Shown in pieces: positions 1 to 64,000 of a stretch of 64,000 nucleotides of DNA (positions within the stretch are counted from its first letter, which is position 1; every line of letters begins with the position of its first letter). The stretch is from Gammaproteobacteria bacterium (GTDB lineage Bacteria; Pseudomonadota; Gammaproteobacteria; SZUA-229). The notes beneath the pieces were generated by a model that saw nothing but the letters and a program-made list of their open reading frames with translations, was not told the origin of the DNA and did no database searches. The stretch is taken from assembly GCA_026995045.1 (NCBI GenBank), contig JALWPK010000050.1, positions 11,805 to 75,804 on the forward strand, read 5' to 3'. Position numbers and translations under genes: made by a program.

Positions 1-587
1 AGTGCAATCATGCCCGTTTGAATCATGTTCTCACCGCCACTCGCCGCTTCGCGCCCGGCATAACCCAGCCAGGTATAAGCGAATGCGCCTGGCAGCATAA
101 ACAGCCAGGTTGCCCACAGGTATTGCAGAAACGGAATGCGCGTCAGCCCCAGCGCATAATTGAGCAGGTTAAACGGAAACAGCGGCACAAGTCGAACAAA
201 GGCGACAAAACGCCAGCCTTCCTGTTCCACGCCCTGCATCAGTTGTTTGACCTTGTCGCCGGATTTTTTCACCACCCAGTCTGAAGCCAGATAACGCGCT
301 ATCAGAAACGCCATCACTGCGCCAAGCGTTGCGCCGGTCAGGTTATACAGCGTTCCCCATAGCGGGCCAAACAATACACCGCCCGCCAGCGTGATAACCG
401 AGCCAGGCAAAAACAACACTGTAGCCACAGCATAAATCAGCACGAACAGCATCGGCGCAAACACACCGGCATCATCAATCCATGCTTGCAACCTGTTCAC
501 ATCAAACGCATCCCGGTACGCCACGGCAAACCCAATCGCCACAGCCAGCAACACCGCAAGCAATATTTTCAAACCGGCGCTATTCAT
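1..587 (-). CDS. TVP38/TMEM64 (DedA-related) family integral membrane protein, C-terminus cut by window edge
   Basis: Not in the ORF track because it is open at the window edge. My own minus-strand translation from the ATG at 585-587 gives MNSAGLKILLAVLLAVAIGFAVAYRD...VLFLPGSVITLAGGVLFGPLWGTLYNLTGATLGAVMAFLIARYL...FVRLVPLFPFNLLNYALGLT. The motifs and multi-TM pattern are typical of this family. Confidence 0.75.
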   Translation of the reverse strand, partial: MNSAGLKILLAVLLAVAIGFAVAYRDAFDVNRLQAWIDDAGVFAPMLFVLIYAVATVLFLPGSVITLAGGVLFGPLWGTLYNLTGATLGAVMAFLIARYLASDWVVKKSGDKVKQLMQGVEQEGWRFVAFVRLVPLFPFNLLNYALGLTRIPFLQYLWATWLFMLPGAFAYTWLGYAGREAASGGENMIQTGMIA

Positions 588-600
588 TATTCACTTTTCA

Positions 601-1518
601 CTATTCATCACCCTTGTTCCAGCTTCGCCGGTTAATCGCATAATCGCTGATCTTGCCCACAAAAGGCAGCCACAACATGCCCGGCAACCAGCTCACCTGT
701 TTCGGCTCATGATATTTGTGAATACCGATTTGCATATTCTCGTGCCCGGCGCGCGGTTGCTCACGGTAGGTGCCAAACAATCGATCCCACCACGGCAGAT
801 TGAAGCCGAAATTGCTGTTGGCTTCATCATCTTCAACAGAATGATGCACACGATGCATATCAGGTGTGACAACAATCAAACGTAAAAATTTATCAATCAC
901 CGGATTCAATCGCACATTACTGTGATTGAACATGGCGGTGGCGTTAAGCAAAATCTCGAACACGATAACCGCCAGCAGCGGCGGCCCCAGCACGGCAATG
1001 GTGGCAAACTTGATTATCATTGAGAGCAAGATTTCAATCGGGTGAAAACGCGCGCCGGTGGTCACATCAAAATCCGGGTCGGCATGATGCACCCGGTGCA
1101 AGCGCCACAATGCCGGCACCGCATGCACCATCACATGCTGCAGGTAAATCACCATATCCATCAGCACAATGGATAGCAGTACTGCCAGTCCGAACGGTAG
1201 GCTGTAATAATTCAGCAAGCCCCAGCCCTGCTCGCTGGCAAACGCCGCCATGCCGACCGCCGCGGCGGGGAAAATCAGCCGCAGGATAACACTGTTGAGA
1301 AACACCAGCGCCAGATTATTCACCCAACGAACGGTTTTGGAAACGGTTAGCTCGCGCCGCGGCGCAATCACTTCCCACAACCCCATCAACGCCAGCATGC
1401 CAAAGAAAAAACCCGTGCGAATGGTTTTTTCATGCTGCGTGACAAACTCATTGATCAGCTGCGGGGTGATATCCATTGGCGGTTCCTGTGATGCGCAAGG
1501 CAGGGCGGCGGCTGGCAT
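601..1518 (-). CDS. membrane fatty-acid hydroxylase / sterol desaturase superfamily protein
   Basis: 305-aa ORF encoding a multi-TM protein with His boxes LQHVMVH, HRVHHAD and DMHRVHHS. The true start may be the internal ATG at 1476 (MDITPQ...). Confidence 0.8.
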   Translation of the reverse strand: MPAAALPCASQEPPMDITPQLINEFVTQHEKTIRTGFFFGMLALMGLWEVIAPRRELTVSKTVRWVNNLALVFLNSVILRLIFPAAAVGMAAFASEQGWGLLNYYSLPFGLAVLLSIVLMDMVIYLQHVMVHAVPALWRLHRVHHADPDFDVTTGARFHPIEILLSMIIKFATIAVLGPPLLAVIVFEILLNATAMFNHSNVRLNPVIDKFLRLIVVTPDMHRVHHSVEDDEANSNFGFNLPWWDRLFGTYREQPRAGHENMQIGIHKYHEPKQVSWLPGMLWLPFVGKISDYAINRRSWNKGDE

Positions 1519-1599
1519 ATTGTGCGCCTGTTCTGCTATGATTGTCTCTATAAATATTCAATTGATTACTTGAATAATATTCTAGACCTCACCAGCAAT

Positions 1600-2274
1600 A
1601 TGTCAACAAGCACATTAAAACACGACCTGTTCAGCCAACTGGCCCGCATCGGCAAGACGCTGAGCAACGCCAACCGGCTGGAAATACTGGAATTTCTCGC
1701 CCAGGGTGAGCGCAGTGTGGAGCAACTCAGCCAGCTTGTCGGACTCAGCGTGGCCAACACCTCCCAGCACCTGCAGCAGCTCCGCCACACCGGGCTGGTG
1801 CTTTGCCGCAAGCAGGGGCTGAAGGTGTTTTACCGGCTGAGCGGTGATGATGTGGTGGACTTGCTCGGCGCGGTGCGGCATTCCGCCGAACGCCATCTGG
1901 CCGAGGTGAATCAGCTGGTCGACACCTATCTCACAGTCATGGATGAACTCGAACCGCTGCCGCGAGAGGAACTGCTGGCGCGGGCGCGTGAAGGCCTGGT
2001 GACGGTCATTGATGTGCGACCACCCGAAGAATACGCCGCCGGCCATGTGCCCGGTGCAATCAATATCCCGCTCAACGAGCTGGAACAACGGCTGAATGAA
2101 CTGGCGGCAAACCAGGAGATCGTCGCCTACTGCCGTGGCCCGCATTGCGTGCTGGCCTTTGATGCGGTGGCGCGCCTGCGCGTGCAGGGTTATCAGGCAA
2201 GACGCTTGCAGGACGGCTATCCGGAATGGAAAAGCGCAGGCTTGCCGGTGGAACAAGCCACGCCGGCAAGCTAA
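1600..2274 (+). CDS. ArsR/SmtB-family transcriptional regulator fused to a rhodanese domain
   Basis: ORF 1522..2274 trimmed to the ATG at 1600 (MSTSTLKH). The N-terminus has a wHTH (NRLEILEFLAQGERSVEQLSQLVGLSVANTSQHLQQLRHTGLV). The C-terminus is rhodanese-like (VIDVRPPEEYAAGHVPGAINIP, active-site loop AYCRGPHC). Confidence 0.8.
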   Translation: MSTSTLKHDLFSQLARIGKTLSNANRLEILEFLAQGERSVEQLSQLVGLSVANTSQHLQQLRHTGLVLCRKQGLKVFYRLSGDDVVDLLGAVRHSAERHLAEVNQLVDTYLTVMDELEPLPREELLARAREGLVTVIDVRPPEEYAAGHVPGAINIPLNELEQRLNELAANQEIVAYCRGPHCVLAFDAVARLRVQGYQARRLQDGYPEWKSAGLPVEQATPAS

Positions 2275-2344
2275 ACTTCAGGGAAACCACCCCGCTGTTA
2301 CAGCAACGCAACCCATAACAACAATAACAAACAGGTTTCTCACC

Positions 2345-3475
2345 ATGCGAACTTTAACCCCCTCCTCCTTGCTCACGGTTACTGCCGTCTGTCTGGCCTC
2401 AACCGCTTTTGCCGACGGCTATAAAATTTCTGACGGCGACAAATACATCAAGCTTGGCGCGCGTATTCAGCTGCAATACAAAATGGATGATGATGGCGCC
2501 AGCACCAGCGATGATATTTTCTTCCGCCGCTTACGCGCCCGCATCGAAGGCAGCGCGCATAAAAGCTGGAAAGGCAAAATGGAATGGGAAATCGGCAAGG
2601 CCAAGGGTGACAATGAATTGTCCGTAAAAGAAAGCTGGATGCAATACAGCGTTTCCAAAACCTTCAAATTGCGAATCGGCAACTCCAGCTTTCCGTTCTC
2701 ACGCGAATTCATGACACCGTTCGCCAAACAGCAGATGGTGGAGCGCACTTTCGTGGGCGACCTCAACTACGGCACGCCGGATAAAAACACGGGGCTGCAC
2801 TTTTATGGCAACAATGCGGATAAAAGCATCACCTGGCGCGCTTCCAGCGTGATTGCGTTGATGGAACCGAATGATAAAAAACTGCGCTTCGGCGCGCCGG
2901 TCAACAAACCCGCCAATTACAACGAAGGTTTTATGATTGGCGGTCGCGTTGACTATCACCCACTGGGTTATCTGCCGTTTTCACAGGGCGACTTTTCCGG
3001 CAAAACCCGCGCCACCATCGGCGTCGCCGCCTACAGCTGGCGTAATGATAACGACAGCCTGGTAAATGCCGCTACAGGCGAAGCTGATATTGATGCGGTC
3101 ACCGCGTTTGAAATCAGCGGCGCCTACCGCGGCGCAGGCATTTCCGTCGACTGGCAATACAACAGCTTTGACGCTGAAACAGTACAAGCCGGCGTGAGCA
3201 ATGGCATCTACCGCAATGGCAAGACCACGCTGACCAATGCAGCCATCGAAGGCGGTTACATGATTGACGACAAAATTGAACTGGTCGCAGCCGTACAGGT
3301 GCAGGATGCCGACGGCTATGCCACACAATGGAAACGCACATCCATCGGCGCCAACTGGTTTATCAATAACATCGACACCAAGATTGCGTTGACATGGCGG
3401 CAGGGTAAAAACCTGGATGGGGTTGCAAACAAGGACAAGGACGAATTATTCCTGCAGGCGCAGTTTCGCATCTGA
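2345..3475 (+). CDS. outer-membrane anion porin, phosphate-selective porin O/P-like
   Basis: ORF 2096..3475 trimmed to the ATG at 2345, which gives the signal peptide MRTLTPSSLLTVTAVCLASTAFA. It has the FFRRLRARIEG motif, an alternating beta-strand pattern and an aromatic C-terminal end (LQAQFRI). Confidence 0.7.
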   Translation: MRTLTPSSLLTVTAVCLASTAFADGYKISDGDKYIKLGARIQLQYKMDDDGASTSDDIFFRRLRARIEGSAHKSWKGKMEWEIGKAKGDNELSVKESWMQYSVSKTFKLRIGNSSFPFSREFMTPFAKQQMVERTFVGDLNYGTPDKNTGLHFYGNNADKSITWRASSVIALMEPNDKKLRFGAPVNKPANYNEGFMIGGRVDYHPLGYLPFSQGDFSGKTRATIGVAAYSWRNDNDSLVNAATGEADIDAVTAFEISGAYRGAGISVDWQYNSFDAETVQAGVSNGIYRNGKTTLTNAAIEGGYMIDDKIELVAAVQVQDADGYATQWKRTSIGANWFINNIDTKIALTWRQGKNLDGVANKDKDELFLQAQFRI

Positions 3476-3493
3476 GCAAACATGATTGTTTAA

Positions 3494-3643
3494 TGTAGGA
3501 ACGCAGAGAACTTTTGTTTTACGCATGCTTTATGCAAATGCGCGACAATTAACGCAATGGAGTATGCTGTGTCATTTCGACCGCAGGGTGATTTGCACAG
3601 TGCGTGTTCGTGGCTGAAGCCACTCCTACAATAAACTCTGCGC
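3494..3643. repeat. REP-like palindromic repeat cluster downstream of trpC
   Basis: Intergenic. Inverted pairs are TGTAGGA (3494-3500) / TCCTACA (3624-3630) and CGCAGAG (3502-3508) / CTCTGCG (3636-3642). It also contains TTCGTGGCTGAAGCCACTCCTACA (3607-3630), a palindromic unit type I recall from other proteobacterial genomes. Confidence 0.4.
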
Positions 3644-3671
3644 ATCTGAGTTAAAAAATCAATCTTTGCGG

Positions 3672-4472
3672 CTACCCAAACAGTTCGGCCAGTTTTTCGC
3701 CGGGCTCTTCAGCGCGCATGAAGGCTTCGCCGACCAGGAAGGCGTGCACCTGGTTGTCACGCATCCGTTTGACATCCGCCGGGGTGTGAATGCCGGACTC
3801 GGTGACCAAGATGCGGTCATCGGGAACCATGTCGAGCATGCCCAGCGTGGTGTCCAGGGTGGTGTCGAAGGTTCTGAGATTGCGGTTGTTGATGCCGATG
3901 AGGCGCGCATCAGTATTGAGCGCGCGTTGCATTTCCTCGCGGTCGTGCACTTCCATCAGCACATCCATGCCCAGTTTGTGCGCCTGCGCCAGCAGGCTTT
4001 GCAGGGTTTCGTCGTCCAGCGCGGCGACGATTAACAAAATACAATCGGCGTTGATGGCGCGGGCTTCCACCACCTGGTAAGGGTCGATGATGAAATCCTT
4101 GCGAATCACCGGCAACGCGCAGGCGGCGCGCGCCTGCTGCAAATATTCCTCGCTGCCCTGAAAATAATCCGCGTCGGTCAGCACTGACAGGCAGGCGGCG
4201 CCATGGCTGGCATAGCTTCTGGCGATGTCCGCAGGCGCAAAGTTTTCGCGCAGCAGGCCCTTGCTGGGCGAGGCCTTTTTGATTTCGGCAATCACTGCGG
4301 CATCGCCCTGCGCGATTTTGTTTTCAATGGCGGCTACAAATCCGCGCGGCGCATCGGCATCCTGCGCCTGTGCGGTCAATTCTTCCAGCGGCAATTTTGC
4401 TGAACGCCCGGCAATTTCTTCACGCTTGCGTTGCAGGATTTTTTGCAGGATGTCCGGGGCGGCGCTGCTCAT
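3672..4472 (-). CDS. trpC: indole-3-glycerol phosphate synthase
   Basis: 266 aa with [22 protein letters not shown] and [11 protein letters not shown] motifs. It is the last gene of the trpGDC block. Confidence 0.95.
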
Positions 4473-4473
4473 G

Positions 4474-5499
4474 TCATGCGGCTCGGTACGATGTGGTTTT
4501 CACCACCAGTTGATTGAGTTTTTGCGCCGCCTCGCCGCTGGCGATGACAGAACCGGCCCGGTCGATGCCGGACTGCAGGCTGTCGGCCAGACCGGCGACA
4601 TAAATGGCGGCGCCGGCATTGAGGCAGACAATATCTTTGGCCGGCCCCGGCTGGTTGTCGAACACGCCCTTGATGATGCGCAAACTGTCGCTGGCGTCTT
4701 CGGCGCGAATCGCGTCCAGCGAGGCGCGCTCAAAACCAAAGTCTTCCGGGCTGATGGTATAGCTGCTCACCTTGCCATCTTTTAATTCGGCGACAAAGGT
4801 CGGCGAGGCGATGCTGATTTCATCCATGCCGTCGTCGGCGTGCGCCACCATCACATGCTCGCTGCCGAGGCGTTGTAGCACTTCGGCCAGCGGCTCGACC
4901 CAGTCCTTGCTGAACACGCCCAGCACCTGATTGGGCGCGGACGCCGGGTTGGTCAGCGGCCCCAGCACATTGAAAATGGTGCGCACCCCCATTTCGCGGC
5001 GCGGGCCGATGGCGTGCTTCATCGCGCTGTGGTGCATCGGCGCAAACATGAAGCCGACGCCGATTTCATTGACGCATTCGGCGACCTGCTCAGGCGTCAG
5101 TTCCAGGTTCACCCCCGCCGCTTCCAGCACATCGGCGCTGCCGGATTTGCTGGAAATGGAGCGGTTGCCGTGCTTGGCGACGCGCCCGCCGGCGGCAGCC
5201 ACCACGATGGCGCTGGCGGTGGAAATGTTGAAACTGCCGGAAGCATCGCCGCCGGTGCCGCAGGTATCGACCAGATTGTCACGCGTCACCTCGACTTTGG
5301 TCGCCAGTTCGCGCATCACGCCAGCAGCGGCGGCCACCTCGTCGACGGTTTCGCCCTTCATGCGAAGGCCAATCAGAAAACCGCCAACCTGCGCCGGTGT
5401 CGCCTCGCCGGTCATAATCAGACGCATGACATCCGTCATCTCATCTGCCGACAGGTTCTGTTTTTCGGTTACCGCCTTGATGGCTGTTTGCATGTCCAT
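4474..5499 (-). CDS. trpD: anthranilate phosphoribosyltransferase
   Basis: 341 aa with the [15 protein letters not shown] motif. There is a 1-nt gap to trpC. Confidence 0.95.
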
Positions 5500-5600
5500 A
5501 GGTCACCTTCTGGTTTATAAGTTGGAACCACAAGCGAGTCTTTGCAGAGTGCGTTTTATATGCCACCGGGATTGCTTCGCTGCGCTCGCAATGACTGTTA

Positions 5601-6179
5601 TTACCTGTTCAAAAAGTTTTTCAGTAAATCGTGGCCGTGCTCGGTCAGAATCGATTCCGGGTGGAACTGCACGCCTTCGATATCATACTCCTTATGTCGC
5701 ACGCCCATGATTTCATCCAGGCTGCCGTCTGCGTTTTCGGTCCAGGCGGTTATCTCCAGACAGTCGGGCAGCGTTTCCTTTTCAATCACCAGCGAGTGGT
5801 AGCGCGTGGCGGTGTAGGGATTGCTCAAACCGCTGAACACATGCTCACCCTTGTGATGAATCTGCGAGGTTTTGCCGTGCATGATTTCACGCGCGTGCAC
5901 AATGTTGCCGCCGAACACTTGGCCAATGCTCTGATGCCCCAGACACACGCCGAGTATCGGCAATTTACCGGCAAAGCGTTTAATCGCATCCATTGACACC
6001 CCCGCCTGATCCGGCGTGCATGGCCCCGGTGAAATCATGATGCGCTCGGGTTGCAGCGCGGCTATTTCCTCAACCGTGATTTCGTCGTTGCGATGCACCT
6101 GCACATCCGCGCCCAGCTCACCCAGGTATTGCACCAGGTTGTAGGTAAAGGAATCGTAATTGTCGATCATCAATAGCAT
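5601..6179 (-). CDS. trpG: anthranilate synthase component II (glutamine amidotransferase)
   Basis: ORF trimmed to the ATG at 6179 ([19 protein letters not shown]). It has the catalytic GVCLGHQS motif and a C-terminal HPES. Confidence 0.93.
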
Positions 6180-6196
6180 TGGAAACCCTGGGTTTA

Positions 6197-6349
6197 CCAC
6201 AGAGACACAGAGGCGCGGAGATTATAGATTGCTGACTCGTCTGGAAATGCCATGCTTACATGCGCCTCATTAAAGTTAATCACAAACCTGCTTTCGGTCC
6301 ACTGAGCCGCATAAATAAAAATCACCTCTGCGCCTCCGCGCCTCTGTGG
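6197..6349. repeat. MITE/REP-like element with terminal inverted repeats between trpE and trpG
   Basis: The left end is CCACAGAGACACAGAGGCGCGGAG (6197-6220). The right end is CTCCGCGCCTCTGTGG (6334-6349). These form a ~16-bp inverted repeat, with an internal CACAGAG duplication on the left. The element is non-coding and has no convincing ORF. Confidence 0.5.
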
Positions 6350-6357
6350 TAAAAAAA

Positions 6358-7872
6358 TCAACCCAACCCCGCCTCCGCCCTGGCCACTGCGCGGAAGATG
6401 GCGCGCGCCTTGTTCATGGTTTCGGCCCATTCGTTTTCGGGGATGGAATCATACACAATCCCGGCGCCGGCCTGTATCGACAGTTGCTGGTCTTTTATCA
6501 CCGCGGTGCGAATGGCGATGGCGGTGTCCATGTTGCCGTTCCACGACAGATAACCGACCGCGCCGGAATAAATGCCGCGCTTGACCGGTTCGAGTTCGTT
6601 GATGATTTCCATGGCGCGGATTTTGGGCGCGCCGGAGACCGTGCCTGCCGGGAAGGTGGCGCGCAGCACATCCATCGCGCTCATGCCCGGCTTGAGTTTG
6701 CCGGTGACGTTGGAAACGATGTGCATGACATGCGAGTAACGCTCGACAATCATTTTGTCGGTGAGTTGCACGCTGCCGGTTTCACTGACACGGCCGGCGT
6801 CGTTGCGGCCCAGGTCGATTAACATCAGATGCTCGGCCAACTCCTTGGGGTCGGCCAGCAGTTCCTGTTCCAGCGCAAGGTCTTCGGCTTCATCCTTGCC
6901 ACGCGGCCGGGTGCCGGCGATTGGCCGCACGGTGACGGTTCCGTCTTCCAGCCGTACCAGAATTTCCGGCGAAGAACCCACCACATGATGATCGCCCAAA
7001 TCGAGATAATACATATAGGGTGACGGGTTGAGGCTGCGCAGCGCGCGGTACAGCTCCAGCGGCCTGGCATGGAACGGTATGGTGAGGCGTTGCGACAACA
7101 CCACCTGCATGATATCGCCGTCGATGATGTATTCGCGCGCACGGCTGACCGCATCCTTGTAGCCCTGCTCGGTAAAACCGGAAACAAAATCGTTTTCATC
7201 GATTGCGTGCGGCGGATGCGTGGGCGTGGGCGGCGTTTTTTCACGCAGGGCGGTTTCGATTTGCTGCAGCCGGTGCTCGCCGTGTTGCAGGGCGTCGCTC
7301 TGGTTCGGATCAACCAGCACGATGATGTACAGCTTGCCCGACAAATTGTCGAACACCACCACTTCTTCCGACAACATCAACAGAATATCGGGCGTGGCCA
7401 GCGGGTCGGGTTTGTTTGCCGCTTCAATCTGTTTGCCCAACCGGGGTTCAATATAGGCGATGGTTTCGTAGCCGAAATAACCCACCAGTCCGCCGGTGAA
7501 GCGCGGCAGGCCTTCACGTTCGCAAACAGCAAACTTCGCCTGGTAATCGCTTATCCATTGCAGCGGGTCATCGGCGCGCAGCGTTTCGATGACCACATTG
7601 TTTTCACGGATGCTAATATCGTGACCGCTGATTTTGATTACTGTTTTGCACGGCAGGCCGATGATGGAATAGCGCCCCCATTTTTCACCGCCCTGCACCG
7701 ATTCAAACAGATAACTGTAGGGCGCATTGGCGAGCTTGAGATAGGTGCTCAGCGGGGTGTCGAGATCGGCCAGCACCTCGCGCACCAGCGGGATGCGATT
7801 GCAGGAGCTGTTCTGGTTGGCCTCAAAAAATTGCCGGTTGGCCAGGGTTTGGTTAGCAGTATGGGCAGACAT
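6358..7872 (-). CDS. trpE: anthranilate synthase component I
   Basis: 504 aa with [19 protein letters not shown] and [21 protein letters not shown] motifs. Confidence 0.95.
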
Positions 7873-7896
7873 AAAATTTCCGGAACATGGCGAATC

Positions 7897-7974
7897 AAAA
7901 ACAAACGGGCTGATAACGATGACTTACCATCGCCATGAATGACCGCTTGCCTTGTGTTGTTCCGAAAACATCAT
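7897..7974 (-). promoter_or_regulatory. trpL: trp leader peptide ORF (16 codons, two Trp) plus attenuator/terminator hairpin
   Basis: Minus strand 7974->7924 reads ATG ATG TTT TCG GAA CAA CAC AAG GCA AGC GGT CAT TCA TGG CGA TGG TAA, which translates to MMFSEQHKASGHSWRW*. A bipartite hairpin follows: outer stem CAAGCGG (7949-7943) / CCGTTTG (7908-7902), inner stem ATGGCGATG (7936-7928) / CATCGTTAT (7921-7913). After it comes TTTTT (7901-7897), 22 nt before the trpE ATG. Confidence 0.65.
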
Positions 7975-7980
7975 GTGGGG

Positions 7981-8010
7981 ATATTAGACCAGTTATTGCA
8001 CGGGGTTCAA
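7981..8010 (-). promoter_or_regulatory. candidate sigma70 promoter of the trp leader/trpE
   Basis: The minus strand reads TTGAAC (8010-8005), an 18-nt spacer, then TAATAT (7986-7981). The -10 element lies 6 nt upstream of the leader ATG region. Confidence 0.4.
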
Positions 8011-8017
8011 GGCGAAA

Positions 8018-8692
8018 TCAGTTCCACGCGACAATATCTTTCACTTCCGCCATGGAATCGACTACTGCGTCCGGATGATAATCGCGGATGTCCTCGCCGT
8101 GGTTGTAACCGTAGGACATGCAGATAATGGCGAAACCGGCGGCGCGCGCGGCTTTGACATCACTCATTGAATCGCCCAGCATCAGGGAGTTTTCCGGCGC
8201 GACACCCAGCTGCTGCGCCACCTGCAACAATGGCATCGGGTCGGGTTTTTTCTTTGCCACCATGTCGCCACAGAGCACAGTTTCGAAATAGCCGCGTATA
8301 CCCAGGTCTTCGAGAATCGGCAGGGTGAAGTGGCTGGCCTTGTTGGTGACGCAGCCGATTTTGACGCCGGTGGTTTTCAGAAACTCCAGCGCCTCGGGCA
8401 CGCCATCGTACAGGCAACTGCGTTTCGAGGTGTTTTCGCTGTACAGCTCGCGAAATACCGGCAGCGCCTTTTCATACAGCGCCGCGTCCGGCTCGCCGTT
8501 GAGGTCGTTAATCAATGCGCGCTTGACCAGCCGCTCGACGCCATTGCCCACCCAGTGGCGCACGCGCTCCTCGCCGCGCACCGGCATGCCGAGCTGTTTC
8601 AGCATTTCATCAACGCAATAAGCGAGATCAGGCACGCTGTCGACCAGGGTGCCGTCGACATCAATCAAAACCATTTCAGGACGTTGCAGCAT
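8018..8692 (-). CDS. gph: phosphoglycolate phosphatase (HAD superfamily)
   Basis: ORF trimmed to the ATG at 8692 (MLQRPEMVLIDVDGTLVDS, HAD motif I). It is adjacent to rpe, as in many Gammaproteobacteria. Confidence 0.9.
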   Translation of the reverse strand: MLQRPEMVLIDVDGTLVDSVPDLAYCVDEMLKQLGMPVRGEERVRHWVGNGVERLVKRALINDLNGEPDAALYEKALPVFRELYSENTSKRSCLYDGVPEALEFLKTTGVKIGCVTNKASHFTLPILEDLGIRGYFETVLCGDMVAKKKPDPMPLLQVAQQLGVAPENSLMLGDSMSDVKAARAAGFAIICMSYGYNHGEDIRDYHPDAVVDSMAEVKDIVAWN

Positions 8693-8779
8693 GAGGATTC
8701 GCTTAAACAGGCGGGCTAGAAACAAACGGCGCAAACGGGCGAAAAAAACCCGCCCATCTGCGCCATTTCAGGCGTGCTC

Positions 8780-9475
8780 TTATACTTTTGCTTTGGCCAG
8801 CTCGTCGCGCATGGCGGCGACCACGGTTTCGTAGCGATGCGCGTCGCTGTCGCTGGCGGCGCCGAATATGGCGGAGCCGGCGACAAAGGTGTCGGCGCCG
8901 GCTTCGGCGATTTCGCGGATGTTGTCCACTTTCACGCCGCCGTCAATTTCGAGGCGGATGTCGAGACCGGAATCGTCGATAATCTTGCGCGCTTGGCGCA
9001 GCTTGTCCAGCGTCGCCGGAATGAATGACTGGCCGCCAAAACCGGGGTTGACGGACATCAGCAGCACCATGTCGACCTTGTCGAGCACATAGTCGAGGTA
9101 GCTCAGCGGCGTCGCCGGGTTGAACACCAGTCCGGATTTGCAGCCTTCGTTGCGAATCAGTTGCAGGCTGCGGTCGATGTGCTCGGAGGCTTCCGGGTGG
9201 AAGGTAATGTAGGTGGCGCCGGCCCTGGCGAAATCCGGAATAATTCGATCCACCGGCTTCACCATCAAATGCACGTCAATCGGCGCGGTGACGCCGTGAT
9301 TACGCAGCGCTTCGCACACCAGCGGGCCGATGGTCAGATTGGGCACGTAATGGTTGTCCATCACGTCGAAATGCACGATGTCGGCGCCGGCTGCCAGCAC
9401 GTTATCGACTTCTTCACCGAGTTTGGCGAAATCGGCGGACAGAATGGAAGGAGCAATCTGAAAATCAGCAGCCAT
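8780..9475 (-). CDS. rpe: ribulose-phosphate 3-epimerase
   Basis: ORF trimmed to the ATG at 9475 ([16 protein letters not shown]). It has [12 protein letters not shown] and [10 protein letters not shown] motifs. Confidence 0.95.
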
Positions 9476-9624
9476 GGTAATTCCTCGTAGTTGGGCGGCA
9501 GTGACGCCGTGGCGTCGCCTGCGCTTATCGTAAAAAGGCGCGCATTTTACCTCAAACCCCGAATTTTTGCCCATGCAGGCGCAAACGGCTATGATGCAGG
9601 CAGATTTCTGACAGGAGACACTAC

Positions 9625-10086
9625 ATGGCTTACGCTATCGCGCTTCACATTCTTTCCGCCGTGATCTGGGTCGGCGGCATGTTTTTCGCCTACATGGCGC
9701 TGCGCCCGGCGGCTGCAGAAACACTGGAGCCGCCACCGCGGCTGAAACTGTGGCTGGCCACGTTCAAACGCTTTTTCCTGTGGGTCTGGCTGGCGGTGAT
9801 CACCCTGCTCGCTACCGGTTACTGGATGGTGTTCAGGGTTTTCGGCGGCTTCGACCAGGCCGGGCTGCACGTTGGCGTCATGCACATCGCCGGCATCATC
9901 ATGGTGCTGATATACATGCATGTATTTTTTGCGCCTTACCGGCGTATGCGGCAGGCGGTCAATGCAGGCGATTTTCCCGCCGCAGGTAACAAATTGTCAC
10001 AAATTCGCACCCTGGTGGGGGTGAACTTGTTGATTGGGCTGGGCGTCATAACTGTGGCCAGCGCAGGCAGGTATCTTGCCCTGTAG
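9625..10086 (+). CDS. CopD-like 4-TM membrane protein (function unknown)
   Basis: 153 aa with four hydrophobic segments. The N-terminus [23 protein letters not shown] resembles CopD-family/DUF-type membrane proteins. The family assignment is from memory only. Confidence 0.5.
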
Positions 10087-10268
10087 GGTGTCTGCTCAAT
10101 TTGTAAACCATTGCAAGCGGATTGCTACCCGGGGCCATTTTCCTGTATCATTGCGCGCTAATATTTAAGCCTCGCTTGCATAATATGCAAGTGTATGATT
10201 ATTAACGGATTTAATGACTGCATCAGCTGCACGCAGTCGGCAAATTCACAAAAAACTGGAGAGACACC

Positions 10269-10577
10269 ATGAAACGTCAAGTTTTGACTGTATTGTCTGC
10301 AATCACTCTGGCCGCCGCCAGCCACGTTGCTGTTGCCGGCGACGCCGCCGCCGGTAAAGCCAAAGCCGCTACCTGCGCTGGTTGTCACGGCGCCAACGGC
10401 GTAAGCGCTGTTCCGACTTACCCGAACCTGGCGGGCCAGAAAGAAGCCTACCTCGTCAAGCAGCTGAAAGCCTTCAAGGACGGCAGCCGCAAGGATCCGA
10501 CCATGAACGCCATGGCCAAGCCGCTGAGCGATGCTGACATGGCTAACCTTGCTGCTTACTTCGCGGGTCTGAAATAA
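10269..10577 (+). CDS. periplasmic class I c-type cytochrome (c4/c5-like mono-heme)
   Basis: Contains a signal peptide, the heme-binding site CAGCHG and a downstream Met region (PTMNAMA). Length is 102 aa. Confidence 0.9.
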
Positions 10578-10602
10578 GCCGGAAAGCATTCTTGCACGAG
10601 TT

Positions 10603-10641
10603 AAAAAGCCCTGTGGGTCATTCTGCCCGCGGGGCTTTTTT
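10603..10641 (+). terminator. rho-independent terminator after the cytochrome c gene
   Basis: An imperfect stem GCCCTGTGGG (10608-10617) / CCCGCGGGGC (10626-10635) is followed by TTTTTT (10636-10641). Confidence 0.6.
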
Positions 10642-11593
10642 GTGCCTGCTGGTTTTGTTCAGCCAGTGCAGCGCGGCGGATTTTTTTCTTACCCGCAACC
10701 AGAGCCCCTTCACTCTGTTTCAGGGACAACCGCTGCCCCTGCCGGCGCAGACGGCAACGCAGAGCTGGAACATACAGCTTTCGCTGGACGTGGCGAACAC
10801 GCTCAACGCGCCATCAACCGCCAGTCAGAGTCTGTATGTGGATTTTGAAAGCTATTACCTGAACGCCCGCATCACAAGGGCGCTGGCTCCCGGCTGGAGC
10901 GTGGCGCTGGACATCCCGCTGATTCATCGCGGCGGCGGCGTGTTCGACAACGCCATCGACAACTGGCACCGGGCATTTGGCCTGCCGCGCGCCGACCGTC
11001 CCAATGTCGCCAACGACCAGTTTGCGATTCGTTACACCAAGGATGGCAATACCGTCATCGACATCAACCAAACCACAACAGCTGCGGGCGATATCGCGCT
11101 GAATCTGGGCGTTCAGTTACAGGCTGACAGGCAACTGCAACTTGCCCTGTGGCTGGGCGCGGAGCTGCCCACCGGCGACAGCAACACCTTGTCCGGCAAT
11201 GATCAGACCGATTTCAGCCTGACACTGGCGGTCGACATGCAGCCAGCCGAGGCTTGGCAATTTGACCTTAATCTGGGCCTGGTCAAGCCCGGCGGCAATT
11301 TGCTGGATGCTAACCCAACGCCGAATACGGTGCTCTACAGTTATCTGGCGGCAAGCTGGCGCGCGCTGGACTGGCTGCAACTCGGCGCGCAACTGGACGC
11401 GCATCAGTCGTACTACCGCGACCGCTCACTGGCGCTGATGGATCACGCCACCGTGCTGGTGTTCGGCGGCGCGATTGTTTTCAGTTCGTGCAGCAAGCTG
11501 CATATCGGCGTCAGCGAGGATATTGATGTGGGCGCTTCGCCCGACATCAGTCTGCTAATCAGCTGGCGGCAGCAAAGCTGCGACGCCCATTGA
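10640..11593 (+). CDS. putative outer-membrane beta-barrel protein (DUF3187-like, from memory)
   Basis: The first 16 codons of ORF 10592..11593 overlap the upstream terminator, so a TTG at 10640 is suggested as start (LCLLVLFSQCSAADF, signal-like). The rest has an alternating beta-strand pattern. The start position is uncertain. Confidence 0.55.
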   Translation: MCLLVLFSQCSAADFFLTRNQSPFTLFQGQPLPLPAQTATQSWNIQLSLDVANTLNAPSTASQSLYVDFESYYLNARITRALAPGWSVALDIPLIHRGGGVFDNAIDNWHRAFGLPRADRPNVANDQFAIRYTKDGNTVIDINQTTTAAGDIALNLGVQLQADRQLQLALWLGAELPTGDSNTLSGNDQTDFSLTLAVDMQPAEAWQFDLNLGLVKPGGNLLDANPTPNTVLYSYLAASWRALDWLQLGAQLDAHQSYYRDRSLALMDHATVLVFGGAIVFSSCSKLHIGVSEDIDVGASPDISLLISWRQQSCDAH

Positions 11594-11605
11594 TAGCGCG
11601 ATAAC

Positions 11606-12511
11606 TTACAGCGCCTGCTGCACGCTGCCGACGGAGAGCACCACCGGGCGCTGCCAGTTAATACTGTACGGCAGGTTTTGCGCCGCGTTCAGCGCGACGC
11701 GGTCTGACTCAAACCGACCATACAGCATAACGTGCTGGCCGCGGCTGTTGGTGTAGTAGGCGACTGGTTGTTTCAGGTAGTCGCCATAACGTTGCGCAAT
11801 TTCAAACAACTGTTTCTTGTCGCTGACCGTCGCCACCTGAATGGTGTACTGGCTCGCTGGCAGTTTTGCAATCCAGCTGGCGTTGTGCAGTATGTTATCG
11901 CCGCCGAAATCCTCGCCCATCGATGCGGCGCTGAGGCGACCGTCCAGGCTTTGCGCCTGCTCGTCCAGTTGCTCAACCTTGATGTTGACGCTGACCAGTT
12001 TGTTATTCAGCCCTTCAACTTCATCGGTCAGTTTTTCATTCAGCGCCTGCAGCTCCTGTTTTACCTGCTGGCTGAAATCCCCCAGGGTGGCGTCAACTGC
12101 GCCAATCTGTGACTTGAAGCTTTGCGACTGCGCCACCACATCGCCGGACAAGGCCTGATTGGCGTTGTGCTGATACAGCATGAACCCAGCAAGCGCCAGC
12201 GCCAGCAACAGCAGCGCCGCACCGGTCATTCTGAAATGCCGGCGCTCGACGCCGCCCAGATCGAACAGGTTTTGCGCCACTTGCGTGATATTTTTTTGCA
12301 TCGCGGCAATCAGCGAAGTGTGATGATCGCTCTCGCGTTGCAGCGCTTCAGTATGTTGTTGCAACTGGCGCACAGCCTGCGTCAACTCATCGCTTGTTTC
12401 ATCCAGCGCGCTGATGGACGATTGCATATCGTCGGCTCGCTGTGACAAAGCATCCGTGGTTTGCTCCAGTTGCTGCGCGCGCTTGTCCAACGCCTCATCC
12501 ACTTTTTGCAA
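11606..12511 (-). CDS. SPOR-domain protein segment (coiled coil, TM, C-terminal SPOR); probably the 3' part of an interrupted gene
   Basis: Contains the TM segment FRMTGAALLLLALALAGFMLY. The C-terminus YTIQVATVSDKKQLFEIAQRYGDYLKQPVAYYTNSRGQHVMLYGRFESDRVALNAAQNL fits the SPOR pattern. The annotated start is a TTG without a clear RBS, and the ORF is in frame with ORF 12545..13183. Confidence 0.7.
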   Translation of the reverse strand: MQKVDEALDKRAQQLEQTTDALSQRADDMQSSISALDETSDELTQAVRQLQQHTEALQRESDHHTSLIAAMQKNITQVAQNLFDLGGVERRHFRMTGAALLLLALALAGFMLYQHNANQALSGDVVAQSQSFKSQIGAVDATLGDFSQQVKQELQALNEKLTDEVEGLNNKLVSVNIKVEQLDEQAQSLDGRLSAASMGEDFGGDNILHNASWIAKLPASQYTIQVATVSDKKQLFEIAQRYGDYLKQPVAYYTNSRGQHVMLYGRFESDRVALNAAQNLPYSINWQRPVVLSVGSVQQAL

Positions 12512-12544
12512 CTTGATGATGCGCGCCTTGCTGGTTTCGATTTC

Positions 12545-13183
12545 TTAATTTGCCGCATCGATGTTTTTGGCGAGAATCTCGTCCTGATGCTGCGAGGTAT
12601 TGGCCAGTGAGTCGATTTCGGCAATCAGTTTCTGCTCCGCCAGCAGAATATTTTCCTGCACATCGCGAATGCTGAGTTGCAGTTTGGCGCTGGTGGCGTG
12701 GGAATCCTCCACCAGCTTGTCTACACGCTGCGCCAGCGCCTCCTGCTGCCGGGTGAAGTGGCTGTTGTGCGCCTCGGCGGTGGCTTCCAGCTTTTCCAGC
12801 TCGGCGCTGGACTGGCTGGCCACCCGGGAAATATCGCCGGTCAGCTTTCTGATTTCCTGATCGATGTTGGCGGAGATTTCGGTCAGCGCCTTGTAGGTGT
12901 TGTCCAGTTCACCAAGCCGCTTGTAGGTGTCGGACACTTTTGCGGTGAGATCCATATCACTGTCGCTGAGGCGATCCAACCCCTGCTCGACGCTGGCGCG
13001 AATCGATTCCAGCTCGGCATTGAGCGCGCCCAGACTGCCATCGAGCATGTCGATTTTGTTGTTGATGTCCTGCGCGCGGCCCACCGCCGGGCTTTCGGCA
13101 TCGAGCTGAATCAAACGGCTGTCGGATGAATCGAGCGGGTTCTGGGCATCCTCTGAAGAATGCGTGGTTTCTGAATTAGTCAT
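12545..13183 (-). CDS. coiled-coil protein; probably the 5' part of the interrupted SPOR-domain gene
   Basis: 212 aa, heptad-rich and acidic. It ends at a TAA (12545-12547) in the same frame as the downstream SPOR ORF, and the coiled coil continues across the stop. Confidence 0.65.
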   Translation of the reverse strand: MTNSETTHSSEDAQNPLDSSDSRLIQLDAESPAVGRAQDINNKIDMLDGSLGALNAELESIRASVEQGLDRLSDSDMDLTAKVSDTYKRLGELDNTYKALTEISANIDQEIRKLTGDISRVASQSSAELEKLEATAEAHNSHFTRQQEALAQRVDKLVEDSHATSAKLQLSIRDVQENILLAEQKLIAEIDSLANTSQHQDEILAKNIDAAN

Positions 13184-13372
13184 GGTTGAATCCGTTAGCT
13201 GTTGAAATGATGAAAAAAGCGCAGCACTCTGATAGTGACGCGTATATTAGCCTTTGCTAATACTGAAGTCTATATCTATTTAGCTACAGGCAATGATTCA
13301 CATCAAAAGCGATGACAATGGGCGGCGGCGACACTACACTTGCGGCATACGCTTTTGATTCGGGCCGACGCC

Positions 13373-14059
13373 ATGCAAAGGATTACCGTCATCAACCTCA
13401 AGGGAGGTTGCGGCAAAACCACGATTTCCAGCAATCTGGCCAGCGCCTATGCCTGCGCCGGCAAAAACACCACGCTGATTGATTACGACCCGCAGGGCTC
13501 CAGCATGTTCTGGCTCAATCACCGGCCGGAGAAAGCACCCAAAATCAACGGCATCGCCGCCTACCCCAGCAACCGTGCGGTGACGCGCAGTTTTCAGTTG
13601 CGCCTGCCGCAGGATGTGGAGCGCGTCATCGTCGATACCCCCGCCGGCCTCAAGGAGCTCGACCTGATTGACCAGCTCAAGGGCACGCACAGCATTGTGA
13701 TTCCGGTGCTGCCCTCGTCCATCGACACCCACGCCACCGCCGATTTCATTCGTGATTTGTATCTGATTGCCAAGGTGCAACCCAAACGCACGCGGCTGTG
13801 CATCATCTGTAACCGGGTGAAAGCCAACACGCTGGCATTGCGCTCGCTGGAGCGTTTTCTTGCGGCGATGGACATCCCGGTGATTGCCCGGCTGCGCGAA
13901 ACCCAGAACTATGTCAAAGCCTCCGAGCAGGGTCTGGGCATCCACGAACTGGGCTCGGCCGCCAGAGATAAAGACCGCTCCGACTGGCGGCAGATTATCG
14001 AGTGGCTGGATGACCAGGAACAGCAACGGCGCTTGCATGTGGTTGCGGATAACAGCTAA
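13373..14059 (+). CDS. ParA/MinD-family P-loop ATPase (small ParF-like type)
   Basis: ORF trimmed to the ATG at 13373 (MQRITVINLKGGCGKTTISSNLA, a deviant Walker A). It also has DYDPQGS and VIVDTPAG (Walker B-like) motifs. Confidence 0.85.
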   Translation: MQRITVINLKGGCGKTTISSNLASAYACAGKNTTLIDYDPQGSSMFWLNHRPEKAPKINGIAAYPSNRAVTRSFQLRLPQDVERVIVDTPAGLKELDLIDQLKGTHSIVIPVLPSSIDTHATADFIRDLYLIAKVQPKRTRLCIICNRVKANTLALRSLERFLAAMDIPVIARLRETQNYVKASEQGLGIHELGSAARDKDRSDWRQIIEWLDDQEQQRRLHVVADNS

Positions 14060-14091
14060 GACACACACCAATCATACTGTTATGGCATCAA

Positions 14092-14424
14092 ATGAATAAG
14101 GGAAGTAGTCATATTATCTTGCAATCAACCGCTGTGGCGCTAGTAGTAGCACTTATACTACCTGCTGCGTGGGTTGCATTCTTATCTGAGGTAAGGCAAT
14201 CACCAGTAATCACAGCGACAGAACGTGACGCCATGACACCTAAGGAACGAGAGATATGGTTTGAGAAAACCGCTAAACCTGCGTCGGTTTGGTATCGTAT
14301 TAAAACCACCCCTTCGTACATCATTAATCATTGGGTTGGTTTTTTACAGGCTGCTGTAGCTGTATTCATCGCAGTATTTTTACTTAATTACTTTGTTTTA
14401 ATATTTCTACATGCAAAACCATAA
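14092..14424 (+). CDS. hypothetical small 2-TM membrane protein
   Basis: 110-aa ORF, AT-richer than its neighbours, with two hydrophobic helices. No recognisable motif. Confidence 0.4.
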   Translation: MNKGSSHIILQSTAVALVVALILPAAWVAFLSEVRQSPVITATERDAMTPKEREIWFEKTAKPASVWYRIKTTPSYIINHWVGFLQAAVAVFIAVFLLNYFVLIFLHAKP

Positions 14425-14555
14425 CAACTAAATCAGGTTCGCCCGCAATCAGCACCGCACCCATTATTTCAGGCGTTACCCAATCTGCATCAATTATCTG
14501 CATGGACAGAACTGCATGGATTAGTTATATTAGTATTTTCTAATATATCTGGTCC

Positions 14556-15257
14556 ATGACGACTGAACTGACACTTGCCGCCGCTTTCATGATTGGCCTG
14601 CTAGGCTCCACCCACTGCATTGGCATGTGCGGCGGCATTGTCGGCGCGCTCACCCTGGGGCTGCCGGAATCCACCCGGCGCGCAACATGGCGCATGCTGC
14701 CCTATTTGCTGGCCTATAACAGTGGCCGTCTGCTCAGCTACGCCGTCGCCGGACTGATCGTCGGCCTGCTAAGCCACTCCGCCGGGCAGGTTTTTCAGAT
14801 GCGCTATCCGATCGGCGGCATTGTCGGCGGCGTGTTCATGCTGGCGCTGGGTATTTATATCGGTGGCTGGTATCCCGCCCTGGCCGGTCTCGAACGGCTC
14901 GGCGGCAAACTGTGGCGGCGCATCGAACCTTTCGGCAGAAAACTGACGCCTGTCACCTCGCTGCCGCAGGCGCTGGGGCTGGGCGCATTGTGGGGCTGGC
15001 TGCCCTGCGGCCTGGTTTACAGTACGCTGGCGTGGTCCGCTGCCGCCGCCAGCGCCACGCAAAGCGCCTTGCTGATGCTGGCGTTTGGCCTCGGCACCCT
15101 GCCGATGCTGCTGACCATGGGCGGCGCGGCGCAGCGCCTGCAGGCTTTCACCCGCAACCAGTGGACGCGTTATATCGCCGGCGCGCTGCTCATCGCCTTT
15201 GGCGTGATGATATTGATTAAAGCTGGCAGTGGCGGGCATGTGCATTTGCATCATTAA
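14556..15257 (+). CDS. DsbD_2 / TauE-SafE-like membrane protein with HCxGMCGG motif
   Basis: 233 aa and about 6 TM segments. It has LLGSTHCIGMCGGIVGA near the N-terminus and WGWLPCGLVYS later. This family is often annotated as sulfite exporter TauE/SafE-like. Confidence 0.7.
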   Translation: MTTELTLAAAFMIGLLGSTHCIGMCGGIVGALTLGLPESTRRATWRMLPYLLAYNSGRLLSYAVAGLIVGLLSHSAGQVFQMRYPIGGIVGGVFMLALGIYIGGWYPALAGLERLGGKLWRRIEPFGRKLTPVTSLPQALGLGALWGWLPCGLVYSTLAWSAAAASATQSALLMLAFGLGTLPMLLTMGGAAQRLQAFTRNQWTRYIAGALLIAFGVMILIKAGSGGHVHLHH

Positions 15258-15344
15258 GACGATACCACCGGCTTTCAGCTACAGGCAGCCCATCGATAGG
15301 CAATTGCCTGCCTGGTGTGCAGCAACAGGGAAGGAAATGTCACA

Positions 15345-15737
15345 CTAGCCATCATCCAGAAAGTCAGAAATGCGCTTTTCAAGCCACGCCATGTCCCGCG
15401 TTTCGCATTCCCAGATAGTCAGAGCAGACCAGCCGAGTAATCGAAGTTTCTTCAGGTTGGCCGCATCCCGCTCGACATTGCCCCTGATTTTTTTCAGCCA
15501 GTATTCGCGGTTGGTTTTCGGGATGCGGTTGCCTCTTTTGCATTGATGCCCGTGCCAGAAGCAACCATTCACGAAGATGACCTTCTTTTTGCTGGCAAAT
15601 ACCAGGTCAGGCTTGCCGGGAAGATCTTTTTTATGCAGGCGGTAGCGATATCCCAGCGCGTGCGTCAATCGTCTGACCGTCATCTCCGGCGTGGTGTCGA
15701 CTGACCTGACCCGGCGCATGACATCGGAACGCTTCAT
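15345..15737 (-). CDS. vsr: very-short-patch repair endonuclease
   Basis: 130 aa with MRRVRSVDTTPE and FVNGCFWHGH motifs. It lies 13 bp downstream of the C5-methyltransferase gene. Confidence 0.9.
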   Translation of the reverse strand: MKRSDVMRRVRSVDTTPEMTVRRLTHALGYRYRLHKKDLPGKPDLVFASKKKVIFVNGCFWHGHQCKRGNRIPKTNREYWLKKIRGNVERDAANLKKLRLLGWSALTIWECETRDMAWLEKRISDFLDDG

Positions 15738-15750
15738 GCTGGCGCCGGCG

Positions 15751-16896
15751 CTACGCCACCCTGAGACGCGCGCCTCGATTATGCAGCAGCAGCGGCGTCA
15801 CCAGATTGTCGGCGATAAAACTGACAACCGGCACCACCACCCCGTCGCCCGCCAGATGATAGGCCGCGTTGTAATTGTGAGGCAGCCTGTAATCATCAGG
15901 CAGGCCCATCAGACGCGCAGCCTCACGCGGCGACAAAAGGCGCGAACGTATGCTTTCGCCTTCAACAAGCAGCAACAGCTGACGGCTCGAACCTCCGGTG
16001 GGGGTGCGCAAACAACCAGACACATTGTCAAAACGCACTTCCGCTCGTTGCTCGCCATTCCGGGTGCGGCGATAAACGCCGCCAACCATCCGCGCGCCTG
16101 TCGCCTGCGCGGCTTTCACTTTTTCGAGATGGATATCCGACATCATGTCCAGCAGCTTGCGGGTGTCGATGTCGCTGTTCCAGCTGACGCCGACCGGCTC
16201 GTCTTCGATGATGTCGATAAAATCCTGCGTTCTCGGGGGCGGCGCCGGAAGCTTCCACCAAATCCAGTTTTTTGCGACCTTATCGGAAAAGCGCCGGGCC
16301 GCTTTCTGAATCGCTTCCGGACGCCACATCGAATCCCGGTCACTCTCCAGCAGCGCATCGGGTAACGACAAATCCGCGCGCGCGGCGATAACAAACAGGC
16401 GCGTTCGGCTTTGTGGCACAAAATGCGCTGCGTCAATCACCACAGCGCCGACCCGGTAACCGATGTCCACCATCGCCGCGCACAGGTCTGCGAAATCGTT
16501 TCCGCCGCGACTGGTCAGCGCGCCATAAACATTTTCCAGCAAAATCATTTTCGGGCTGCGCTTTTCATGCTTCAGGCCGCGCATCAACTCCCAAAATGGC
16601 CAGAATGAACCACTGCGCTCGGACTGCAAGCCAGCGCCATTGCCCGCCAGTGAAAGATCCTGACAGGGAAACGAGGCCCAGGCGAGGTCGGCTTCCCCCG
16701 GCAATTCGGCAAGCCCCACCTGCCTGACATCATTCACTGTCAGATGTTCATCGCCCCAGTTTTGCTTGTAGGCGTCCGCCTTTCTGGCGTCGAAATCGTT
16801 GGCGAACACGCATCGCCAGGCGTCACCCAGACCGGCGCGCGCCATGCCGCCGCCGGCGAAAAATTCGTAAAACGTGAAACCTGGATGTTGTTTCAT
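15751..16896 (-). CDS. dcm: DNA (cytosine-5)-methyltransferase
   Basis: ORF trimmed to the ATG at 16896 (MKQHPGFTFYEFFAGGGMARAG, motif I). It also has ASFPCQDLSLAG (motif IV), LLENVYG (motif VI) and VPQSRTRLF (motif VIII). Confidence 0.9.
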   Translation of the reverse strand: MKQHPGFTFYEFFAGGGMARAGLGDAWRCVFANDFDARKADAYKQNWGDEHLTVNDVRQVGLAELPGEADLAWASFPCQDLSLAGNGAGLQSERSGSFWPFWELMRGLKHEKRSPKMILLENVYGALTSRGGNDFADLCAAMVDIGYRVGAVVIDAAHFVPQSRTRLFVIAARADLSLPDALLESDRDSMWRPEAIQKAARRFSDKVAKNWIWWKLPAPPPRTQDFIDIIEDEPVGVSWNSDIDTRKLLDMMSDIHLEKVKAAQATGARMVGGVYRRTRNGEQRAEVRFDNVSGCLRTPTGGSSRQLLLLVEGESIRSRLLSPREAARLMGLPDDYRLPHNYNAAYHLAGDGVVVPVVSFIADNLVTPLLLHNRGARLRVA

Positions 16897-16989
16897 TGAT
16901 TTCTCTGAAGAGCCTCCGTGAATACCAGCGCGCCCCCTGATAATAGCGCCCCTTATTGAGGGCAACCCAATCAAACCATAAATGCTTTC

Positions 16990-17400
16990 CTAATGCACTT
17001 CAATTGTAAGCACAATATCTTTGTCTATAACCGTAAATTTTGATTCTTCATATGAAGGTTTAAAATTAGTATATTCACCACTGTTTCCATATGGCTCAAC
17101 TGGTATCCCTAAAAAAGTATCCATCTGGTTATTACTATTTCTGTCATGAAGTACGGATACAGCATATTCGCCAGGTGAAATATTAGAAAACACGACTGAA
17201 ACACCATTGTTATCCGCTTTTATAGATTTTTGCATATTGGCGTCAGCCACCGGGAATTTCTCTTTCTTATCAGACGAGAATAACGCCACCCTTACCACCC
17301 CTTGATTACTCTTTATTCCTGTCACCGCTACGCTAACATCCGCCGCTTTAGCAACGCATGACAAAAATAATGACAGTATGAATATATTTATGCGATGCAC
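16990..17400 (-). CDS. DUF2141-like secreted protein
   Basis: A GTG start at 17400 is preceded by GGGAGG. It has a signal peptide plus VRVALFSS and HDRNSNNQMDTFLGIPVEPYGNS, which match my recollection of the DUF2141 pattern. The gene is AT-rich. Confidence 0.7.
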   Translation of the reverse strand: MHRINIFILSLFLSCVAKAADVSVAVTGIKSNQGVVRVALFSSDKKEKFPVADANMQKSIKADNNGVSVVFSNISPGEYAVSVLHDRNSNNQMDTFLGIPVEPYGNSGEYTNFKPSYEESKFTVIDKDIVLTIEVH

Positions 17401-17609
17401 GCTACCTCCCAACTCAACCGTAAACAGATAGCCTCGATTTCAGCAGTTTTTCGGCGTGTACTCTTTGTTTCTACCTGGTTTTGGATTTTGATAACCACTT
17501 ATCGATATTTTCTCTGAACAGAAAACATATATCGTTCAATGCTGGTCAACACCAAAATCGCAGCGGCTACGGGAGTGTTTTAGACGCCAACTGGAGCGGC
17601 GCTTATACA

Positions 17610-18266
17610 TTAATTGGCATTCAAAGTTACCACCAGACCAGAAGGATCATTAAACGTAAATACTGCAGACAAAACGTTACCGCTTGTGTCAATAATATAC
17701 GAATACTCCTCTGTGCCGTCAGGATTACCTAACGAGTCCAAGTAAGTAAACGTATATATTAATTTAGCTTGGCCATTTGTTAGCGCTTGGAGACGCCACG
17801 CCCCTGTTTCTGTTGAACCATCAGCACAGGTTAGGGAACTGGTATTACCGAAATCTCCCGGCTTGGCTGTATTTGGAATGGTTGCGCTTGTGCTTGATGT
17901 GCAAGTAAAACCAGTATCATCCTCCTTAAATAATACCGCCCTTGTTGAAGGATCGCCATATACACTGTCAGTAGCAGTTGCAAAGCCACTATTGCCTACA
18001 GCTATTGAGGCAACAAAATCAGTTCGCCTAACAGACTGAGACATAAATGTTGTCAAACCCCTGTCAACTAGCGAAACAGTTCCTGTATAGGTTAACCCTG
18101 CTGTATCACTGCCTGAAATTGTAAATGATTTATTTGTCCCGGCTTTAACAACATTCATATCGAATAGCGTGAATATCGTATTTGGGTCTGTTGCTGGCGC
18201 ATCACTTCCGCCACCACACGCCGACACAACTAACGTAAAAAATATAACTAATGGTATTTTGTACAT
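17610..18266 (-). CDS. hypothetical lipoprotein
   Basis: ORF trimmed to MYKIPLVIFFTLVVSACGG (lipobox VSAC). The mature part is Thr/Ser/Gly-rich and the gene is AT-rich. Confidence 0.6.
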   Translation of the reverse strand: MYKIPLVIFFTLVVSACGGGSDAPATDPNTIFTLFDMNVVKAGTNKSFTISGSDTAGLTYTGTVSLVDRGLTTFMSQSVRRTDFVASIAVGNSGFATATDSVYGDPSTRAVLFKEDDTGFTCTSSTSATIPNTAKPGDFGNTSSLTCADGSTETGAWRLQALTNGQAKLIYTFTYLDSLGNPDGTEEYSYIIDTSGNVLSAVFTFNDPSGLVVTLNAN

Positions 18267-18430
18267 TTTGCACCCCTTCATTATCTGTATTATCTAACAT
18301 CCACCACTGACACGCATCAATACGCACCAACACAATAAAATCCTGGTATTGATTAGCAAGCCATTGTATGGCTTCACATTACCCAATTCCCAGCTCATTA
18401 TCAACCAGCGCGCCACTGTCGATATTAATC

Positions 18431-18511
18431 TTAAGGTCACTCTGATTTATTCAAGGCTTCTGCAGCACATCGATGCACCGCCATTTCCAGCAACTGACAA
18501 AATATTGAAAA
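18431..18511 (+). repeat. non-coding repeat, copy A (degenerate) of the structured element also at 63395-63475
   Basis: By hand alignment, about 64 of 81 ungapped positions match 63395-63475. It shares the core ACTCTGATTTATTCA, TTCTGC, CCGCCATTT, CAGCAACT and TTGAAAA. Weaker similarity continues to about 18550 (TGCTCTGA). Confidence 0.55.
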
Positions 18512-18763
18512 AAGAAATTTACAGTTGGTATTGCTCTGACTTTCAAATGAGCGCACTATTTTGCAGGCGTGTCGCCATCGCATGGACTATATATCATTTC
18601 ACAAACATCCCAACGGCACCATCGCCTTGTCACCCATGATGATCTGTTAGCCATACCAGCATGAACAGGGCCTGGTTAATTACTATCATCTGAAAACCAC
18701 TGCTTACCCCTCCCGTCCATCATTTACGTTAAACTGACGCTTTGCGCCTGTTAATGATGACCC

Positions 18764-19588
18764 GTGCCAGATAAATTCGAAAAACATATCGCCGTGACAG
18801 ACAAATGCACGGCGATTGATTTACTTGCAGACAACACTCCGCTCAGCCGGCAACGCCTCAAAACCGTTATGATGCAGGGCGCAGTGTGGCTGGAGTCAGC
18901 TTATGGCGTTGAGCGCATCCGTCGCGCCAAAAAACGCATCAAAGCGGGGGACACGCTGCACCTGTATTACGACAGCGCCGTGTTACAACAGCAACCGCCC
19001 CCTGCCCGTCTGCTGAATGATGAAGATGACTACAGCATCTGGGAAAAACCCGCAGGCATGTTTTCACAGGGCGGCAAATGGGGCGACCATTGCACCCTGT
19101 ACCGCTGGGCGGAAGGGCAGCTGAACCGGCCCGCCTACACCGTGCACCGGCTGGACCGCGCCGCCAGCGGGCTGATGATTCTGGCGCACAACAAACACAC
19201 AGCCACCGCTTTTCTGGAAATGTTTCAGCAACGTGTTATAGAAAAGCATTATCGCGCCAACGTGGAAGGCGACATTAGCCAACACGAGTTTCCGTTTGAC
19301 ATCACACAGGCGCTGGACGGCAAGCCGGCGCATTCGGTGTTGTTAGAGGCAAGTCATGACGCCAGCAACAACACCAGTGAAGTGATTGTCGATATCAAAA
19401 GCGGGCGCAAGCACCAGATTCGCCGTCACCTGTCATCACTGGGTTTTCCGATTGTGGGCGACCGCCTGTATGGCGCGAGCAATACGGACGCCGACCTGCA
19501 ACTGCGCTCGGTGATGCTGAAATTCGCCTGCCCGGTTGATGGTGTGGTGAAGATGTGGACGCTGGACGGTTATGCTCCGAGCACGTAA
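18764..19588 (+). CDS. RluA-family pseudouridine synthase
   Basis: 274 aa with an apparent GTG start. It has the catalytic motif HRLDRAASGLMILAHN and GRKHQIRRHL. Confidence 0.85.
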   Translation: MPDKFEKHIAVTDKCTAIDLLADNTPLSRQRLKTVMMQGAVWLESAYGVERIRRAKKRIKAGDTLHLYYDSAVLQQQPPPARLLNDEDDYSIWEKPAGMFSQGGKWGDHCTLYRWAEGQLNRPAYTVHRLDRAASGLMILAHNKHTATAFLEMFQQRVIEKHYRANVEGDISQHEFPFDITQALDGKPAHSVLLEASHDASNNTSEVIVDIKSGRKHQIRRHLSSLGFPIVGDRLYGASNTDADLQLRSVMLKFACPVDGVVKMWTLDGYAPST

Positions 19589-20238
19589 AAATACACCGAC
19601 ACAAAATGGCAAATACTGCCGCCCAGCACAAACACATGAAAAATGGCGTGATTCAGCGGAATTTGTCTGATGGCGTACAACACCGCGCCCACGGTGTAAC
19701 TGACGCCGCCCGCCACCAGCCACACCAGTCCGTCGTGTGACAGGTTCTGCGCCAGCGGCTCGATGGCGAACAGTATCAGCCAGCCCATAAACACGTACAT
19801 CACTGTCGACAGTTTTTCATAACGCCCGGTGTAAAACAGTTTGAGCGCCACACCGGCAACCGCCATGCCCCAGCTGACACCGAAAATCACCCAGCCCGCC
19901 ACGCCTTCCAGCACCAGCAGGGTAAATGGCGTGTAGGCGCCGGCAATCAGCAGATAGATGGTGGCGTGATCCGCCACCCGCATGCGGCTGCGCAACAGAT
20001 GGTCACGCGTGCTGTGATACAGGGTGGAAACCAGATACAGAATCACCAGCGTGGCGCCAAATATGCTGACGCTGACAATCTCCCAGGCATTGCCCACCTC
20101 TGCCGCCTTGATCACCATTAACACCAGCGCGATGATGCTGAGCACAAAACCCAGCGCATGCGAGCCGATGTTGAGGCGCTCTTCCAGTGTTGAATAATGC
20201 TGCCTGCCGTGCAGGCTAATACTGTCGGATTCAGTCAT
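19570..20238 (-). CDS. hemolysin III / PAQR-family membrane protein
   Basis: ORF trimmed to MTESDSI (20238). It has 7 TM segments, with [18 protein letters not shown] and HxFVLGGS motifs typical of the YqfA/hemolysin III family. Confidence 0.85.
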
Positions 20239-20689
20239 CTTTGTTGTTGTGCTGTGTAATAAAACGGTCAAGATGATTGGCGAACGCCTGCCTGTCGCTC
20301 TGGCTTAATGGCGGCGGGCCGCCGGTGTCAACGCCGCTGCTGCGCAGGCTTTCCATAAAGTCGCGCATGTTGAGCCGCGCGCGAATATTGTTTTCAGTGT
20401 ACAACTCGCCACGCGGACTCAGCGCGGTTCCCTGTTTCTCTATCACTTCCGCCGCGAGCGGAATATCGCTGGTGATAACCAGGTCTCCCGGTTGCATGCG
20501 TTTGACTATTTCGTTATCCGCCACATCAAACCCGGCGCCGACCTGAACAAAGCGGATGTGATGCGACTTCGGCACATTAATCCGCTGGTTCGCCACCAGT
20601 GTGACCGCGATGCCGGTGCGCTGCGCCGCGCGGAACAATATTTCCTTGATAACAACCGGACAGGCGTCCGCATCGACCCAGATTTGCAT
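20231..20689 (-). CDS. yaiI: UPF0178 (YaiI/YqxD) family protein
   Basis: ORF trimmed to [16 protein letters not shown] (20689). Length and motifs match the DUF188 family. Confidence 0.85.
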
Positions 20690-20775
20690 AATGACCTCAG
20701 TTCGTCGGCCGCACGCGCAACTTGCACGGCTGGCGCTATAATGTAATGACAATATTATGTTTCACAAGGCTGCGC

Positions 20776-21321
20776 ATGAACAACGACGAAATCATCCGGC
20801 AAACCCGCTGCTGGTTGGAAAAAGTGGTGATTGGCTGCAACTTTTGCCCTTTCGCCGCCCACCCGTTTCACCACGACCGGATTCGTTACAGTGTGTGCAA
20901 TCACAGCAGTCTGGAACAATGCATGAGTCATGTAGTGAATGAATGCATCACACTTGACAATAATGACAACATTGAAACCACACTGGTGATTTTCAGCCAG
21001 GCATTCGCCAGCTTTGACGATTATCTGGACGCCGTCGAACTGGCGCAACAGCTGCTGCAACAGCAGGGTTTTGAAGGCGTCTACCAGCTCGCCAGTTTTC
21101 ATCCGCACTACTGCTTTGCGGATGCCGATGCGGATGACGCCGCCAACTACACCAATCGCTCACCCTGGCCGATGATACACTTGTTGCGCGAGGTCAGTAT
21201 TGAAAATGTGCTGAAAGACTTCGCCCGACCCGATACCATCCCGCAACGCAACATTGAAACCGCTCGCAAGCTCGGCGTCGAAGCCATGCAGGCGTTGCTC
21301 GACAACTGCCGGCAACCATAA
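20776..21321 (+). CDS. DUF1415-like protein
   Basis: ORF trimmed to MNNDEIIRQTRCWLEKVVIGCNFCPFA (20776). It also has QLASFHPHY and NYTNRSPWPMIHLLRE. The family assignment is from memory. Confidence 0.7.
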   Translation: MNNDEIIRQTRCWLEKVVIGCNFCPFAAHPFHHDRIRYSVCNHSSLEQCMSHVVNECITLDNNDNIETTLVIFSQAFASFDDYLDAVELAQQLLQQQGFEGVYQLASFHPHYCFADADADDAANYTNRSPWPMIHLLREVSIENVLKDFARPDTIPQRNIETARKLGVEAMQALLDNCRQP

Positions 21322-21399
21322 CGGCCATATCGGCATATCATGATGCGGCGTGGCTGTGGTACAGTTGCTTCAGCCCCCACGAACATCGAGGTATCTGAC

Positions 21400-21987
21400 A
21401 TGGCGACTTTCTTCAAACCCCACGCAATGCTGGTTTCCGGCATGGCGCTGTTATTCTCCACCATCACACCGGTGATGGCCGACAACGGCTATCGCGGCGC
21501 GGCGCCGCCTCCACCACCGGGCTACGGACAACCGATGCAACCGCGCCCCTATACCGGCGCCGACATGGCAATGCCGGGTGGCCGCCCAGGATACGGCCCC
21601 GGCTATGGACAGGGGTACGGCCCGGGTTACGGTTATGCGCCCGGCTACCATTCCGGCCCCCGCTTTCGCGGCCCCGGCGGCTTTGGCCCGTGGAGCAGTC
21701 GCGGATCAGGATTCCGCGGCCCGTGGAACAACCGCGGCAACTGGGGAGATTTCCGCAACCCGTTCTCGCACCGCAGTCCGGGCAGCTGGTTTAACCCGAA
21801 CAAGGGCAACATGGAGCGCAACTGGGACGACATGCTGAATGCGCCCAGCCGCATGGGACGCATGCCGGGCGGCTGGGAAGCGCCTTCTGTCAGCGTACCC
21901 AACCCGATTGATGTCGGCGACCAGTTCAGCGACGCCGCTCGCGATCTGCCGGATCAAATGGATAATTTCCGTTACAACAATTATTGA
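21400..21987 (+). CDS. secreted low-complexity Gly/Tyr/Pro/Arg-rich protein
   Basis: The ATG at 21400 follows GAGG. The signal peptide is MATFFKPHAMLVSGMALLFSTITPVMA. Repeats follow: GYGPGYGQGYGPGYGYAPGY, then RGPGGFGPW and RGPWNNRGNW. A strong terminator lies downstream. Confidence 0.65.
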   Translation: MATFFKPHAMLVSGMALLFSTITPVMADNGYRGAAPPPPPGYGQPMQPRPYTGADMAMPGGRPGYGPGYGQGYGPGYGYAPGYHSGPRFRGPGGFGPWSSRGSGFRGPWNNRGNWGDFRNPFSHRSPGSWFNPNKGNMERNWDDMLNAPSRMGRMPGGWEAPSVSVPNPIDVGDQFSDAARDLPDQMDNFRYNNY

Positions 21988-22010
21988 TTGCTGCGCAGCA
22001 AGCAAAACCC

Positions 22011-22038
22011 AAAAGCCCGTGTTCGCACGGGCTTTTTT
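22011..22038. terminator. bidirectional rho-independent terminator
   Basis: AAAA GCCCGTG ttcg CACGGGC TTTTTT. It sits between the convergent genes 21400..21987(+) and 22059..22535(-). Confidence 0.8.
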
Positions 22039-22058
22039 ATGTCAGCCAGTTAGTCGGG

Positions 22059-22535
22059 CTAAATGCCAACCTCATCCAGTACATCATCATAAAAGCCGCT
22101 GTCGGCTTCCTCGACAATCTCCGCCTGTTCCAGCAGATTGATGGCGATGGAAATAAAATCCGTGTCGGTGATGATGCCCACCAGTTCATCATCGCGGGTA
22201 ACGGGCAGGCAACCAAATTTGTGCGCCTGCATAAATAACGCCGCCTGCCTCACTGCACTGCCGGGGGCAATGGTGCTGACATCGCGAATCATGATATCTG
22301 ACAGGGGCGTGGCGGCATGCGGATCTGCCTCAATGTCGCCCTGTTTCAACAATTCCGGATCGGTTGCCGCCAGTACATCGCGCTGCGTCACCAGCCCCTG
22401 TAAATGATGCTTGCTGTCGGTTACCGGAATATGGCGAATATGCTTTTCCGTCATCACGCGCCAGGCGTCAGCCAGCGTATTCGCTGCGGATAATGTCACG
22501 GGCTGCGCGGTCATAAATTCATCGATGGTAATCAT
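22059..22535 (-). CDS. CBS-pair domain protein
   Basis: 158 aa with two CBS-like repeats (IRHIPVTDSKHHLQGLVTQRDVL and FGCLPVTRDDELVGIITDTDF). Confidence 0.85.
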   Translation of the reverse strand: MITIDEFMTAQPVTLSAANTLADAWRVMTEKHIRHIPVTDSKHHLQGLVTQRDVLAATDPELLKQGDIEADPHAATPLSDIMIRDVSTIAPGSAVRQAALFMQAHKFGCLPVTRDDELVGIITDTDFISIAINLLEQAEIVEEADSGFYDDVLDEVGI

Positions 22536-22617
22536 GGCACACCTGTATCCGTTGTTACTGACGCCAGCTTACCTGACTGCAGCGCCAGTGAATTGACACG
22601 GGTCAAGCCGGGGCGAT

Positions 22618-23091
22618 TCACTCGCACACGCCGGCTTCGTCCACCTTCAATTCCGTGCGCAGGCCGTCATCGTCCAGCACATAATAATGCAGCTTCAAAC
22701 TGTGCCCATCGTGCTCGGGTTCGATGATGTACTCTCGCCCCGCTTCGGGCACAAACGAAAACCGGATGTCCTCGGCCTGTTTACTGTTGTCGGCATTGCG
22801 CACGCGGATATCGGCGCGCTTGCCCGCCGGTATCTGCTCGACCGTTTCCACGACGCCAAACGGAATGCGTATTCCACCCAGCTCATCATGGGCGCAGTCA
22901 TCATCGGTTTCGCGCTCGGTGATAATCGAGACATAGCTGGTTGGCGTCACCCGCGGCGCCAGCTCGGGCGCGGCAAACACCAAGCGGGCTGTTTTTCGTC
23001 CGTCTTCAGAAGACTGTTGCACTGTGCTGCAAGCAGCCAACATGGACAGGGCGAGCATGGCGACGCCCACAGTGGTAAACCTTTTCATCAT
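22618..23091 (-). CDS. hypothetical lipoprotein
   Basis: Lipoprotein signal MMKRFTTVGVAMLALSMLAACS. No other recognisable motif. Confidence 0.55.
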   Translation of the reverse strand: MMKRFTTVGVAMLALSMLAACSTVQQSSEDGRKTARLVFAAPELAPRVTPTSYVSIITERETDDDCAHDELGGIRIPFGVVETVEQIPAGKRADIRVRNADNSKQAEDIRFSFVPEAGREYIIEPEHDGHSLKLHYYVLDDDGLRTELKVDEAGVCE

Positions 23092-23250
23092 AGTGTTACG
23101 CTCAATGGCCTGTGTGAGTGACCAGTATACCCCGACGCCACACCAACATATTAACCCACATCAATAAACCACCGGCGCGCGCTGCGACGCGATACTCAGC
23201 AGGCGCAGAATCCGGTAGAATCCGCACTGCCTTTTCAACCGGAGCCAGTC

Positions 23251-23967
23251 ATGGGCAGAGCCTACCAGAACCGCAAAGAATCGATGGCCAAAACCTCGGA
23301 CATGAAAGCCAAGGTTTACAGCAAATATGGCCGCGTCATCTATATGTGCGCCAAAGACGGCGGCGTCGATCCCGACGGCAACCTGGCGCTGCGCAGTCTG
23401 ATCGAGCGCGCCAAAAAAGACCAGGTGCCCAGCCATGTCATCGAGAAAGCCATCAACAAGGCCAAGGGCGGTGATGGCGAAGACTTTGCAGTGGCGCGTT
23501 ACGAAGGCTTCGGCCCCGGCGGCTGCATGGTGATTGTCGACTGCCTGACCGACAACCCCAACCGCACCTTCGGCGATGTGCGTAACTGCTTCACCAAAAC
23601 CAAATGCAAAATTGGCAGCGAAGGCAGCGTGATGCACATGTTCGACCATGCCTGCATTCTGGTTTTCAAGGGCGATGAAGAAGCTGCGCTGGAAGCCCTG
23701 TTGATGGCGGATGTGGATGTAACCGACATCGAAAACGAGGATGGCAAGCTCACGGTGTTCGCCCCGCACACGGAATACAGCAAGGCCAAGGCCGCGCTTA
23801 CCGATGCCTTTGGCGATATCGAATTCGAGGTCGACGAAATCCAGTTTGTGCCCAAAGGCGGCACGCCAGTCAGCGGTGAAGACGCCGAGATGTTTGAAAA
23901 ATTTCTGGCCATGCTGAACGATCTGGATGATGTGCAGAACGTTTACCATGATGCGCAACTCACCTGA
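23251..23967 (+). CDS. YebC/PmpR-family transcriptional regulator
   Basis: 238 aa. The N-terminus [27 protein letters not shown] and the YEGFGPGG motif are typical of the family. Confidence 0.9.
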
Positions 23968-24061
23968 CGCAACCGCATCCTGACCTGGCCTGGCAGGCTG
24001 CCCTGTTTCCTGTGGGCGTTTTCCGCTATGATGGTGATGTCATCCATCTCAGGCAGCGGTC

Positions 24062-25378
24062 ATGGCGGAGAAAGAACAGGCAAGCGATAACAACACTGTC
24101 ACCATCATCGATAACCGCAATGGCACGCAGGTCGATTTTCCTATTCTGGACAGCACGCTGGGCCCGGATGTTATCGATGTGCAAACCCTGTATCGCACGC
24201 TGGGCTATTTCACCTACGACCCTGGTTTCACCTCCACTGCCAGTTGCGACTCGGAAATCACATTTATCGATGGCGCCAACGGCGTGTTGTTGCATCGCGG
24301 TTATTCGATTGAGGAGCTGACAGAAAACAGCAACTTTCTTGAAGTCGCCTACCTGCTGATCAACGGCGAGCTGCCAACCGCCGAGGAGTGGGAAACCTTT
24401 CGCAAGGATATTGCGCTGCACACCATGGTCGACGAACAACTGATTCGTTTCTACAACGGTTTCCGGCGTGACGCGCACCCGATGGCGATTATGGTTGGCG
24501 TGGTCGGCGCGCTGTCCGCGTTCTATCACGACAGTCTGGACATCAATGATGCCGAGCAACGCCGCGTCGCATCCATGCGGCTGATCGCCAAAATGCCAAC
24601 TATTGCGGCGATGGCCTACAAATACACCAAGGGCCAGCCCTTCGTTTACCCGACCAATTCGCTCAGCTATACCGAAAATTTTCTCAAGATGATGTTCGCC
24701 GTGCCGGCCGATGAGTATGTTCCCAACCCGGTATTGTCACAGGCGCTGGAAAAAATATTCATCCTGCACGCCGACCATGAGCAGAACGCCTCCACCTCCA
24801 CCGTGCGTCTGGCCGGATCATCACAGGCGAACCCCTTCGCCTGTATTGCGGCAGGTATTGCCTCGCTATGGGGGCCTGCGCACGGTGGCGCCAACGAAGC
24901 CGTGCTCAAAATGCTGCATGAAATCGGCGACAAGAGCAATATTCAGAAATACATTGCGCGCGCCAAGGATAAAAGCGACCCGTTCCGGTTAATGGGCTTC
25001 GGTCACCGTGTATACAAAAACTATGACCCGCGCGCAAAAGTGCTGAAGGCCTCCGCACACGCCGTGCTGAATGAACTGGGATGCGCCAATGAGCCGCTGT
25101 TTGAACTGGCGCTGGAGCTGGAGCGCATCGCGCTGGAAGATGAATACTTTATCGAAAAGAAACTGTTCCCCAATGTGGATTTCTACTCCGGCATCATCCT
25201 GCGCGCCATGGGTTTCCCCACCTCCATGTTCACCGTGCTGTTCGCCCTCGCCAGAACGGCGGGCTGGGTGGCGCAATGGAACGAAATGATCGCCGACCCG
25301 ATTCACAAAATCGGCCGCCCGCGTCAGCGCTACACCGGCAGCAGCCCCAGAAACTACATACCTATGGACAAACGCTGA
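24062..25378 (+). CDS. gltA: type II citrate synthase
   Basis: 438 aa with [26 protein letters not shown] and FPNVDFYSG motifs. Confidence 0.95.
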
Positions 25379-25383
25379 ACCCG

Positions 25384-25623
25384 CTAGACTTTTTCGTCCA
25401 GCAGGGTTCCCAGCAGCACTTCATCAAAGGTTTCAACGACTTTTACTGACGCTGCAACCTGAAGCTGACTATGCTTCATGCCTACCACCGCCTCGGCCAG
25501 CTCAGCTGGTTCGCTGGCGACAGATGCGCCAGTGCTGGCGATTTTCCCGGCATACGCCATCATCTCGCGCAACCTCTTGTTGACGCCCGCCAGCGCCTTA
25601 TTCATCCCGGATGTTACCGTCAT
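25384..25623 (-). CDS. small hypothetical protein, possibly YjfB-like (putative motility protein family)
   Basis: 79 aa. The segment MKHSQLQVAASVKVVETFDEVLLGTLLD loosely resembles the YjfB family pattern. This is weak. Confidence 0.35.
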   Translation of the reverse strand: MTVTSGMNKALAGVNKRLREMMAYAGKIASTGASVASEPAELAEAVVGMKHSQLQVAASVKVVETFDEVLLGTLLDEKV

Positions 25624-25905
25624 AAGTCACCTCCCGGCGAAGTCTCCTCATTATTATCGACAGAACCTGACATTCCTTTAACCTGGCCGGAGACTGACAG
25701 CGCCAATCTGTTTTGTGACGCACCTGCATTGCATTCACCCGTTACCGGGTGTATTGTGTTTGCACCAGCAACAAAGCTGGCTTTCACAACGACGCGCAAT
25801 AATAATGGAAGCGCACTGAATGGATGCACATCGTCACTCCCGTCGCATCCCTCACATCCCGCCTCCGTTGTTATTGTCATCAAAACAATGATAAAGGAGT
25901 ACATC

Positions 25906-27336
25906 ATGAAAACACCCAAACCCATGCACGGCACAAGCAAGGCTCGTGGTTGCAGCCACGCGCGTCTGGGAAACTTCTGCAAACTGCTGCCCGAACTTCC
26001 AACCTGGGCGCAACAATGTGATATTCACGACAAATGCGAGGCGGAGGAGATTGCCGCAGCGCTGGGCGGCCCCGGCGGCATCATGCACGATGTCAACTCA
26101 TCCTCGCCTGACGGTACGCTGCCCGCAGGCTATACCTTTTTTTCACAATTTATTGACCACGACATCACCCTGGACGTTACCAGTAATCTGCACGGCGAAG
26201 CCGTCGATGACGGCGATATCAACGACCTGCCCAACCTGCGCTCCGCCTCGCTCGATCTTGACTGCGTGTACGGCTTCGGGCCGGAGGCGTCGCCCTACCT
26301 TTATGATCAGGAACAGGATGGACGCCTGCTAACCGGCAACAAGGAGAATGAAAACGACGTTCCAAGAAACAGCGATGGGCGCGCGCTGATAGGCGACCCG
26401 CGCAATGATGAAAACATCTTTGTTTCACAACTGCAGTTGCTGTTCATCCGCTTCCACAATCGCCGCATGATTGGCCGCCGCTTTGAGGATGCGCAGCGCG
26501 ATGTTCGCTATCATTATCAAACCATCGTACTGTATGATTTTCTGAAACGCATATGCGACGAGACAATTTACCATCAGGTAATCTGTGATCTGGACAATTT
26601 CCCCAAGTGCGACATTATCGATAAATGCGGTCGCGTCTGTATGCCGGTGGAATTTTCCGTCGCCGCCTACCGCTTTGGCCACACGCTGGTGCGCTCACAT
26701 TATCCAGCCAACACCGAATACCCGGTCATCGAACTGTTTGATGAGCGTTTTGGCACGACCGGTTTTGGCGCCGTCCCGGAAAAACTCACTGTCGACTGGC
26801 GTTTCCTGCTGGACGTTGACGATTGCCACGATTATGTAAAATCAAAAGCCATTGACCACATGCTTGCCGATGAACTGATACGCATGCCGGATCCGATTGT
26901 CGGCCGTCTCGCCAGTGAAAATGACCGTTCCCTGGCCTTCCGCAACCTGTTGCGCGGCTATGTGCTCGGCCTGCCAGCTGGACAGGATGTCGCCGCAGCC
27001 ATGAAAGCCAAAGGCTACAAGATACCAGCTAAAAAGGTGGATTTGAGCAAACTGCAAAACTGGCATTGTCTGGACAAAAATCTGCAGAAAAAACTGGAAA
27101 AACACACCCCGCTGTTTCTCTACCTGATGGCGGAGGCTGGCCAGCTGGGCAAGGGTGAAAGGCTGGGCCCGACTGCTTCCGCTATCCTGCTGGAAGTATT
27201 TATTACCATGCTGAAATCCTGTGACAGCATTCTCAACCGGCATGAAGACGCCAGGGACTGGAAAGTCGACCCGTGTATTGCGCACGCTGACGACTGCCTG
27301 ACCCTGGCCGACATTGTGCGCTACGTCAATAACTGA
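25906..27336 (+). CDS. heme peroxidase of the peroxidase-cyclooxygenase (animal heme peroxidase) superfamily
   Basis: ORF 25471..27336 trimmed to the ATG at 25906, preceded by AAGGAG (25894-25899). Motifs are FFSQFIDHDIT (distal His), ASLDLDCVYG, GDPRNDENIFVSQLQLLFIRFHN and EFSVAAYRFGHTLV (proximal His). No signal peptide. Confidence 0.8.
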   Translation: MKTPKPMHGTSKARGCSHARLGNFCKLLPELPTWAQQCDIHDKCEAEEIAAALGGPGGIMHDVNSSSPDGTLPAGYTFFSQFIDHDITLDVTSNLHGEAVDDGDINDLPNLRSASLDLDCVYGFGPEASPYLYDQEQDGRLLTGNKENENDVPRNSDGRALIGDPRNDENIFVSQLQLLFIRFHNRRMIGRRFEDAQRDVRYHYQTIVLYDFLKRICDETIYHQVICDLDNFPKCDIIDKCGRVCMPVEFSVAAYRFGHTLVRSHYPANTEYPVIELFDERFGTTGFGAVPEKLTVDWRFLLDVDDCHDYVKSKAIDHMLADELIRMPDPIVGRLASENDRSLAFRNLLRGYVLGLPAGQDVAAAMKAKGYKIPAKKVDLSKLQNWHCLDKNLQKKLEKHTPLFLYLMAEAGQLGKGERLGPTASAILLEVFITMLKSCDSILNRHEDARDWKVDPCIAHADDCLTLADIVRYVNN

Positions 27337-27345
27337 GCCTGTCTG

Positions 27346-27380
27346 CAAAAAAGGGCTGGCGCAATGCCAGCCCTTTTTTC
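27346..27380. terminator. bidirectional rho-independent terminator
   Basis: CAAAAAA GGGCTGGC gcaat GCCAGCCC TTTTTT, located between convergent genes. Confidence 0.8.
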
Positions 27381-27401
27381 AATGCTCAACCCAACACGAA
27401 A

Positions 27402-27954
27402 CTACCAGCTTAATTCGCCGTCGATTTCAAGAATCGCGCCTAATCTCACCATCTTGGCGGCAACATCTACTGTAACTGTATTCGAGCCACAATCTGGCGT
27501 TGGCGCTGCCGCTGGACTAGCGCATACATACTCATACTCTACTCCGCTTATTGTTATAAGCATAGACACATTGGTGCTTGTAGTACCGCCAAATACTGTC
27601 ACACCATCTACCACGCGAATCAGGGCGGTATTATTCATGTCGTTGGGAACAAGTGAGACCAAACCATTTCCAATAGGCGTAATCGTATTATTATCATCGG
27701 CAATATTTACAACTGCCGGATCAAAAGTGCTCGGCGCATCCGCCCCAACATAGCCGGCCACCATCTGGTTGCCAATACTGACGGTACACGCCACCAACCT
27801 GTAATATACCAACAGCTACACCACCTGTCGTAGCGCCACCATATCCACCGGAAATCGCCGTCGAGCCAGTATTTCCAGCGCCATTGCTAGTGCTACTACT
27901 TCCACATGCCGACAATGCCATCAGCACTATCGTGATTCCAATTAACCTGATCAT
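27402..27954 (-). pseudogene. lipoprotein gene split by a frameshift (signal/lipobox ORF 27721..27954 plus body ORF 27402..27812)
   Basis: The upstream ORF gives MIRLIGITIVLMALSACGSSSTSNGAGNTG..., then turns into implausible W/C-rich sequence. The body ORF in another frame has no ATG or RBS (TTG start). The two overlap at 27721-27812, so a single indel near 27795-27815 would fuse them. Confidence 0.5.
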
Positions 27955-28071
27955 GTCGCCCCCCGTCCTGGCCGAACAGCTATGTTGAAAAAATTATATC
28001 GTATGGCTTTAATCTACCACGCTATTCATATGTATATGTGACGCACGTCTCAGGTTACGACATTTACTGGC

Positions 28072-28674
28072 TTATATCAGGCCTTCCGTCTTCATGGCTT
28101 GCTGTACCGTCTCCCTTCCCGCCACGCGCGCGGCATGCGCCTTGATATGAGGCCAGTCATCCAGACCGATGCCGGTGGGATGCGTCCAGTTTGCAATCAC
28201 AAACAGATAGATATCCGCCAGGGTATAGCACTCTCCCATCAGGTAGTCCCTGTCGGCCAGCAAGCCATTGAGGAAATCGAGGCGAAGCTTGACGTTGGTC
28301 ACAGCTTTATGTTTTTCCTCATCGCTGCTGTCGGCAAACAACGGGGAGAAGGCTTTGTGAAACTCGGAAGTCAGGTAGTTCAGCCGCTCCTGCAACCGCA
28401 CCCGCTCAAAACCGCCACACTCCGGTGCCAGACCGGATTCCGGCGACTGGTCGGCCAGATACTGCATGATCACGACTACTTCGGTCAGGATTTCACCGCT
28501 GTCCAGTTGCAGCGCCGGCACATAGCCGTGTGGGTTCACCTGCCGATAGTCGTCGACGGTTTCTGTCTTGCCGGTGGCCAGGTCAACCTTTTCCAGGTTG
28601 AAGTCCGCACCGATTTCACGCAATACGATATGCGGCGCCAGCGAGCAGGCGCCGGGGGTGTAGTAAAGCTTCAT
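28072..28674 (-). CDS. glutathione S-transferase (beta-class, GstA-like)
   Basis: 200 aa with MKLYYTPGACSLAPHIVLRE and VPALQLDSGEILTE motifs. Confidence 0.9.
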   Translation of the reverse strand: MKLYYTPGACSLAPHIVLREIGADFNLEKVDLATGKTETVDDYRQVNPHGYVPALQLDSGEILTEVVVIMQYLADQSPESGLAPECGGFERVRLQERLNYLTSEFHKAFSPLFADSSDEEKHKAVTNVKLRLDFLNGLLADRDYLMGECYTLADIYLFVIANWTHPTGIGLDDWPHIKAHAARVAGRETVQQAMKTEGLI

Positions 28675-28758
28675 CCTATCCTCCTTCTATTTATTAGACA
28701 GTCGTCTGAATACTGTGCAAAATACTACACATTTCCGGCTCCGCGGAAAAGCGGCGCA

Positions 28759-29196
28759 ATGACCGAAACTGAAAAAACGGGTTACCCGCAGGTAACCGCA
28801 TTGAACGAAAGACGATATGACATCATGCCACTGAAAGTCAGAAAGAACCGGCGGGAGGCGCCACAATGCCCGCTGACCGAATGCATGTCACTGATTGGCG
28901 GCGCGTGGACGGCGAGCATTCTCTGGTATCTTGCCGCCGGGCCGAGGCGCTTTAATGAGTTGCGCGGCGACCTGCCCGGTATTTCAGCGAAAGTGCTCAG
29001 CAGTCAGTTGCGCGAACTTCGCAACAGGGGCGTGGTGTATCGCGAGGAAAAACCCACTTCACCACCGTCAGTGGAATACGCGTTGACCGATGCCGGCCGG
29101 GAACTGATTCCGGCGCTGGAAGTGATTATTAAAGTGGGTAAAAAACTGAAGGCGCAATCAGGGCGCAACATCACGCTTGCAAATGAGCGGCGTTGA
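28759..29196 (+). CDS. HxlR-family transcriptional regulator
   Basis: The long ORF 28099..29196 is trimmed to the ATG at 28759. The motif CPLTECMSLIGGAWTASILWYLAAGPRRFNELRGDLPGISAKVLSSQLRELRNRGVV is typical of HxlR. The gene is divergent from the GST gene. The start is uncertain (alternative MPLKVRK). Confidence 0.8.
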   Translation: MTETEKTGYPQVTALNERRYDIMPLKVRKNRREAPQCPLTECMSLIGGAWTASILWYLAAGPRRFNELRGDLPGISAKVLSSQLRELRNRGVVYREEKPTSPPSVEYALTDAGRELIPALEVIIKVGKKLKAQSGRNITLANERR

Positions 29197-29362
29197 TATT
29201 GTGTGTCACTCAGTTTCTATCAACATCGGCATACCAAACTCGACACTACGCCACACCAATAAAACAGACAACAGGCATCGCATCAACAGCTTCGCTTACG
29301 ATATCAATCAGATTAGCCGTATGGCCATGCACCTGGGTTATCGATTCTAAATCAGCAGCCGC

Positions 29363-32300
29363 TCATACATCGCTTATCTCGTTCCACAGCTTCTTCAGAC
29401 GCTTCTCCGACACCGGGAAGCGGGTTTTAAGCTCCTGCGCAAACAGCGATACACGGTACTCTTCCAGCATCCAGCGATAATGATTCAGTTGTGGTGAATT
29501 GATCTGCTGCTTGTTGGCGTGATCATGCCTTTTGCGCCATGCCTGCCACAAGTCTGCAAACGCCAGTCGCAATTGCCGGTCACGCGTTGCATTGTGCTGC
29601 GCTTTTTCCAACCGCAACCCGATTGCCCTGAGATAGCGAGGATACTGGCGCAACCACTCGGCAGGCGTGGCAGTAATGAACGATTTGGCAAACAAGTTAT
29701 CAAGTTGCAGCTGAATGTCTGACACCATGTCCAGCTGCGGCAGTAACGGGTTTTTGATTTGCTTGCTGACAGCCCGGTATTGCTGAAGGATCTCCTGCAG
29801 CAAGCCACACCACTTTTCTGCGATGTCGTATAACTGCGAGCGCCCCTGCGCCAGCCGCTGCTCAAACTGTTCAATATTTTCTACTGCCTCCTGCATAAAA
29901 ATTTCATCGATGACTTTTTCAACAATGCTGTTTTTCAGTTCGTCGCAGCCACCAAGCGCGCTGTGTTGCAAACACAGGTTTTGCATGCCGGGCAAGTCCC
30001 TGCGCAATTGTCTGATTTGATCCGGCATGGCATTGATGAACAACTGACGCAGCGCAATACGCGTTTCTGTCTGCGCCTGTTGCTGCGATTCCAGTACGCG
30101 AAGATTAACCTGCCTGCCCTGCCGCACCAGCGCCGGCCAGGCGCGAATGCTGACGCCGTGCATATCAATATCGACGGTTTCAGGCATTGCTTCCAGTACG
30201 TCCACGCCAACATTGTCCTGATGCCATGCCGATTGTTCAGTTTGGGTTTCTGACACCGCCGTCGCCGCGTCAGGCATGTCAGCCAGCTGCTGTCTCAGCG
30301 CCGCCAGATCGCGCCCCTCCGCCAGGGTCTCGCCATCCGCATCGATAACGCGAAAGTTCATGAACAGGTGTGGCGGTAATTGCTGTAACTGCCACGCGTC
30401 AAACGGCACTTGCACGCCTGTCATTTTTTTAAGCTGTGTCGCCAGCGCAGCACACAGACCCGTATTGTCCGGTGTCAGCGCCTCCACACAGGCATCGGCA
30501 AAATTGGGCGCGGGCACAAAGTTTTTACGCAGCGCCTTGGGCAGCGAGCGAATCAGCGCAACAATTTTTTCATGCAACAGGCCGGGTATCAGCCATTCAC
30601 AATGCTGTGGATTCAGCGCCTGCAAACCCGCAAGCGGCGTAATCAGGGTGACGCCATCACAATGGCGATCCGGGTCGAAGTGATATTCCAGCGGGAAACG
30701 GCAACCGTTGAACATCAGGCTGTCGGGAAACTGCTCTGAGGAGACGACCGTAGCATCATCGCGCATCAGTTGATCTCGGGTCAGCAGCAAGGCCGCAGCC
30801 TGATCGGGATGCTGCTTACACCACTTTTCCAGCTCTCTTGTCTGACTGATGTGCTGTGGCAGGCGCGCATCATAAAATTCAAACAGCCGGTTTTCATCAA
30901 TTACATCACGGCGGCGCGACTTGGCTTCCAGCTTTTCCAGTTCGGCCAGCAGCTGCCGGTTTTGCAGATAAAAATCTGCGCGGGTATCGATATCTCCGGC
31001 GACCAGCGTATCACGAATAAATATTTCACGTGCTTCATCCAGGTTGACCTTGCCATAATCGATCTTGCGCTCTGCATACACCACCAGCCCGTACAAGGTT
31101 GCCTGTTCATGCGCCACCACCTGTCCACGTTTTTTCTCCCAGTGCGGGTTGCTGGCATGCCTTTTCAGTAAATGCCTGGCGGCCTGCTCCAGCCAGCGCA
31201 CATCGATTTTGGCTGCGGTGCGCGCATACACGCGCGTTGTCTCCACAATTTCCGCCGCCATCAGCCATTTGGGTGGCGACTTGAACAGGGCCGAGCCGGG
31301 AAACACGTTAAACTTTCTGTTGTGCGCACCCTGAAAGCTTTTGTCTTCATCGCGCAAGCCGATATTCGCCAGCAGGCCTGAGAGCAATGCACGGTGGATG
31401 GCGTCGTAATCGGCTGCTGTTTTGTTGAATGTCATTTTTGCATCCAGCAGCATACGTTTGATTTGATGATGCGTGTCCAACCACTCGCGCATGCGCATCC
31501 ACGCTATATAATGCTGCTTGCACCATTTGCGCAGCTGACTGGCGGACAGCGCCTGCTTTTCTCTGTGGTATGCCTGCCACAGATTGAGATAAAAAACAAA
31601 ATCGGAATCCTTGTCGCTGAACATCGCATGTTTTTCGTCCGCTGCCTGTTGCTTGTCCATGGGGCGATCGCGCACATCCTGCACTGCCAGCGCGGAAACA
31701 ATTACCAGCACTTCGCTCAGCGCGCCTTCTTTTTCTGCCTGCAACAGCATGCGCGCCAGTTTCGGGTCGATCGGCAGCCGCGCCAGTCGCCGACCAGTGT
31801 CAGTCAGGCGGTTGTGTTGATTGACTGCGCCCAGTTCATACAGCAGTTTATAGCCATCGCTGATCAGGCGGCTTTCCGGCGGCTCGACGAAGGGAAAATC
31901 ATCGATATGCCCCAACCGCTGGTTTTCCATTTGCAGAATCACCGAGGCCAGGCTGGTGCGCTGGATTTCCGGTTCGGTGAATTCCGGCCGCTGGTTAAAG
32001 TCATCTTCATCGTATAAACGTATGCAAATGCCTTCCGATACACGTCCACAACGCCCCTTGCGCTGGTTGGCGGAAGCCTGTGAAATTTTTTCTATCGGCA
32101 GGCGCTGTATCTTGCTGCGCCAGGAATAACGCGATATGCGCGCCAGCCCGGAATCAATCACATACTTGATGCCGGGCACCGTCAGCGAGGTTTCCGCCAC
32201 ATTGGTCGCCAGCACAATGCGCCGCCACGATGAGGGATGAAAAATGCGGTTTTGCTCGGCGTTGGACAGCCGCGCCAGCAGGGGCAACACTTCAGTGTTG

Positions 32301-33253
32301 CCCCAGATTTGCGGGCGGCCACTGCGCTGCATGTGTTTGTGAATGGCGTCGCGGGTTTCGCGTATATCACGCTCGCCGCTCAGAAACACCAGCACATCGC
32401 CGCGGCTGTGCTCGCTGAGTTCTTCAATTGCATCGATGACGCCCTGCTGCAGGGTTTTGCTTTCATCAGCATCGACCTGCTGCAATGGACGGTAACGCAC
32501 TTCCACCGGCCAGGTCCGGCCGGAGACATTGATGATGGGGGCATCATTAAAGTGCCGGGAAAAGCGTTCCGGGTCAATCGTCGCCGAAGTAATAATCAGT
32601 TTCAGGTCTTTTCGTTTTTGCAGCAGACGCTTCAGATAGCCCAGCAGAAAATCAATGTTAAGACTGCGCTCGTGCGCTTCGTCAACAATGATGGTGTCGT
32701 ACTGATTGAGATACGGGTCATGCTGGCACTCGGCCAGCAAGATGCCGTCGGTCATCAACTTGATATAACTGTTGTCATTCGACTTGTCGGCAAACCGCAC
32801 CTTGTAGCCAACCGCTTCACCGAGTTCGACGTGGAGCTCTTCGGCAATGCGCTGGCTGACCGTGCGCGCGGCGAGACGGCGCGGCTGGGTATGGCCGATC
32901 TTGCCACGCACGCCCAGCCCCAGTTCGAGACAGATTTTGGGCAACTGCGTGGTTTTGCCGGAGCCGGTTTCGCCACACAACACCGTGACCTGATTCTCCC
33001 GAATCGTTTGTTTGATGCTTTCCGCCTTTTGCGAAATCGGCAGCTCCGGCGGGTAGCTCACCGGCGGGATGTTCTGCCGCCGCTGCGCCGCCACCGCAAT
33101 GGAGGCATCCACGTCGCGCTGCAACTGCGTCAGCATGGCCTGTTGCCTGTCGCGGTCACCCAGTTTGCGGATTTTTTGCAGGCGGCGGCGCAACCGGTGC
33201 ACATCGGTCAACATGCATTGTTGCAACTGTTTTTGCAGGCGGGAAAGTGTCAA
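29363..33253 (-). CDS. hrpA: ATP-dependent RNA helicase HrpA (DEAH box)
   Basis: 1296 aa with GETGSGKTTQLP, DEAHER and TNVAETSLTVPGI motifs, and the long C-terminal extension typical of HrpA. Confidence 0.95.
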   Translation of the reverse strand: MTLSRLQKQLQQCMLTDVHRLRRRLQKIRKLGDRDRQQAMLTQLQRDVDASIAVAAQRRQNIPPVSYPPELPISQKAESIKQTIRENQVTVLCGETGSGKTTQLPKICLELGLGVRGKIGHTQPRRLAARTVSQRIAEELHVELGEAVGYKVRFADKSNDNSYIKLMTDGILLAECQHDPYLNQYDTIIVDEAHERSLNIDFLLGYLKRLLQKRKDLKLIITSATIDPERFSRHFNDAPIINVSGRTWPVEVRYRPLQQVDADESKTLQQGVIDAIEELSEHSRGDVLVFLSGERDIRETRDAIHKHMQRSGRPQIWGNTEVLPLLARLSNAEQNRIFHPSSWRRIVLATNVAETSLTVPGIKYVIDSGLARISRYSWRSKIQRLPIEKISQASANQRKGRCGRVSEGICIRLYDEDDFNQRPEFTEPEIQRTSLASVILQMENQRLGHIDDFPFVEPPESRLISDGYKLLYELGAVNQHNRLTDTGRRLARLPIDPKLARMLLQAEKEGALSEVLVIVSALAVQDVRDRPMDKQQAADEKHAMFSDKDSDFVFYLNLWQAYHREKQALSASQLRKWCKQHYIAWMRMREWLDTHHQIKRMLLDAKMTFNKTAADYDAIHRALLSGLLANIGLRDEDKSFQGAHNRKFNVFPGSALFKSPPKWLMAAEIVETTRVYARTAAKIDVRWLEQAARHLLKRHASNPHWEKKRGQVVAHEQATLYGLVVYAERKIDYGKVNLDEAREIFIRDTLVAGDIDTRADFYLQNRQLLAELEKLEAKSRRRDVIDENRLFEFYDARLPQHISQTRELEKWCKQHPDQAAALLLTRDQLMRDDATVVSSEQFPDSLMFNGCRFPLEYHFDPDRHCDGVTLITPLAGLQALNPQHCEWLIPGLLHEKIVALIRSLPKALRKNFVPAPNFADACVEALTPDNTGLCAALATQLKKMTGVQVPFDAWQLQQLPPHLFMNFRVIDADGETLAEGRDLAALRQQLADMPDAATAVSETQTEQSAWHQDNVGVDVLEAMPETVDIDMHGVSIRAWPALVRQGRQVNLRVLESQQQAQTETRIALRQLFINAMPDQIRQLRRDLPGMQNLCLQHSALGGCDELKNSIVEKVIDEIFMQEAVENIEQFEQRLAQGRSQLYDIAEKWCGLLQEILQQYRAVSKQIKNPLLPQLDMVSDIQLQLDNLFAKSFITATPAEWLRQYPRYLRAIGLRLEKAQHNATRDRQLRLAFADLWQAWRKRHDHANKQQINSPQLNHYRWMLEEYRVSLFAQELKTRFPVSEKRLKKLWNEISDV

Positions 33254-33327
33254 GGCTGGACGGATAACGAATACGACAGGGGCGGCATTATAACAGCCGA
33301 ATCAGGCAGGCGAGCGACTGCGGCCTG

Positions 33328-33513
33328 TCAGATGGCCTTGTTCTTGCGCTGACCACAGCGACTGCAGCGATAGACCGTGACCAGCCGGCCAGCCTTGCTG
33401 TCGAACTCGCTGTCTTTCAGCAACACCCATTTGTGAAACCCGTTGCGGCACAGGGTGTTGCCACGATGCTTTTCCGAAAGCTTGCGTTTTTTGAACGGGA
33501 TAATGTCTGCCAT
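33328..33513 (-). CDS. small hypothetical Cys/His-containing protein (possible zinc ribbon)
   Basis: 61 aa. It has C-x4-H (CRNGFH) and CSRC pairs and a basic N-terminus. No family recognised. Confidence 0.4.
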   Translation of the reverse strand: MADIIPFKKRKLSEKHRGNTLCRNGFHKWVLLKDSEFDSKAGRLVTVYRCSRCGQRKNKAI

Positions 33514-33787
33514 AGTGTGATTTTGCCAGAAAACTGCCTGCAGCGTGATTTTTGGCTGCTGGCGAACAGCTTCCCGCCTCTGTGTCAGGGTATTTATAGC
33601 CGCGATCAGGATAACTCATCTTGAGTTTTTCGCCCGCATCCTGTGACCGGTTTCACCTTTTTGGGCCGGACTCCGCCGTTACCGGCAAAAGTGTGAACTC
33701 TGTCCAATCGCTTTTTTCAGGGTAGTCTTTACTCACACTCAACAAGAACAACAAAACACATTCACAAAAAACATTGGGGAAAACGCC

Positions 33788-34234
33788 ATGAAAAAACACA
33801 ATAACAAAAACACTTTTTACTCATCGAAAATCATCAAGGCGCTGGCTGCTGTATTCATCCTGCTGCAACTGGCTGCCTGTAACCAGGACGCCATTGTTGC
33901 ACTTGGCGGCAACGCACAGAACAGTTCAGATGCCAGCAACACATCTACGACTGTTGTAACCGGCGCGGTTGCCGCAAAACTGAGCTGGGTTGCTCCCGCC
34001 AGCCGCGCCGACAACTCACCGATTGCACTCAGCGAAATTGCCGGTTACCGCATCTACTATAAAACCTCAAATGGGGTATACCAGCGATATGCCGACATCA
34101 ACGATGCTTACACGACTGAAGTGGATATCGACGCCAACCTGCTGCCGGCCAATGCTGTTGCCGTTGTCATGACCACGGTGGATACCGGTGGCCGGGAAAG
34201 CGCTTACTCTGCTGAAGTTCTTCTGGGCGCATAA
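33788..34234 (+). CDS. hypothetical lipoprotein with FN3-like domain
   Basis: Lipobox LQLAAC. The mature part has LSWVAPASRADNSPIALSEIAGYRIYY, which is reminiscent of a fibronectin type III fold. Confidence 0.55.
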   Translation: MKKHNNKNTFYSSKIIKALAAVFILLQLAACNQDAIVALGGNAQNSSDASNTSTTVVTGAVAAKLSWVAPASRADNSPIALSEIAGYRIYYKTSNGVYQRYADINDAYTTEVDIDANLLPANAVAVVMTTVDTGGRESAYSAEVLLGA

Positions 34235-34445
34235 CCGCAACAACAATGCTTATCAAAATGTTCCGGAAGGCAGGGCGACTAATTTTTTAGGAGATTATAT
34301 AACAAACCCACAAGATTTAGTCGCTTAGAATGACAAAGCCCTCACTATGCGGGCTTCTTTTTATTCTTAGCCGCCTTTTTCTTTGGCGGTAGAGTGTTAT
34401 ACCATCTTCCTGAGCACATCGTCAGGATCAAGGGTATCTTCTGAC

Positions 34446-34907
34446 TTAATCGAGGTCGAGCTTTCGCTGTGTTTTTTCATGTGGCTTCTCAATAATAAGT
34501 CTAGGATCACCCAGCAATCCGCTTTTCTTTATCAGTTCCCCATCAAACGTATTCATCTTTTTAAGCTTGCAGGATAAAGCTGTGGCGACATGGATAGCAT
34601 CCTTTGGTCTGATGTTATGATCCCACACTAGGTCTCTTGCCATATCTGCAATATTCCGTGTCACATTTTGAACACTGATGTATGGTTGTTTGAAGAAATC
34701 GTCAATTTCCTTTCGCTTGGATATTGGAAGTTTTGGCTGTTTTTGAACATACAATACTTCTGCCAACGTAAGCGCCGATGTGACAAGCAGGATTCTACCG
34801 TCCTCTGCGGCCTCTAAGACCCCTTCGCACAAATCAACCTTATCAGGCTCTTCCTTGAAGAAGCCCAGAAACGCATCAGAATCCCAGTAGCGTTTCTCTA
34901 TAGCCAT
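34446..34907 (-). CDS. PIN-domain nuclease (VapC-like toxin candidate)
   Basis: 153 aa with conserved acidic positions in YWDSDAFL, TSALTLAEV, DAIHVATAL and TFDGELI. Its start codon overlaps the stop of the upstream gene (TAATG). Confidence 0.8.
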   Translation of the reverse strand: MAIEKRYWDSDAFLGFFKEEPDKVDLCEGVLEAAEDGRILLVTSALTLAEVLYVQKQPKLPISKRKEIDDFFKQPYISVQNVTRNIADMARDLVWDHNIRPKDAIHVATALSCKLKKMNTFDGELIKKSGLLGDPRLIIEKPHEKTQRKLDLD

Positions 34908-35653
34908 TAACCTTGCCTGAGTATACCGCGCATCTGTTTATAACTGGGGAGAGTCTCTGGTGGAGGGAAGATTGTAATGTGTTCAACCTTCACGCTTATA
35001 GGACGGCCTTCCCTGTCATACCTGATAAGCCCGTCAACTTCAACGCGCTTCTTAAATGCACCTAAAGCTTGCTGCATTAACTCCTCACTTACAGCGCACT
35101 TAACGCTTTTCCCGAATATTGGATCACACAGCCGAATCTCATAGCCATCATGTGCAGAAACCACATCCAATACGCCTTCTACAGTCCCATGATCCTCATA
35201 TTTCCAACTTAGTATTTCAGATGCGTGATTGTAGGCATTATTTGTTAATGGTACTGCCTGAGTTCTAGATAATACTCTTACAGGTATGCCATTATCAGCT
35301 CGATGAACAAGGCCGCCTAAGGACTTAATATGCTCAACTGCTTTCTCGCTGTACAAATCAGGTATCTCGGCTTCATCACTCAAAGAACCTATTCCATTAA
35401 GCACAGCATTAACTATACTGACTGATTCGATGTCTGTCAGCTTGTTAGTAGATACAGCATTTATTACCTGAGAGCCTTCTTGAACCTCTATTTCCCATGC
35501 GTCTTTGGGAAGAGAGTCTTTTACAGATTTGGTTAGTTCTCTTATCAAACCCACAAAGGATTCCACCGCTCTCAAAAAATCAGAAGCGGTCACACGCTCG
35601 TTATCTAGTTCAAGCGCTATTTGTCCTTTTACTTCATCGGGCTTAATCGCCAT
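34907..35653 (-). CDS. 248-aa protein of unknown function, translationally coupled to the PIN gene
   Basis: Clean ORF starting MAIKPDEV, with no TM segment or signal peptide. I recognise no DNA-binding antitoxin motif. The C-terminal tail is SYKQMRGILRQG. Confidence 0.65.
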   Translation of the reverse strand: MAIKPDEVKGQIALELDNERVTASDFLRAVESFVGLIRELTKSVKDSLPKDAWEIEVQEGSQVINAVSTNKLTDIESVSIVNAVLNGIGSLSDEAEIPDLYSEKAVEHIKSLGGLVHRADNGIPVRVLSRTQAVPLTNNAYNHASEILSWKYEDHGTVEGVLDVVSAHDGYEIRLCDPIFGKSVKCAVSEELMQQALGAFKKRVEVDGLIRYDREGRPISVKVEHITIFPPPETLPSYKQMRGILRQG

Positions 35654-35661
35654 GTCGGTGC

Positions 35662-36021
35662 TTAGATATTTGGTGAGCTTGAGTCCCGGTAGAGTAACCT
35701 CTTACCGACGACATCCTTTAAAGCAATTATAGACCGTTCTGCATCAGATATACCAAGGGAAGGCCGATGGTTATATCTAAAATCGAACTCACAGAGATAA
35801 CGCTTCATATGCGCCTTGGAGCAGTGTTGGAACACGCCCTTCATGCTACGCTTGAAAATGGAGGCGCAACCCTCAATCGTATTAGTGTGAATATCGCCGC
35901 GCACATATTCACCGATCCCATGCTTCACATAGTTGTGAGAAGTGAACTCGGAAATCAATGGAGTCCTAGTCAGCGTGTACTGGGCAGCTTCATCCGTCAT
36001 GATGTGGGGCAGATAGATCAC
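35662..36021 (-). mobile_element. truncated IS1595-family (ISXO2-like) transposase remnant
   Basis: Only the C-terminal ~115 aa are present: GEYVRGDIHTNTIEGCASIFKRSMKGVFQHCSKAHMKRYLCEFDFRYNHR. This matches the conserved end of the DDE_Tnp_IS1595 domain. There is no room for the N-terminal part before the next gene. Confidence 0.7.
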
Positions 36022-36093
36022 TCATGATGTAGTCCTCCAATAGGCTAATACTGACTTATTTAGTTGGGTTTATCAAGTATGCAACTGCTTTTT

Positions 36094-38049
36094 TTACGCC
36101 TGCTGTTTTTGCAACAGCAATGAACCGTTAGACAAAACATCAGCTGCCCAACCCGCCTGCAACCACGTGGTCGAGGCTGTTTCCGTAATTAACGACGGGC
36201 CTGTCACCCTGTCACCCGCCTTGAGTGAATCACGCGCTATGACCAGTGCTTCACCACTTTCCGACCTGTATACAACCGGGGCAACTGCCGCTTCGATTTC
36301 AGGCAGCGCAAACGCCGGTTCAGGAAACATTACTCTTACCCGTAAATTGACCAATTCCACCTCGATATCGAGCCTGTGGCCATAACAGGCTTCATGCTTG
36401 CGATGAAACGCCTGTTGCAGGCTCGCCAGTGATTGCCACGGCAAGTTGAGGCTGTGACTCTGCCCGTGATAGCGCAGGTCAACCTGCTGCTGCACAATAA
36501 TATCTTCGCCAGCAGGCTCGCCCTGGCATAATTCCTGTCTTGCCTGCTTGACCAGTTCCGCAAATTGTTTTTCGATGTGTTGTTCATCGCTGGCAGACAA
36601 CAAGGTATTGACACTGCGTGAACGTTCACGGCTTTGCTGCGCCGCCAGCATGCCCAGCGCAGACAGTACACCGGCATGCACAGGCGACAATGCGCGCTGC
36701 ATGCCCAACGCCTCGGCCAACGCGCACACATGCAAACCGCCGGCGCCGCCAAAACTGACCAGCGTATAATGTTTCGGGTTTTCGCCACGCTGTACCGACA
36801 TCACTCGTAACGCCTGCACCATGTGGTCGTTAACCACATCGATAATACCCTGCGCCGCCTCATGCAAACTGCAACCCAGTTTGTCGGCGATGGTTTGCAC
36901 CGCCGCTTGCGCGGCTTGCTTGTCGAGCGTCATGTTGCCGCCAAGAAACGCCTGTGGCAGCAAACGCCCCAGCACCACATTGGCGTCGGTCACCGTCGGC
37001 AAGCTACCGCCCTTGCCATAACAGGCCGGGCCGGGGTCGGCGCCAGCCGATTGCGGCCCGACCAGTAACAGGCCAGCGTCATCCACCCGGGCAATCGAGC
37101 CGCCGCCTGCGCCGATGGTATGCATATCAATCATCGGCACCGCCACCGGGTAGCCGGCAATTTCGGCCTGATGACTGAAACCGATTTCACCATCGATTAT
37201 CGACACATCGGTCGAGGTGCCGCCCATGTCGAACGTGAGCAAACGCTTGTCATCCGCCACGGTTTTTGCGCCCAGCAAACCGCCAGCCGGACCGGACAAC
37301 AGCAGATGCACCGGATAGCGCCCCGCATGTTCGACACTGGTCACGCCCGCCGAGCTTTGCATCACCGACAAATGACCGCCGGATACGCCCTGCTGCAAAC
37401 GCGCGAGATAATTCTGCATCAGCGGCCCCACCATGGCGTTGAGTGTGGTGGTCATGCCGCGCTCATACTCGCGGTATTCCGGCAACACATCGGAGGATCG
37501 CGATACAAACACCCTGTCGCCATAATGCTGCTGAATCGCCTGCTCAATGCGCACTTCTTCCGACTCATCTATAAAGGAGAACAGCAGGTTGATGGCCACG
37601 GCTTCGGGCTGCAAGGCGTCCAGCCGGTTTAACAGTTCACGCAGTTTGTCATCATCCAGTCGTGACAACAGCTCGCCTTGCGCTGACAAACGCGAATCGA
37701 CTTCCACGCATTGCTCGTGCGGCAACAGCGGCGGCTTTTTGACTGGCGTCAGGTTATACAACTCGCGTCGCGCCTGGCGGCCAATCGCCAGCACATCGGC
37801 CAGACCAGTGTTGGTGATATACACCGTTTTCACGCCCTTGCCTTCGAGAATGGCGTTGGTGGCGACCGTGGAGCCGTGGATAATCTCCAGACCCTGCGTT
37901 TGCAAGCCAAGCTCACGAATGCCCTGCAATATCGCCTGCTCCGGCGTATGCGGCGTCGACAACACCTTGTGAAGACGCAGGCTGCCGTCTTCCTGTTGCA
38001 GAAGAAAATCGGTAAAGGTGCCGCCGGTGTCTACCCCCAGAATCATCAT
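36094..38049 (-). CDS. hydantoinase A / oxoprolinase-family protein
   Basis: 651 aa with an N-terminal ILGVDTGGTFTDF and later GGPAGG/GGTSTD-type ATPase motifs. Confidence 0.85.
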   Translation of the reverse strand: MMILGVDTGGTFTDFLLQQEDGSLRLHKVLSTPHTPEQAILQGIRELGLQTQGLEIIHGSTVATNAILEGKGVKTVYITNTGLADVLAIGRQARRELYNLTPVKKPPLLPHEQCVEVDSRLSAQGELLSRLDDDKLRELLNRLDALQPEAVAINLLFSFIDESEEVRIEQAIQQHYGDRVFVSRSSDVLPEYREYERGMTTTLNAMVGPLMQNYLARLQQGVSGGHLSVMQSSAGVTSVEHAGRYPVHLLLSGPAGGLLGAKTVADDKRLLTFDMGGTSTDVSIIDGEIGFSHQAEIAGYPVAVPMIDMHTIGAGGGSIARVDDAGLLLVGPQSAGADPGPACYGKGGSLPTVTDANVVLGRLLPQAFLGGNMTLDKQAAQAAVQTIADKLGCSLHEAAQGIIDVVNDHMVQALRVMSVQRGENPKHYTLVSFGGAGGLHVCALAEALGMQRALSPVHAGVLSALGMLAAQQSRERSRSVNTLLSASDEQHIEKQFAELVKQARQELCQGEPAGEDIIVQQQVDLRYHGQSHSLNLPWQSLASLQQAFHRKHEACYGHRLDIEVELVNLRVRVMFPEPAFALPEIEAAVAPVVYRSESGEALVIARDSLKAGDRVTGPSLITETASTTWLQAGWAADVLSNGSLLLQKQQA

Positions 38050-38173
38050 GCGCGGATTTTACTGGAATCAGGAAAAAGTCTCAGTATGGCCTGTCATCAC
38101 GTGATTGGCGCGGAACAATAAACAAGCGTAATAAACACTTGCATCGCCACGCAATACCTGAATAATACCGCGC

Positions 38174-39085
38174 ATGCCTTTAATTCAAGCGAATCAACTG
38201 ACGCGTTTTTACGGCGCGCATTGCGCGGTGGATCACATCAGTTTTACGCTCAACAAGGGCGACATTCTGGGTTTTCTCGGCCCCAATGGCGCCGGCAAGT
38301 CCACCACCATGCAGATGCTGACCGGCAACCTCGCGCCGTCCGAAGGGGAAATTCTGATTGACGGCGTCGACCTGCTGGACAAGCCCAAAACCGCAAAAGC
38401 CGCGCTGGGCTACTTGCCGGAACAACCCCCTCTTTATAAAGACCTGACTGTCGACGAATATCTGTTTTACTGCGCGCGCCTGCATCGCATCGATAAATCC
38501 GCTTTGCGCGGCGCCGTGGAGCTGGCGCAGCAGCGTTGCGGGCTGGTCGATGTGCGCAAGCGTCTTATCGGCAACCTTTCCAAAGGCTATCAGCAACGCG
38601 TTGGCATTGCGCAGGCGATTGTGCACTCGCCCCGCGTGATTATTCTTGATGAACCCACCGTTGGCCTCGATCCGATTCAGATACGCGAAATCCGGCAACT
38701 GATTACCGAACTGGGCAGGGAGCACGGCATCATTCTTTCCACCCACATTCTTCCCGAAGTGCAGGCCGTGTGTAACCGGGTACAGATTATTCATCAGGGC
38801 AAGCTGGTATTTGAATCGTCAATGCGCGACTTGCTGGAGCAAAACCACCACCAGTACAGGGTGGCTTTTCGCGCCGATGTCACGCAGCAGCAATTGCAGT
38901 TGCTCGACTGTGTTGACGATGCGCAACAACAGGGCGATGACTTTATCGTTACACTTAACGCATCCGCCGATGTGTTTGCAGAAGCAGTGGCGCGTGAAGG
39001 CTGGGGACTGCTGCAACTGACGCCACAGCAACATTCACTGGAGCAGATTTTTGTCAATCTCGCGCACCAGGAGCAGGCGGCATGA
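38174..39085 (+). CDS. ABC transporter ATP-binding protein (ABC-2/GldA-like)
   Basis: Walker A GPNGAGKST, signature LSKGYQQR and Walker B IILDEP. Confidence 0.9.
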   Translation: MPLIQANQLTRFYGAHCAVDHISFTLNKGDILGFLGPNGAGKSTTMQMLTGNLAPSEGEILIDGVDLLDKPKTAKAALGYLPEQPPLYKDLTVDEYLFYCARLHRIDKSALRGAVELAQQRCGLVDVRKRLIGNLSKGYQQRVGIAQAIVHSPRVIILDEPTVGLDPIQIREIRQLITELGREHGIILSTHILPEVQAVCNRVQIIHQGKLVFESSMRDLLEQNHHQYRVAFRADVTQQQLQLLDCVDDAQQQGDDFIVTLNASADVFAEAVAREGWGLLQLTPQQHSLEQIFVNLAHQEQAA

Positions 39086-39834
39086 TTCTCACCATCGCGC
39101 TGCGTGAATTTCGCAATCTTTTTCTGTCGCCACTGGCGTGGGTGGTGCTGGCTGTCACCCAGGCGATTCTGGCGTGGATGATGTTTGTGCAGATTGATGT
39201 GTTTTTCAGCTTGCAGGATCAACTCGCCACCATGCCGAACGCGCCCGGCGTCACCGATCTGGTAGTGGCGCCGATTCTGGAAATCGCCAGCATCATTCTG
39301 TTAATGATTACCCCGTTGATGACCATGCGTCTGCTCAGCGAGGAAAAACGCAGCGGCGCAATCAGCCTGCTGCTGTCCGCGCCGGTCAGCGCCACCGAAA
39401 TTGTTGTCGGCAAATATCTCGGCATTGTGCTGTTCATGCTGGTGTTTGTCAGCATGATTGCGCTGATGCCATTGTCGCTCTACATGGGAACCGAACTCGA
39501 CATGGGCAAACTGGCGGCGGGTCTGCTTGGCCTGTTGTTATTGTTGTCGGCGTTTTCCGCAGCCGGGCTGTTCATGTCGTCGCTGACAACCAGCCCGGTG
39601 GTGGCGGCGGTGAGCACGTTTGGCCTGTTGCTGTTGCTGTGGATTATCGACAGCAACGCAGGCGGCGATAACGCCAAGGACACGGTGCTGACCTATCTGT
39701 CCCTGCTGCAGCATTTCTCACCGCTGCTGCGCGGCATTGTCGACAGTCGCGACCTGGCCTATTTTGCACTGTTCATCCTGGGTTTTCTTGCGCTGAGCAT
39801 TCGACAGCTTGATGCGCAGAGGATACAAAACTGA
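39082..39834 (+). CDS. ABC-2 type permease (GldF-like)
   Basis: 250 aa and 6 TM segments. It overlaps the ATPase gene by 4 nt. Confidence 0.8.
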   Translation: MILTIALREFRNLFLSPLAWVVLAVTQAILAWMMFVQIDVFFSLQDQLATMPNAPGVTDLVVAPILEIASIILLMITPLMTMRLLSEEKRSGAISLLLSAPVSATEIVVGKYLGIVLFMLVFVSMIALMPLSLYMGTELDMGKLAAGLLGLLLLLSAFSAAGLFMSSLTTSPVVAAVSTFGLLLLLWIIDSNAGGDNAKDTVLTYLSLLQHFSPLLRGIVDSRDLAYFALFILGFLALSIRQLDAQRIQN

Positions 39835-41228
39835 TGGCCAGAATCGACGCCGGTCAGCGCCTGCAATTCAGCATCCAGAAATGGCTGTTCACCTTTCTGC
39901 TGCTAACGGTTATCGGCATGCTGGCCTGGCTGAGCAATGAAGTTAGCTGGCAGGCGGACTGGACCGCCAACAAACGCAACAGCCTGTCGCAGGGCAGTGT
40001 TGCGCTGCTGAAAACCCTGGACGGCGAAGTGCATGTGCGCGTTTACACGCGCAATGAAGGCGAACTGCGCCAGGCGGTGGATGAAATCCTGAAACGCTAT
40101 CAGCGCGAGAAAGACGACTTTCATTACCGCATCGTCAACCCCGACCTGGACATTGAGCAGGCGCAGTCTGACCAGGTCAGCCGCTATGGCCAGATTGTGG
40201 TGTATTACAATGGCCAGCGTGAAATCATCAGCAATCTCAGTGAACAGGCGATCAGCGGCGCCTTGTTGCGGCTCAGTCGCGGCGGAGGCAAACACATTGT
40301 TTTTCTCAGCGGTCATGGTGAGCGCGACCCGCAAAACAAAGATAACCGTGGCGTCAACCAGCTTGCGGCGCAACTGAAAACCAAAGGGTTTAGCATCGGC
40401 AAACACAATTTGCTGCAAGGGCCGTTGCCGGATGATACGCGCGTACTGGTGATCGCCAACCCGGAAAAACCCCTGCTCGCCGGCGAACTCGAACAGATAC
40501 AACAGTATCTGGATAACGGCGGCAACTTGTTGTGGCTGGCGGATCCGGGAAATGCTGATGATGACCTCGCCGGGCTGCAACCACTGGCGGACAAACTGGG
40601 CGTCCGCTTCATGCCGGGCATGGTGGTCGACAACAATGTCAACCTGCGCAAAACGCTGCGCATCGAGCACCCCGCCATCATCCCGGTGCTGGAATATTAT
40701 CCGCACGAGATTACCCGCAACATCAATTACAACACCCTGTTCCCGCTCGCACGCGGCGTGCAGCTTGACCAGAACACATCGGCTGGCTGGCAAGGCTCTG
40801 TTTTATGGCGCTCGTTCGAACGCAGCTGGAGCGAAACCTCGCCGCTCGGTGAGGAAATTGTTTTCTCCAGCGAAGGCGGCGACATCGCCGGTCCGGTTCC
40901 GTTGGCGTTGGCGCTGGAAAAAGTTCTTGCTGGCGATGGCGAAAAACAGGACAAGGCGACGCAGCGCGTGGTGGTGGTTGGCGACAGCGACTTTATCGCC
41001 AACGCCTACATCGGTGTAGGCGCCAATCTGGAACTGGCCAGTAATATCTTCAACTGGCTGGCTGGCGATGACGATTTGATTGCGGTGGACATCAAAAACG
41101 CGCCCGACCTGCAACTTCGCCTGAATGATTTTCAGGTATTACTAATCGGCGCCGGCTTTTTGTTTGTGCTGCCGCTGGCGCTGGTGCTGACCGGCGGCTT
41201 TATCTGGCATCGGCGGCGCAGGCGCTGA
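39834..41228 (+). CDS. GldG-like ABC-transport auxiliary protein
   Basis: 464 aa with N- and C-terminal TM anchors and a large periplasmic part. Its position after the GldA/GldF-like genes fits. The family assignment is from memory. Confidence 0.7.
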   Translation: MARIDAGQRLQFSIQKWLFTFLLLTVIGMLAWLSNEVSWQADWTANKRNSLSQGSVALLKTLDGEVHVRVYTRNEGELRQAVDEILKRYQREKDDFHYRIVNPDLDIEQAQSDQVSRYGQIVVYYNGQREIISNLSEQAISGALLRLSRGGGKHIVFLSGHGERDPQNKDNRGVNQLAAQLKTKGFSIGKHNLLQGPLPDDTRVLVIANPEKPLLAGELEQIQQYLDNGGNLLWLADPGNADDDLAGLQPLADKLGVRFMPGMVVDNNVNLRKTLRIEHPAIIPVLEYYPHEITRNINYNTLFPLARGVQLDQNTSAGWQGSVLWRSFERSWSETSPLGEEIVFSSEGGDIAGPVPLALALEKVLAGDGEKQDKATQRVVVVGDSDFIANAYIGVGANLELASNIFNWLAGDDDLIAVDIKNAPDLQLRLNDFQVLLIGAGFLFVLPLALVLTGGFIWHRRRRR

Positions 41229-41229
41229 C

Positions 41230-42135
41230 ATGCAATCCAGAGTCCTGCTCAATCTTGGTCTGCTGGCGCTGGTTGTCGCGCTGGGTTTGACTATTTTCAA
41301 TCTGCGCGACGACAGCGAGGATTACCAGCTCACCACACTGAAGCCGGATGACATCACCGCCATTGAAATACAACACCGTGATCGTTATGTGGTGCTGAAA
41401 AAACAGGATGACGGCTGGCGCATGACCCGCCCCATCAACATCCCGGCAAACAATTTTCGCGTCAACAGCCTGTTGAAGCTGATCAACACCACCGCGCACG
41501 CCAGCTACGACATATCGCAACTGAATCTGTCGCGTTACAAACTGGACAAGCCGCGCACCACCCTGCGCATTTTTGACGGCAATCAGGATACCCTGATCGC
41601 GTTCGGCTCCAGCAACCCCATCAATCGCATGCGCTATGTCATGGTGGGCGAGCGCATGTTTTTAATCGATGATAATTTTTATCCGCTGGCCAGCTCACAA
41701 ATCGGCGCGCTGATTTCACCGCGCCTGCTGCCTGACGTTGAACGCATCACCCGGTTGCAATTGCCAGAACTACGCATCGAACAAACAGATGAAGGCAAAT
41801 GGCGGCTGACGCCTGACAACAACACATTGTCCGCCGATGACATCAGCGCGCTGATTGATGAATGGCTGCATGCCGAAGCCTTTGGCGTGCATGACTATAT
41901 GCAGCGCGAACAGCTTGGCGATATCGATATCAGCGCGATTCGCGATGGTGCGCCGCAAACCCTGCGCTTCACGATTATCGATACCGAGCCCTGGCTGATT
42001 CTGGCGCGCCCTGATCTCGGTATTGAATACCATCTCAATGCCGAATCCTATGACAAACTGTTGCGTCCTGATCATTTGCAGGACAAGGCCGTGCTTGACG
42101 CGGAGCAGCAGCGCCTCGAACAGGACACCTTGTAG
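41230..42135 (+). CDS. DUF4340-like protein (fourth gene of the GldAFG-like operon)
   Basis: 301 aa with an N-terminal TM anchor. It is tightly packed after the gldG-like gene, as is commonly seen. Confidence 0.6.
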   Translation: MQSRVLLNLGLLALVVALGLTIFNLRDDSEDYQLTTLKPDDITAIEIQHRDRYVVLKKQDDGWRMTRPINIPANNFRVNSLLKLINTTAHASYDISQLNLSRYKLDKPRTTLRIFDGNQDTLIAFGSSNPINRMRYVMVGERMFLIDDNFYPLASSQIGALISPRLLPDVERITRLQLPELRIEQTDEGKWRLTPDNNTLSADDISALIDEWLHAEAFGVHDYMQREQLGDIDISAIRDGAPQTLRFTIIDTEPWLILARPDLGIEYHLNAESYDKLLRPDHLQDKAVLDAEQQRLEQDTL

Positions 42136-42240
42136 TAAACAGCTAAACAGCACATTTGTAACAAACTCGCCTGCCTGGCAACTTCACCTGCCCTGCGCGC
42201 TGCTCTATAATGACGACCCAATCTTTACAGGAATCCCATC

Positions 42241-42660
42241 ATGGCTGCTAACACATTTGGCTGGAATGCATTTCTGGTGCGCTTTGTTTTCGCACTGGTT
42301 GTGGTGTTCGCCACCTACAACCCGGAAGGCTATTCCTATTTTCACTGGATAAAAGATGTGTTTCCATCGGTAACCGTTTATATGGCTTTCGCCGGCGTGG
42401 TGCTGCTGATTGGCTGGGTGATGCTGATACGCGCCACCCTCGGTTCACTCGGCATGTTTGGCATCATTCTCGCGGTGGCGTTTTTCGGCCTGCTGATCTG
42501 GCTGATTGTCGACGTGCTTGGCCTGTCCACCAACAGCACCCGCGTGATCAGCTATATAGTCGAAATCATGCTGGTCGGCGTACTCAGCGCCGGCGTCTCC
42601 TGGTCGCATATCCGTCGCCGTGTATCCGGCCAGGTCGACACTGACGAGCTAGAGCGCTAA
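42241..42660 (+). CDS. hypothetical 4-TM membrane protein
   Basis: 139 aa with four hydrophobic helices. No motif recognised with confidence. Confidence 0.5.
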   Translation: MAANTFGWNAFLVRFVFALVVVFATYNPEGYSYFHWIKDVFPSVTVYMAFAGVVLLIGWVMLIRATLGSLGMFGIILAVAFFGLLIWLIVDVLGLSTNSTRVISYIVEIMLVGVLSAGVSWSHIRRRVSGQVDTDELER

Positions 42661-42679
42661 CCGCGCTCGCCACTGATGC

Positions 42680-43495
42680 ATGCCCGAACTTCCCGAGGTT
42701 GAAACCAGCCGCCGCGGTATCGCGCCGCACGTTCAGGGGCAGACAGTTCGCTGCGTCATCATCCGTCAACCCAATCTGCGCTGGCCGGCGCCGGATGAAC
42801 TGCCCACCCTCATCACACGCCGGAAAATTCTCGCTGTCGACCGCCGCGGCAAATATATATTGCTCAGATTCACCAACGGCGCGGTGATATTGCACCTGGG
42901 CATGTCCGGCAGCCTGCGCATCGCCACCCGCAACACGGCTATCCGCGATCATGACCATGTCGATATCGTACTTGGCAACGACAAAATTCTGCGCCTGCAT
43001 GACCCGCGGCGTTTCGGTTGCGTGCTATGGACGGACAACCCCGCCGAACAGCACAAGCTGCTGGCCAAACTCGGCCCTGAACCCTTGTCCGATGAATTTA
43101 ACGGCGCGTATCTGCACCGGCAATCGCGCAAACGCCGTTGCTCTGTCAAAGCCTTCATCATGAACAGTCATATTGTTGTCGGCGTGGGCAACATCTACGC
43201 CAGTGAATCGCTGTTCATCGCCGGCATCAACCCCAGGCGCAAGGCCGGCTCCATCTCCAGGCAACGTTATGATGCGCTGGCCGACGCCATCAAACAGATT
43301 CTTGCCGCCGCCATTGAACAGGGCGGAACCACCCTGCGCGACTTCACCCGCGAGGATGGACAACCCGGCTACTTTGCGCAACAACTGTATGTTTACGGCA
43401 AGGCGGGCGAGGCTTGCCAGCAATGTGGCGGCGTCATCAAACAGGTCACGCAACAACAACGCAGCAGTTTCTATTGCAGTCATTGCCAGAAATAG
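42680..43495 (+). CDS. mutM: formamidopyrimidine-DNA glycosylase
   Basis: N-terminal MPELPEVE and a C-terminal zinc finger CQQCGG...CSHCQ. Length is 271 aa. Confidence 0.95.
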   Translation: MPELPEVETSRRGIAPHVQGQTVRCVIIRQPNLRWPAPDELPTLITRRKILAVDRRGKYILLRFTNGAVILHLGMSGSLRIATRNTAIRDHDHVDIVLGNDKILRLHDPRRFGCVLWTDNPAEQHKLLAKLGPEPLSDEFNGAYLHRQSRKRRCSVKAFIMNSHIVVGVGNIYASESLFIAGINPRRKAGSISRQRYDALADAIKQILAAAIEQGGTTLRDFTREDGQPGYFAQQLYVYGKAGEACQQCGGVIKQVTQQQRSSFYCSHCQK

Positions 43496-43549
43496 CGCTG
43501 TGCCGTATTCGGGATTGTTATCCGCTACAAGTGGCGCTATGCTGCCCGC

Positions 43550-45025
43550 ATGAGTGAAACGCGCCACCCTGTCACCGCTAAAATCGGCCTCTGGCTTGGG
43601 CCGTTGCTTTTCATCCTGATTGAAACCACAGCTGACCTGCCCACCAACAGCATCACCCACATGGCGGACATCGCCAGCCTGATGGTGGCGTGGTGGATAA
43701 CCGAGGCCATCCCGCTGGCCGCCACCGCCTTGCTGCCGCTGGTGCTGTTTCCATTGCTTGGCGTCAGCAGCGGCAAGGATATTGCCAAGGTCTACATGAA
43801 CTCCACTATCTTCCTGTTCATCGGCGGCTTTATCCTGGCGCTGGCGATGCAACGCTGGGGGCTGCATCAACGCATCGCCATGCGCATCATCAGCTGGTTT
43901 CACGGCAGCGCGCGCATGATGGTGCTGGGCTTTATGCTGACCAGCGCGTTTTTGTCGATGTGGATTTCCAACACAGCCACCGCCACCATGCTGCTGCCTA
44001 TCGGGCTGGCGGTTTATGCCAGCAGCGCGGCGTCACTGGATGAGGCGGCCAAGCATAAACTGCTGACCACCTTGATGCTGGGCATTGCCTATGCCTGCTC
44101 CATCGGCGGTATCAGCACGCTGATTGGCACGCCGCCCAACATGGCGCTGCAACGTATTTTCAGCATCAGCTTTCCGGAGGCGCCGGAAATCAGTTTTGCG
44201 CAATGGCTGTTTTTCGCCCTGCCAATTTCACTCAGCATGCTGGCCGTCACCTGGCTGGTGATTACCCGGCGCTATGCCGGCAAGCAATTTTCCGCCCTGG
44301 CCAAACCCAAAAACCTGGAGACAGGGCATGCGATGAGTTATGAGCAAAAAGCTGTAGCCGTGGTTTTTACCGCCACCGCACTGGCGTGGATTTTTCGCCG
44401 CAATATTAACCTGGGCGCGCTCATCCTGCCCGGCTGGTCCGGCCTGCTGCCTCACCCCGGCTTGCTAGATGACGGCACGGTTGCGATTGCCGCCGCATTG
44501 CTGCTGTTTATCCTTCCCAGCCGGGATCGCTCACGCTACCGCACGCTGGTCGATGTCAACACCATCGCCGAAATTCCGTGGAAGATTGTGTTGTTGTTTG
44601 GCGGCGGGTTTGCGCTGGCGAAAGGCTTCACCGCCAGCGGACTGGCGGAATATGTTGGCCAGCAATTTATTTCGCTGAAACAACTGGACACGGTGTCGCT
44701 GATTGCCGGGCTTTCCTCCATGGTGGTGTTTTTAACCGAGGTCACATCCAATACCGCCACTGCAGAAATGCTGCTGCCGCTGGTTGCTTCGGTTGCGCAG
44801 GCGATTGAAGTCAATCCGTTGTTGCTTATGATACCGGTCACGCTGGCGGCGTCCATGGCGTTTATGATGCCGGTCGCCACCCCACCCAATGCGATTGTCT
44901 TCGCCTCCGGCAAACTGCGCATTCAGGACATGGTGACTACCGGCCTGATTATCAACCTGTTCGCCATCGTCATCATCACGGTCATCACCTGGTGGTGGGG
45001 AAGCAGGATTTTTGCGCTGCAATAA
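43550..45025 (+). CDS. DASS/SLC13-family sodium-coupled anion symporter
   Basis: 491 aa and multi-TM. It has WWITEAIPLAATALLPLVLFPLLGV and SNTATA motifs in each of its two repeats. Confidence 0.85.
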   Translation: MSETRHPVTAKIGLWLGPLLFILIETTADLPTNSITHMADIASLMVAWWITEAIPLAATALLPLVLFPLLGVSSGKDIAKVYMNSTIFLFIGGFILALAMQRWGLHQRIAMRIISWFHGSARMMVLGFMLTSAFLSMWISNTATATMLLPIGLAVYASSAASLDEAAKHKLLTTLMLGIAYACSIGGISTLIGTPPNMALQRIFSISFPEAPEISFAQWLFFALPISLSMLAVTWLVITRRYAGKQFSALAKPKNLETGHAMSYEQKAVAVVFTATALAWIFRRNINLGALILPGWSGLLPHPGLLDDGTVAIAAALLLFILPSRDRSRYRTLVDVNTIAEIPWKIVLLFGGGFALAKGFTASGLAEYVGQQFISLKQLDTVSLIAGLSSMVVFLTEVTSNTATAEMLLPLVASVAQAIEVNPLLLMIPVTLAASMAFMMPVATPPNAIVFASGKLRIQDMVTTGLIINLFAIVIITVITWWWGSRIFALQ

Positions 45026-45049
45026 AAAGGCCGGCAATCATGCCGGCCT
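45020..45049 (-). terminator. rho-independent terminator for the DUF481-like gene
   Basis: A perfect 9-bp stem AGGCCGGCA/TGCCGGCCT (45028-45036 / 45041-45049). The T-run (TTTTATT) is present only when read on the minus strand. Confidence 0.6.
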
Positions 45050-45072
45050 CATCATCGCCGGAACTGTTTCTG

Positions 45073-45825
45073 TCAGAAAGAGTAAACCAGCGTCACTGCG
45101 GTTTCGCTATCGGTTTTTTCCTTGCCCGCTGGTACTTCGGAATTGTTTTTGACTGTCAGCGTCAGCTTCATCGCCAGACTCGAATTGATGTTCGCGGTCA
45201 GCGCGGTAACGGACTTGGTGACTGTCAGATTACTGGCCACATCCGAAGTAAGGTCTTCAGTGAAGGTCGAGTTATCTGATATTTTCCAGACATATTTGGC
45301 GCCCAGCCGGACCAGCCCTTCCGTGTCTGTCTGCTGACTGACACTGTCCTTGACCGAGCGCACACCGGGGCCAATTTCCAGATCCAACGTCATGTCTTTA
45401 TCGTTGATAATGCGTATGCCATAACCGGCTGCAAGCGTGGCCTGATAGTCAAAACCACTAAAACGATCCTTGTCATAGTTCAGGATAATGAAGGCGTAAT
45501 CGGTTTCATTGAATTTGTAGTCTGACTTGCCTGACAGCTGATAGCGCTCGGCTGAACGCGTTTCGATGCTGGTGGCGGTGTCAGTGGTTTTGGCGCCAAA
45601 CGCCTCGGCATGCACATTGTGCCGCCAATTCTCGCCTTTCGTTTCATGCGTGGCGTCAATCTTGGCGTTGATGGTCGAAGTTTCGCTGTTGCCGGATGTC
45701 ACCACATAGCCCAGTTCGGCTGTGGTTTTCCAGGGCGAGGCTTGTTCTGCTGCGTATGACGCAACACTGGCTGTCGCGCTAACGACAACCAGTGTTGCTA
45801 CAGCCACTTGCTGCATGTTTTTCAT
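45073..45825 (-). CDS. DUF481-like outer-membrane protein (YdiY-like)
   Basis: Signal peptide, WKTTAELGYVVTSGNSETST motif, beta-strand periodicity and a C-terminal ...TLVYSF. Confidence 0.75.
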   Translation of the reverse strand: MKNMQQVAVATLVVVSATASVASYAAEQASPWKTTAELGYVVTSGNSETSTINAKIDATHETKGENWRHNVHAEAFGAKTTDTATSIETRSAERYQLSGKSDYKFNETDYAFIILNYDKDRFSGFDYQATLAAGYGIRIINDKDMTLDLEIGPGVRSVKDSVSQQTDTEGLVRLGAKYVWKISDNSTFTEDLTSDVASNLTVTKSVTALTANINSSLAMKLTLTVKNNSEVPAGKEKTDSETAVTLVYSF

Positions 45826-45851
45826 ATTGTACTCTTTGCTATATGGAACGA

Positions 45852-46667
45852 TTAAGCGGCATGCTGATGAACGTCCATCTGCGGGTAAGGAATCGAAATA
45901 CCCGCGGCGTCGAACGCCAGCTTGATTTTTTCATGGGTGTCAAAGTAAACGCCCCAGTAGTCGCCGGATTTTACCCAGGGACGCACATTAAAGTTAACAC
46001 TGCTGTCCGCCAGCTCGCCAACCGCAATCAGCGGAGCAGGATCATTCAGCACACGGTCATCTTCATCCAGAATCTGCTTGATGATGTCCTTGGCCTTGCG
46101 GATGTCGTCATCATAGCCAATGCCGAACACCATATCAACGCGGCGGGTATCGCGCGCGGAAACATTGGTGATAGTGCCGCCATACAGCGCGCCGTTTGGC
46201 ACGATGATTTCCTTGTTGTCGCCGGTTCGCATGGTGGTGCTGAAGATGCCGATTTCCTCGACCACGCCGGAGACGCCAGCCGCTTCAATAAAATCGCCAT
46301 TTTTAAACGGACGGAAGATAATCAGCATCACACCGGAAGCCAGGTTTTGCAACGAACCCTGCAAGGCAAGGCCAATGGCCAGACCGGCGGCGCCAATCAA
46401 GGCGATAAGCGAGGTGGTGTCGACGCCCAGTTGATCCAACGCCGCAATAACAACAAACAACAGCAACACGGTTTTGATGATGGAGCCGATAAAATTGACC
46501 AGCAACTCGTCAACCTTGGCTTTTTTCATCAGTGACTTGGCGACATTGGTCAGAATGCCGACTACCATCTTACCGACGATGAAAATGGCCAGCGCCATCA
46601 CGATATTGATTCCCCACGGAATCACATAAGTATCCAGCATTTCCTGTATATTGATATTTTCAAGCAT
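45852..46667 (-). CDS. mscS: small-conductance mechanosensitive channel
   Basis: ORF trimmed to the ATG at 46667, preceded by GGGGGAA. It has three TM segments followed by LASGVMLIIFRPFKNGDFIE, typical of MscS. Confidence 0.9.
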   Translation of the reverse strand: MLENINIQEMLDTYVIPWGINIVMALAIFIVGKMVVGILTNVAKSLMKKAKVDELLVNFIGSIIKTVLLLFVVIAALDQLGVDTTSLIALIGAAGLAIGLALQGSLQNLASGVMLIIFRPFKNGDFIEAAGVSGVVEEIGIFSTTMRTGDNKEIIVPNGALYGGTITNVSARDTRRVDMVFGIGYDDDIRKAKDIIKQILDEDDRVLNDPAPLIAVGELADSSVNFNVRPWVKSGDYWGVYFDTHEKIKLAFDAAGISIPYPQMDVHQHAA

Positions 46668-46790
46668 GGCGTTTCCCCCTGTTATTTTTAGCCCTTTGTC
46701 TGGCAGAGCGCTTGTCACTCTGAGACCCGGGATACTAACATACTGTTTTCAAAACGCTATTAGCGTTATCAATTGTTAACATTTTTTGTA

Positions 46791-47330
46791 ATGAAAAACT
46801 CACTCAACACGATTATTGATGTCAAACTGACGGATATCACCCAGTTACCGGTCGATGCGATTGTCAACGCCGCCAACAAAAGCCTGCTGGGAGGGGGTGG
46901 TGTCGATGGCGCGATACACGCCGCTGCCGGCAAGCAACTGCTGCGCGAATGCCGCGCGCTTGACGGCTGTGAAACCGGCGAAGCCAAAATCACCTCGGGC
47001 TATTTGTTGCCGGCGCGTTATGTCATTCATACCGTCGGCCCGGTGTGGCGCGGCGGCAATCACGGTGAAGCCGAACTGCTGGCCAGCTGTTACCGCAACA
47101 GCCTCGCGCTGGCGGCTGAATATGCTGTCAAATCCATCGCCTTTCCCGCCATCAGTTGCGGTGTGTACGGTTACCCCGCCGGGCAGGCGGTGCGAATCGC
47201 TGTCGACACTGTGCTGGCCGCGTTGCCGCAATATCAATTTGAGCAGGTCATTTTTGTCTGCTTCAACGAAACCCTGCTGGAACTTTACCGGCAACGGCAT
47301 TGTCAAAGCGCGCGCCCTATAAATGCTTGA
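46791..47330 (+). CDS. macro-domain protein (O-acetyl-ADP-ribose deacetylase, YmdB-like)
   Basis: ORF trimmed to MKNSLNT (46791). Motifs are [19 protein letters not shown] and [14 protein letters not shown]. Confidence 0.9.
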
Positions 47331-47378
47331 TATAAATGACATTCTGTCTTTCCTGTACTATACTTGGTGTCGCTGGAT

Positions 47379-47780
47379 ATGACAAACCGCTCAAACAATA
47401 TTGCAACCATGGCCGTCATCAAACCATTCGAGCGCAGAAACTCGCATCGCTACCGGGTCGAACTGGCGCTGGATCTGGTGCTGGAAAACGGCGGCATTCT
47501 GCCGGTAACGGCGAACAATATTTCCGAGCAAGGCTTGCAGTTCAGCTGTGACGGCTGGGTAGCCAATGAAATTGATCCGCGCGGCATCCACAATCACCCG
47601 CTGGACAATATCCCGGTCAAGGTGGTGTTCACCCTGCACGATAACAGCAAGCTGTACATACGATGCCATGTAGTGTCGGCGCGCAGGCTGTCGCAGGACA
47701 ACTATCTTATCGGACTGGCTTTTGCCGACTTTGAGGGTGGTGGCGAAACGCGTTTGCTTGAGTATCTTGAAACGCTCTAG
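47379..47780 (+). CDS. PilZ-domain protein (c-di-GMP binding candidate)
   Basis: RRNSHR (RxxxR) and NNISEQG (D/NxSxxG) motifs at the correct spacing. Confidence 0.7.
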   Translation: MTNRSNNIATMAVIKPFERRNSHRYRVELALDLVLENGGILPVTANNISEQGLQFSCDGWVANEIDPRGIHNHPLDNIPVKVVFTLHDNSKLYIRCHVVSARRLSQDNYLIGLAFADFEGGGETRLLEYLETL

Positions 47781-48100
47781 CAGTCTGCAAGCCGAACTGA
47801 ACCCAATTCTCCTCGATTCCCCACGGGCAGTCCTGCCTGTGAGACATGCCGCTGGCAGGCTTTTTCAACATTCCGCTAGACAAACGTCCATCTTCGCCTG
47901 CTGCAGGCTTATGTCTGTCCTGGCGATGGAATAAATATCATTTTCCTTGCATTTCAAACAGTTACTAGCATTTTACAACCAACAAAGCTCCATTCAGCAT
48001 ATCAAACCGGCGCTTTTCGCTGGCCGGCGCGGTATTTTTATTTGCTTATCGACATAGTTGTATATTATAATTTTCTTATATTATTAACTTAATATCTAAG

Positions 48101-48895
48101 ATGGCGGTGAGCATGCTAAACGAAAGTACAGAAAAAACAGGCGCAGGCATCCCAACGTATATTGATTCGGCTATCAAAAAAATCACCATCGTCGCCAAAC
48201 CTGATTTTTCGGTCGACGGCATGGTCAGCCTGCTGAAAAATCATCAGCACCGCTACCATGTCACCGCTGTCGAACCTGAAGTGTTTTCCGCCTCGCTGGT
48301 CAGAGCCCACTGCCCGGATGTGTTGCTGGTGAACAATAATGTCAACCCCGGTTCGCTGGACGACTATTTCCGTGAAATCAAGCAAGCCTGCAAGGATACA
48401 ATCGTTCTGCTGTTCGGACATGGCATGGATGACAACACCCTGTACATGGCGATGCGCGCAGGCGCCCGTGGTTATCTGAATGACAAAATGCGTGGCGATC
48501 ACCTGACAACCGCACTGGACACCGTGATGGAAGGCGGTTACTGGGCGGAGCGCCACATATTGTGCCAGTTCATTTCTGACAAGTCGGCCCATGACAGGGT
48601 GGATGACAACGTCAAGCTGTTAAGCGAGCGGCTGACCGCGCGCGAGATGGAAGTATTGGAGCTGATTCTCAAGGGCATGACCACCAACGAAATTGCTGAA
48701 CGCATTTTTCTGTCGCATCAGGGGGTGAAGGCGCATCTCACCAACCTGTTCCGCAAATTCAATGTCAAAAACCGCGCTCAATTGATTTTGACTGTACTGA
48801 ACGAAGTCAGCCCGCTGCAGCAGTTTTCTGAAATTGTCGAAGCCGGACTGAAAGCAGCGCGAACCCGCAAGTCCGGTCAGCATCGCGCCGCCTGA
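48101..48895 (+). CDS. LuxR-family regulator with degenerate (pseudo-)receiver domain
   Basis: C-terminal LuxR HTH (LTAREMEVLELILKGMTTNEIAERIFLSHQGVKAHLTNLFRKFNVKNRAQL). The N-terminal REC-like fold has PDVLLVNNNVNPG where NarL-type receivers have PDLxLLDxxMPG, and the acidic pair after beta1 is also absent. Confidence 0.8.
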   Translation: MAVSMLNESTEKTGAGIPTYIDSAIKKITIVAKPDFSVDGMVSLLKNHQHRYHVTAVEPEVFSASLVRAHCPDVLLVNNNVNPGSLDDYFREIKQACKDTIVLLFGHGMDDNTLYMAMRAGARGYLNDKMRGDHLTTALDTVMEGGYWAERHILCQFISDKSAHDRVDDNVKLLSERLTAREMEVLELILKGMTTNEIAERIFLSHQGVKAHLTNLFRKFNVKNRAQLILTVLNEVSPLQQFSEIVEAGLKAARTRKSGQHRAA

Positions 48896-48936
48896 GCTTG
48901 TTGCAACAGTCCACTATTGTCCCAGCCGATTCACTC

Positions 48937-49296
48937 CTACAGCAACCTGATCTGTTTTCTCCGGTTTAAATTAATAAAGCAGGGCTGACCATGTTTTGCA
49001 ATGTATCCTGCGCATCCCGACCTCCATTGCACCAGGCGACGACGCGCGGCCCCCATCAGCCCGATCAAGCCGAAGCCAAACAACAAGGTCACAGATGGAA
49101 ACACCACTCGCGCCATCCAACTCCTCAAAAACAAATACCCTATCTCACTTCCCGTGCTGTTGAAACCCGTACCACCGTTATCATCACTGCGATGTTCGGC
49201 GCCTTGATAGTTGAGTTGCCCGTCACTGAACCCCGGATAACCTGCGTCGCCATTCGGCGCATTCATGGCCGCTATCCAATTTTGGCGACATTCCAA
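48937..49296 (-). pseudogene. possible decayed small CTERM-sorted protein gene
   Basis: The ORF contains a sorting-tail-like segment FPSVTLLFGFGLIGLMGAARRR but runs on for ~35 aa afterwards. It has a TTG start and no signal peptide. In the same frame upstream there is a signal-like peptide (ATG at 49461, MCAGVYIFCIATTTTAALVA), separated by two stops (49342-49344 and 49318-49320). Confidence 0.3.
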
Positions 49297-49594
49297 TTCA
49301 TTGATCCTGCCGCAGGGTCAATACCGGAAAGACCAAAGGTATTACTCAGATCCGGGTTGGCATCGCACAACCATGTACATACACTGCCCGCACCCTAACC
49401 TGGCGACAAGAGCAGCAGTGGTTGTGGTGGCGATGCAAAAGATATAAACACCTGCGCACATTGCGGTCGTAAGTGTTTTGTGTTTTCATTGGCAAACCAT
49501 CAGAGGTTTACAAGAAATTGCTTTGTTTTGGTAAATATAATCAACGCAAAGAGAGGGGTAAATCACGTTATCGTAATTCACCCCCCTCATCCTG

Positions 49595-51604
49595 CTAACT
49601 TCTATCTACACGCCACCCCGCAACGCCAACTAATCCGAGCAAGCCTGATCCAAACAGCCACATCGCTGCTGGAACCGGTACAGCCGAGACCACGCTCAAA
49701 CGCACGGTGTCTGACAGTGTTGGGTCAAGAACATAACTCAGATCCCACGTCAGTCCTGCGCCCAATGGTGCGAGCGATGTATCCAGAGTACTGAACTGGC
49801 CAACGATGGTATCAGCAGCCAATATATCGAAGCTGTCACCCAGAACGGGCATAAATGAATTGTCCAACGAGACACTCAACAGTCCGTCCAGCGTCGCGGT
49901 ACCGGAGATATCCAGAAGATCGTGCAGCGCAGCATCCTCCAGCCCGATAACCAGCTCAGCTGCCGCATCCTGTGTGTAATCGCCATTCACCAATAAGGTA
50001 CCCGTAAAAACACCAAGACGCGTCTCGTTAACAAACGAGTTGCCAGGGCCTACGTGACCACCGGTGTTGTTTACATTGGCATTGATGGTTCCGGCACCCG
50101 ACAAATCGCCCGCCAACTCAATAACACCGGCATTGAGCACGGTATCGGCCGCGGTATTGATGGGCTTGGTGTTTAGCTGTAAATCACCATCCGAATAGAT
50201 GCGCAAGGTATTCGCCGCGGTCTCAACTGCACCGGTTCCAATCGTACCGCTGCCACCGTTAGCAAACGTGATAACGCCCTGTGTAACTTTCAAAGCGTTT
50301 CCGACCGTCATGCTGGCGCCGTCATGTATAGTGACCGTGGTATTGTTGGCTGCACCGGACAGGCTTGAACTGGTAACATCCATGTTAAGACTGGCGTTCA
50401 GACTGGAACCCGCGCCTCCGACATCGACAGTCACTTGCCGCTTGTTGCGCGCCGCCGCGCTACCCACATTCAGTTGTGTTGTGCTGACCACCGCAGCATT
50501 CGAGACAGTCAGCGAAGCATTGTCGCCCGCGCCCACAGCCAGGCCATTGCTGTCCAATCGACTGCCAGCACCATCGACTGTCACGAAACCACCATTTTCG
50601 AAGGCTACGGTCGTTTGGCCCTGGCTGGCCACCTGCGCGCCACCAGAAATATTCAGGAATCCCTGGGTCTGCAGCCCCACGTCGATGGTAACCGCATTCC
50701 AACTGGTGCCAACGCCATCAATATTGACTACACCATCGCCACGGGTGATATGGCCACGTAATGAGCCGATGAGTCCCGAGCCGGTTAGCGCTGCTCCATT
50801 TTGCACGGTCAGGGTAGAGACGCCGGTTCCACCGCCCAGGCTGACAGTACCATTGGCGACGGTACCAACCCCTTCTATGAGCGCTGTGCTGTTCGTGCTT
50901 ATCCCGATATTGCTGTCAAAACGGGCTGCATTGCTGATATGCAATGCCCCGCCAATATCGACTATGGTGTTGTTGAGGAGCGAAGACCAATGGGAGCCTG
51001 CGCCACTAATATTCAGGGCGCCCATTACATCGGTTGAGGAACTGATATTGGCGACCCCACCATTAACGACATTGACCGTACCGTTCGCATTGATGGTATT
51101 GAAGTTTGAGGCTTGCCAGGTGGCGCCCGTGGAAATATTCAGCGTTGCCGTTGAACCGCCGGCGCCAACTTCCGACACCTGGGTGGACAGCGCGCCATTT
51201 CGGACCGTCAGATTGGCGATGTCACCCGAACCCTGACCCACTTCCAATGAAGACCCGACGGTAGATGTATGCGTCAGATTATAAGTGAATGCGCCCAAGT
51301 CCAGCGTGACTGTATCGTTACCTATCCGCAGCTGATCGATGCTTTGGTTCCCGGCCAAGCTGACATTATAAGCGGCGCCGCCAAGGTTAAATCTGGCTGC
51401 ATCAGATGGAGAAGGCGCTATCCCGCCTGTCCAGTTTGATGCCGTACCGAAGACGCCACCTGCGGCATTATTCCAGTCGATATCTGCGGCAATGCCCGTT
51501 GTTGCAAACAATGACAGCGCAACCACACCGAGTAAATTGAGTCTGGTATATGTGGCAAGTCCATCAAAACCTATATACTGATTTACCGCCTTTACTTTTT
51601 TCAC
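49595..51604 (-). CDS. large secreted beta-helix-like repeat protein with VPxPA/PEP-CTERM-type C-terminal sorting tail
   Basis: 669 aa with a GTG start and a signal peptide. The N-terminal motif is DIDWNNAAGGVFGTASNWTGGIAPSP. Long Gly/Asn/Thr/Ser-rich repeats resemble autotransporter-passenger or beta-helix repeats. Further motifs are GDSFDILAADTIVGQF and GLTWDLSY. The tail is VPVPAAMWLFGSGLLGLVGVAGWRVDRS. Confidence 0.8.
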   Translation of the reverse strand: MKKVKAVNQYIGFDGLATYTRLNLLGVVALSLFATTGIAADIDWNNAAGGVFGTASNWTGGIAPSPSDAARFNLGGAAYNVSLAGNQSIDQLRIGNDTVTLDLGAFTYNLTHTSTVGSSLEVGQGSGDIANLTVRNGALSTQVSEVGAGGSTATLNISTGATWQASNFNTINANGTVNVVNGGVANISSSTDVMGALNISGAGSHWSSLLNNTIVDIGGALHISNAARFDSNIGISTNSTALIEGVGTVANGTVSLGGGTGVSTLTVQNGAALTGSGLIGSLRGHITRGDGVVNIDGVGTSWNAVTIDVGLQTQGFLNISGGAQVASQGQTTVAFENGGFVTVDGAGSRLDSNGLAVGAGDNASLTVSNAAVVSTTQLNVGSAAARNKRQVTVDVGGAGSSLNASLNMDVTSSSLSGAANNTTVTIHDGASMTVGNALKVTQGVITFANGGSGTIGTGAVETAANTLRIYSDGDLQLNTKPINTAADTVLNAGVIELAGDLSGAGTINANVNNTGGHVGPGNSFVNETRLGVFTGTLLVNGDYTQDAAAELVIGLEDAALHDLLDISGTATLDGLLSVSLDNSFMPVLGDSFDILAADTIVGQFSTLDTSLAPLGAGLTWDLSYVLDPTLSDTVRLSVVSAVPVPAAMWLFGSGLLGLVGVAGWRVDRS

Positions 51605-51672
51605 ACCCTACCCTCTTAAAATTTTAAATCAGTTAATTAAGTTCTACTCTTTTGGTTATCGGGGGGCATCAC

Positions 51673-51777
51673 AAAAGGGAATATTTTCCCATTCATTTCA
51701 ACCCTACTATTTTCTACGAAAAAATTTAAGACAGGGTTCCAAAAAATTTAAATTATTTGTAAATATTTCTTGAGCGG
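51673..51777 (-). promoter_or_regulatory. conserved upstream (promoter/5' leader) block, paralogous to 56853-56960
   Basis: Hand alignment with the region upstream of gene 54468..56798 shows three shared blocks: GGGA-N-TCCCATT, CCTA.T...TTTC.ACGAAAAA and GTTCCAA.AA..TT.AATT. It contains the palindrome GGGAA tatt TTCCC (51677-51690). Confidence 0.45.
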
Positions 51778-51846
51778 TTGCTGAATCTTGCGCATTTCTG
51801 CGACGGATAGTCACATCACATTATCGTAAGCTGTCCTCTGCCACCG

Positions 51847-52536
51847 TCAACTTCTATCCGTACGCCGGCGCGCAACCCCCACCAGTCCGAGCAAACCGGA
51901 ACCAAACAACCAAACCGCTGCGGGGACTGGCGCGGCTGCGACATTATTTCGGATTAACCATGAACCACGCTCAAACGCGTTTGCGCCAAAAAATATATCC
52001 ACCTTTAAATCTGTTCTGAAAGATGCCTTGGGATTCACGCCACCACCAAGATCCAGATTGACAAACGGCGTAACATGAAAACTCGGGAATCCCGGCAGGA
52101 TATCGGATGTATAACCCCAGGTTCGAGTTTGACCTATGTTCCCCCCCGTGATGCCAAAATCGTTCTGGAAGGCGTTGGCAAACGGAACGTTGGCCGCTGT
52201 TTGCCCGGCATCAATATCGGGCGCGCCATACTCCTGAAATAACGCCAACACTTCCGCTTTGGTTGCAAAACGATAATCGCCAAAATCCCCGACCTGGCTG
52301 TTAATGTTATTATCCACAACACTGTATGACATTCCATCGGTTGCCTGTAATGATAACCATTCTTTGCCATTGGAATCTGTGATCAAATTATAAGCACTTG
52401 CACCAAAACCGTTATTAAATATAGTTGTGCTCACTACCGGCGCCGCTTCAACCGCTGCAATTTGCACAATCAGGCTTATTGTCACAATCGAAACAATGTG
52501 AATGCCTTTCTTTGAACGCTTTATTTCTCTTTTCAT
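51847..52536 (-). CDS. secreted protein with VPxPA/PEP-CTERM-type sorting tail
   Basis: 229 aa with a signal peptide. The tail is APVPAAVWLFGSGLLGLVGVARRRTDRS. Confidence 0.75.
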   Translation of the reverse strand: MKREIKRSKKGIHIVSIVTISLIVQIAAVEAAPVVSTTIFNNGFGASAYNLITDSNGKEWLSLQATDGMSYSVVDNNINSQVGDFGDYRFATKAEVLALFQEYGAPDIDAGQTAANVPFANAFQNDFGITGGNIGQTRTWGYTSDILPGFPSFHVTPFVNLDLGGGVNPKASFRTDLKVDIFFGANAFERGSWLIRNNVAAAPVPAAVWLFGSGLLGLVGVARRRTDRS

Positions 52537-52557
52537 TATTTTCTCCAGTAATCATAG

Positions 52558-52585
52558 GGACAGACCACATTTCCGTGATCTGTCC
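52558..52585 (-). other. intercistronic hairpin (paralogous to 54429-54456)
   Basis: GGACAGACC ... GATCTGTCC, a stem with one mismatch, between the metzincin stop and the next start. The sequence resembles the hairpin at 54429-54456 (shared CGTGATCTG.CC). Confidence 0.4.
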
Positions 52586-52601
52586 GCCGATTTACTTCAG
52601 G

Positions 52602-54404
52602 TTAAGGGAATACACCCACATCCAGATGGTCAATCGACAGATCCTGGCTACCCGCTGAATTCGGTCGATTGTGTTGCGACATGATGCGCGCGCGTATCGC
52701 GCCACCGACCCCGACAAAGGTATTCACCTTGGCCACGACCGGTATCACCTGTTCCTGATCGTCCGCCGTCTGGTTAACGCGGCCGATCTGCTGCCAACGA
52801 CCCTTTTGGAAATCCCACAGATAAACGAATGTTCGTTGTCCGGGTGGCGGGTTGCCCGCGCCAGTCTCGACTGTGACCAGTAATTTGCTCACTGCGGGTA
52901 GAGGACTGACCAAGTCTGCCTCAATCGCGGCGGTGTGGAGACTTCCCGCTACTCCGGTGTTATCCATTATCAGCCTAATGCGCTGCTCATCGGAAACGTC
53001 CAGTTCGGCAATACCGGTAATCGGCTGAGACAGGGTACCGTCGGTCACAGTCATACCGGTCAGGATGGCCTCTTCACCAAGGTCACGAATATCCAGGCAT
53101 ACGGCTGTTTCTGGTTTGGCCAACTGCCGCTGTACTTGCAAGCGGCTGGCGCTGGAAAATGTTCCTACCGATAGTGCACCAGGGTTAGAACCGGGATTCA
53201 TAATCCCGTGTAGGTCATGCGCCGCGCCCCAGTTATGTCCCATTTCATGCGCCATGAGAGTCGCCATTGAGAAAATTGACATACGATGGGTTGGTGGCCT
53301 GAAAACAGTCTTGAATACGTCTGCAAAGGAGTAACCCAACGGTTCACCGAATGCGTTTACTCTTGCGCAAGCTTCTCCAGATGCTGTGCCCAGTACGGGG
53401 CCACTGGGGCCAATATTGCTACTAAGCACTTGTCCGATATCATGGACAATCCCGGCACTGGTAAACGCATTATTCATAACGAGCAAGGCGGGGAAGAGAG
53501 AAAATCTCTGGTTGCCAGGAATATTGGGGTTGCCATCACGATAAGGATCCGTTGCACTGTCAGGGCGTATGATTACCCCTGAAAGCACATAATGAATGCC
53601 CAGATCACGTTGCATCGGCACAGCCACCAGGGCAACCAACGTCCGCACGAAAGCCTCTTGCTGTTGTACGGTGGTCCTTCCAAAGTCGCGCATATTGGTT
53701 AAGAAAAATCCTGAGTCTGTATCAATGGCAACCTGGGCAACATGCTGCAGGCGACGCCCGGTCGAACCGATAGCCGCCGTAACGGGGGGCTGTCCCACGA
53801 GTGCCGCGCCCAGTGCTGGCGCGGCCAGCGCGAGGTTGCGCACAGGACTGTTGACGGCGCCTGCAGCATCCGACGACGGAATCACATCACCCTGAAAATC
53901 CACCCCCGGCTGTGGCGCCACATCACTCGCCTGATAGAGCACATGCTCACCGGCCGGATGCCCGGCCACATGCCCAGCCACCGGCTCCAGCCAGAATTCG
54001 CGGCCATCACCCAGTTTGATTCGCGCGTTACAGCCGTTATTGGTAAAACCTCCGGCTACGATGCTGTCGTGCTGTCCACGAATACGGCCACGAAAAGTAT
54101 TGACCGGGCTGGTCACTGACTCACCCAACACACCATCGTTGCCTTGCACCATAAACTTGTAGCTATCTCCACGTACATCGAAAGGGTAAATATCGATTAC
54201 CTGTTGCACACCATCAATTATCACATTCAGCGTAGATGGAATCTTCAACGGTTGTGAAGCCGATTGCGCGAGAGGCATGTTGATTAATACACCCCCATTG
54301 ATGCCAAAAGCCTCATCAACTTGATCATCGGCGACAACATTATTGGATACCAGCAGGGCAACCATCGGTAACGCCAACCAGATTGATTTATTCGTTGCAA
54401 TCAT
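52602..54404 (-). CDS. secreted zinc metalloprotease, metzincin (reprolysin/ADAM-like) catalytic motif
   Basis: 600 aa with signal peptide MIATNKSIWLALPMVALLVSNNVVA. The motif HEMGHNWGAAHD fits HExxHxxGxxHD. There are large N-terminal and ~170-aa C-terminal regions of unknown fold. GAGGAG lies upstream of the ATG. Confidence 0.8.
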   Translation of the reverse strand: MIATNKSIWLALPMVALLVSNNVVADDQVDEAFGINGGVLINMPLAQSASQPLKIPSTLNVIIDGVQQVIDIYPFDVRGDSYKFMVQGNDGVLGESVTSPVNTFRGRIRGQHDSIVAGGFTNNGCNARIKLGDGREFWLEPVAGHVAGHPAGEHVLYQASDVAPQPGVDFQGDVIPSSDAAGAVNSPVRNLALAAPALGAALVGQPPVTAAIGSTGRRLQHVAQVAIDTDSGFFLTNMRDFGRTTVQQQEAFVRTLVALVAVPMQRDLGIHYVLSGVIIRPDSATDPYRDGNPNIPGNQRFSLFPALLVMNNAFTSAGIVHDIGQVLSSNIGPSGPVLGTASGEACARVNAFGEPLGYSFADVFKTVFRPPTHRMSIFSMATLMAHEMGHNWGAAHDLHGIMNPGSNPGALSVGTFSSASRLQVQRQLAKPETAVCLDIRDLGEEAILTGMTVTDGTLSQPITGIAELDVSDEQRIRLIMDNTGVAGSLHTAAIEADLVSPLPAVSKLLVTVETGAGNPPPGQRTFVYLWDFQKGRWQQIGRVNQTADDQEQVIPVVAKVNTFVGVGGAIRARIMSQHNRPNSAGSQDLSIDHLDVGVFP

Positions 54405-54428
54405 AATTGTGGTCTCCTCAAGTTAAAT

Positions 54429-54456
54429 AGGGGCAGATCCCGTTTTCGTGATCTGC
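54429..54456 (-). other. intercistronic hairpin (perfect 9-bp stem)
   Basis: GGGCAGATC (54429-54437) / GATCTGCCC (54448-54456) with a 10-nt loop. It lies between the stop of 54468..56798 and the metzincin start. Confidence 0.45.
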
Positions 54457-54467
54457 CCATCGTTGCT

Positions 54468-56798
54468 CTAGCCTCTATCCGTACGCCGGCGCGCAACACC
54501 CACCAGTCCGAGCAAACCGGAACCAAACAACCAGACCGCTGGAGGCACAGGAACAGCTGCCGGAGCTTCAACAACGCTCAAGCGTACAATGTCAGTCAGG
54601 GCCGGATCGAGGATATAACTGACATCCCATGCCAAGCCCGCAGCCAATGGGGACAGTGTATTTAATCCGCTAAACTGACCAAGGATGGTGTCAGCGGTTA
54701 AGATATCAAAAGTGTCACCAAGAACAGGGACGGGAGTAAAGAAAGGTCCACTACCAAATCCTGTTGTCACCAGACTGATATCCAGCAACCCATCCAGTGT
54801 CGCTGTACCACTTACATTCAGCACATCGGATACCAGAGCAACATCCCCGGCAAGCACATTGGCGAAGTCAATATCAACATCGAAAATCGAGCTTGCATCC
54901 TGACTGTAATCACCAACGACGTTTAGGTTACCGACCTGGATAGCCGGATTGATAAAGCTGGATATTTCATTTTCCAGTCCACCCGCACTCATCGTACCGC
55001 CACGGATCTGAACACTACTGGTCAGCATGCCTGAACCCCGCAGCACACCCCCGCTCTGGATATCCACAAGACTGGCATTCAGTGTTGGTACACCTACTGC
55101 AATCGGGACGCCTTTATTAACGTCAATACTGGCTCGGCCACCAACCAGAAGTTGTCCACCCGCACCCACTGCCACGCCATTGGCGACAGCAGTCGCACTG
55201 CCAACGACAACCGTACCACCGGTATTAATATCCATCGTTCCCTTGCTTAGTTGCAACAGCCTATCCGACGACAATGAAGCACCATCGTGTACGGTGACGG
55301 TAATATTATCGCTGATTGACGTGCTGCCTATGCCACCCATACTGATGCGATTGCTGGCGTGTACGCTTGAACCGATGCCACCGACATCCACCGTGACCAC
55401 TCTTTTTGCTCTGTCGGCCGAGATGCTGACATCAAAGTCCACCGCATTCACCGCGCCACCATTGGATACCGTCAGAGAACCATCCTCGCCACCGGAGACA
55501 GACCCCCCGCTGATGATGATTCGACCCAGGCTAGTGGAATTACTGGTGCTGTTCCAGGTAGATCCCACCCCGTCAATCACCACTGCGCCCGGGTTTTCAA
55601 AGGCAATACTGCTTGTGCCTGTTGAGTTCCAGGTGCCACCGTTAATAACATTGATAACGCCTGTTCCGGCGGAACCCGCAATAACGCCGCTGGAATTCCA
55701 GGTGGAACCCACACCATCTACAACAACCTTACCAAAGCCTCCGTTGATACCGATGCGGTCAGTACCAGTGAAACCGTTACCCACATTACCTGCGGTCTGC
55801 GAGGTATCCAGCAATGCGCCGCCGGAGATGGTAACCAACGCAGGATCAAGTAATGTGCTGGTATTACCGAACCCGGTTCCAACACCGCCTACATTCATAA
55901 AATCGGTGATGGTGACGGTTGTCCCCGCACCATCAATCAACACATGTCCATTGCCCTGACTGAGGAGAGACTCGGCAGTAAAACTTGCACCATTAATAAT
56001 GCTGCTGCTACCAAAGTTAGTCAGACCATTGCGAAACGCAGTGCCTCGATTAGCACCAGTGAAAGTCGTGCCAACACCATCAACTATGAAGGAGCTGTTC
56101 GACTGCACACTCACTGTACCGTTCAGAGTTGCCCCATTATTCACGGTTACCGCTCCCGTGCCCTGTGCAATTCCTGCCGGTGTCGTACTGGCATTGGAAC
56201 CAATCAGCATAATCGTGTCCAGGGTAGTGTTGGCGCCCGTGACCGCGACACTGCCTGTACTACCGGCTAAACCGACGGCAAAAAATGCAGAGGGTGTATT
56301 GCCTGGAGCAGCGGGAAACGAACCACCCGGTAACAGCGTTCTATGTGTAAAGAAACCGTTGCTGATCGACAAGCTGGCGTTGTCACCCGGTAAACGCCCG
56401 ACAACTACCGGATTTGCATCAGTAAACGTTTGCACCGGTCCCGGGTTAGCGTTCAGATTGTAGATAAATCCGCCCAGATTAAAATTGACATTATCGTTGC
56501 CAATAATCAGACGCCCACCTTCAAAGTAATCACCGGTTAACGTGACACTGGCGCCCGCACTACCCAGATTAAACACCGATGTGTTATCTAAACCCGGGGG
56601 TGGCGCCACGCCGCCAGCCCAGTTGGCCGGGTCGGTAAGTACACCACCAACCGGGTTGTTCCAGTTGAATTCAGCCGCTTGCGCATTTCCAATCGCAAGC
56701 GATAACCCCAATATCAAACAGACATATGTATTGCCATGCGATCGAGACCACATATGATCGGCTATTTTTTCTAATTTACACAGTAATTGCAGGTTCAT
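54468..56798 (-). CDS. large secreted beta-helix-like repeat protein with VPxPA/PEP-CTERM-type sorting tail
   Basis: 776-aa ORF; the likely start is the internal ATG at 56753 (MWSRSHGNTYVCLILGLSLAIGNAQA). It has the same architecture as 49595..51604: NWNNPVGG...NWAGGVAPPP, Gly/Thr/Asn repeats, GDTFDILTADTILGQF and GLAWDVSY. The tail is VPVPPAVWLFGSGLLGLVGVARRRTDRG. Confidence 0.8.
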   Translation of the reverse strand: MNLQLLCKLEKIADHMWSRSHGNTYVCLILGLSLAIGNAQAAEFNWNNPVGGVLTDPANWAGGVAPPPGLDNTSVFNLGSAGASVTLTGDYFEGGRLIIGNDNVNFNLGGFIYNLNANPGPVQTFTDANPVVVGRLPGDNASLSISNGFFTHRTLLPGGSFPAAPGNTPSAFFAVGLAGSTGSVAVTGANTTLDTIMLIGSNASTTPAGIAQGTGAVTVNNGATLNGTVSVQSNSSFIVDGVGTTFTGANRGTAFRNGLTNFGSSSIINGASFTAESLLSQGNGHVLIDGAGTTVTITDFMNVGGVGTGFGNTSTLLDPALVTISGGALLDTSQTAGNVGNGFTGTDRIGINGGFGKVVVDGVGSTWNSSGVIAGSAGTGVINVINGGTWNSTGTSSIAFENPGAVVIDGVGSTWNSTSNSTSLGRIIISGGSVSGGEDGSLTVSNGGAVNAVDFDVSISADRAKRVVTVDVGGIGSSVHASNRISMGGIGSTSISDNITVTVHDGASLSSDRLLQLSKGTMDINTGGTVVVGSATAVANGVAVGAGGQLLVGGRASIDVNKGVPIAVGVPTLNASLVDIQSGGVLRGSGMLTSSVQIRGGTMSAGGLENEISSFINPAIQVGNLNVVGDYSQDASSIFDVDIDFANVLAGDVALVSDVLNVSGTATLDGLLDISLVTTGFGSGPFFTPVPVLGDTFDILTADTILGQFSGLNTLSPLAAGLAWDVSYILDPALTDIVRLSVVEAPAAVPVPPAVWLFGSGLLGLVGVARRRTDRG

Positions 56799-56852
56799 TT
56801 TGGAATACTCCTGGCCTTGCTTGGTTGCATTTTATTGATAGATCAAACCCAT

Positions 56853-56960
56853 AAAAAGGGATTTTTTTCCCATTTACGACACATCCTATTGCTTTCCACG
56901 AAAAATATCAACACAAAGTTCCAATAATGTTGAATTTTTTAGATCCACTTTCTGAGTGAG
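56853..56960 (-). promoter_or_regulatory. conserved upstream block, paralogous to 51673-51777
   Basis: See 51673-51777. It contains GGGA ttttttt TCCC (56858-56871). Confidence 0.45.
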
Positions 56961-57257
56961 TATTTACCTTGCGAAAACGCTAGATTAATTCTAGGTTTTT
57001 GAGTCCCCTAGAGCTGCAGCCGTTGTTATAATATGATAAGATACTGATAATTATAATTTTTCACTTAAACGCTAGTACAATGCCTCTACAGAATAGCTTT
57101 ATAGAACCTTAATATTTATGGTTGCAATAAATTCTCACATCAGCTTGGCGCTACAAGCCTCTGGTCTTTCCTCCGTTATGGAGCGGCCTAGTACTAACTA
57201 TCTGCACACAGCGTATTGGCATTCGTTACAATTTGGGAATGGCAACCCACTTGTCTT

Positions 57258-58073
57258 ATGAGCAGTAATTCACACAGCTTGCTGAACGTTACCGCCGCAA
57301 AAATATTGCGGCCCCTCATCCGTATATTGATTCGTAATGGCATTGCTTGCGGCAACTTGGAGAATATCGTGCGCAAGGTCTACGTTGATGAAGCTTTTGC
57401 CATGGCCAGGAAAGCAGGCGGCAAAGCCACCGTTACCAGTATCTCTGCACAAACCGGCCTATCGCGTAAAGAAGTGAAACGCCTGAAAGAGCTTGAAGCT
57501 GACACTGCTTCAACAAATAACCAGAAATACAACCGCGCTGTACGTGTAATCAGTGGCTGGTTAAATGACAGAAATTACTCAAACAGGGACGGCCAGGCGT
57601 TGCCGCTGCCATTAACCAGCGAAACCGAAAAATCCTTTACTCATCTGGTAAAAGACTACAGCGGTGACATCACCCCCAAATCGATGCTTGATCTACTCAG
57701 CAATTCTGGCTGTGTACAAGTTATCGGCCAAACGGTTCAACTGGTGAAACACGCTTATGTACCGGGTAATGATTCTGAGGAAATCCTCAAAATACTGGGT
57801 ATTGACGCAGCGGAACTGATTTCCACTATTGACCACAATCTAACTTGTGGCAGTGACGAAAATTATTTCCAGCGAAAAGTATCTACATCCACCCTGAAAA
57901 AGTCTGAAGTTGGCAAGTTTGAGGAATATTCCCGCCAACGCGCACAAGCCCTGCTTGAAGAACTTGACAGCTGGCTAGATAAGCATTCCAGCACCGATGA
58001 AAATGATGATACGCAATATGTAAGTCTGGGGATTTATTATTACCAACCCGAGATGGAGTCCGAAGAAAGATGA
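57258..58073 (+). CDS. hypothetical cytoplasmic protein (possible regulator; DUF6502-like, from memory)
   Basis: ORF trimmed to the ATG at 57258 (MSSNSHSLLNVTAAKILRPLIRILIRNGIA). It has an acidic C-terminus and overlaps the next gene in an ATGA (58070-58073). Confidence 0.55.
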   Translation: MSSNSHSLLNVTAAKILRPLIRILIRNGIACGNLENIVRKVYVDEAFAMARKAGGKATVTSISAQTGLSRKEVKRLKELEADTASTNNQKYNRAVRVISGWLNDRNYSNRDGQALPLPLTSETEKSFTHLVKDYSGDITPKSMLDLLSNSGCVQVIGQTVQLVKHAYVPGNDSEEILKILGIDAAELISTIDHNLTCGSDENYFQRKVSTSTLKKSEVGKFEEYSRQRAQALLEELDSWLDKHSSTDENDDTQYVSLGIYYYQPEMESEER

Positions 58074-59617
58074 TTGCTACCACAAGAAATTATTTATATC
58101 GTTCTGTAGTCACACTGGTTACAGCTGTTTTTGTTGCCGCATGCGGTGGTAGCAGCGGTTTGGGACTCGCCGGCATTGGCGGAAGCGGATTTGTCGCATC
58201 TGGCAGCATATCTGGATTTGGCAGCGTCATTGTCAATGGCGTGAAGTTCGATACCAGTAGTGCAACATTTGATATTGATGGCGCACCAGGCACACAAAAT
58301 GACCTTTCAATAGGAATGCGTGTCTTCGTTGATGGCGTCATCAACAATGATGGCGCCAGTGGTACCGCAACCCACATACGCTACAGCATGGATCTGCAGG
58401 GGCCGGTTACCATGCTCAGCAATATCGACCCTCTCATTAATAACGGTGAGACACGAACATTCAAGGCTCTTGGTGTAACGGTCGAAGTCAATTTGATAAG
58501 TACTCATTTTGAGATATCCAACGCCATGAATATCCCTGCCGGAACCACTTTTGATTTCTACGGGACAGCTGAGGGATTAAAAAACAACAACCATGTTGTA
58601 GTTAATGGCTTTTTCGATGAGCAAGGTGTATTACATGCAGATCGCATTGAGCTGAGGCGCATAATTTTCGATGCGCCAACCAGCACCATTTCTATTAAAG
58701 GAAGAATAAGCGCGTTAAACAATACCATATTTAATCTAAATATAATTAATAACACCAGCATCAAGGTTGACGCCACGGCATCCCCTGTAATCGAAGGTCT
58801 GACTAATGGCCTGGAAAATGGCGCCTTCGTCGAAGTAAAAGGCGTTTTCGATCCAGTGACCAATACAATTACCGCCAGCAAAATCAAAGCTGAAAACAAT
58901 GTCCTAAACAACAACAGCAAGGCCAGCATCGAAGGCATCGTTTCTGGATTTAACGGGCTTGCAAAAAACTTTATGGTAGATGGTTTTACTGTTGATGCCT
59001 CAGGCGCTGGCGCCAACCTGCTACCGGCCAACATCACCCTGCGGAACGGGTTACGCGTTGAAGTTGAAGGCCCTGTAATAAATGGCGTTCTACAAGCAAC
59101 TACTGTGAGGATGCGTGCTGGCGAAGCGAAAGTACATGCCAGCGTCCTAAACTCGCCGTTAGCGGGTAACGACAGCTTTACTGTCGAGCCGGTGAGTGGT
59201 CAGGCTATCACCATTACCACTACACAATCCACCGAGTACAACAATGTACCCGGCAAGGTGCTCACTGCTGGCGATTTCCTCAGAATACGCGGATTTGAAA
59301 ATGCTGCCGGCGGCGTTACAGCTACCAGAATCACTAAAAGAACCACTAACGAAGACGTTATTGTGGAAGGTGCCGTCACTGCTGGAAATGCAAACAGCAC
59401 AAACATAACAGTGCTAGGCATCACCATGAACATCGACGCCAACACAACCCAATTCAAGGACATCAATAATGGCATTCTTACACAACAACAGTTTTTTGAT
59501 GCCGGTCACGCCTTGACGGGCATCAGCCGGGTTAAATTACGCGACCGCATAAATAACAGTGGTGGCGCTTCAACGCCACCAGATGGCATCGCAGATGATA
59601 TCGAACTGGAAAATTAA
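58070..59617 (+). CDS. lipoprotein with repeated DUF5666-like beta domains
   Basis: Lipobox VAACGG. The pattern G.ISGFGSVIVNGVKFDTSSATFDIDG...LSIGMRVFVDG recurs several times (e.g. IEGIVSGF...FMVDGFTVDAS...LRNGLRVEVEG). Confidence 0.65.
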   Translation: MIATTRNYLYRSVVTLVTAVFVAACGGSSGLGLAGIGGSGFVASGSISGFGSVIVNGVKFDTSSATFDIDGAPGTQNDLSIGMRVFVDGVINNDGASGTATHIRYSMDLQGPVTMLSNIDPLINNGETRTFKALGVTVEVNLISTHFEISNAMNIPAGTTFDFYGTAEGLKNNNHVVVNGFFDEQGVLHADRIELRRIIFDAPTSTISIKGRISALNNTIFNLNIINNTSIKVDATASPVIEGLTNGLENGAFVEVKGVFDPVTNTITASKIKAENNVLNNNSKASIEGIVSGFNGLAKNFMVDGFTVDASGAGANLLPANITLRNGLRVEVEGPVINGVLQATTVRMRAGEAKVHASVLNSPLAGNDSFTVEPVSGQAITITTTQSTEYNNVPGKVLTAGDFLRIRGFENAAGGVTATRITKRTTNEDVIVEGAVTAGNANSTNITVLGITMNIDANTTQFKDINNGILTQQQFFDAGHALTGISRVKLRDRINNSGGASTPPDGIADDIELEN

Positions 59618-59619
59618 GT

Positions 59620-59649
59620 AAACTCTGATTTATTCAGAGTTTCCTTAAC
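59620..59649. repeat. palindromic repeat unit (short copy of the 63395 element core)
   Basis: AAACTCTGA tttat TCAGAGTTT, followed by CCTTAAC. It starts 3 nt after the stop of 58070..59617. The 24-nt core AAACTCTGATTTATTCAGAGTTTC is identical to 63401-63424. Confidence 0.55.
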
Positions 59650-59743
59650 TTGGCAACCAACAGCTGACCAAGCAATAAAGAAAGGCCGTTCTGACTGCGT
59701 GAACGACCGAAGCGGCATATTTAGTTGCCGGATGCAATACAAG

Positions 59744-61777
59744 CTACTTATTTTTATAAACCCGTTGCAGCTGTATACGTTCATATTGCGCGCGCCATTG
59801 GTTAAACTCATCAAAAGGAAGGGCTTTGCTGTAATAGTAACCCTGCCCAATATCACAACCAAGTTTATTCAGGATGGCGCTCACGACAGAATTCTCAATA
59901 CCTTCTGCTGTAACCTGCAAACCCAAATCATGCGCCATACGGATAATCGCTTTTACTATCTGATAATCGTCCCTATTTTTTCGCATATCCAAAACGAAAC
60001 TTTTATCAATTTTTATCTCATTGACCGGCAAGTGCCTGAGATAAACAAGCGAACTGTAACCCGTACCGAAATCATCAATGATTGCTCGCACCCCCATACT
60101 TTTCAAGCGAAGCAGGATATCTCGGGCAACTTCCGGTTCCTGAATAATGGCATTTTCCGTTATTTCAAGACTAAAATATTTCGCGGGCAGATTTACTGCA
60201 TCCAGACACTGCTTAACATGCTCCGGCAAAGCCTCTTCATGCAAATTGAGCGGGGAAAGATTCAAAGATATTTCAGCTGGCTGACCCTCGCTATACCACA
60301 AAGCCGCGTCCCTGGCTGCTATCTCAATCAATTTGACAGTCAGATCAGTAATATTGCCGTTGATCTCCGCTAACGGGATGAATTTATCAGGAGAAAGCAA
60401 GCCTCGTTCAGGGTGTTGCCAACGCACAAGCGCTTCAACGCCTTTCAACGAACCATCCTGCAGATTTATTTTTGGCTGGTAGTGCAATACAAACTGCTGG
60501 TTTCTAACCGCCTCACGCAGATCATTATTGAGCGTGAGTTTCTCCATCGCCCGCACACCATAATCCTGGTGATAGGTAGCGTAATGACACTGGTTTTTTT
60601 TAGCTACATACATGGCTATATCAGCCTGACGCAGTAGTTCTTCTGTATTTTCAGCCAACCGGGGGAAATAACTTATTCCAACGCTGGCGCCGATGCGCAG
60701 TGACCTTTCGCCTACATGAAAAGCACGTCGCATTTCCTCGACCATAACTTCTGCAACCACATCGACGTTATTTATTGCACCATGCAGCAAAACCGCAAAC
60801 TCATCACCCCCTAAGCGTGCTACCGTATCGCCTTTGCGAATAACTTTTCGCAACCTTGTCGCAGCTTTACGCAATACCTCATCACCCACATGGTGCCCTA
60901 ATGTATCATTTACCTCCTTAAATCGATCCAGATCCATCAGTAATAGCGCAAATGGCTCAACCTGTCTGCCACTCGTTAACATTGCCTGCCGCATTCGATC
61001 TTCAAGCAGCAGACGATTTGGCAACCCTGTCAGCGCATCATGCATAGCCTGGTGCCTCATTTTTGTTGCGTGCATTACCAACTCATTTCTCATCAAGTCG
61101 AGATCTACAGCCAGATCACGTATATCAGTCACGGGTGATTTCACATCCAGGTCAGCCGTCGCATAGCCGTTCCTGATACTCCGCGACGCGCGCCGCAGTT
61201 TTTTAAGTGGCAATGTCATACGTCGTCCCAGATAAAATACCATCACCAAATTTACAATAATGTATGCCAATATGATTAGACATAGATGAAATAAAATCCT
61301 ATTGAGTTGCTGTGTCAACGGAGCCTCATCAAAACCAATACGCAGTTCAGCAATAACTTCTCCATCATTCATGTAGACAGGTACTGAAATAAAATATATT
61401 TCATCACCATGCATCCCAAATTCAAAATCTTCCACAAACTCTATATCTTCACTTATATCAAAAAGACTCTTCACAACCACGCCATCAGCCAATACGATTT
61501 CAGCAAACATAATGTTTCCACTAAGGATGATCTCGTCCATCAGACTAGTCGTTGCATCGCGATTGACGCCAGGATTGAAGGGGGCAATCGTCGACGCAAC
61601 AAGCCCCGCCGAAAAACGCGCATCACTGATAAATTGATCTTTCAATGTATTACTGACGTAATACAGCAAACCACCTAGCAACAGCGGAACCAATACCACA
61701 TGTATCACGACTACGCCCGTCATCAGCCTGCCTGAAAGACTTGTGACTTTGCGCTTAACTGTACGGATATCTACCAT
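59744..61777 (-). CDS. membrane-anchored GGDEF-EAL protein with periplasmic sensor region and HAMP-like linker
   Basis: 677 aa with two TM segments flanking a ~140-aa periplasmic segment. It has RKGD-x5-GGDEF (I-site plus active site), EALVRW, DDFGTGYSSL and EGIEN. Confidence 0.9.
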   Translation of the reverse strand: MVDIRTVKRKVTSLSGRLMTGVVVIHVVLVPLLLGGLLYYVSNTLKDQFISDARFSAGLVASTIAPFNPGVNRDATTSLMDEIILSGNIMFAEIVLADGVVVKSLFDISEDIEFVEDFEFGMHGDEIYFISVPVYMNDGEVIAELRIGFDEAPLTQQLNRILFHLCLIILAYIIVNLVMVFYLGRRMTLPLKKLRRASRSIRNGYATADLDVKSPVTDIRDLAVDLDLMRNELVMHATKMRHQAMHDALTGLPNRLLLEDRMRQAMLTSGRQVEPFALLLMDLDRFKEVNDTLGHHVGDEVLRKAATRLRKVIRKGDTVARLGGDEFAVLLHGAINNVDVVAEVMVEEMRRAFHVGERSLRIGASVGISYFPRLAENTEELLRQADIAMYVAKKNQCHYATYHQDYGVRAMEKLTLNNDLREAVRNQQFVLHYQPKINLQDGSLKGVEALVRWQHPERGLLSPDKFIPLAEINGNITDLTVKLIEIAARDAALWYSEGQPAEISLNLSPLNLHEEALPEHVKQCLDAVNLPAKYFSLEITENAIIQEPEVARDILLRLKSMGVRAIIDDFGTGYSSLVYLRHLPVNEIKIDKSFVLDMRKNRDDYQIVKAIIRMAHDLGLQVTAEGIENSVVSAILNKLGCDIGQGYYYSKALPFDEFNQWRAQYERIQLQRVYKNK

Positions 61778-62205
61778 AAGCGCTGCACGACCTGTATATC
61801 ATCCCGATCAGCAACTGCTGTTGAAGCAACGAAGGTAACGTAACCAGGCTTGGCTTTCAGCTTCTGAAATAACACATGACGAGTTTCACATTGCTCAGGC
61901 CGTACACCACCATGCCTGAATACACGCGCCACCAATTTTCGTTCATAATTAGTCTTAGACATAAACATAATCTTCTGCAAAAAACCAAGATACATGCCTT
62001 CTTCTGTTTTATTGATAAGTGGCTTGATGATTTTTCCATCTTTTTTAACCGGGTATCCAAGAAACAGCAATTGTAATTCTTTGCGGCTAAACATGGTTAA
62101 CGGCTTTTCTGACGCACTAATAAGCACAACGCGCTCTGACTCTTGCGCACACAACGTTAAGGTCGGCGCAAACAAAATAATTAACAGAAAACTGACATAT
62201 TTCAT
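61771..62205 (-). CDS. small periplasmic protein, phosphate-binding-protein-like (PBP-like) fold suspected
   Basis: ORF trimmed to MKYVSFLLIILFAPTLTLCA (signal peptide). The segments LQLLFLGYPVKKDGKIIKPL and GGVRPEQCETRHVLFQKLKAKPGYVTFV resemble short PstS-like domain proteins. Its ends overlap both neighbours. Confidence 0.55.
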   Translation of the reverse strand: MKYVSFLLIILFAPTLTLCAQESERVVLISASEKPLTMFSRKELQLLFLGYPVKKDGKIIKPLINKTEEGMYLGFLQKIMFMSKTNYERKLVARVFRHGGVRPEQCETRHVLFQKLKAKPGYVTFVASTAVADRDDIQVVQRLW

Positions 62206-63326
62206 GGCAACAACGCACTCCATTGCAGCAGCACCTGATACTCCGCACCTGATGATTTATGTCCCTGTTGAAACTCTATGTTTAGCGCCTGCTTATCCAC
62301 GCTTTCAAAACGCATCCCAACCAGCTCACGCTTGCCTATATGTTCTGGCGCTAATGCAAGAAAAGGGTCATTTGCATTAGCATAGGTATTTTCAAGCCGG
62401 GCATACGCTATCCATCTGCTGTTTATCATATATTCCAGCTGTATATAGCCACTGGAAAATCTGCCTTTATTATCCGCCACTACAGAAGAAATGAGATGAT
62501 TTTTTATAAAATAAATACTACTCAGTAGCTTACTTCTTCCCGACTCATACAGACCAAATAAACCTGCCTGAAACTGCTTTATTTCCTGACTGGTAATTCC
62601 ATCTCCCTCAATCAGGCTGTAGCCAGCAAACACGCCGAATTGATCGTTATCGACCACCTTGGGGAAATAGGTGAAGCGCATTGTGTAATTCTCATGAAAT
62701 GCCTGCTTTCCAGGCCTAAAGAATTCAACAGGCTCCATCTTGCCTTGTTGTATCGCCGGAGCTGCTCCAGCCGCCAGATTAATATTCAGGTAACCGCTAT
62801 CAAAATAGTGGTCTGTTTCATACAACACACCAAAAACATGCATCGGCAATATACCAGCACCATCTTCAAACGCTGCAATCGATGGGCGTGCAATACTTGT
62901 CTGCAGGTATGCACCGTGGTGATATTCAGTATTCCAGAACCCAAGGGGATTATGAAAACGACCAAACCATAGTTTGCTGTTCTCATCTAATGCATATCCG
63001 ATCTGTATGCGTTCAAATTCTTTTTCATCACGATTGATAAAATACTCGGCCAGAAACAATAACTTTTCTTCTTCGTATGAATAATAAAGATCAACACCGG
63101 CATTAACCTCTGCCCCATCCTTACCGGCTGGCGCGCCACTACCTGTAATATTCGATACTCTTATATTAGGGAATATAAAAAAATCACCCGGCAGAACGGT
63201 GACTGAAAACGCATTTCTCCCACAGCAAAGCAACAAAAAAATTGTTACGCCAAGGAATTGCGCGATAATTTTTTGTCTGGATGGATTAACTTGCAGCCGT
63301 AAGTACAGCGCGTGTATATCAATCAT
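62202..63326 (-). CDS. putative outer-membrane beta-barrel protein
   Basis: 374 aa with an N-terminal hydrophobic signal-like segment, alternating aromatic/polar beta-strand pattern and a C-terminal ...LLQWSALLP. No family recognised. Confidence 0.5.
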   Translation of the reverse strand: MIDIHALYLRLQVNPSRQKIIAQFLGVTIFLLLCCGRNAFSVTVLPGDFFIFPNIRVSNITGSGAPAGKDGAEVNAGVDLYYSYEEEKLLFLAEYFINRDEKEFERIQIGYALDENSKLWFGRFHNPLGFWNTEYHHGAYLQTSIARPSIAAFEDGAGILPMHVFGVLYETDHYFDSGYLNINLAAGAAPAIQQGKMEPVEFFRPGKQAFHENYTMRFTYFPKVVDNDQFGVFAGYSLIEGDGITSQEIKQFQAGLFGLYESGRSKLLSSIYFIKNHLISSVVADNKGRFSSGYIQLEYMINSRWIAYARLENTYANANDPFLALAPEHIGKRELVGMRFESVDKQALNIEFQQGHKSSGAEYQVLLQWSALLP

Positions 63327-63394
63327 ATGCTGTCAGGTATAGATAAATTCGCCAAATTTCTGTGTAATATCCAGTTTTCTGCTCTAGCTAATTG

Positions 63395-63509
63395 TTAAGG
63401 AAACTCTGATTTATTCAGAGTTTCTGCGGCACTCGGATGTGCCGCCATTTTCAGCAACTAATAAGCTGTTGAAAATGAAGAAAAAGGTAAAATCGCATTT
63501 TACCTTTTT
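63395..63509 (+). repeat. structured non-coding element, copy B (four consecutive hairpins, the last terminator-like)
   Basis: Hairpins are GGAAACTCTGA/TCAGAGTTTC, GCGGCAC tcggat GTGCCGC, CATTTTCA...TGAAAATG and GGTAAAAT cgc ATTTTACC. The last is followed by TTTTT (63505-63509). Positions 63395-63475 are homologous to 18431-18511. Confidence 0.55.
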
Positions 63510-63512
63510 CGT

Positions 63513-63553
63513 GCTCTGATAATTCAGGGATGAATTATTCAGAGCATCCTTAA
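63513..63553. repeat. degenerate palindromic unit related to the ACTCTGA...TCAGAGT family
   Basis: GCTCTGATAATTCA ggga TGAATTATTCAGAGC ATCCTTAA. The right half resembles TTTATTCAGAGTTTCCTTAA at 59629-59648. Confidence 0.4.
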
Positions 63554-64000
63554 TAATCCTCATGCGACACGATACACGTTGAACATGCTGCTGATGGTGC
63601 TCATATATGCTGCATAAACTATGCATTTTCCTTGTCTCGCATTTGTCTGAGACTTTTTCACTAACCTGCGCTGTTATTTCACACCTGACATTACCAGACA
63701 CACAAACATGCTCAGCGTAAACTCAGCATTATTGACATGGCAATATTGTTAATCGGACTCACCATCCGCATGCACTACATAGTATATACCCTGCAATGCA
63801 AAAATTGGTTAAATTTTCCCAATAAATTTATGGCATCGCAATTCCATGTCACAAGCGTACGCATTGTCACGAATACAGTGAGTACTGGCGGGTTGTATGA
63901 CGAAATAATTGGCCAGAACCTCATGATTTGTTCGCCCCTGTATAGTGATGCATGGATGCACCGTGCGAATCTAAGGATAGAGTTATCGATGTGAAAAAGA

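What the first reader, a model, noticed from the sequence alone, without database searches (positions are those of the whole stretch)
34446..35653. PIN nuclease translationally coupled to a 248-aa partner of unknown fold: candidate non-canonical toxin-antitoxin or defence module
Two minus-strand genes share one base (TAATG at 34905-34909), so they form one operon and are probably translationally coupled. The downstream product is a clear PIN-domain protein, with acidic residues in YWDSDAFL, LAEV, DAIHVATAL and TFDGELI. The upstream product is 248 aa, roughly three times the size of classical VapB-type antitoxins. I cannot see an RHH, AbrB, HTH or Phd-like DNA-binding motif in it. Only its extreme C-terminus (SYKQMRGILRQG) looks like the short basic tails that some antitoxins use to occupy a PIN active site. 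The pair is visibly AT-richer than the flanking core genes and abuts a truncated IS1595-type transposase, which suggests horizontal acquisition. A large sensor-like partner coupled to a PIN effector is an architecture seen in phage-defence systems, and I cannot assign this pair to any named system.
Basis: partly seen in the sequence, partly recalled or inferred. Interest (0 to 1): 0.7.

Follow-up and report, generated by a model that had tools for sequence, protein, structure and literature searches.

The report
PIN toxin pair carried by IS1595
A PIN nuclease gene and an uncharacterised 248-aa partner gene form a conserved, widespread pair that is the standing cargo of a lineage of IS1595 insertion sequences; the window holds a decayed copy whose transposase is broken but whose gene pair is intact.

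Summary
Two minus-strand genes (34907..35653, 248 aa; 34446..34907, 153 aa) overlap in TAATG. The second is a PIN domain with four invariant acidic residues.

The partner matches no Pfam, NCBIfam, PADLOC, PHROG or PDB entry. It nevertheless belongs to a large unannotated family (2,462 clusters at 50% identity). Its model shows an N-terminal alpha/beta domain with no solved homologue, a C-terminal OB fold and a conserved basic tail.

In about 19 distinct loci the partner is followed by the PIN gene in all but one. Three of three PIN relatives chosen independently have the partner upstream.

The new finding is that the pair does not merely abut an IS fragment. It lies inside an IS1595-family "transporter IS". 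Three complete relatives have terminal inverted repeats and 8-bp target duplications enclosing transposase, partner, PIN and a small ORF. Transposase and PIN diverge together.

The window copy (about 34290..36088) keeps the left end and a degenerate right end, and its transposase has an internal deletion.

The best reading is a VapC-like toxin with a non-canonical large antitoxin that acts as an addiction or defence module of the IS. The IS-cargo part is shown; neutralisation is inferred. This is a new variant of a known kind.

The parts
34907..35653 (-). Partner gene ('X', 248 aa). It has an N-terminal alpha/beta domain (aa 1-148) with no solved homologue, an OB fold (aa ~152-229) and a conserved basic C-terminal tail (LPSYkqmRGIL, aa ~235-248). 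It is the putative non-canonical antitoxin or adaptor of the PIN protein.
   Evidence: ORF. No curated family. AF2 model pLDDT 84.9. OB matches to the LysRS anticodon-binding domain, SSB, Stn1 and ExoVII. N-domain model pLDDT 91.7 with no PDB match. Family of 2,462 clusters. Acidic, pI 5.2, with a basic tail.
34446..34907 (-). PIN-domain nuclease (153 aa), VapC-like, the putative toxin or effector. Its start codon overlaps the partner's stop codon (TAATG).
   Evidence: Pfam PF01850 E 6.3e-14. D9, E50, D103 and D122 invariant in 10 orthologues. At least 894 relatives at E<=1e-10, some named VapC-family toxin by NCBI. No close solved structure.
35662..36003 (-). C-terminal remnant of an IS1595-family DDE transposase. 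It corresponds to aa 200-308 of the full 309-aa protein of L011 and ends 8 nt upstream of the partner's start codon.
   Evidence: Pfam DDE_Tnp_IS1595 E 3.6e-17 and NCBIfam transpos_IS1595 E 3.2e-16, C-terminal part only. 61% identity to L011 transposase aa 200-308.
35990..36025 (-). 5' remnant of the same transposase gene (MSDLSAPH..., then out of frame). An internal deletion of about 190 codons joins it to the C-terminal remnant. An imperfect 25-nt tandem repeat lies at the junction (35982-36030).
   Evidence: Sequence read, compared with the L011 start MCDLSAPH. Repeat at the junction.
36061..36088 (-). Left terminal inverted repeat of the IS1595-type element (GCAGTTGCATACTTGATAAACCCAACT...). 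It starts right after the stop codon of the neighbouring hydantoinase/oxoprolinase-like gene.
   Evidence: Aligns with the left ends of L010, L011, L013 and L014 through the shared core ATACTTGA(C/T)A and with L010 through AAACCCAA.TAAAT.AGTCA.
34290..34314 (-). Probable degenerate right terminal inverted repeat (plus strand GGAGATTATATAAC-AAACCCACAAG, with a 4-nt gap relative to the L010 end). It is flanked by a 7/8 A/T-rich putative target duplication: 34282-34289 ATTTTTTA and 36089-36096 TTTTTTTA.
   Evidence: Local alignment to the L010 end; 39 of 2000 shuffles reach the score. The duplication is low-complexity, so it is weak evidence.
34345..34480 (-). Remnant of the small Lys-rich ORF that follows PIN in IS-linked copies. 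It is split by a 1-nt insertion near 34399. The repaired product would be MKKHSESSTSIKSEDTLDPDDVLRKMVNTLPPKKKAAKNKKKPA.
   Evidence: Comparison with the L011 51-aa ORF (...DPDEVLRRMLNTPPKP...KKNKRKKT) and with small ORFs at the same position in L013, L014 and L030.

Best explanation
The two genes are a toxin-antitoxin-like module. The toxin or effector is a VapC-type PIN ribonuclease. The 248-aa acidic partner is translated just before it from the same mRNA. The partner most likely binds and neutralises the PIN protein, probably through its conserved basic C-terminal tail, which follows an OB-fold domain.

The module is the standing cargo of one lineage of IS1595-family 'transporter' insertion sequences, laid out as IR - transposase - partner - PIN - small ORF - IR with 8-bp target duplications. 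The window holds a decayed, non-autonomous copy at about 34290..36088, inserted between a hydantoinase-like gene and a small secreted-protein gene. Its transposase has lost about 190 internal codons and its small ORF is frameshifted, but the partner and PIN genes remain intact.

The likely role is to make the element, or the DNA carrying it, hard to lose (addiction), and possibly to abort phage infection.

Shown: the gene pair, the PIN domain, the partner's fold, conserved co-occurrence, IS membership of the cargo, and co-divergence with the transposase.

Inferred: toxicity of the PIN, neutralisation by the partner, the role of the tail, and the biological role.
For: Pair and coupling:
- The TAATG overlap is present.
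- In other loci the two genes mostly overlap by 1-11 nt; in a few they lie 2-17 nt apart.

PIN competence:
- Pfam PIN E 6e-14.
- Four acidic residues are invariant.
- NCBI names some relatives VapC-family toxins.

Co-occurrence:
- The partner is followed by PIN in all distinct loci except L009.
- Three of three PIN relatives chosen from the PIN side (54-58% identity) have a partner-family gene upstream.
- Partner and PIN identities co-vary (rho 0.82 over 91 pairs). The partner evolves faster, with mean identity 36% against 56% for PIN.

Asymmetric decay:
- The partner is found without PIN once (L009). PIN was not seen with the partner absent. The one broken partner gene, a frameshift in the L022 MAG, is intact on eight metagenome contigs that carry the identical PIN.
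- In decayed elements (the window, L002, L019) the transposase is lost while both genes stay intact.

Partner features:
- It is acidic (pI 5.2) with a basic, conserved tail modelled at low confidence (P236, G243 and I244 invariant in the close set A1; P236 also across the 47-member set).

IS cargo:
- Three complete elements have 23-28-nt IRs and 8-bp duplications: L011 (2,765 bp), L013 (3,146 bp) and L014 (4,375 bp).
- The same gene order occurs in L010 and L030.
- Transposase remnants or element ends occur in the window, L002, L009, L018, L019 and L021.
- Transposase and PIN identities correlate (rho 0.97 over 10 pairs).

Precedents:
- IS1595 transporter IS with passenger genes (Siguier 2009, as cited in PMC11891212 and PMC3129680).
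- TA pairs, including PIN toxins, as integral parts of Tn3 transposons (PMC7157771).
Against: - No experiment or complex model shows that the PIN is toxic or that the partner neutralises it.
- The partner has two well-folded domains (about 230 aa) and no recognisable DNA-binding antitoxin domain. This is more than simple neutralisation needs and fits a sensor or substrate adaptor equally well.
- The OB domain resembles tRNA-anticodon and ssDNA binders, which could mean substrate recruitment and not inhibition.
- Retention of the pair in decayed elements fits host-beneficial selection, such as defence, as well as addiction.
- The window's right end and target duplication are degenerate, so its exact right boundary is uncertain.
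- The context sample is about 19 distinct loci out of thousands of family members.
Confidence: 0.58

Rival explanations
1. This is an anti-phage, abortive-infection type, two-gene system. The large partner is a sensor or adaptor: its OB fold and novel N-terminal domain recognise a phage-derived cue (ssDNA, an SSB-like protein or an RNA) and then release or direct the PIN nuclease. The IS, prophages and other mobile elements only spread it. This partly overlaps with the main explanation, because TA modules often act as defence systems.
For: - The partner is large and has two folded domains.
- The OB fold resembles nucleic-acid binders.
- L001 sits between a reverse transcriptase and GIY-YIG, Macro and Type ISP restriction genes.
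- A distant partner+PIN pair lies in the immunity region of Pseudomonas phage vB_PaeS_AV001 and in four identical prophage contigs.
- L030 adjoins an N6_N4_Mtase/Mrr_cat gene.
- The L014 element also carries an HTH/ImmA-IrrE gene.
- There is a marginal PADLOC PDC-M32A signal.
- Full-length structural matches exist to uncharacterised phage proteins, one of which contains DUF6575, a domain reported in an E. coli defence protein.
Against: - No defence-family model is matched at a meaningful level (3 of 47 members, best E 7e-4).
- Many loci, including the window, L013, L023 and L031, lie among housekeeping genes.
- The dominant association is with a transposase, not with defence islands.
- The OB domain and the whole partner are acidic, which is unusual for a nucleic-acid sensor.
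- No phage phenotype is known.
Confidence: 0.22
2. The pair is an accessory part of the transposition machinery or its control in this IS1595 lineage. For example, the OB-fold protein could bind transposition intermediates or the element's ends while the PIN nuclease processes DNA flaps or degrades transposase mRNA. It would then not be a selfish toxin-antitoxin module.
For: - Transposase, partner, PIN and small ORF form a tight operon with 8-50-nt or overlapping junctions across deep divergence.
- Transposase and PIN identities correlate strongly (rho 0.97).
- In Tn3 elements, TA genes have been argued to be integrated with the transposition module (PMC7157771).
Against: - The pair persists intact where the transposase is deleted (the window, L002, L019). 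It also occurs with no transposase in phage, resolvase-linked and chromosomal contexts.
- Most IS1595-family elements have no such genes (established knowledge of the family; transporter IS are described as carrying genes not involved in transposition).
- The PIN is a short VapC-type domain with no FEN-like additions.
Confidence: 0.1
3. The pair is a constitutive two-subunit ribonuclease. The partner is an RNA-binding specificity subunit, using its OB fold as Dis3/Rrp44 combines PIN and OB-type domains, and is not an inhibitor. No toxin-antitoxin behaviour would be involved.
For: - OB-fold similarity to the anticodon-binding domains of LysRS, and one family member reaching Pfam tRNA_anti-codon at E 7e-5.
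- Strict co-occurrence and co-variation of the two proteins.
Against: - The distribution is confined to mobile elements and is patchy.
- The region has a foreign base composition.
- The gene order and start/stop overlap are those typical of antitoxin-toxin pairs.
- The partner survives without PIN in L009.
- The OB domain is acidic.
Confidence: 0.08

Closest known systems
VapBC type II toxin-antitoxin systems (PIN-domain VapC toxin with a VapB antitoxin)
   Same: A short PIN-domain protein (~150 aa) with the four conserved acidic residues. The partner gene lies immediately upstream with a stop/start overlap. The partner is acidic and evolves faster than the PIN. The partner has a conserved C-terminal segment that could contact the PIN. 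The location is on mobile DNA.
   Different: The partner is 248 aa, about three times the size of VapB. It has no RHH, AbrB, HTH or Phd DNA-binding domain. It is built from a novel alpha/beta domain plus an OB fold. Neither protein matches any NCBIfam TA model. Toxicity and neutralisation are untested.
Toxin-antitoxin pairs embedded in Tn3-family transposons (Lima-Mendez et al. 2020, PMC7157771)
   Same: A TA-type pair, including PIN and PIN_3 toxins, is carried inside a DDE transposon close to the transposition genes. It appears to be a stable part of the element and not random cargo.
   Different: The transposon family differs: IS1595, with a transposase of ~310 aa, 8-bp duplications and no resolvase. 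The antitoxins in Tn3 are all canonical small families (RHH_6, Phd, AbrB, HTH_37, ParD, MNT). Here the whole element can be as small as 2.8 kb.
IS1595-family transporter IS (tIS) with passenger genes (Siguier, Gagnevin & Chandler 2009, as cited in PMC11891212 and PMC3129680)
   Same: An IS1595-type transposase (Zn ribbon plus DDE_Tnp_IS1595), terminal inverted repeats, 8-bp target duplications, and extra genes inside the repeats.
   Different: The passenger genes cited in the texts I could read are transcription regulators (ISNha5). I found no description of a PIN plus OB-fold partner cargo. I could not consult ISfinder or the 2009 paper, so prior listing there cannot be excluded.
OB-fold nucleic-acid-binding domains (LysRS/AspRS anticodon-binding domain, bacterial SSB, Stn1, ExoVII large subunit)
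   Same: Partner residues ~152-229 have the five-strand OB topology with a helix between strands 3 and 4. Foldseek probability is 1.0 with E down to 4.5e-4. One family member matches Pfam tRNA_anti-codon.
   Different: Sequence identity is 11-21% and TM-scores normalised to the small targets are ~0.5-0.6. The domain is acidic (pI 5.5). It is fused to an unrelated N-terminal domain and a basic tail. No nucleic-acid binding has been shown.

Membership tests
VapBC type II toxin-antitoxin | The toxin is a PIN domain with conserved acidic active-site residues | tested here: met
   PF01850 E 6.3e-14. D9, E50, D103 and D122 invariant in 10 orthologues.
VapBC type II toxin-antitoxin | The antitoxin gene lies directly upstream in the same operon, usually overlapping the toxin gene | tested here: met
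   TAATG overlap. The same order recurs in ~18 other loci, mostly with overlaps of 1-11 nt and otherwise with gaps of 2-17 nt.
VapBC type II toxin-antitoxin | The antitoxin is a small protein (~70-100 aa) with an N-terminal RHH, AbrB, HTH or Phd DNA-binding domain | tested here: not met
   The partner is 248 aa. No such domain appears in Pfam or NCBIfam for it or for 47 family members. The model shows a novel alpha/beta domain plus an OB fold.
VapBC type II toxin-antitoxin | The toxin inhibits growth and the antitoxin neutralises it by direct binding | not testable with these tools
   This needs expression experiments or at least a complex model. The structure tool takes single chains only.
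IS1595-family insertion sequence / transporter IS | The transposase has an N-terminal Zn ribbon and a DDE_Tnp_IS1595 catalytic domain | tested here: inconclusive
   Full-length genes occur in L010, L011, L013, L014 and L030. In the window only the first 8 codons and the last ~109 codons remain, so the window copy is a defective derivative.
IS1595-family insertion sequence / transporter IS | Terminal inverted repeats bound the element | tested here: inconclusive
   Clear in L011 (28 nt, 86%), L013 (28 nt) and L014 (22 of 23). The window's left end is clear. Its right end is degenerate, with a 4-nt gap and 39 of 2000 shuffles reaching the score.
IS1595-family insertion sequence / transporter IS | 8-bp target-site duplication | tested here: inconclusive
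   Perfect 8-bp duplications in L011 (GAAGGAAG), L013 (ATTTTCTA) and L014 (TTAACTTG). In the window only 7 of 8 match and the sequence is low-complexity, TAAAAAAA against TAAAAAAT.
IS1595-family insertion sequence / transporter IS | Passenger genes lie inside the inverted repeats | tested here: met
   The partner, PIN and small ORF lie between the repeats in L011, L013 and L014. In the window they lie between the left end and the probable right end.
PADLOC candidate defence system PDC-M32 | The protein matches the PDC-M32A model | tested here: not met
   The window protein scores E 0.0034 at 14 bits. Only 3 of 47 family members match, best E 6.7e-4. The PIN matches no PADLOC model.
OB-fold (tRNA_anti-codon/SSB-like) domain | Five-stranded beta-barrel with OB topology, detectable by structure or profile comparison | tested here: met
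   DSSP strands at 152-166, 172-177, 182-187, 203-212 and 218-229, with a helix at 190-198. Foldseek matches to LysRS, SSB, Stn1 and ExoVII OB domains. One member matches PF01336 at E 6.9e-5.

The most novel reading that the evidence does not exclude
An entire lineage of IS1595 insertion sequences has co-evolved with its own three-gene module: a novel-domain/OB-fold protein, a PIN nuclease and a small basic peptide. In the most novel reading this is not passive cargo. It would couple the element's fate to the cell. For example, the OB-fold protein could sense a nucleic-acid state (transposition intermediates, element loss or phage ssDNA) and gate the PIN nuclease. That would make a minimal IS that enforces its own retention or defends its host, using a new antitoxin/sensor fold found in thousands of unannotated proteins.
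Probability: 0.2. Interest if true: 0.8.

Novelty: new variant of a known kind. Interest (0 to 1): 0.58.

Why it matters
The partner belongs to a family with over a thousand clusters at E<=1e-10 (2,462 at E<=1e-3). That family has no Pfam, NCBIfam, PADLOC or PDB representation, and it is strictly paired with a VapC-like PIN nuclease. Characterising it would add a new antitoxin or sensor architecture (a novel domain plus an OB fold) to the TA and defence repertoire.

It would also fix a systematic annotation gap. One phage copy of the PIN is currently labelled 'repressor protein'.

The stable, co-diverging link to an IS1595 lineage extends the idea that transposons carry their own addiction modules from the large Tn3 elements to near-minimal insertion sequences. 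It could also explain why the gene pair outlives the transposase in decayed copies such as the one in this window.

Tried and rejected
- Curated libraries for the partner: single-sequence and 47-member family scans against Pfam, NCBIfam, PADLOC and PHROGs gave nothing significant. The weak hits (PaRep2b, DUF2150, HflX, PDC-M32A) were rejected as noise or marginal.
- PDB sequence searches with the single protein and with the profile gave nothing.
- The PIN against PDB, by sequence and by profile, gave nothing useful.
- A fold search with the N-terminal domain alone found no significant match.
- A genome-contig scan with the broad alignment failed for lack of a conserved stretch. With the close alignment it gave only one locus.
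- The metagenome scan gave 5 loci and the viral scan none. The plasmid tblastn gave none.
- I first read L009 (partner without PIN in a phage-like contig) as a phage-encoded anti-toxin. I dropped that reading after finding an IS1595 transposase remnant just upstream. It is more simply a decayed element that lost the toxin gene.
- I looked for a clean right inverted repeat and target duplication in the window and found only a degenerate candidate.
- The sigma-70 promoter and terminator scan of the region was no better than shuffles.
- Rfam, tRNA and tandem-repeat scans found nothing relevant.
Full report
**1. Observation**

The 248-aa ORF is at 34907..35653 and the 153-aa ORF at 34446..34907. 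The stop of the first and the start of the second overlap in TAATG.

The 153-aa product matches Pfam PIN (PF01850, E 6.3e-14, 53 bits against a cut-off of 23.6). All the quoted motifs are present. In an alignment with nine orthologues from other loci, the four acidic residues D9, E50, D103 and D122 are invariant. The nuclease therefore looks catalytically competent.

The region is AT-richer than its flanks, with GC 0.41-0.46 against 0.52-0.63. The ORF just upstream, 35662..36021(-), matches only the C-terminal half of the IS1595 transposase models (Pfam E 3.6e-17, NCBIfam E 3.2e-16).

**2. The 248-aa partner**

The partner has no significant match in Pfam, NCBIfam, PADLOC, PHROGs or PDB sequences.

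The word-indexed search of 5.8 billion proteins found only 16 clusters, all ~250 aa and unnamed. The exhaustive profile search of 1.84 billion representatives found much more: 2,462 clusters at E<=1e-3, 1,202 at E<=1e-10 and 198 at E<=1e-30. Nearly all are 240-255 aa and match end to end. This is a large, coherent and unannotated family.

I scanned 47 diverse members against Pfam and found no shared family. One member reaches the tRNA_anti-codon OB-fold model (E 6.9e-5). Another is fused to an IS1595 transposase fragment.

The AlphaFold2 model is confident (mean pLDDT 84.9). It shows three parts:
- An N-terminal alpha/beta domain (aa 1-148). Modelled alone it is even more confident (pLDDT 91.7, pTM 0.88), yet it has no significant match in the PDB (best E 0.087).
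- A classical OB fold (strands at 152-166, 172-177, 182-187, 203-212 and 218-229, with a helix at 190-198). It matches the OB domains of lysyl-tRNA synthetases, SSBs, Stn1 and the ExoVII large subunit (E 4.5e-4 and weaker, probability 1.0, ~100-120 columns).
- A short C-terminal helix (aa 238-246) modelled with lower confidence.

The tail motif LPSYxxxRGIL is conserved (P236, G243 and I244 invariant in the close set; P236 invariant across 47 members). The protein is acidic overall (pI 5.2, net charge about -10), including the OB domain (pI 5.5). The tail is basic.

Three uncharacterised phage proteins match over the full length in BFVD (E 1e-10 to 4e-9). So 'unknown fold' is right for the N-terminal half and wrong for the C-terminal half.

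**3. Co-occurrence with PIN**

Among the loci recovered through the partner, a PIN gene follows immediately in every distinct locus except L009. In most loci the two genes overlap by 1-11 nt; in a few they lie 2-17 nt apart. This holds down to 24-27% partner identity (L014, L015 and the Pseudomonas phage vB_PaeS_AV001 pair).

I also tested the pairing from the other side. The PIN has at least 894 relatives at E<=1e-10. I picked three for their long contigs (54-58% identity). All three have a Pfam-less gene of 249-254 aa overlapping their start. A profile search confirmed these as partner-family members (E 2e-40 to 1e-61).

Across 14 loci, partner and PIN pairwise identities co-vary (Spearman 0.82 over 91 non-independent pairs). 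The partner is the faster-evolving protein, with mean identity 36% against 56% for PIN.

**4. The pair is cargo of an IS1595 lineage**

This is the main new result.

In L010, L011, L013, L014 and L030, a full-length IS1595 transposase (Zn_ribbon_IS1595 + DDE_Tnp_IS1595, ~310 aa) lies on the same strand 8-50 nt upstream of the partner. The PIN gene and a small Lys-rich ORF of 48-58 aa follow (L010 ends inside its PIN gene).

Three of these are complete elements:
- L011, 31-2795: 28-nt inverted repeats, 8-bp duplication GAAGGAAG.
- L013, 5979-9124: 28-nt repeats, duplication ATTTTCTA.
- L014, 5921-10295: repeats matching at 22 of 23 positions, duplication TTAACTTG. This element also carries a 206-aa ORF and an HTH/ImmA-IrrE gene.

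The ends share the core ATACTTGACA.

Loci I first counted as IS-free also carry traces:
- L002, L019 and even L009 have short transposase C-terminal remnants directly upstream of the partner.
- L018 starts within the transposase.
- L021 has a matching right end downstream of its PIN.

In all, at least 11 of ~19 distinct loci show linkage to this IS.

Among the five intact loci, transposase and PIN identities are tightly correlated (Spearman 0.97 over 10 pairs). Each IS-linked partner's nearest relative is an IS-free one. The simplest history is one old association, co-divergence, and repeated decay of the transposase that leaves the pair behind.

IS1595 'transporter IS' with passenger genes are a known category (Siguier et al. 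2009, as cited in PMC11891212 and PMC3129680). I found no description of this cargo. I could not consult ISfinder or the 2009 paper.

**5. Anatomy of the window copy**

The left end (36061-36088, minus strand: GCAGTTGCATACTTGATAAACCCAACT) aligns with the left ends of L010, L011, L013 and L014. It begins right after the stop codon of the neighbouring 651-aa gene.

The transposase start is kept (ATG at 36025; MSDLSAPH, compared with MCDLSAPH in L011). After eight codons the sequence jumps, out of frame, to the equivalent of residue ~200 (IMTDEA...). From there it runs to the normal stop, 8 nt before the partner's ATG, at 61% identity to L011 over residues 200-308. This is an internal deletion of about 190 codons. 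An imperfect 25-nt tandem repeat marks the junction.

Downstream of PIN, the small ORF is recognisable but split by one extra base near 34399.

A candidate right end lies at 34290-34314. It matches the L010 end only with a 4-nt gap, and 39 of 2000 shuffles score as well. The flanking 8-mers agree at 7 of 8 but are A/T runs. I call the right boundary probable, not proven.

The copy is about 1.8 kb and cannot move by itself. No other IS1595 transposase is present in the 64-kb window. The partner and PIN genes are intact and keep all family-invariant residues.

**6. Mechanism**

The best-supported reading is a VapC-type toxin with a non-canonical, large, acidic antitoxin, carried as an addiction module that may also act in defence.

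The evidence is indirect:
- the antitoxin-then-toxin order with start/stop overlap;
- a competent PIN;
- strict pairing and co-variation, with the partner evolving faster;
- a conserved, basic, flexible C-terminal tail of the kind that VapB-type antitoxins use to reach the PIN pocket (established knowledge of VapBC structures; not tested here);
- exclusive residence on mobile DNA;
- asymmetric decay.

On the last point, the transposase and small ORF decay while both genes persist. The partner survives without PIN (L009). PIN was never seen with the partner absent. The one broken partner gene (L022) is a frameshift in a MAG, whereas eight metagenome contigs with the identical PIN have the partner intact.

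The closest precedent is the finding that TA pairs, including PIN toxins, are integral parts of Tn3-family transposons (PMC7157771).

The size and two folded domains of the partner remain unexplained. The OB fold could bind an operator, the PIN's RNA substrate or a trigger.

**7. Rivals**

- A defence system with the partner as sensor has circumstantial support: the L001 neighbourhood of reverse transcriptase, GIY-YIG, Macro and Type ISP genes; the prophage immunity-region copies; and a marginal PDC-M32A signal. It has no family match and no phenotype. It overlaps with the TA reading.
- A role in transposition fits the tight operon and the co-divergence. It is weakened by the many transposase-less copies.
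- A constitutive two-subunit RNase fits the OB fold. It does not fit the mobile, patchy distribution.

**8. Verdict**

The finding is real and uncharacterised. I would file it as a new variant of a known kind: a VapC-like PIN module with a new partner architecture, embedded in an IS1595 transporter IS.

It fails one defining feature of VapBC, the small DNA-binding antitoxin, so it should not be annotated as VapB/VapC. It most likely works like one.

Interest is moderate to good. It is a large unannotated family with a clear experimental path, and a minimal IS lineage that carries its own putative addiction or defence module.

Noticed in passing
window 34345-34480 (-); L011 2239-2394; L013 8205-8351; L014 8225-8401; L030 4483-4635: A small Lys-rich ORF (44-58 aa) follows or overlaps the PIN stop codon. 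Among loci whose downstream sequence was available, it was seen only in the IS-linked copies and is absent from L001, L002, L005, L015, L023 and L031. The window's copy is split by a 1-nt insertion. Its function is unknown; it may belong to the IS and not to the toxin pair.
   Followed up: partly
L009 2796-3545: A partner-family gene with no PIN gene sits in a phage-like contig (YbcO, VRR_NUC, DUF1353, Amidase_2 neighbours). A 20-aa IS1595 transposase C-terminal remnant lies just upstream, so it looks like a decayed element that lost the toxin and kept the putative antitoxin.
   Followed up: partly
L016 3743-5102 (Pseudomonas phage vB_PaeS_AV001, PQ349086.1 35161-36520); L032-L035: A distant partner homologue (278 aa, 24% identity) and an overlapping PIN gene lie next to the phage repressor. 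The PIN gene (vBPaeSAV001_055) is annotated 'repressor protein', which is probably a mis-annotation. The partner homologue recurs at 100% identity in four IMG/VR Pseudomonas prophage contigs; I did not check whether the PIN gene follows it there.
   Followed up: partly
L014 5921-10295: This complete 4,375-bp IS1595-type element carries, beyond transposase, partner, PIN and small ORF, a 206-aa ORF with no family and a 372-aa HTH_3/Peptidase_M78 (ImmA/IrrE-like) gene. All lie inside the inverted repeats.
   Followed up: no
L001 6249-15536: Here the pair lies between a 485-aa RVT_1 reverse transcriptase and GIY-YIG, Macro-domain and 1,644-aa Type ISP restriction-modification genes. The neighbourhood resembles a defence island.
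   Followed up: no
L011 2394-2542: A 27-nt inverted repeat (93% complementary, 95-nt spacer) lies in the ~370-nt non-coding stretch between the small ORF and the right end of the element. It could be a terminator or a structured RNA or DNA site. It is not present in the window copy.
   Followed up: no
window 35982-36030: An imperfect 25-nt tandem repeat (79% identity) lies exactly at the junction of the transposase internal deletion. Both copies contain ACATCATGA, once at the start codon and once at the IMTDE motif.
   Followed up: partly
L022 3257-4001: In a Hyphomicrobium MAG the partner gene is split by a frameshift. Eight metagenome contigs encoding the identical PIN have an intact 249-aa partner. 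This is either an assembly error or a recent pseudogene.
   Followed up: partly
window 33328-34234: Just outside the element there are two ORFs. One is a 148-aa ORF (33788..34234, +) with a signal/lipoprotein-like N-terminus and a weak fn3 hit (E 0.034). The other is a 61-aa Cys-rich ORF (33328..33513, -) next to the 1,296-aa ORF (29363..33253, -), which by its motifs looks like an HrpA-type helicase (not scanned here). GC is somewhat low here too (0.48-0.53).
   Followed up: no
L005-L008, L012 (uncultured gammaproteobacterium MAG): In this group the pair follows a serine recombinase (Resolvase, 203 aa) and two small ORFs instead of an IS1595 transposase. This suggests a second kind of mobile carrier.
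   Followed up: no
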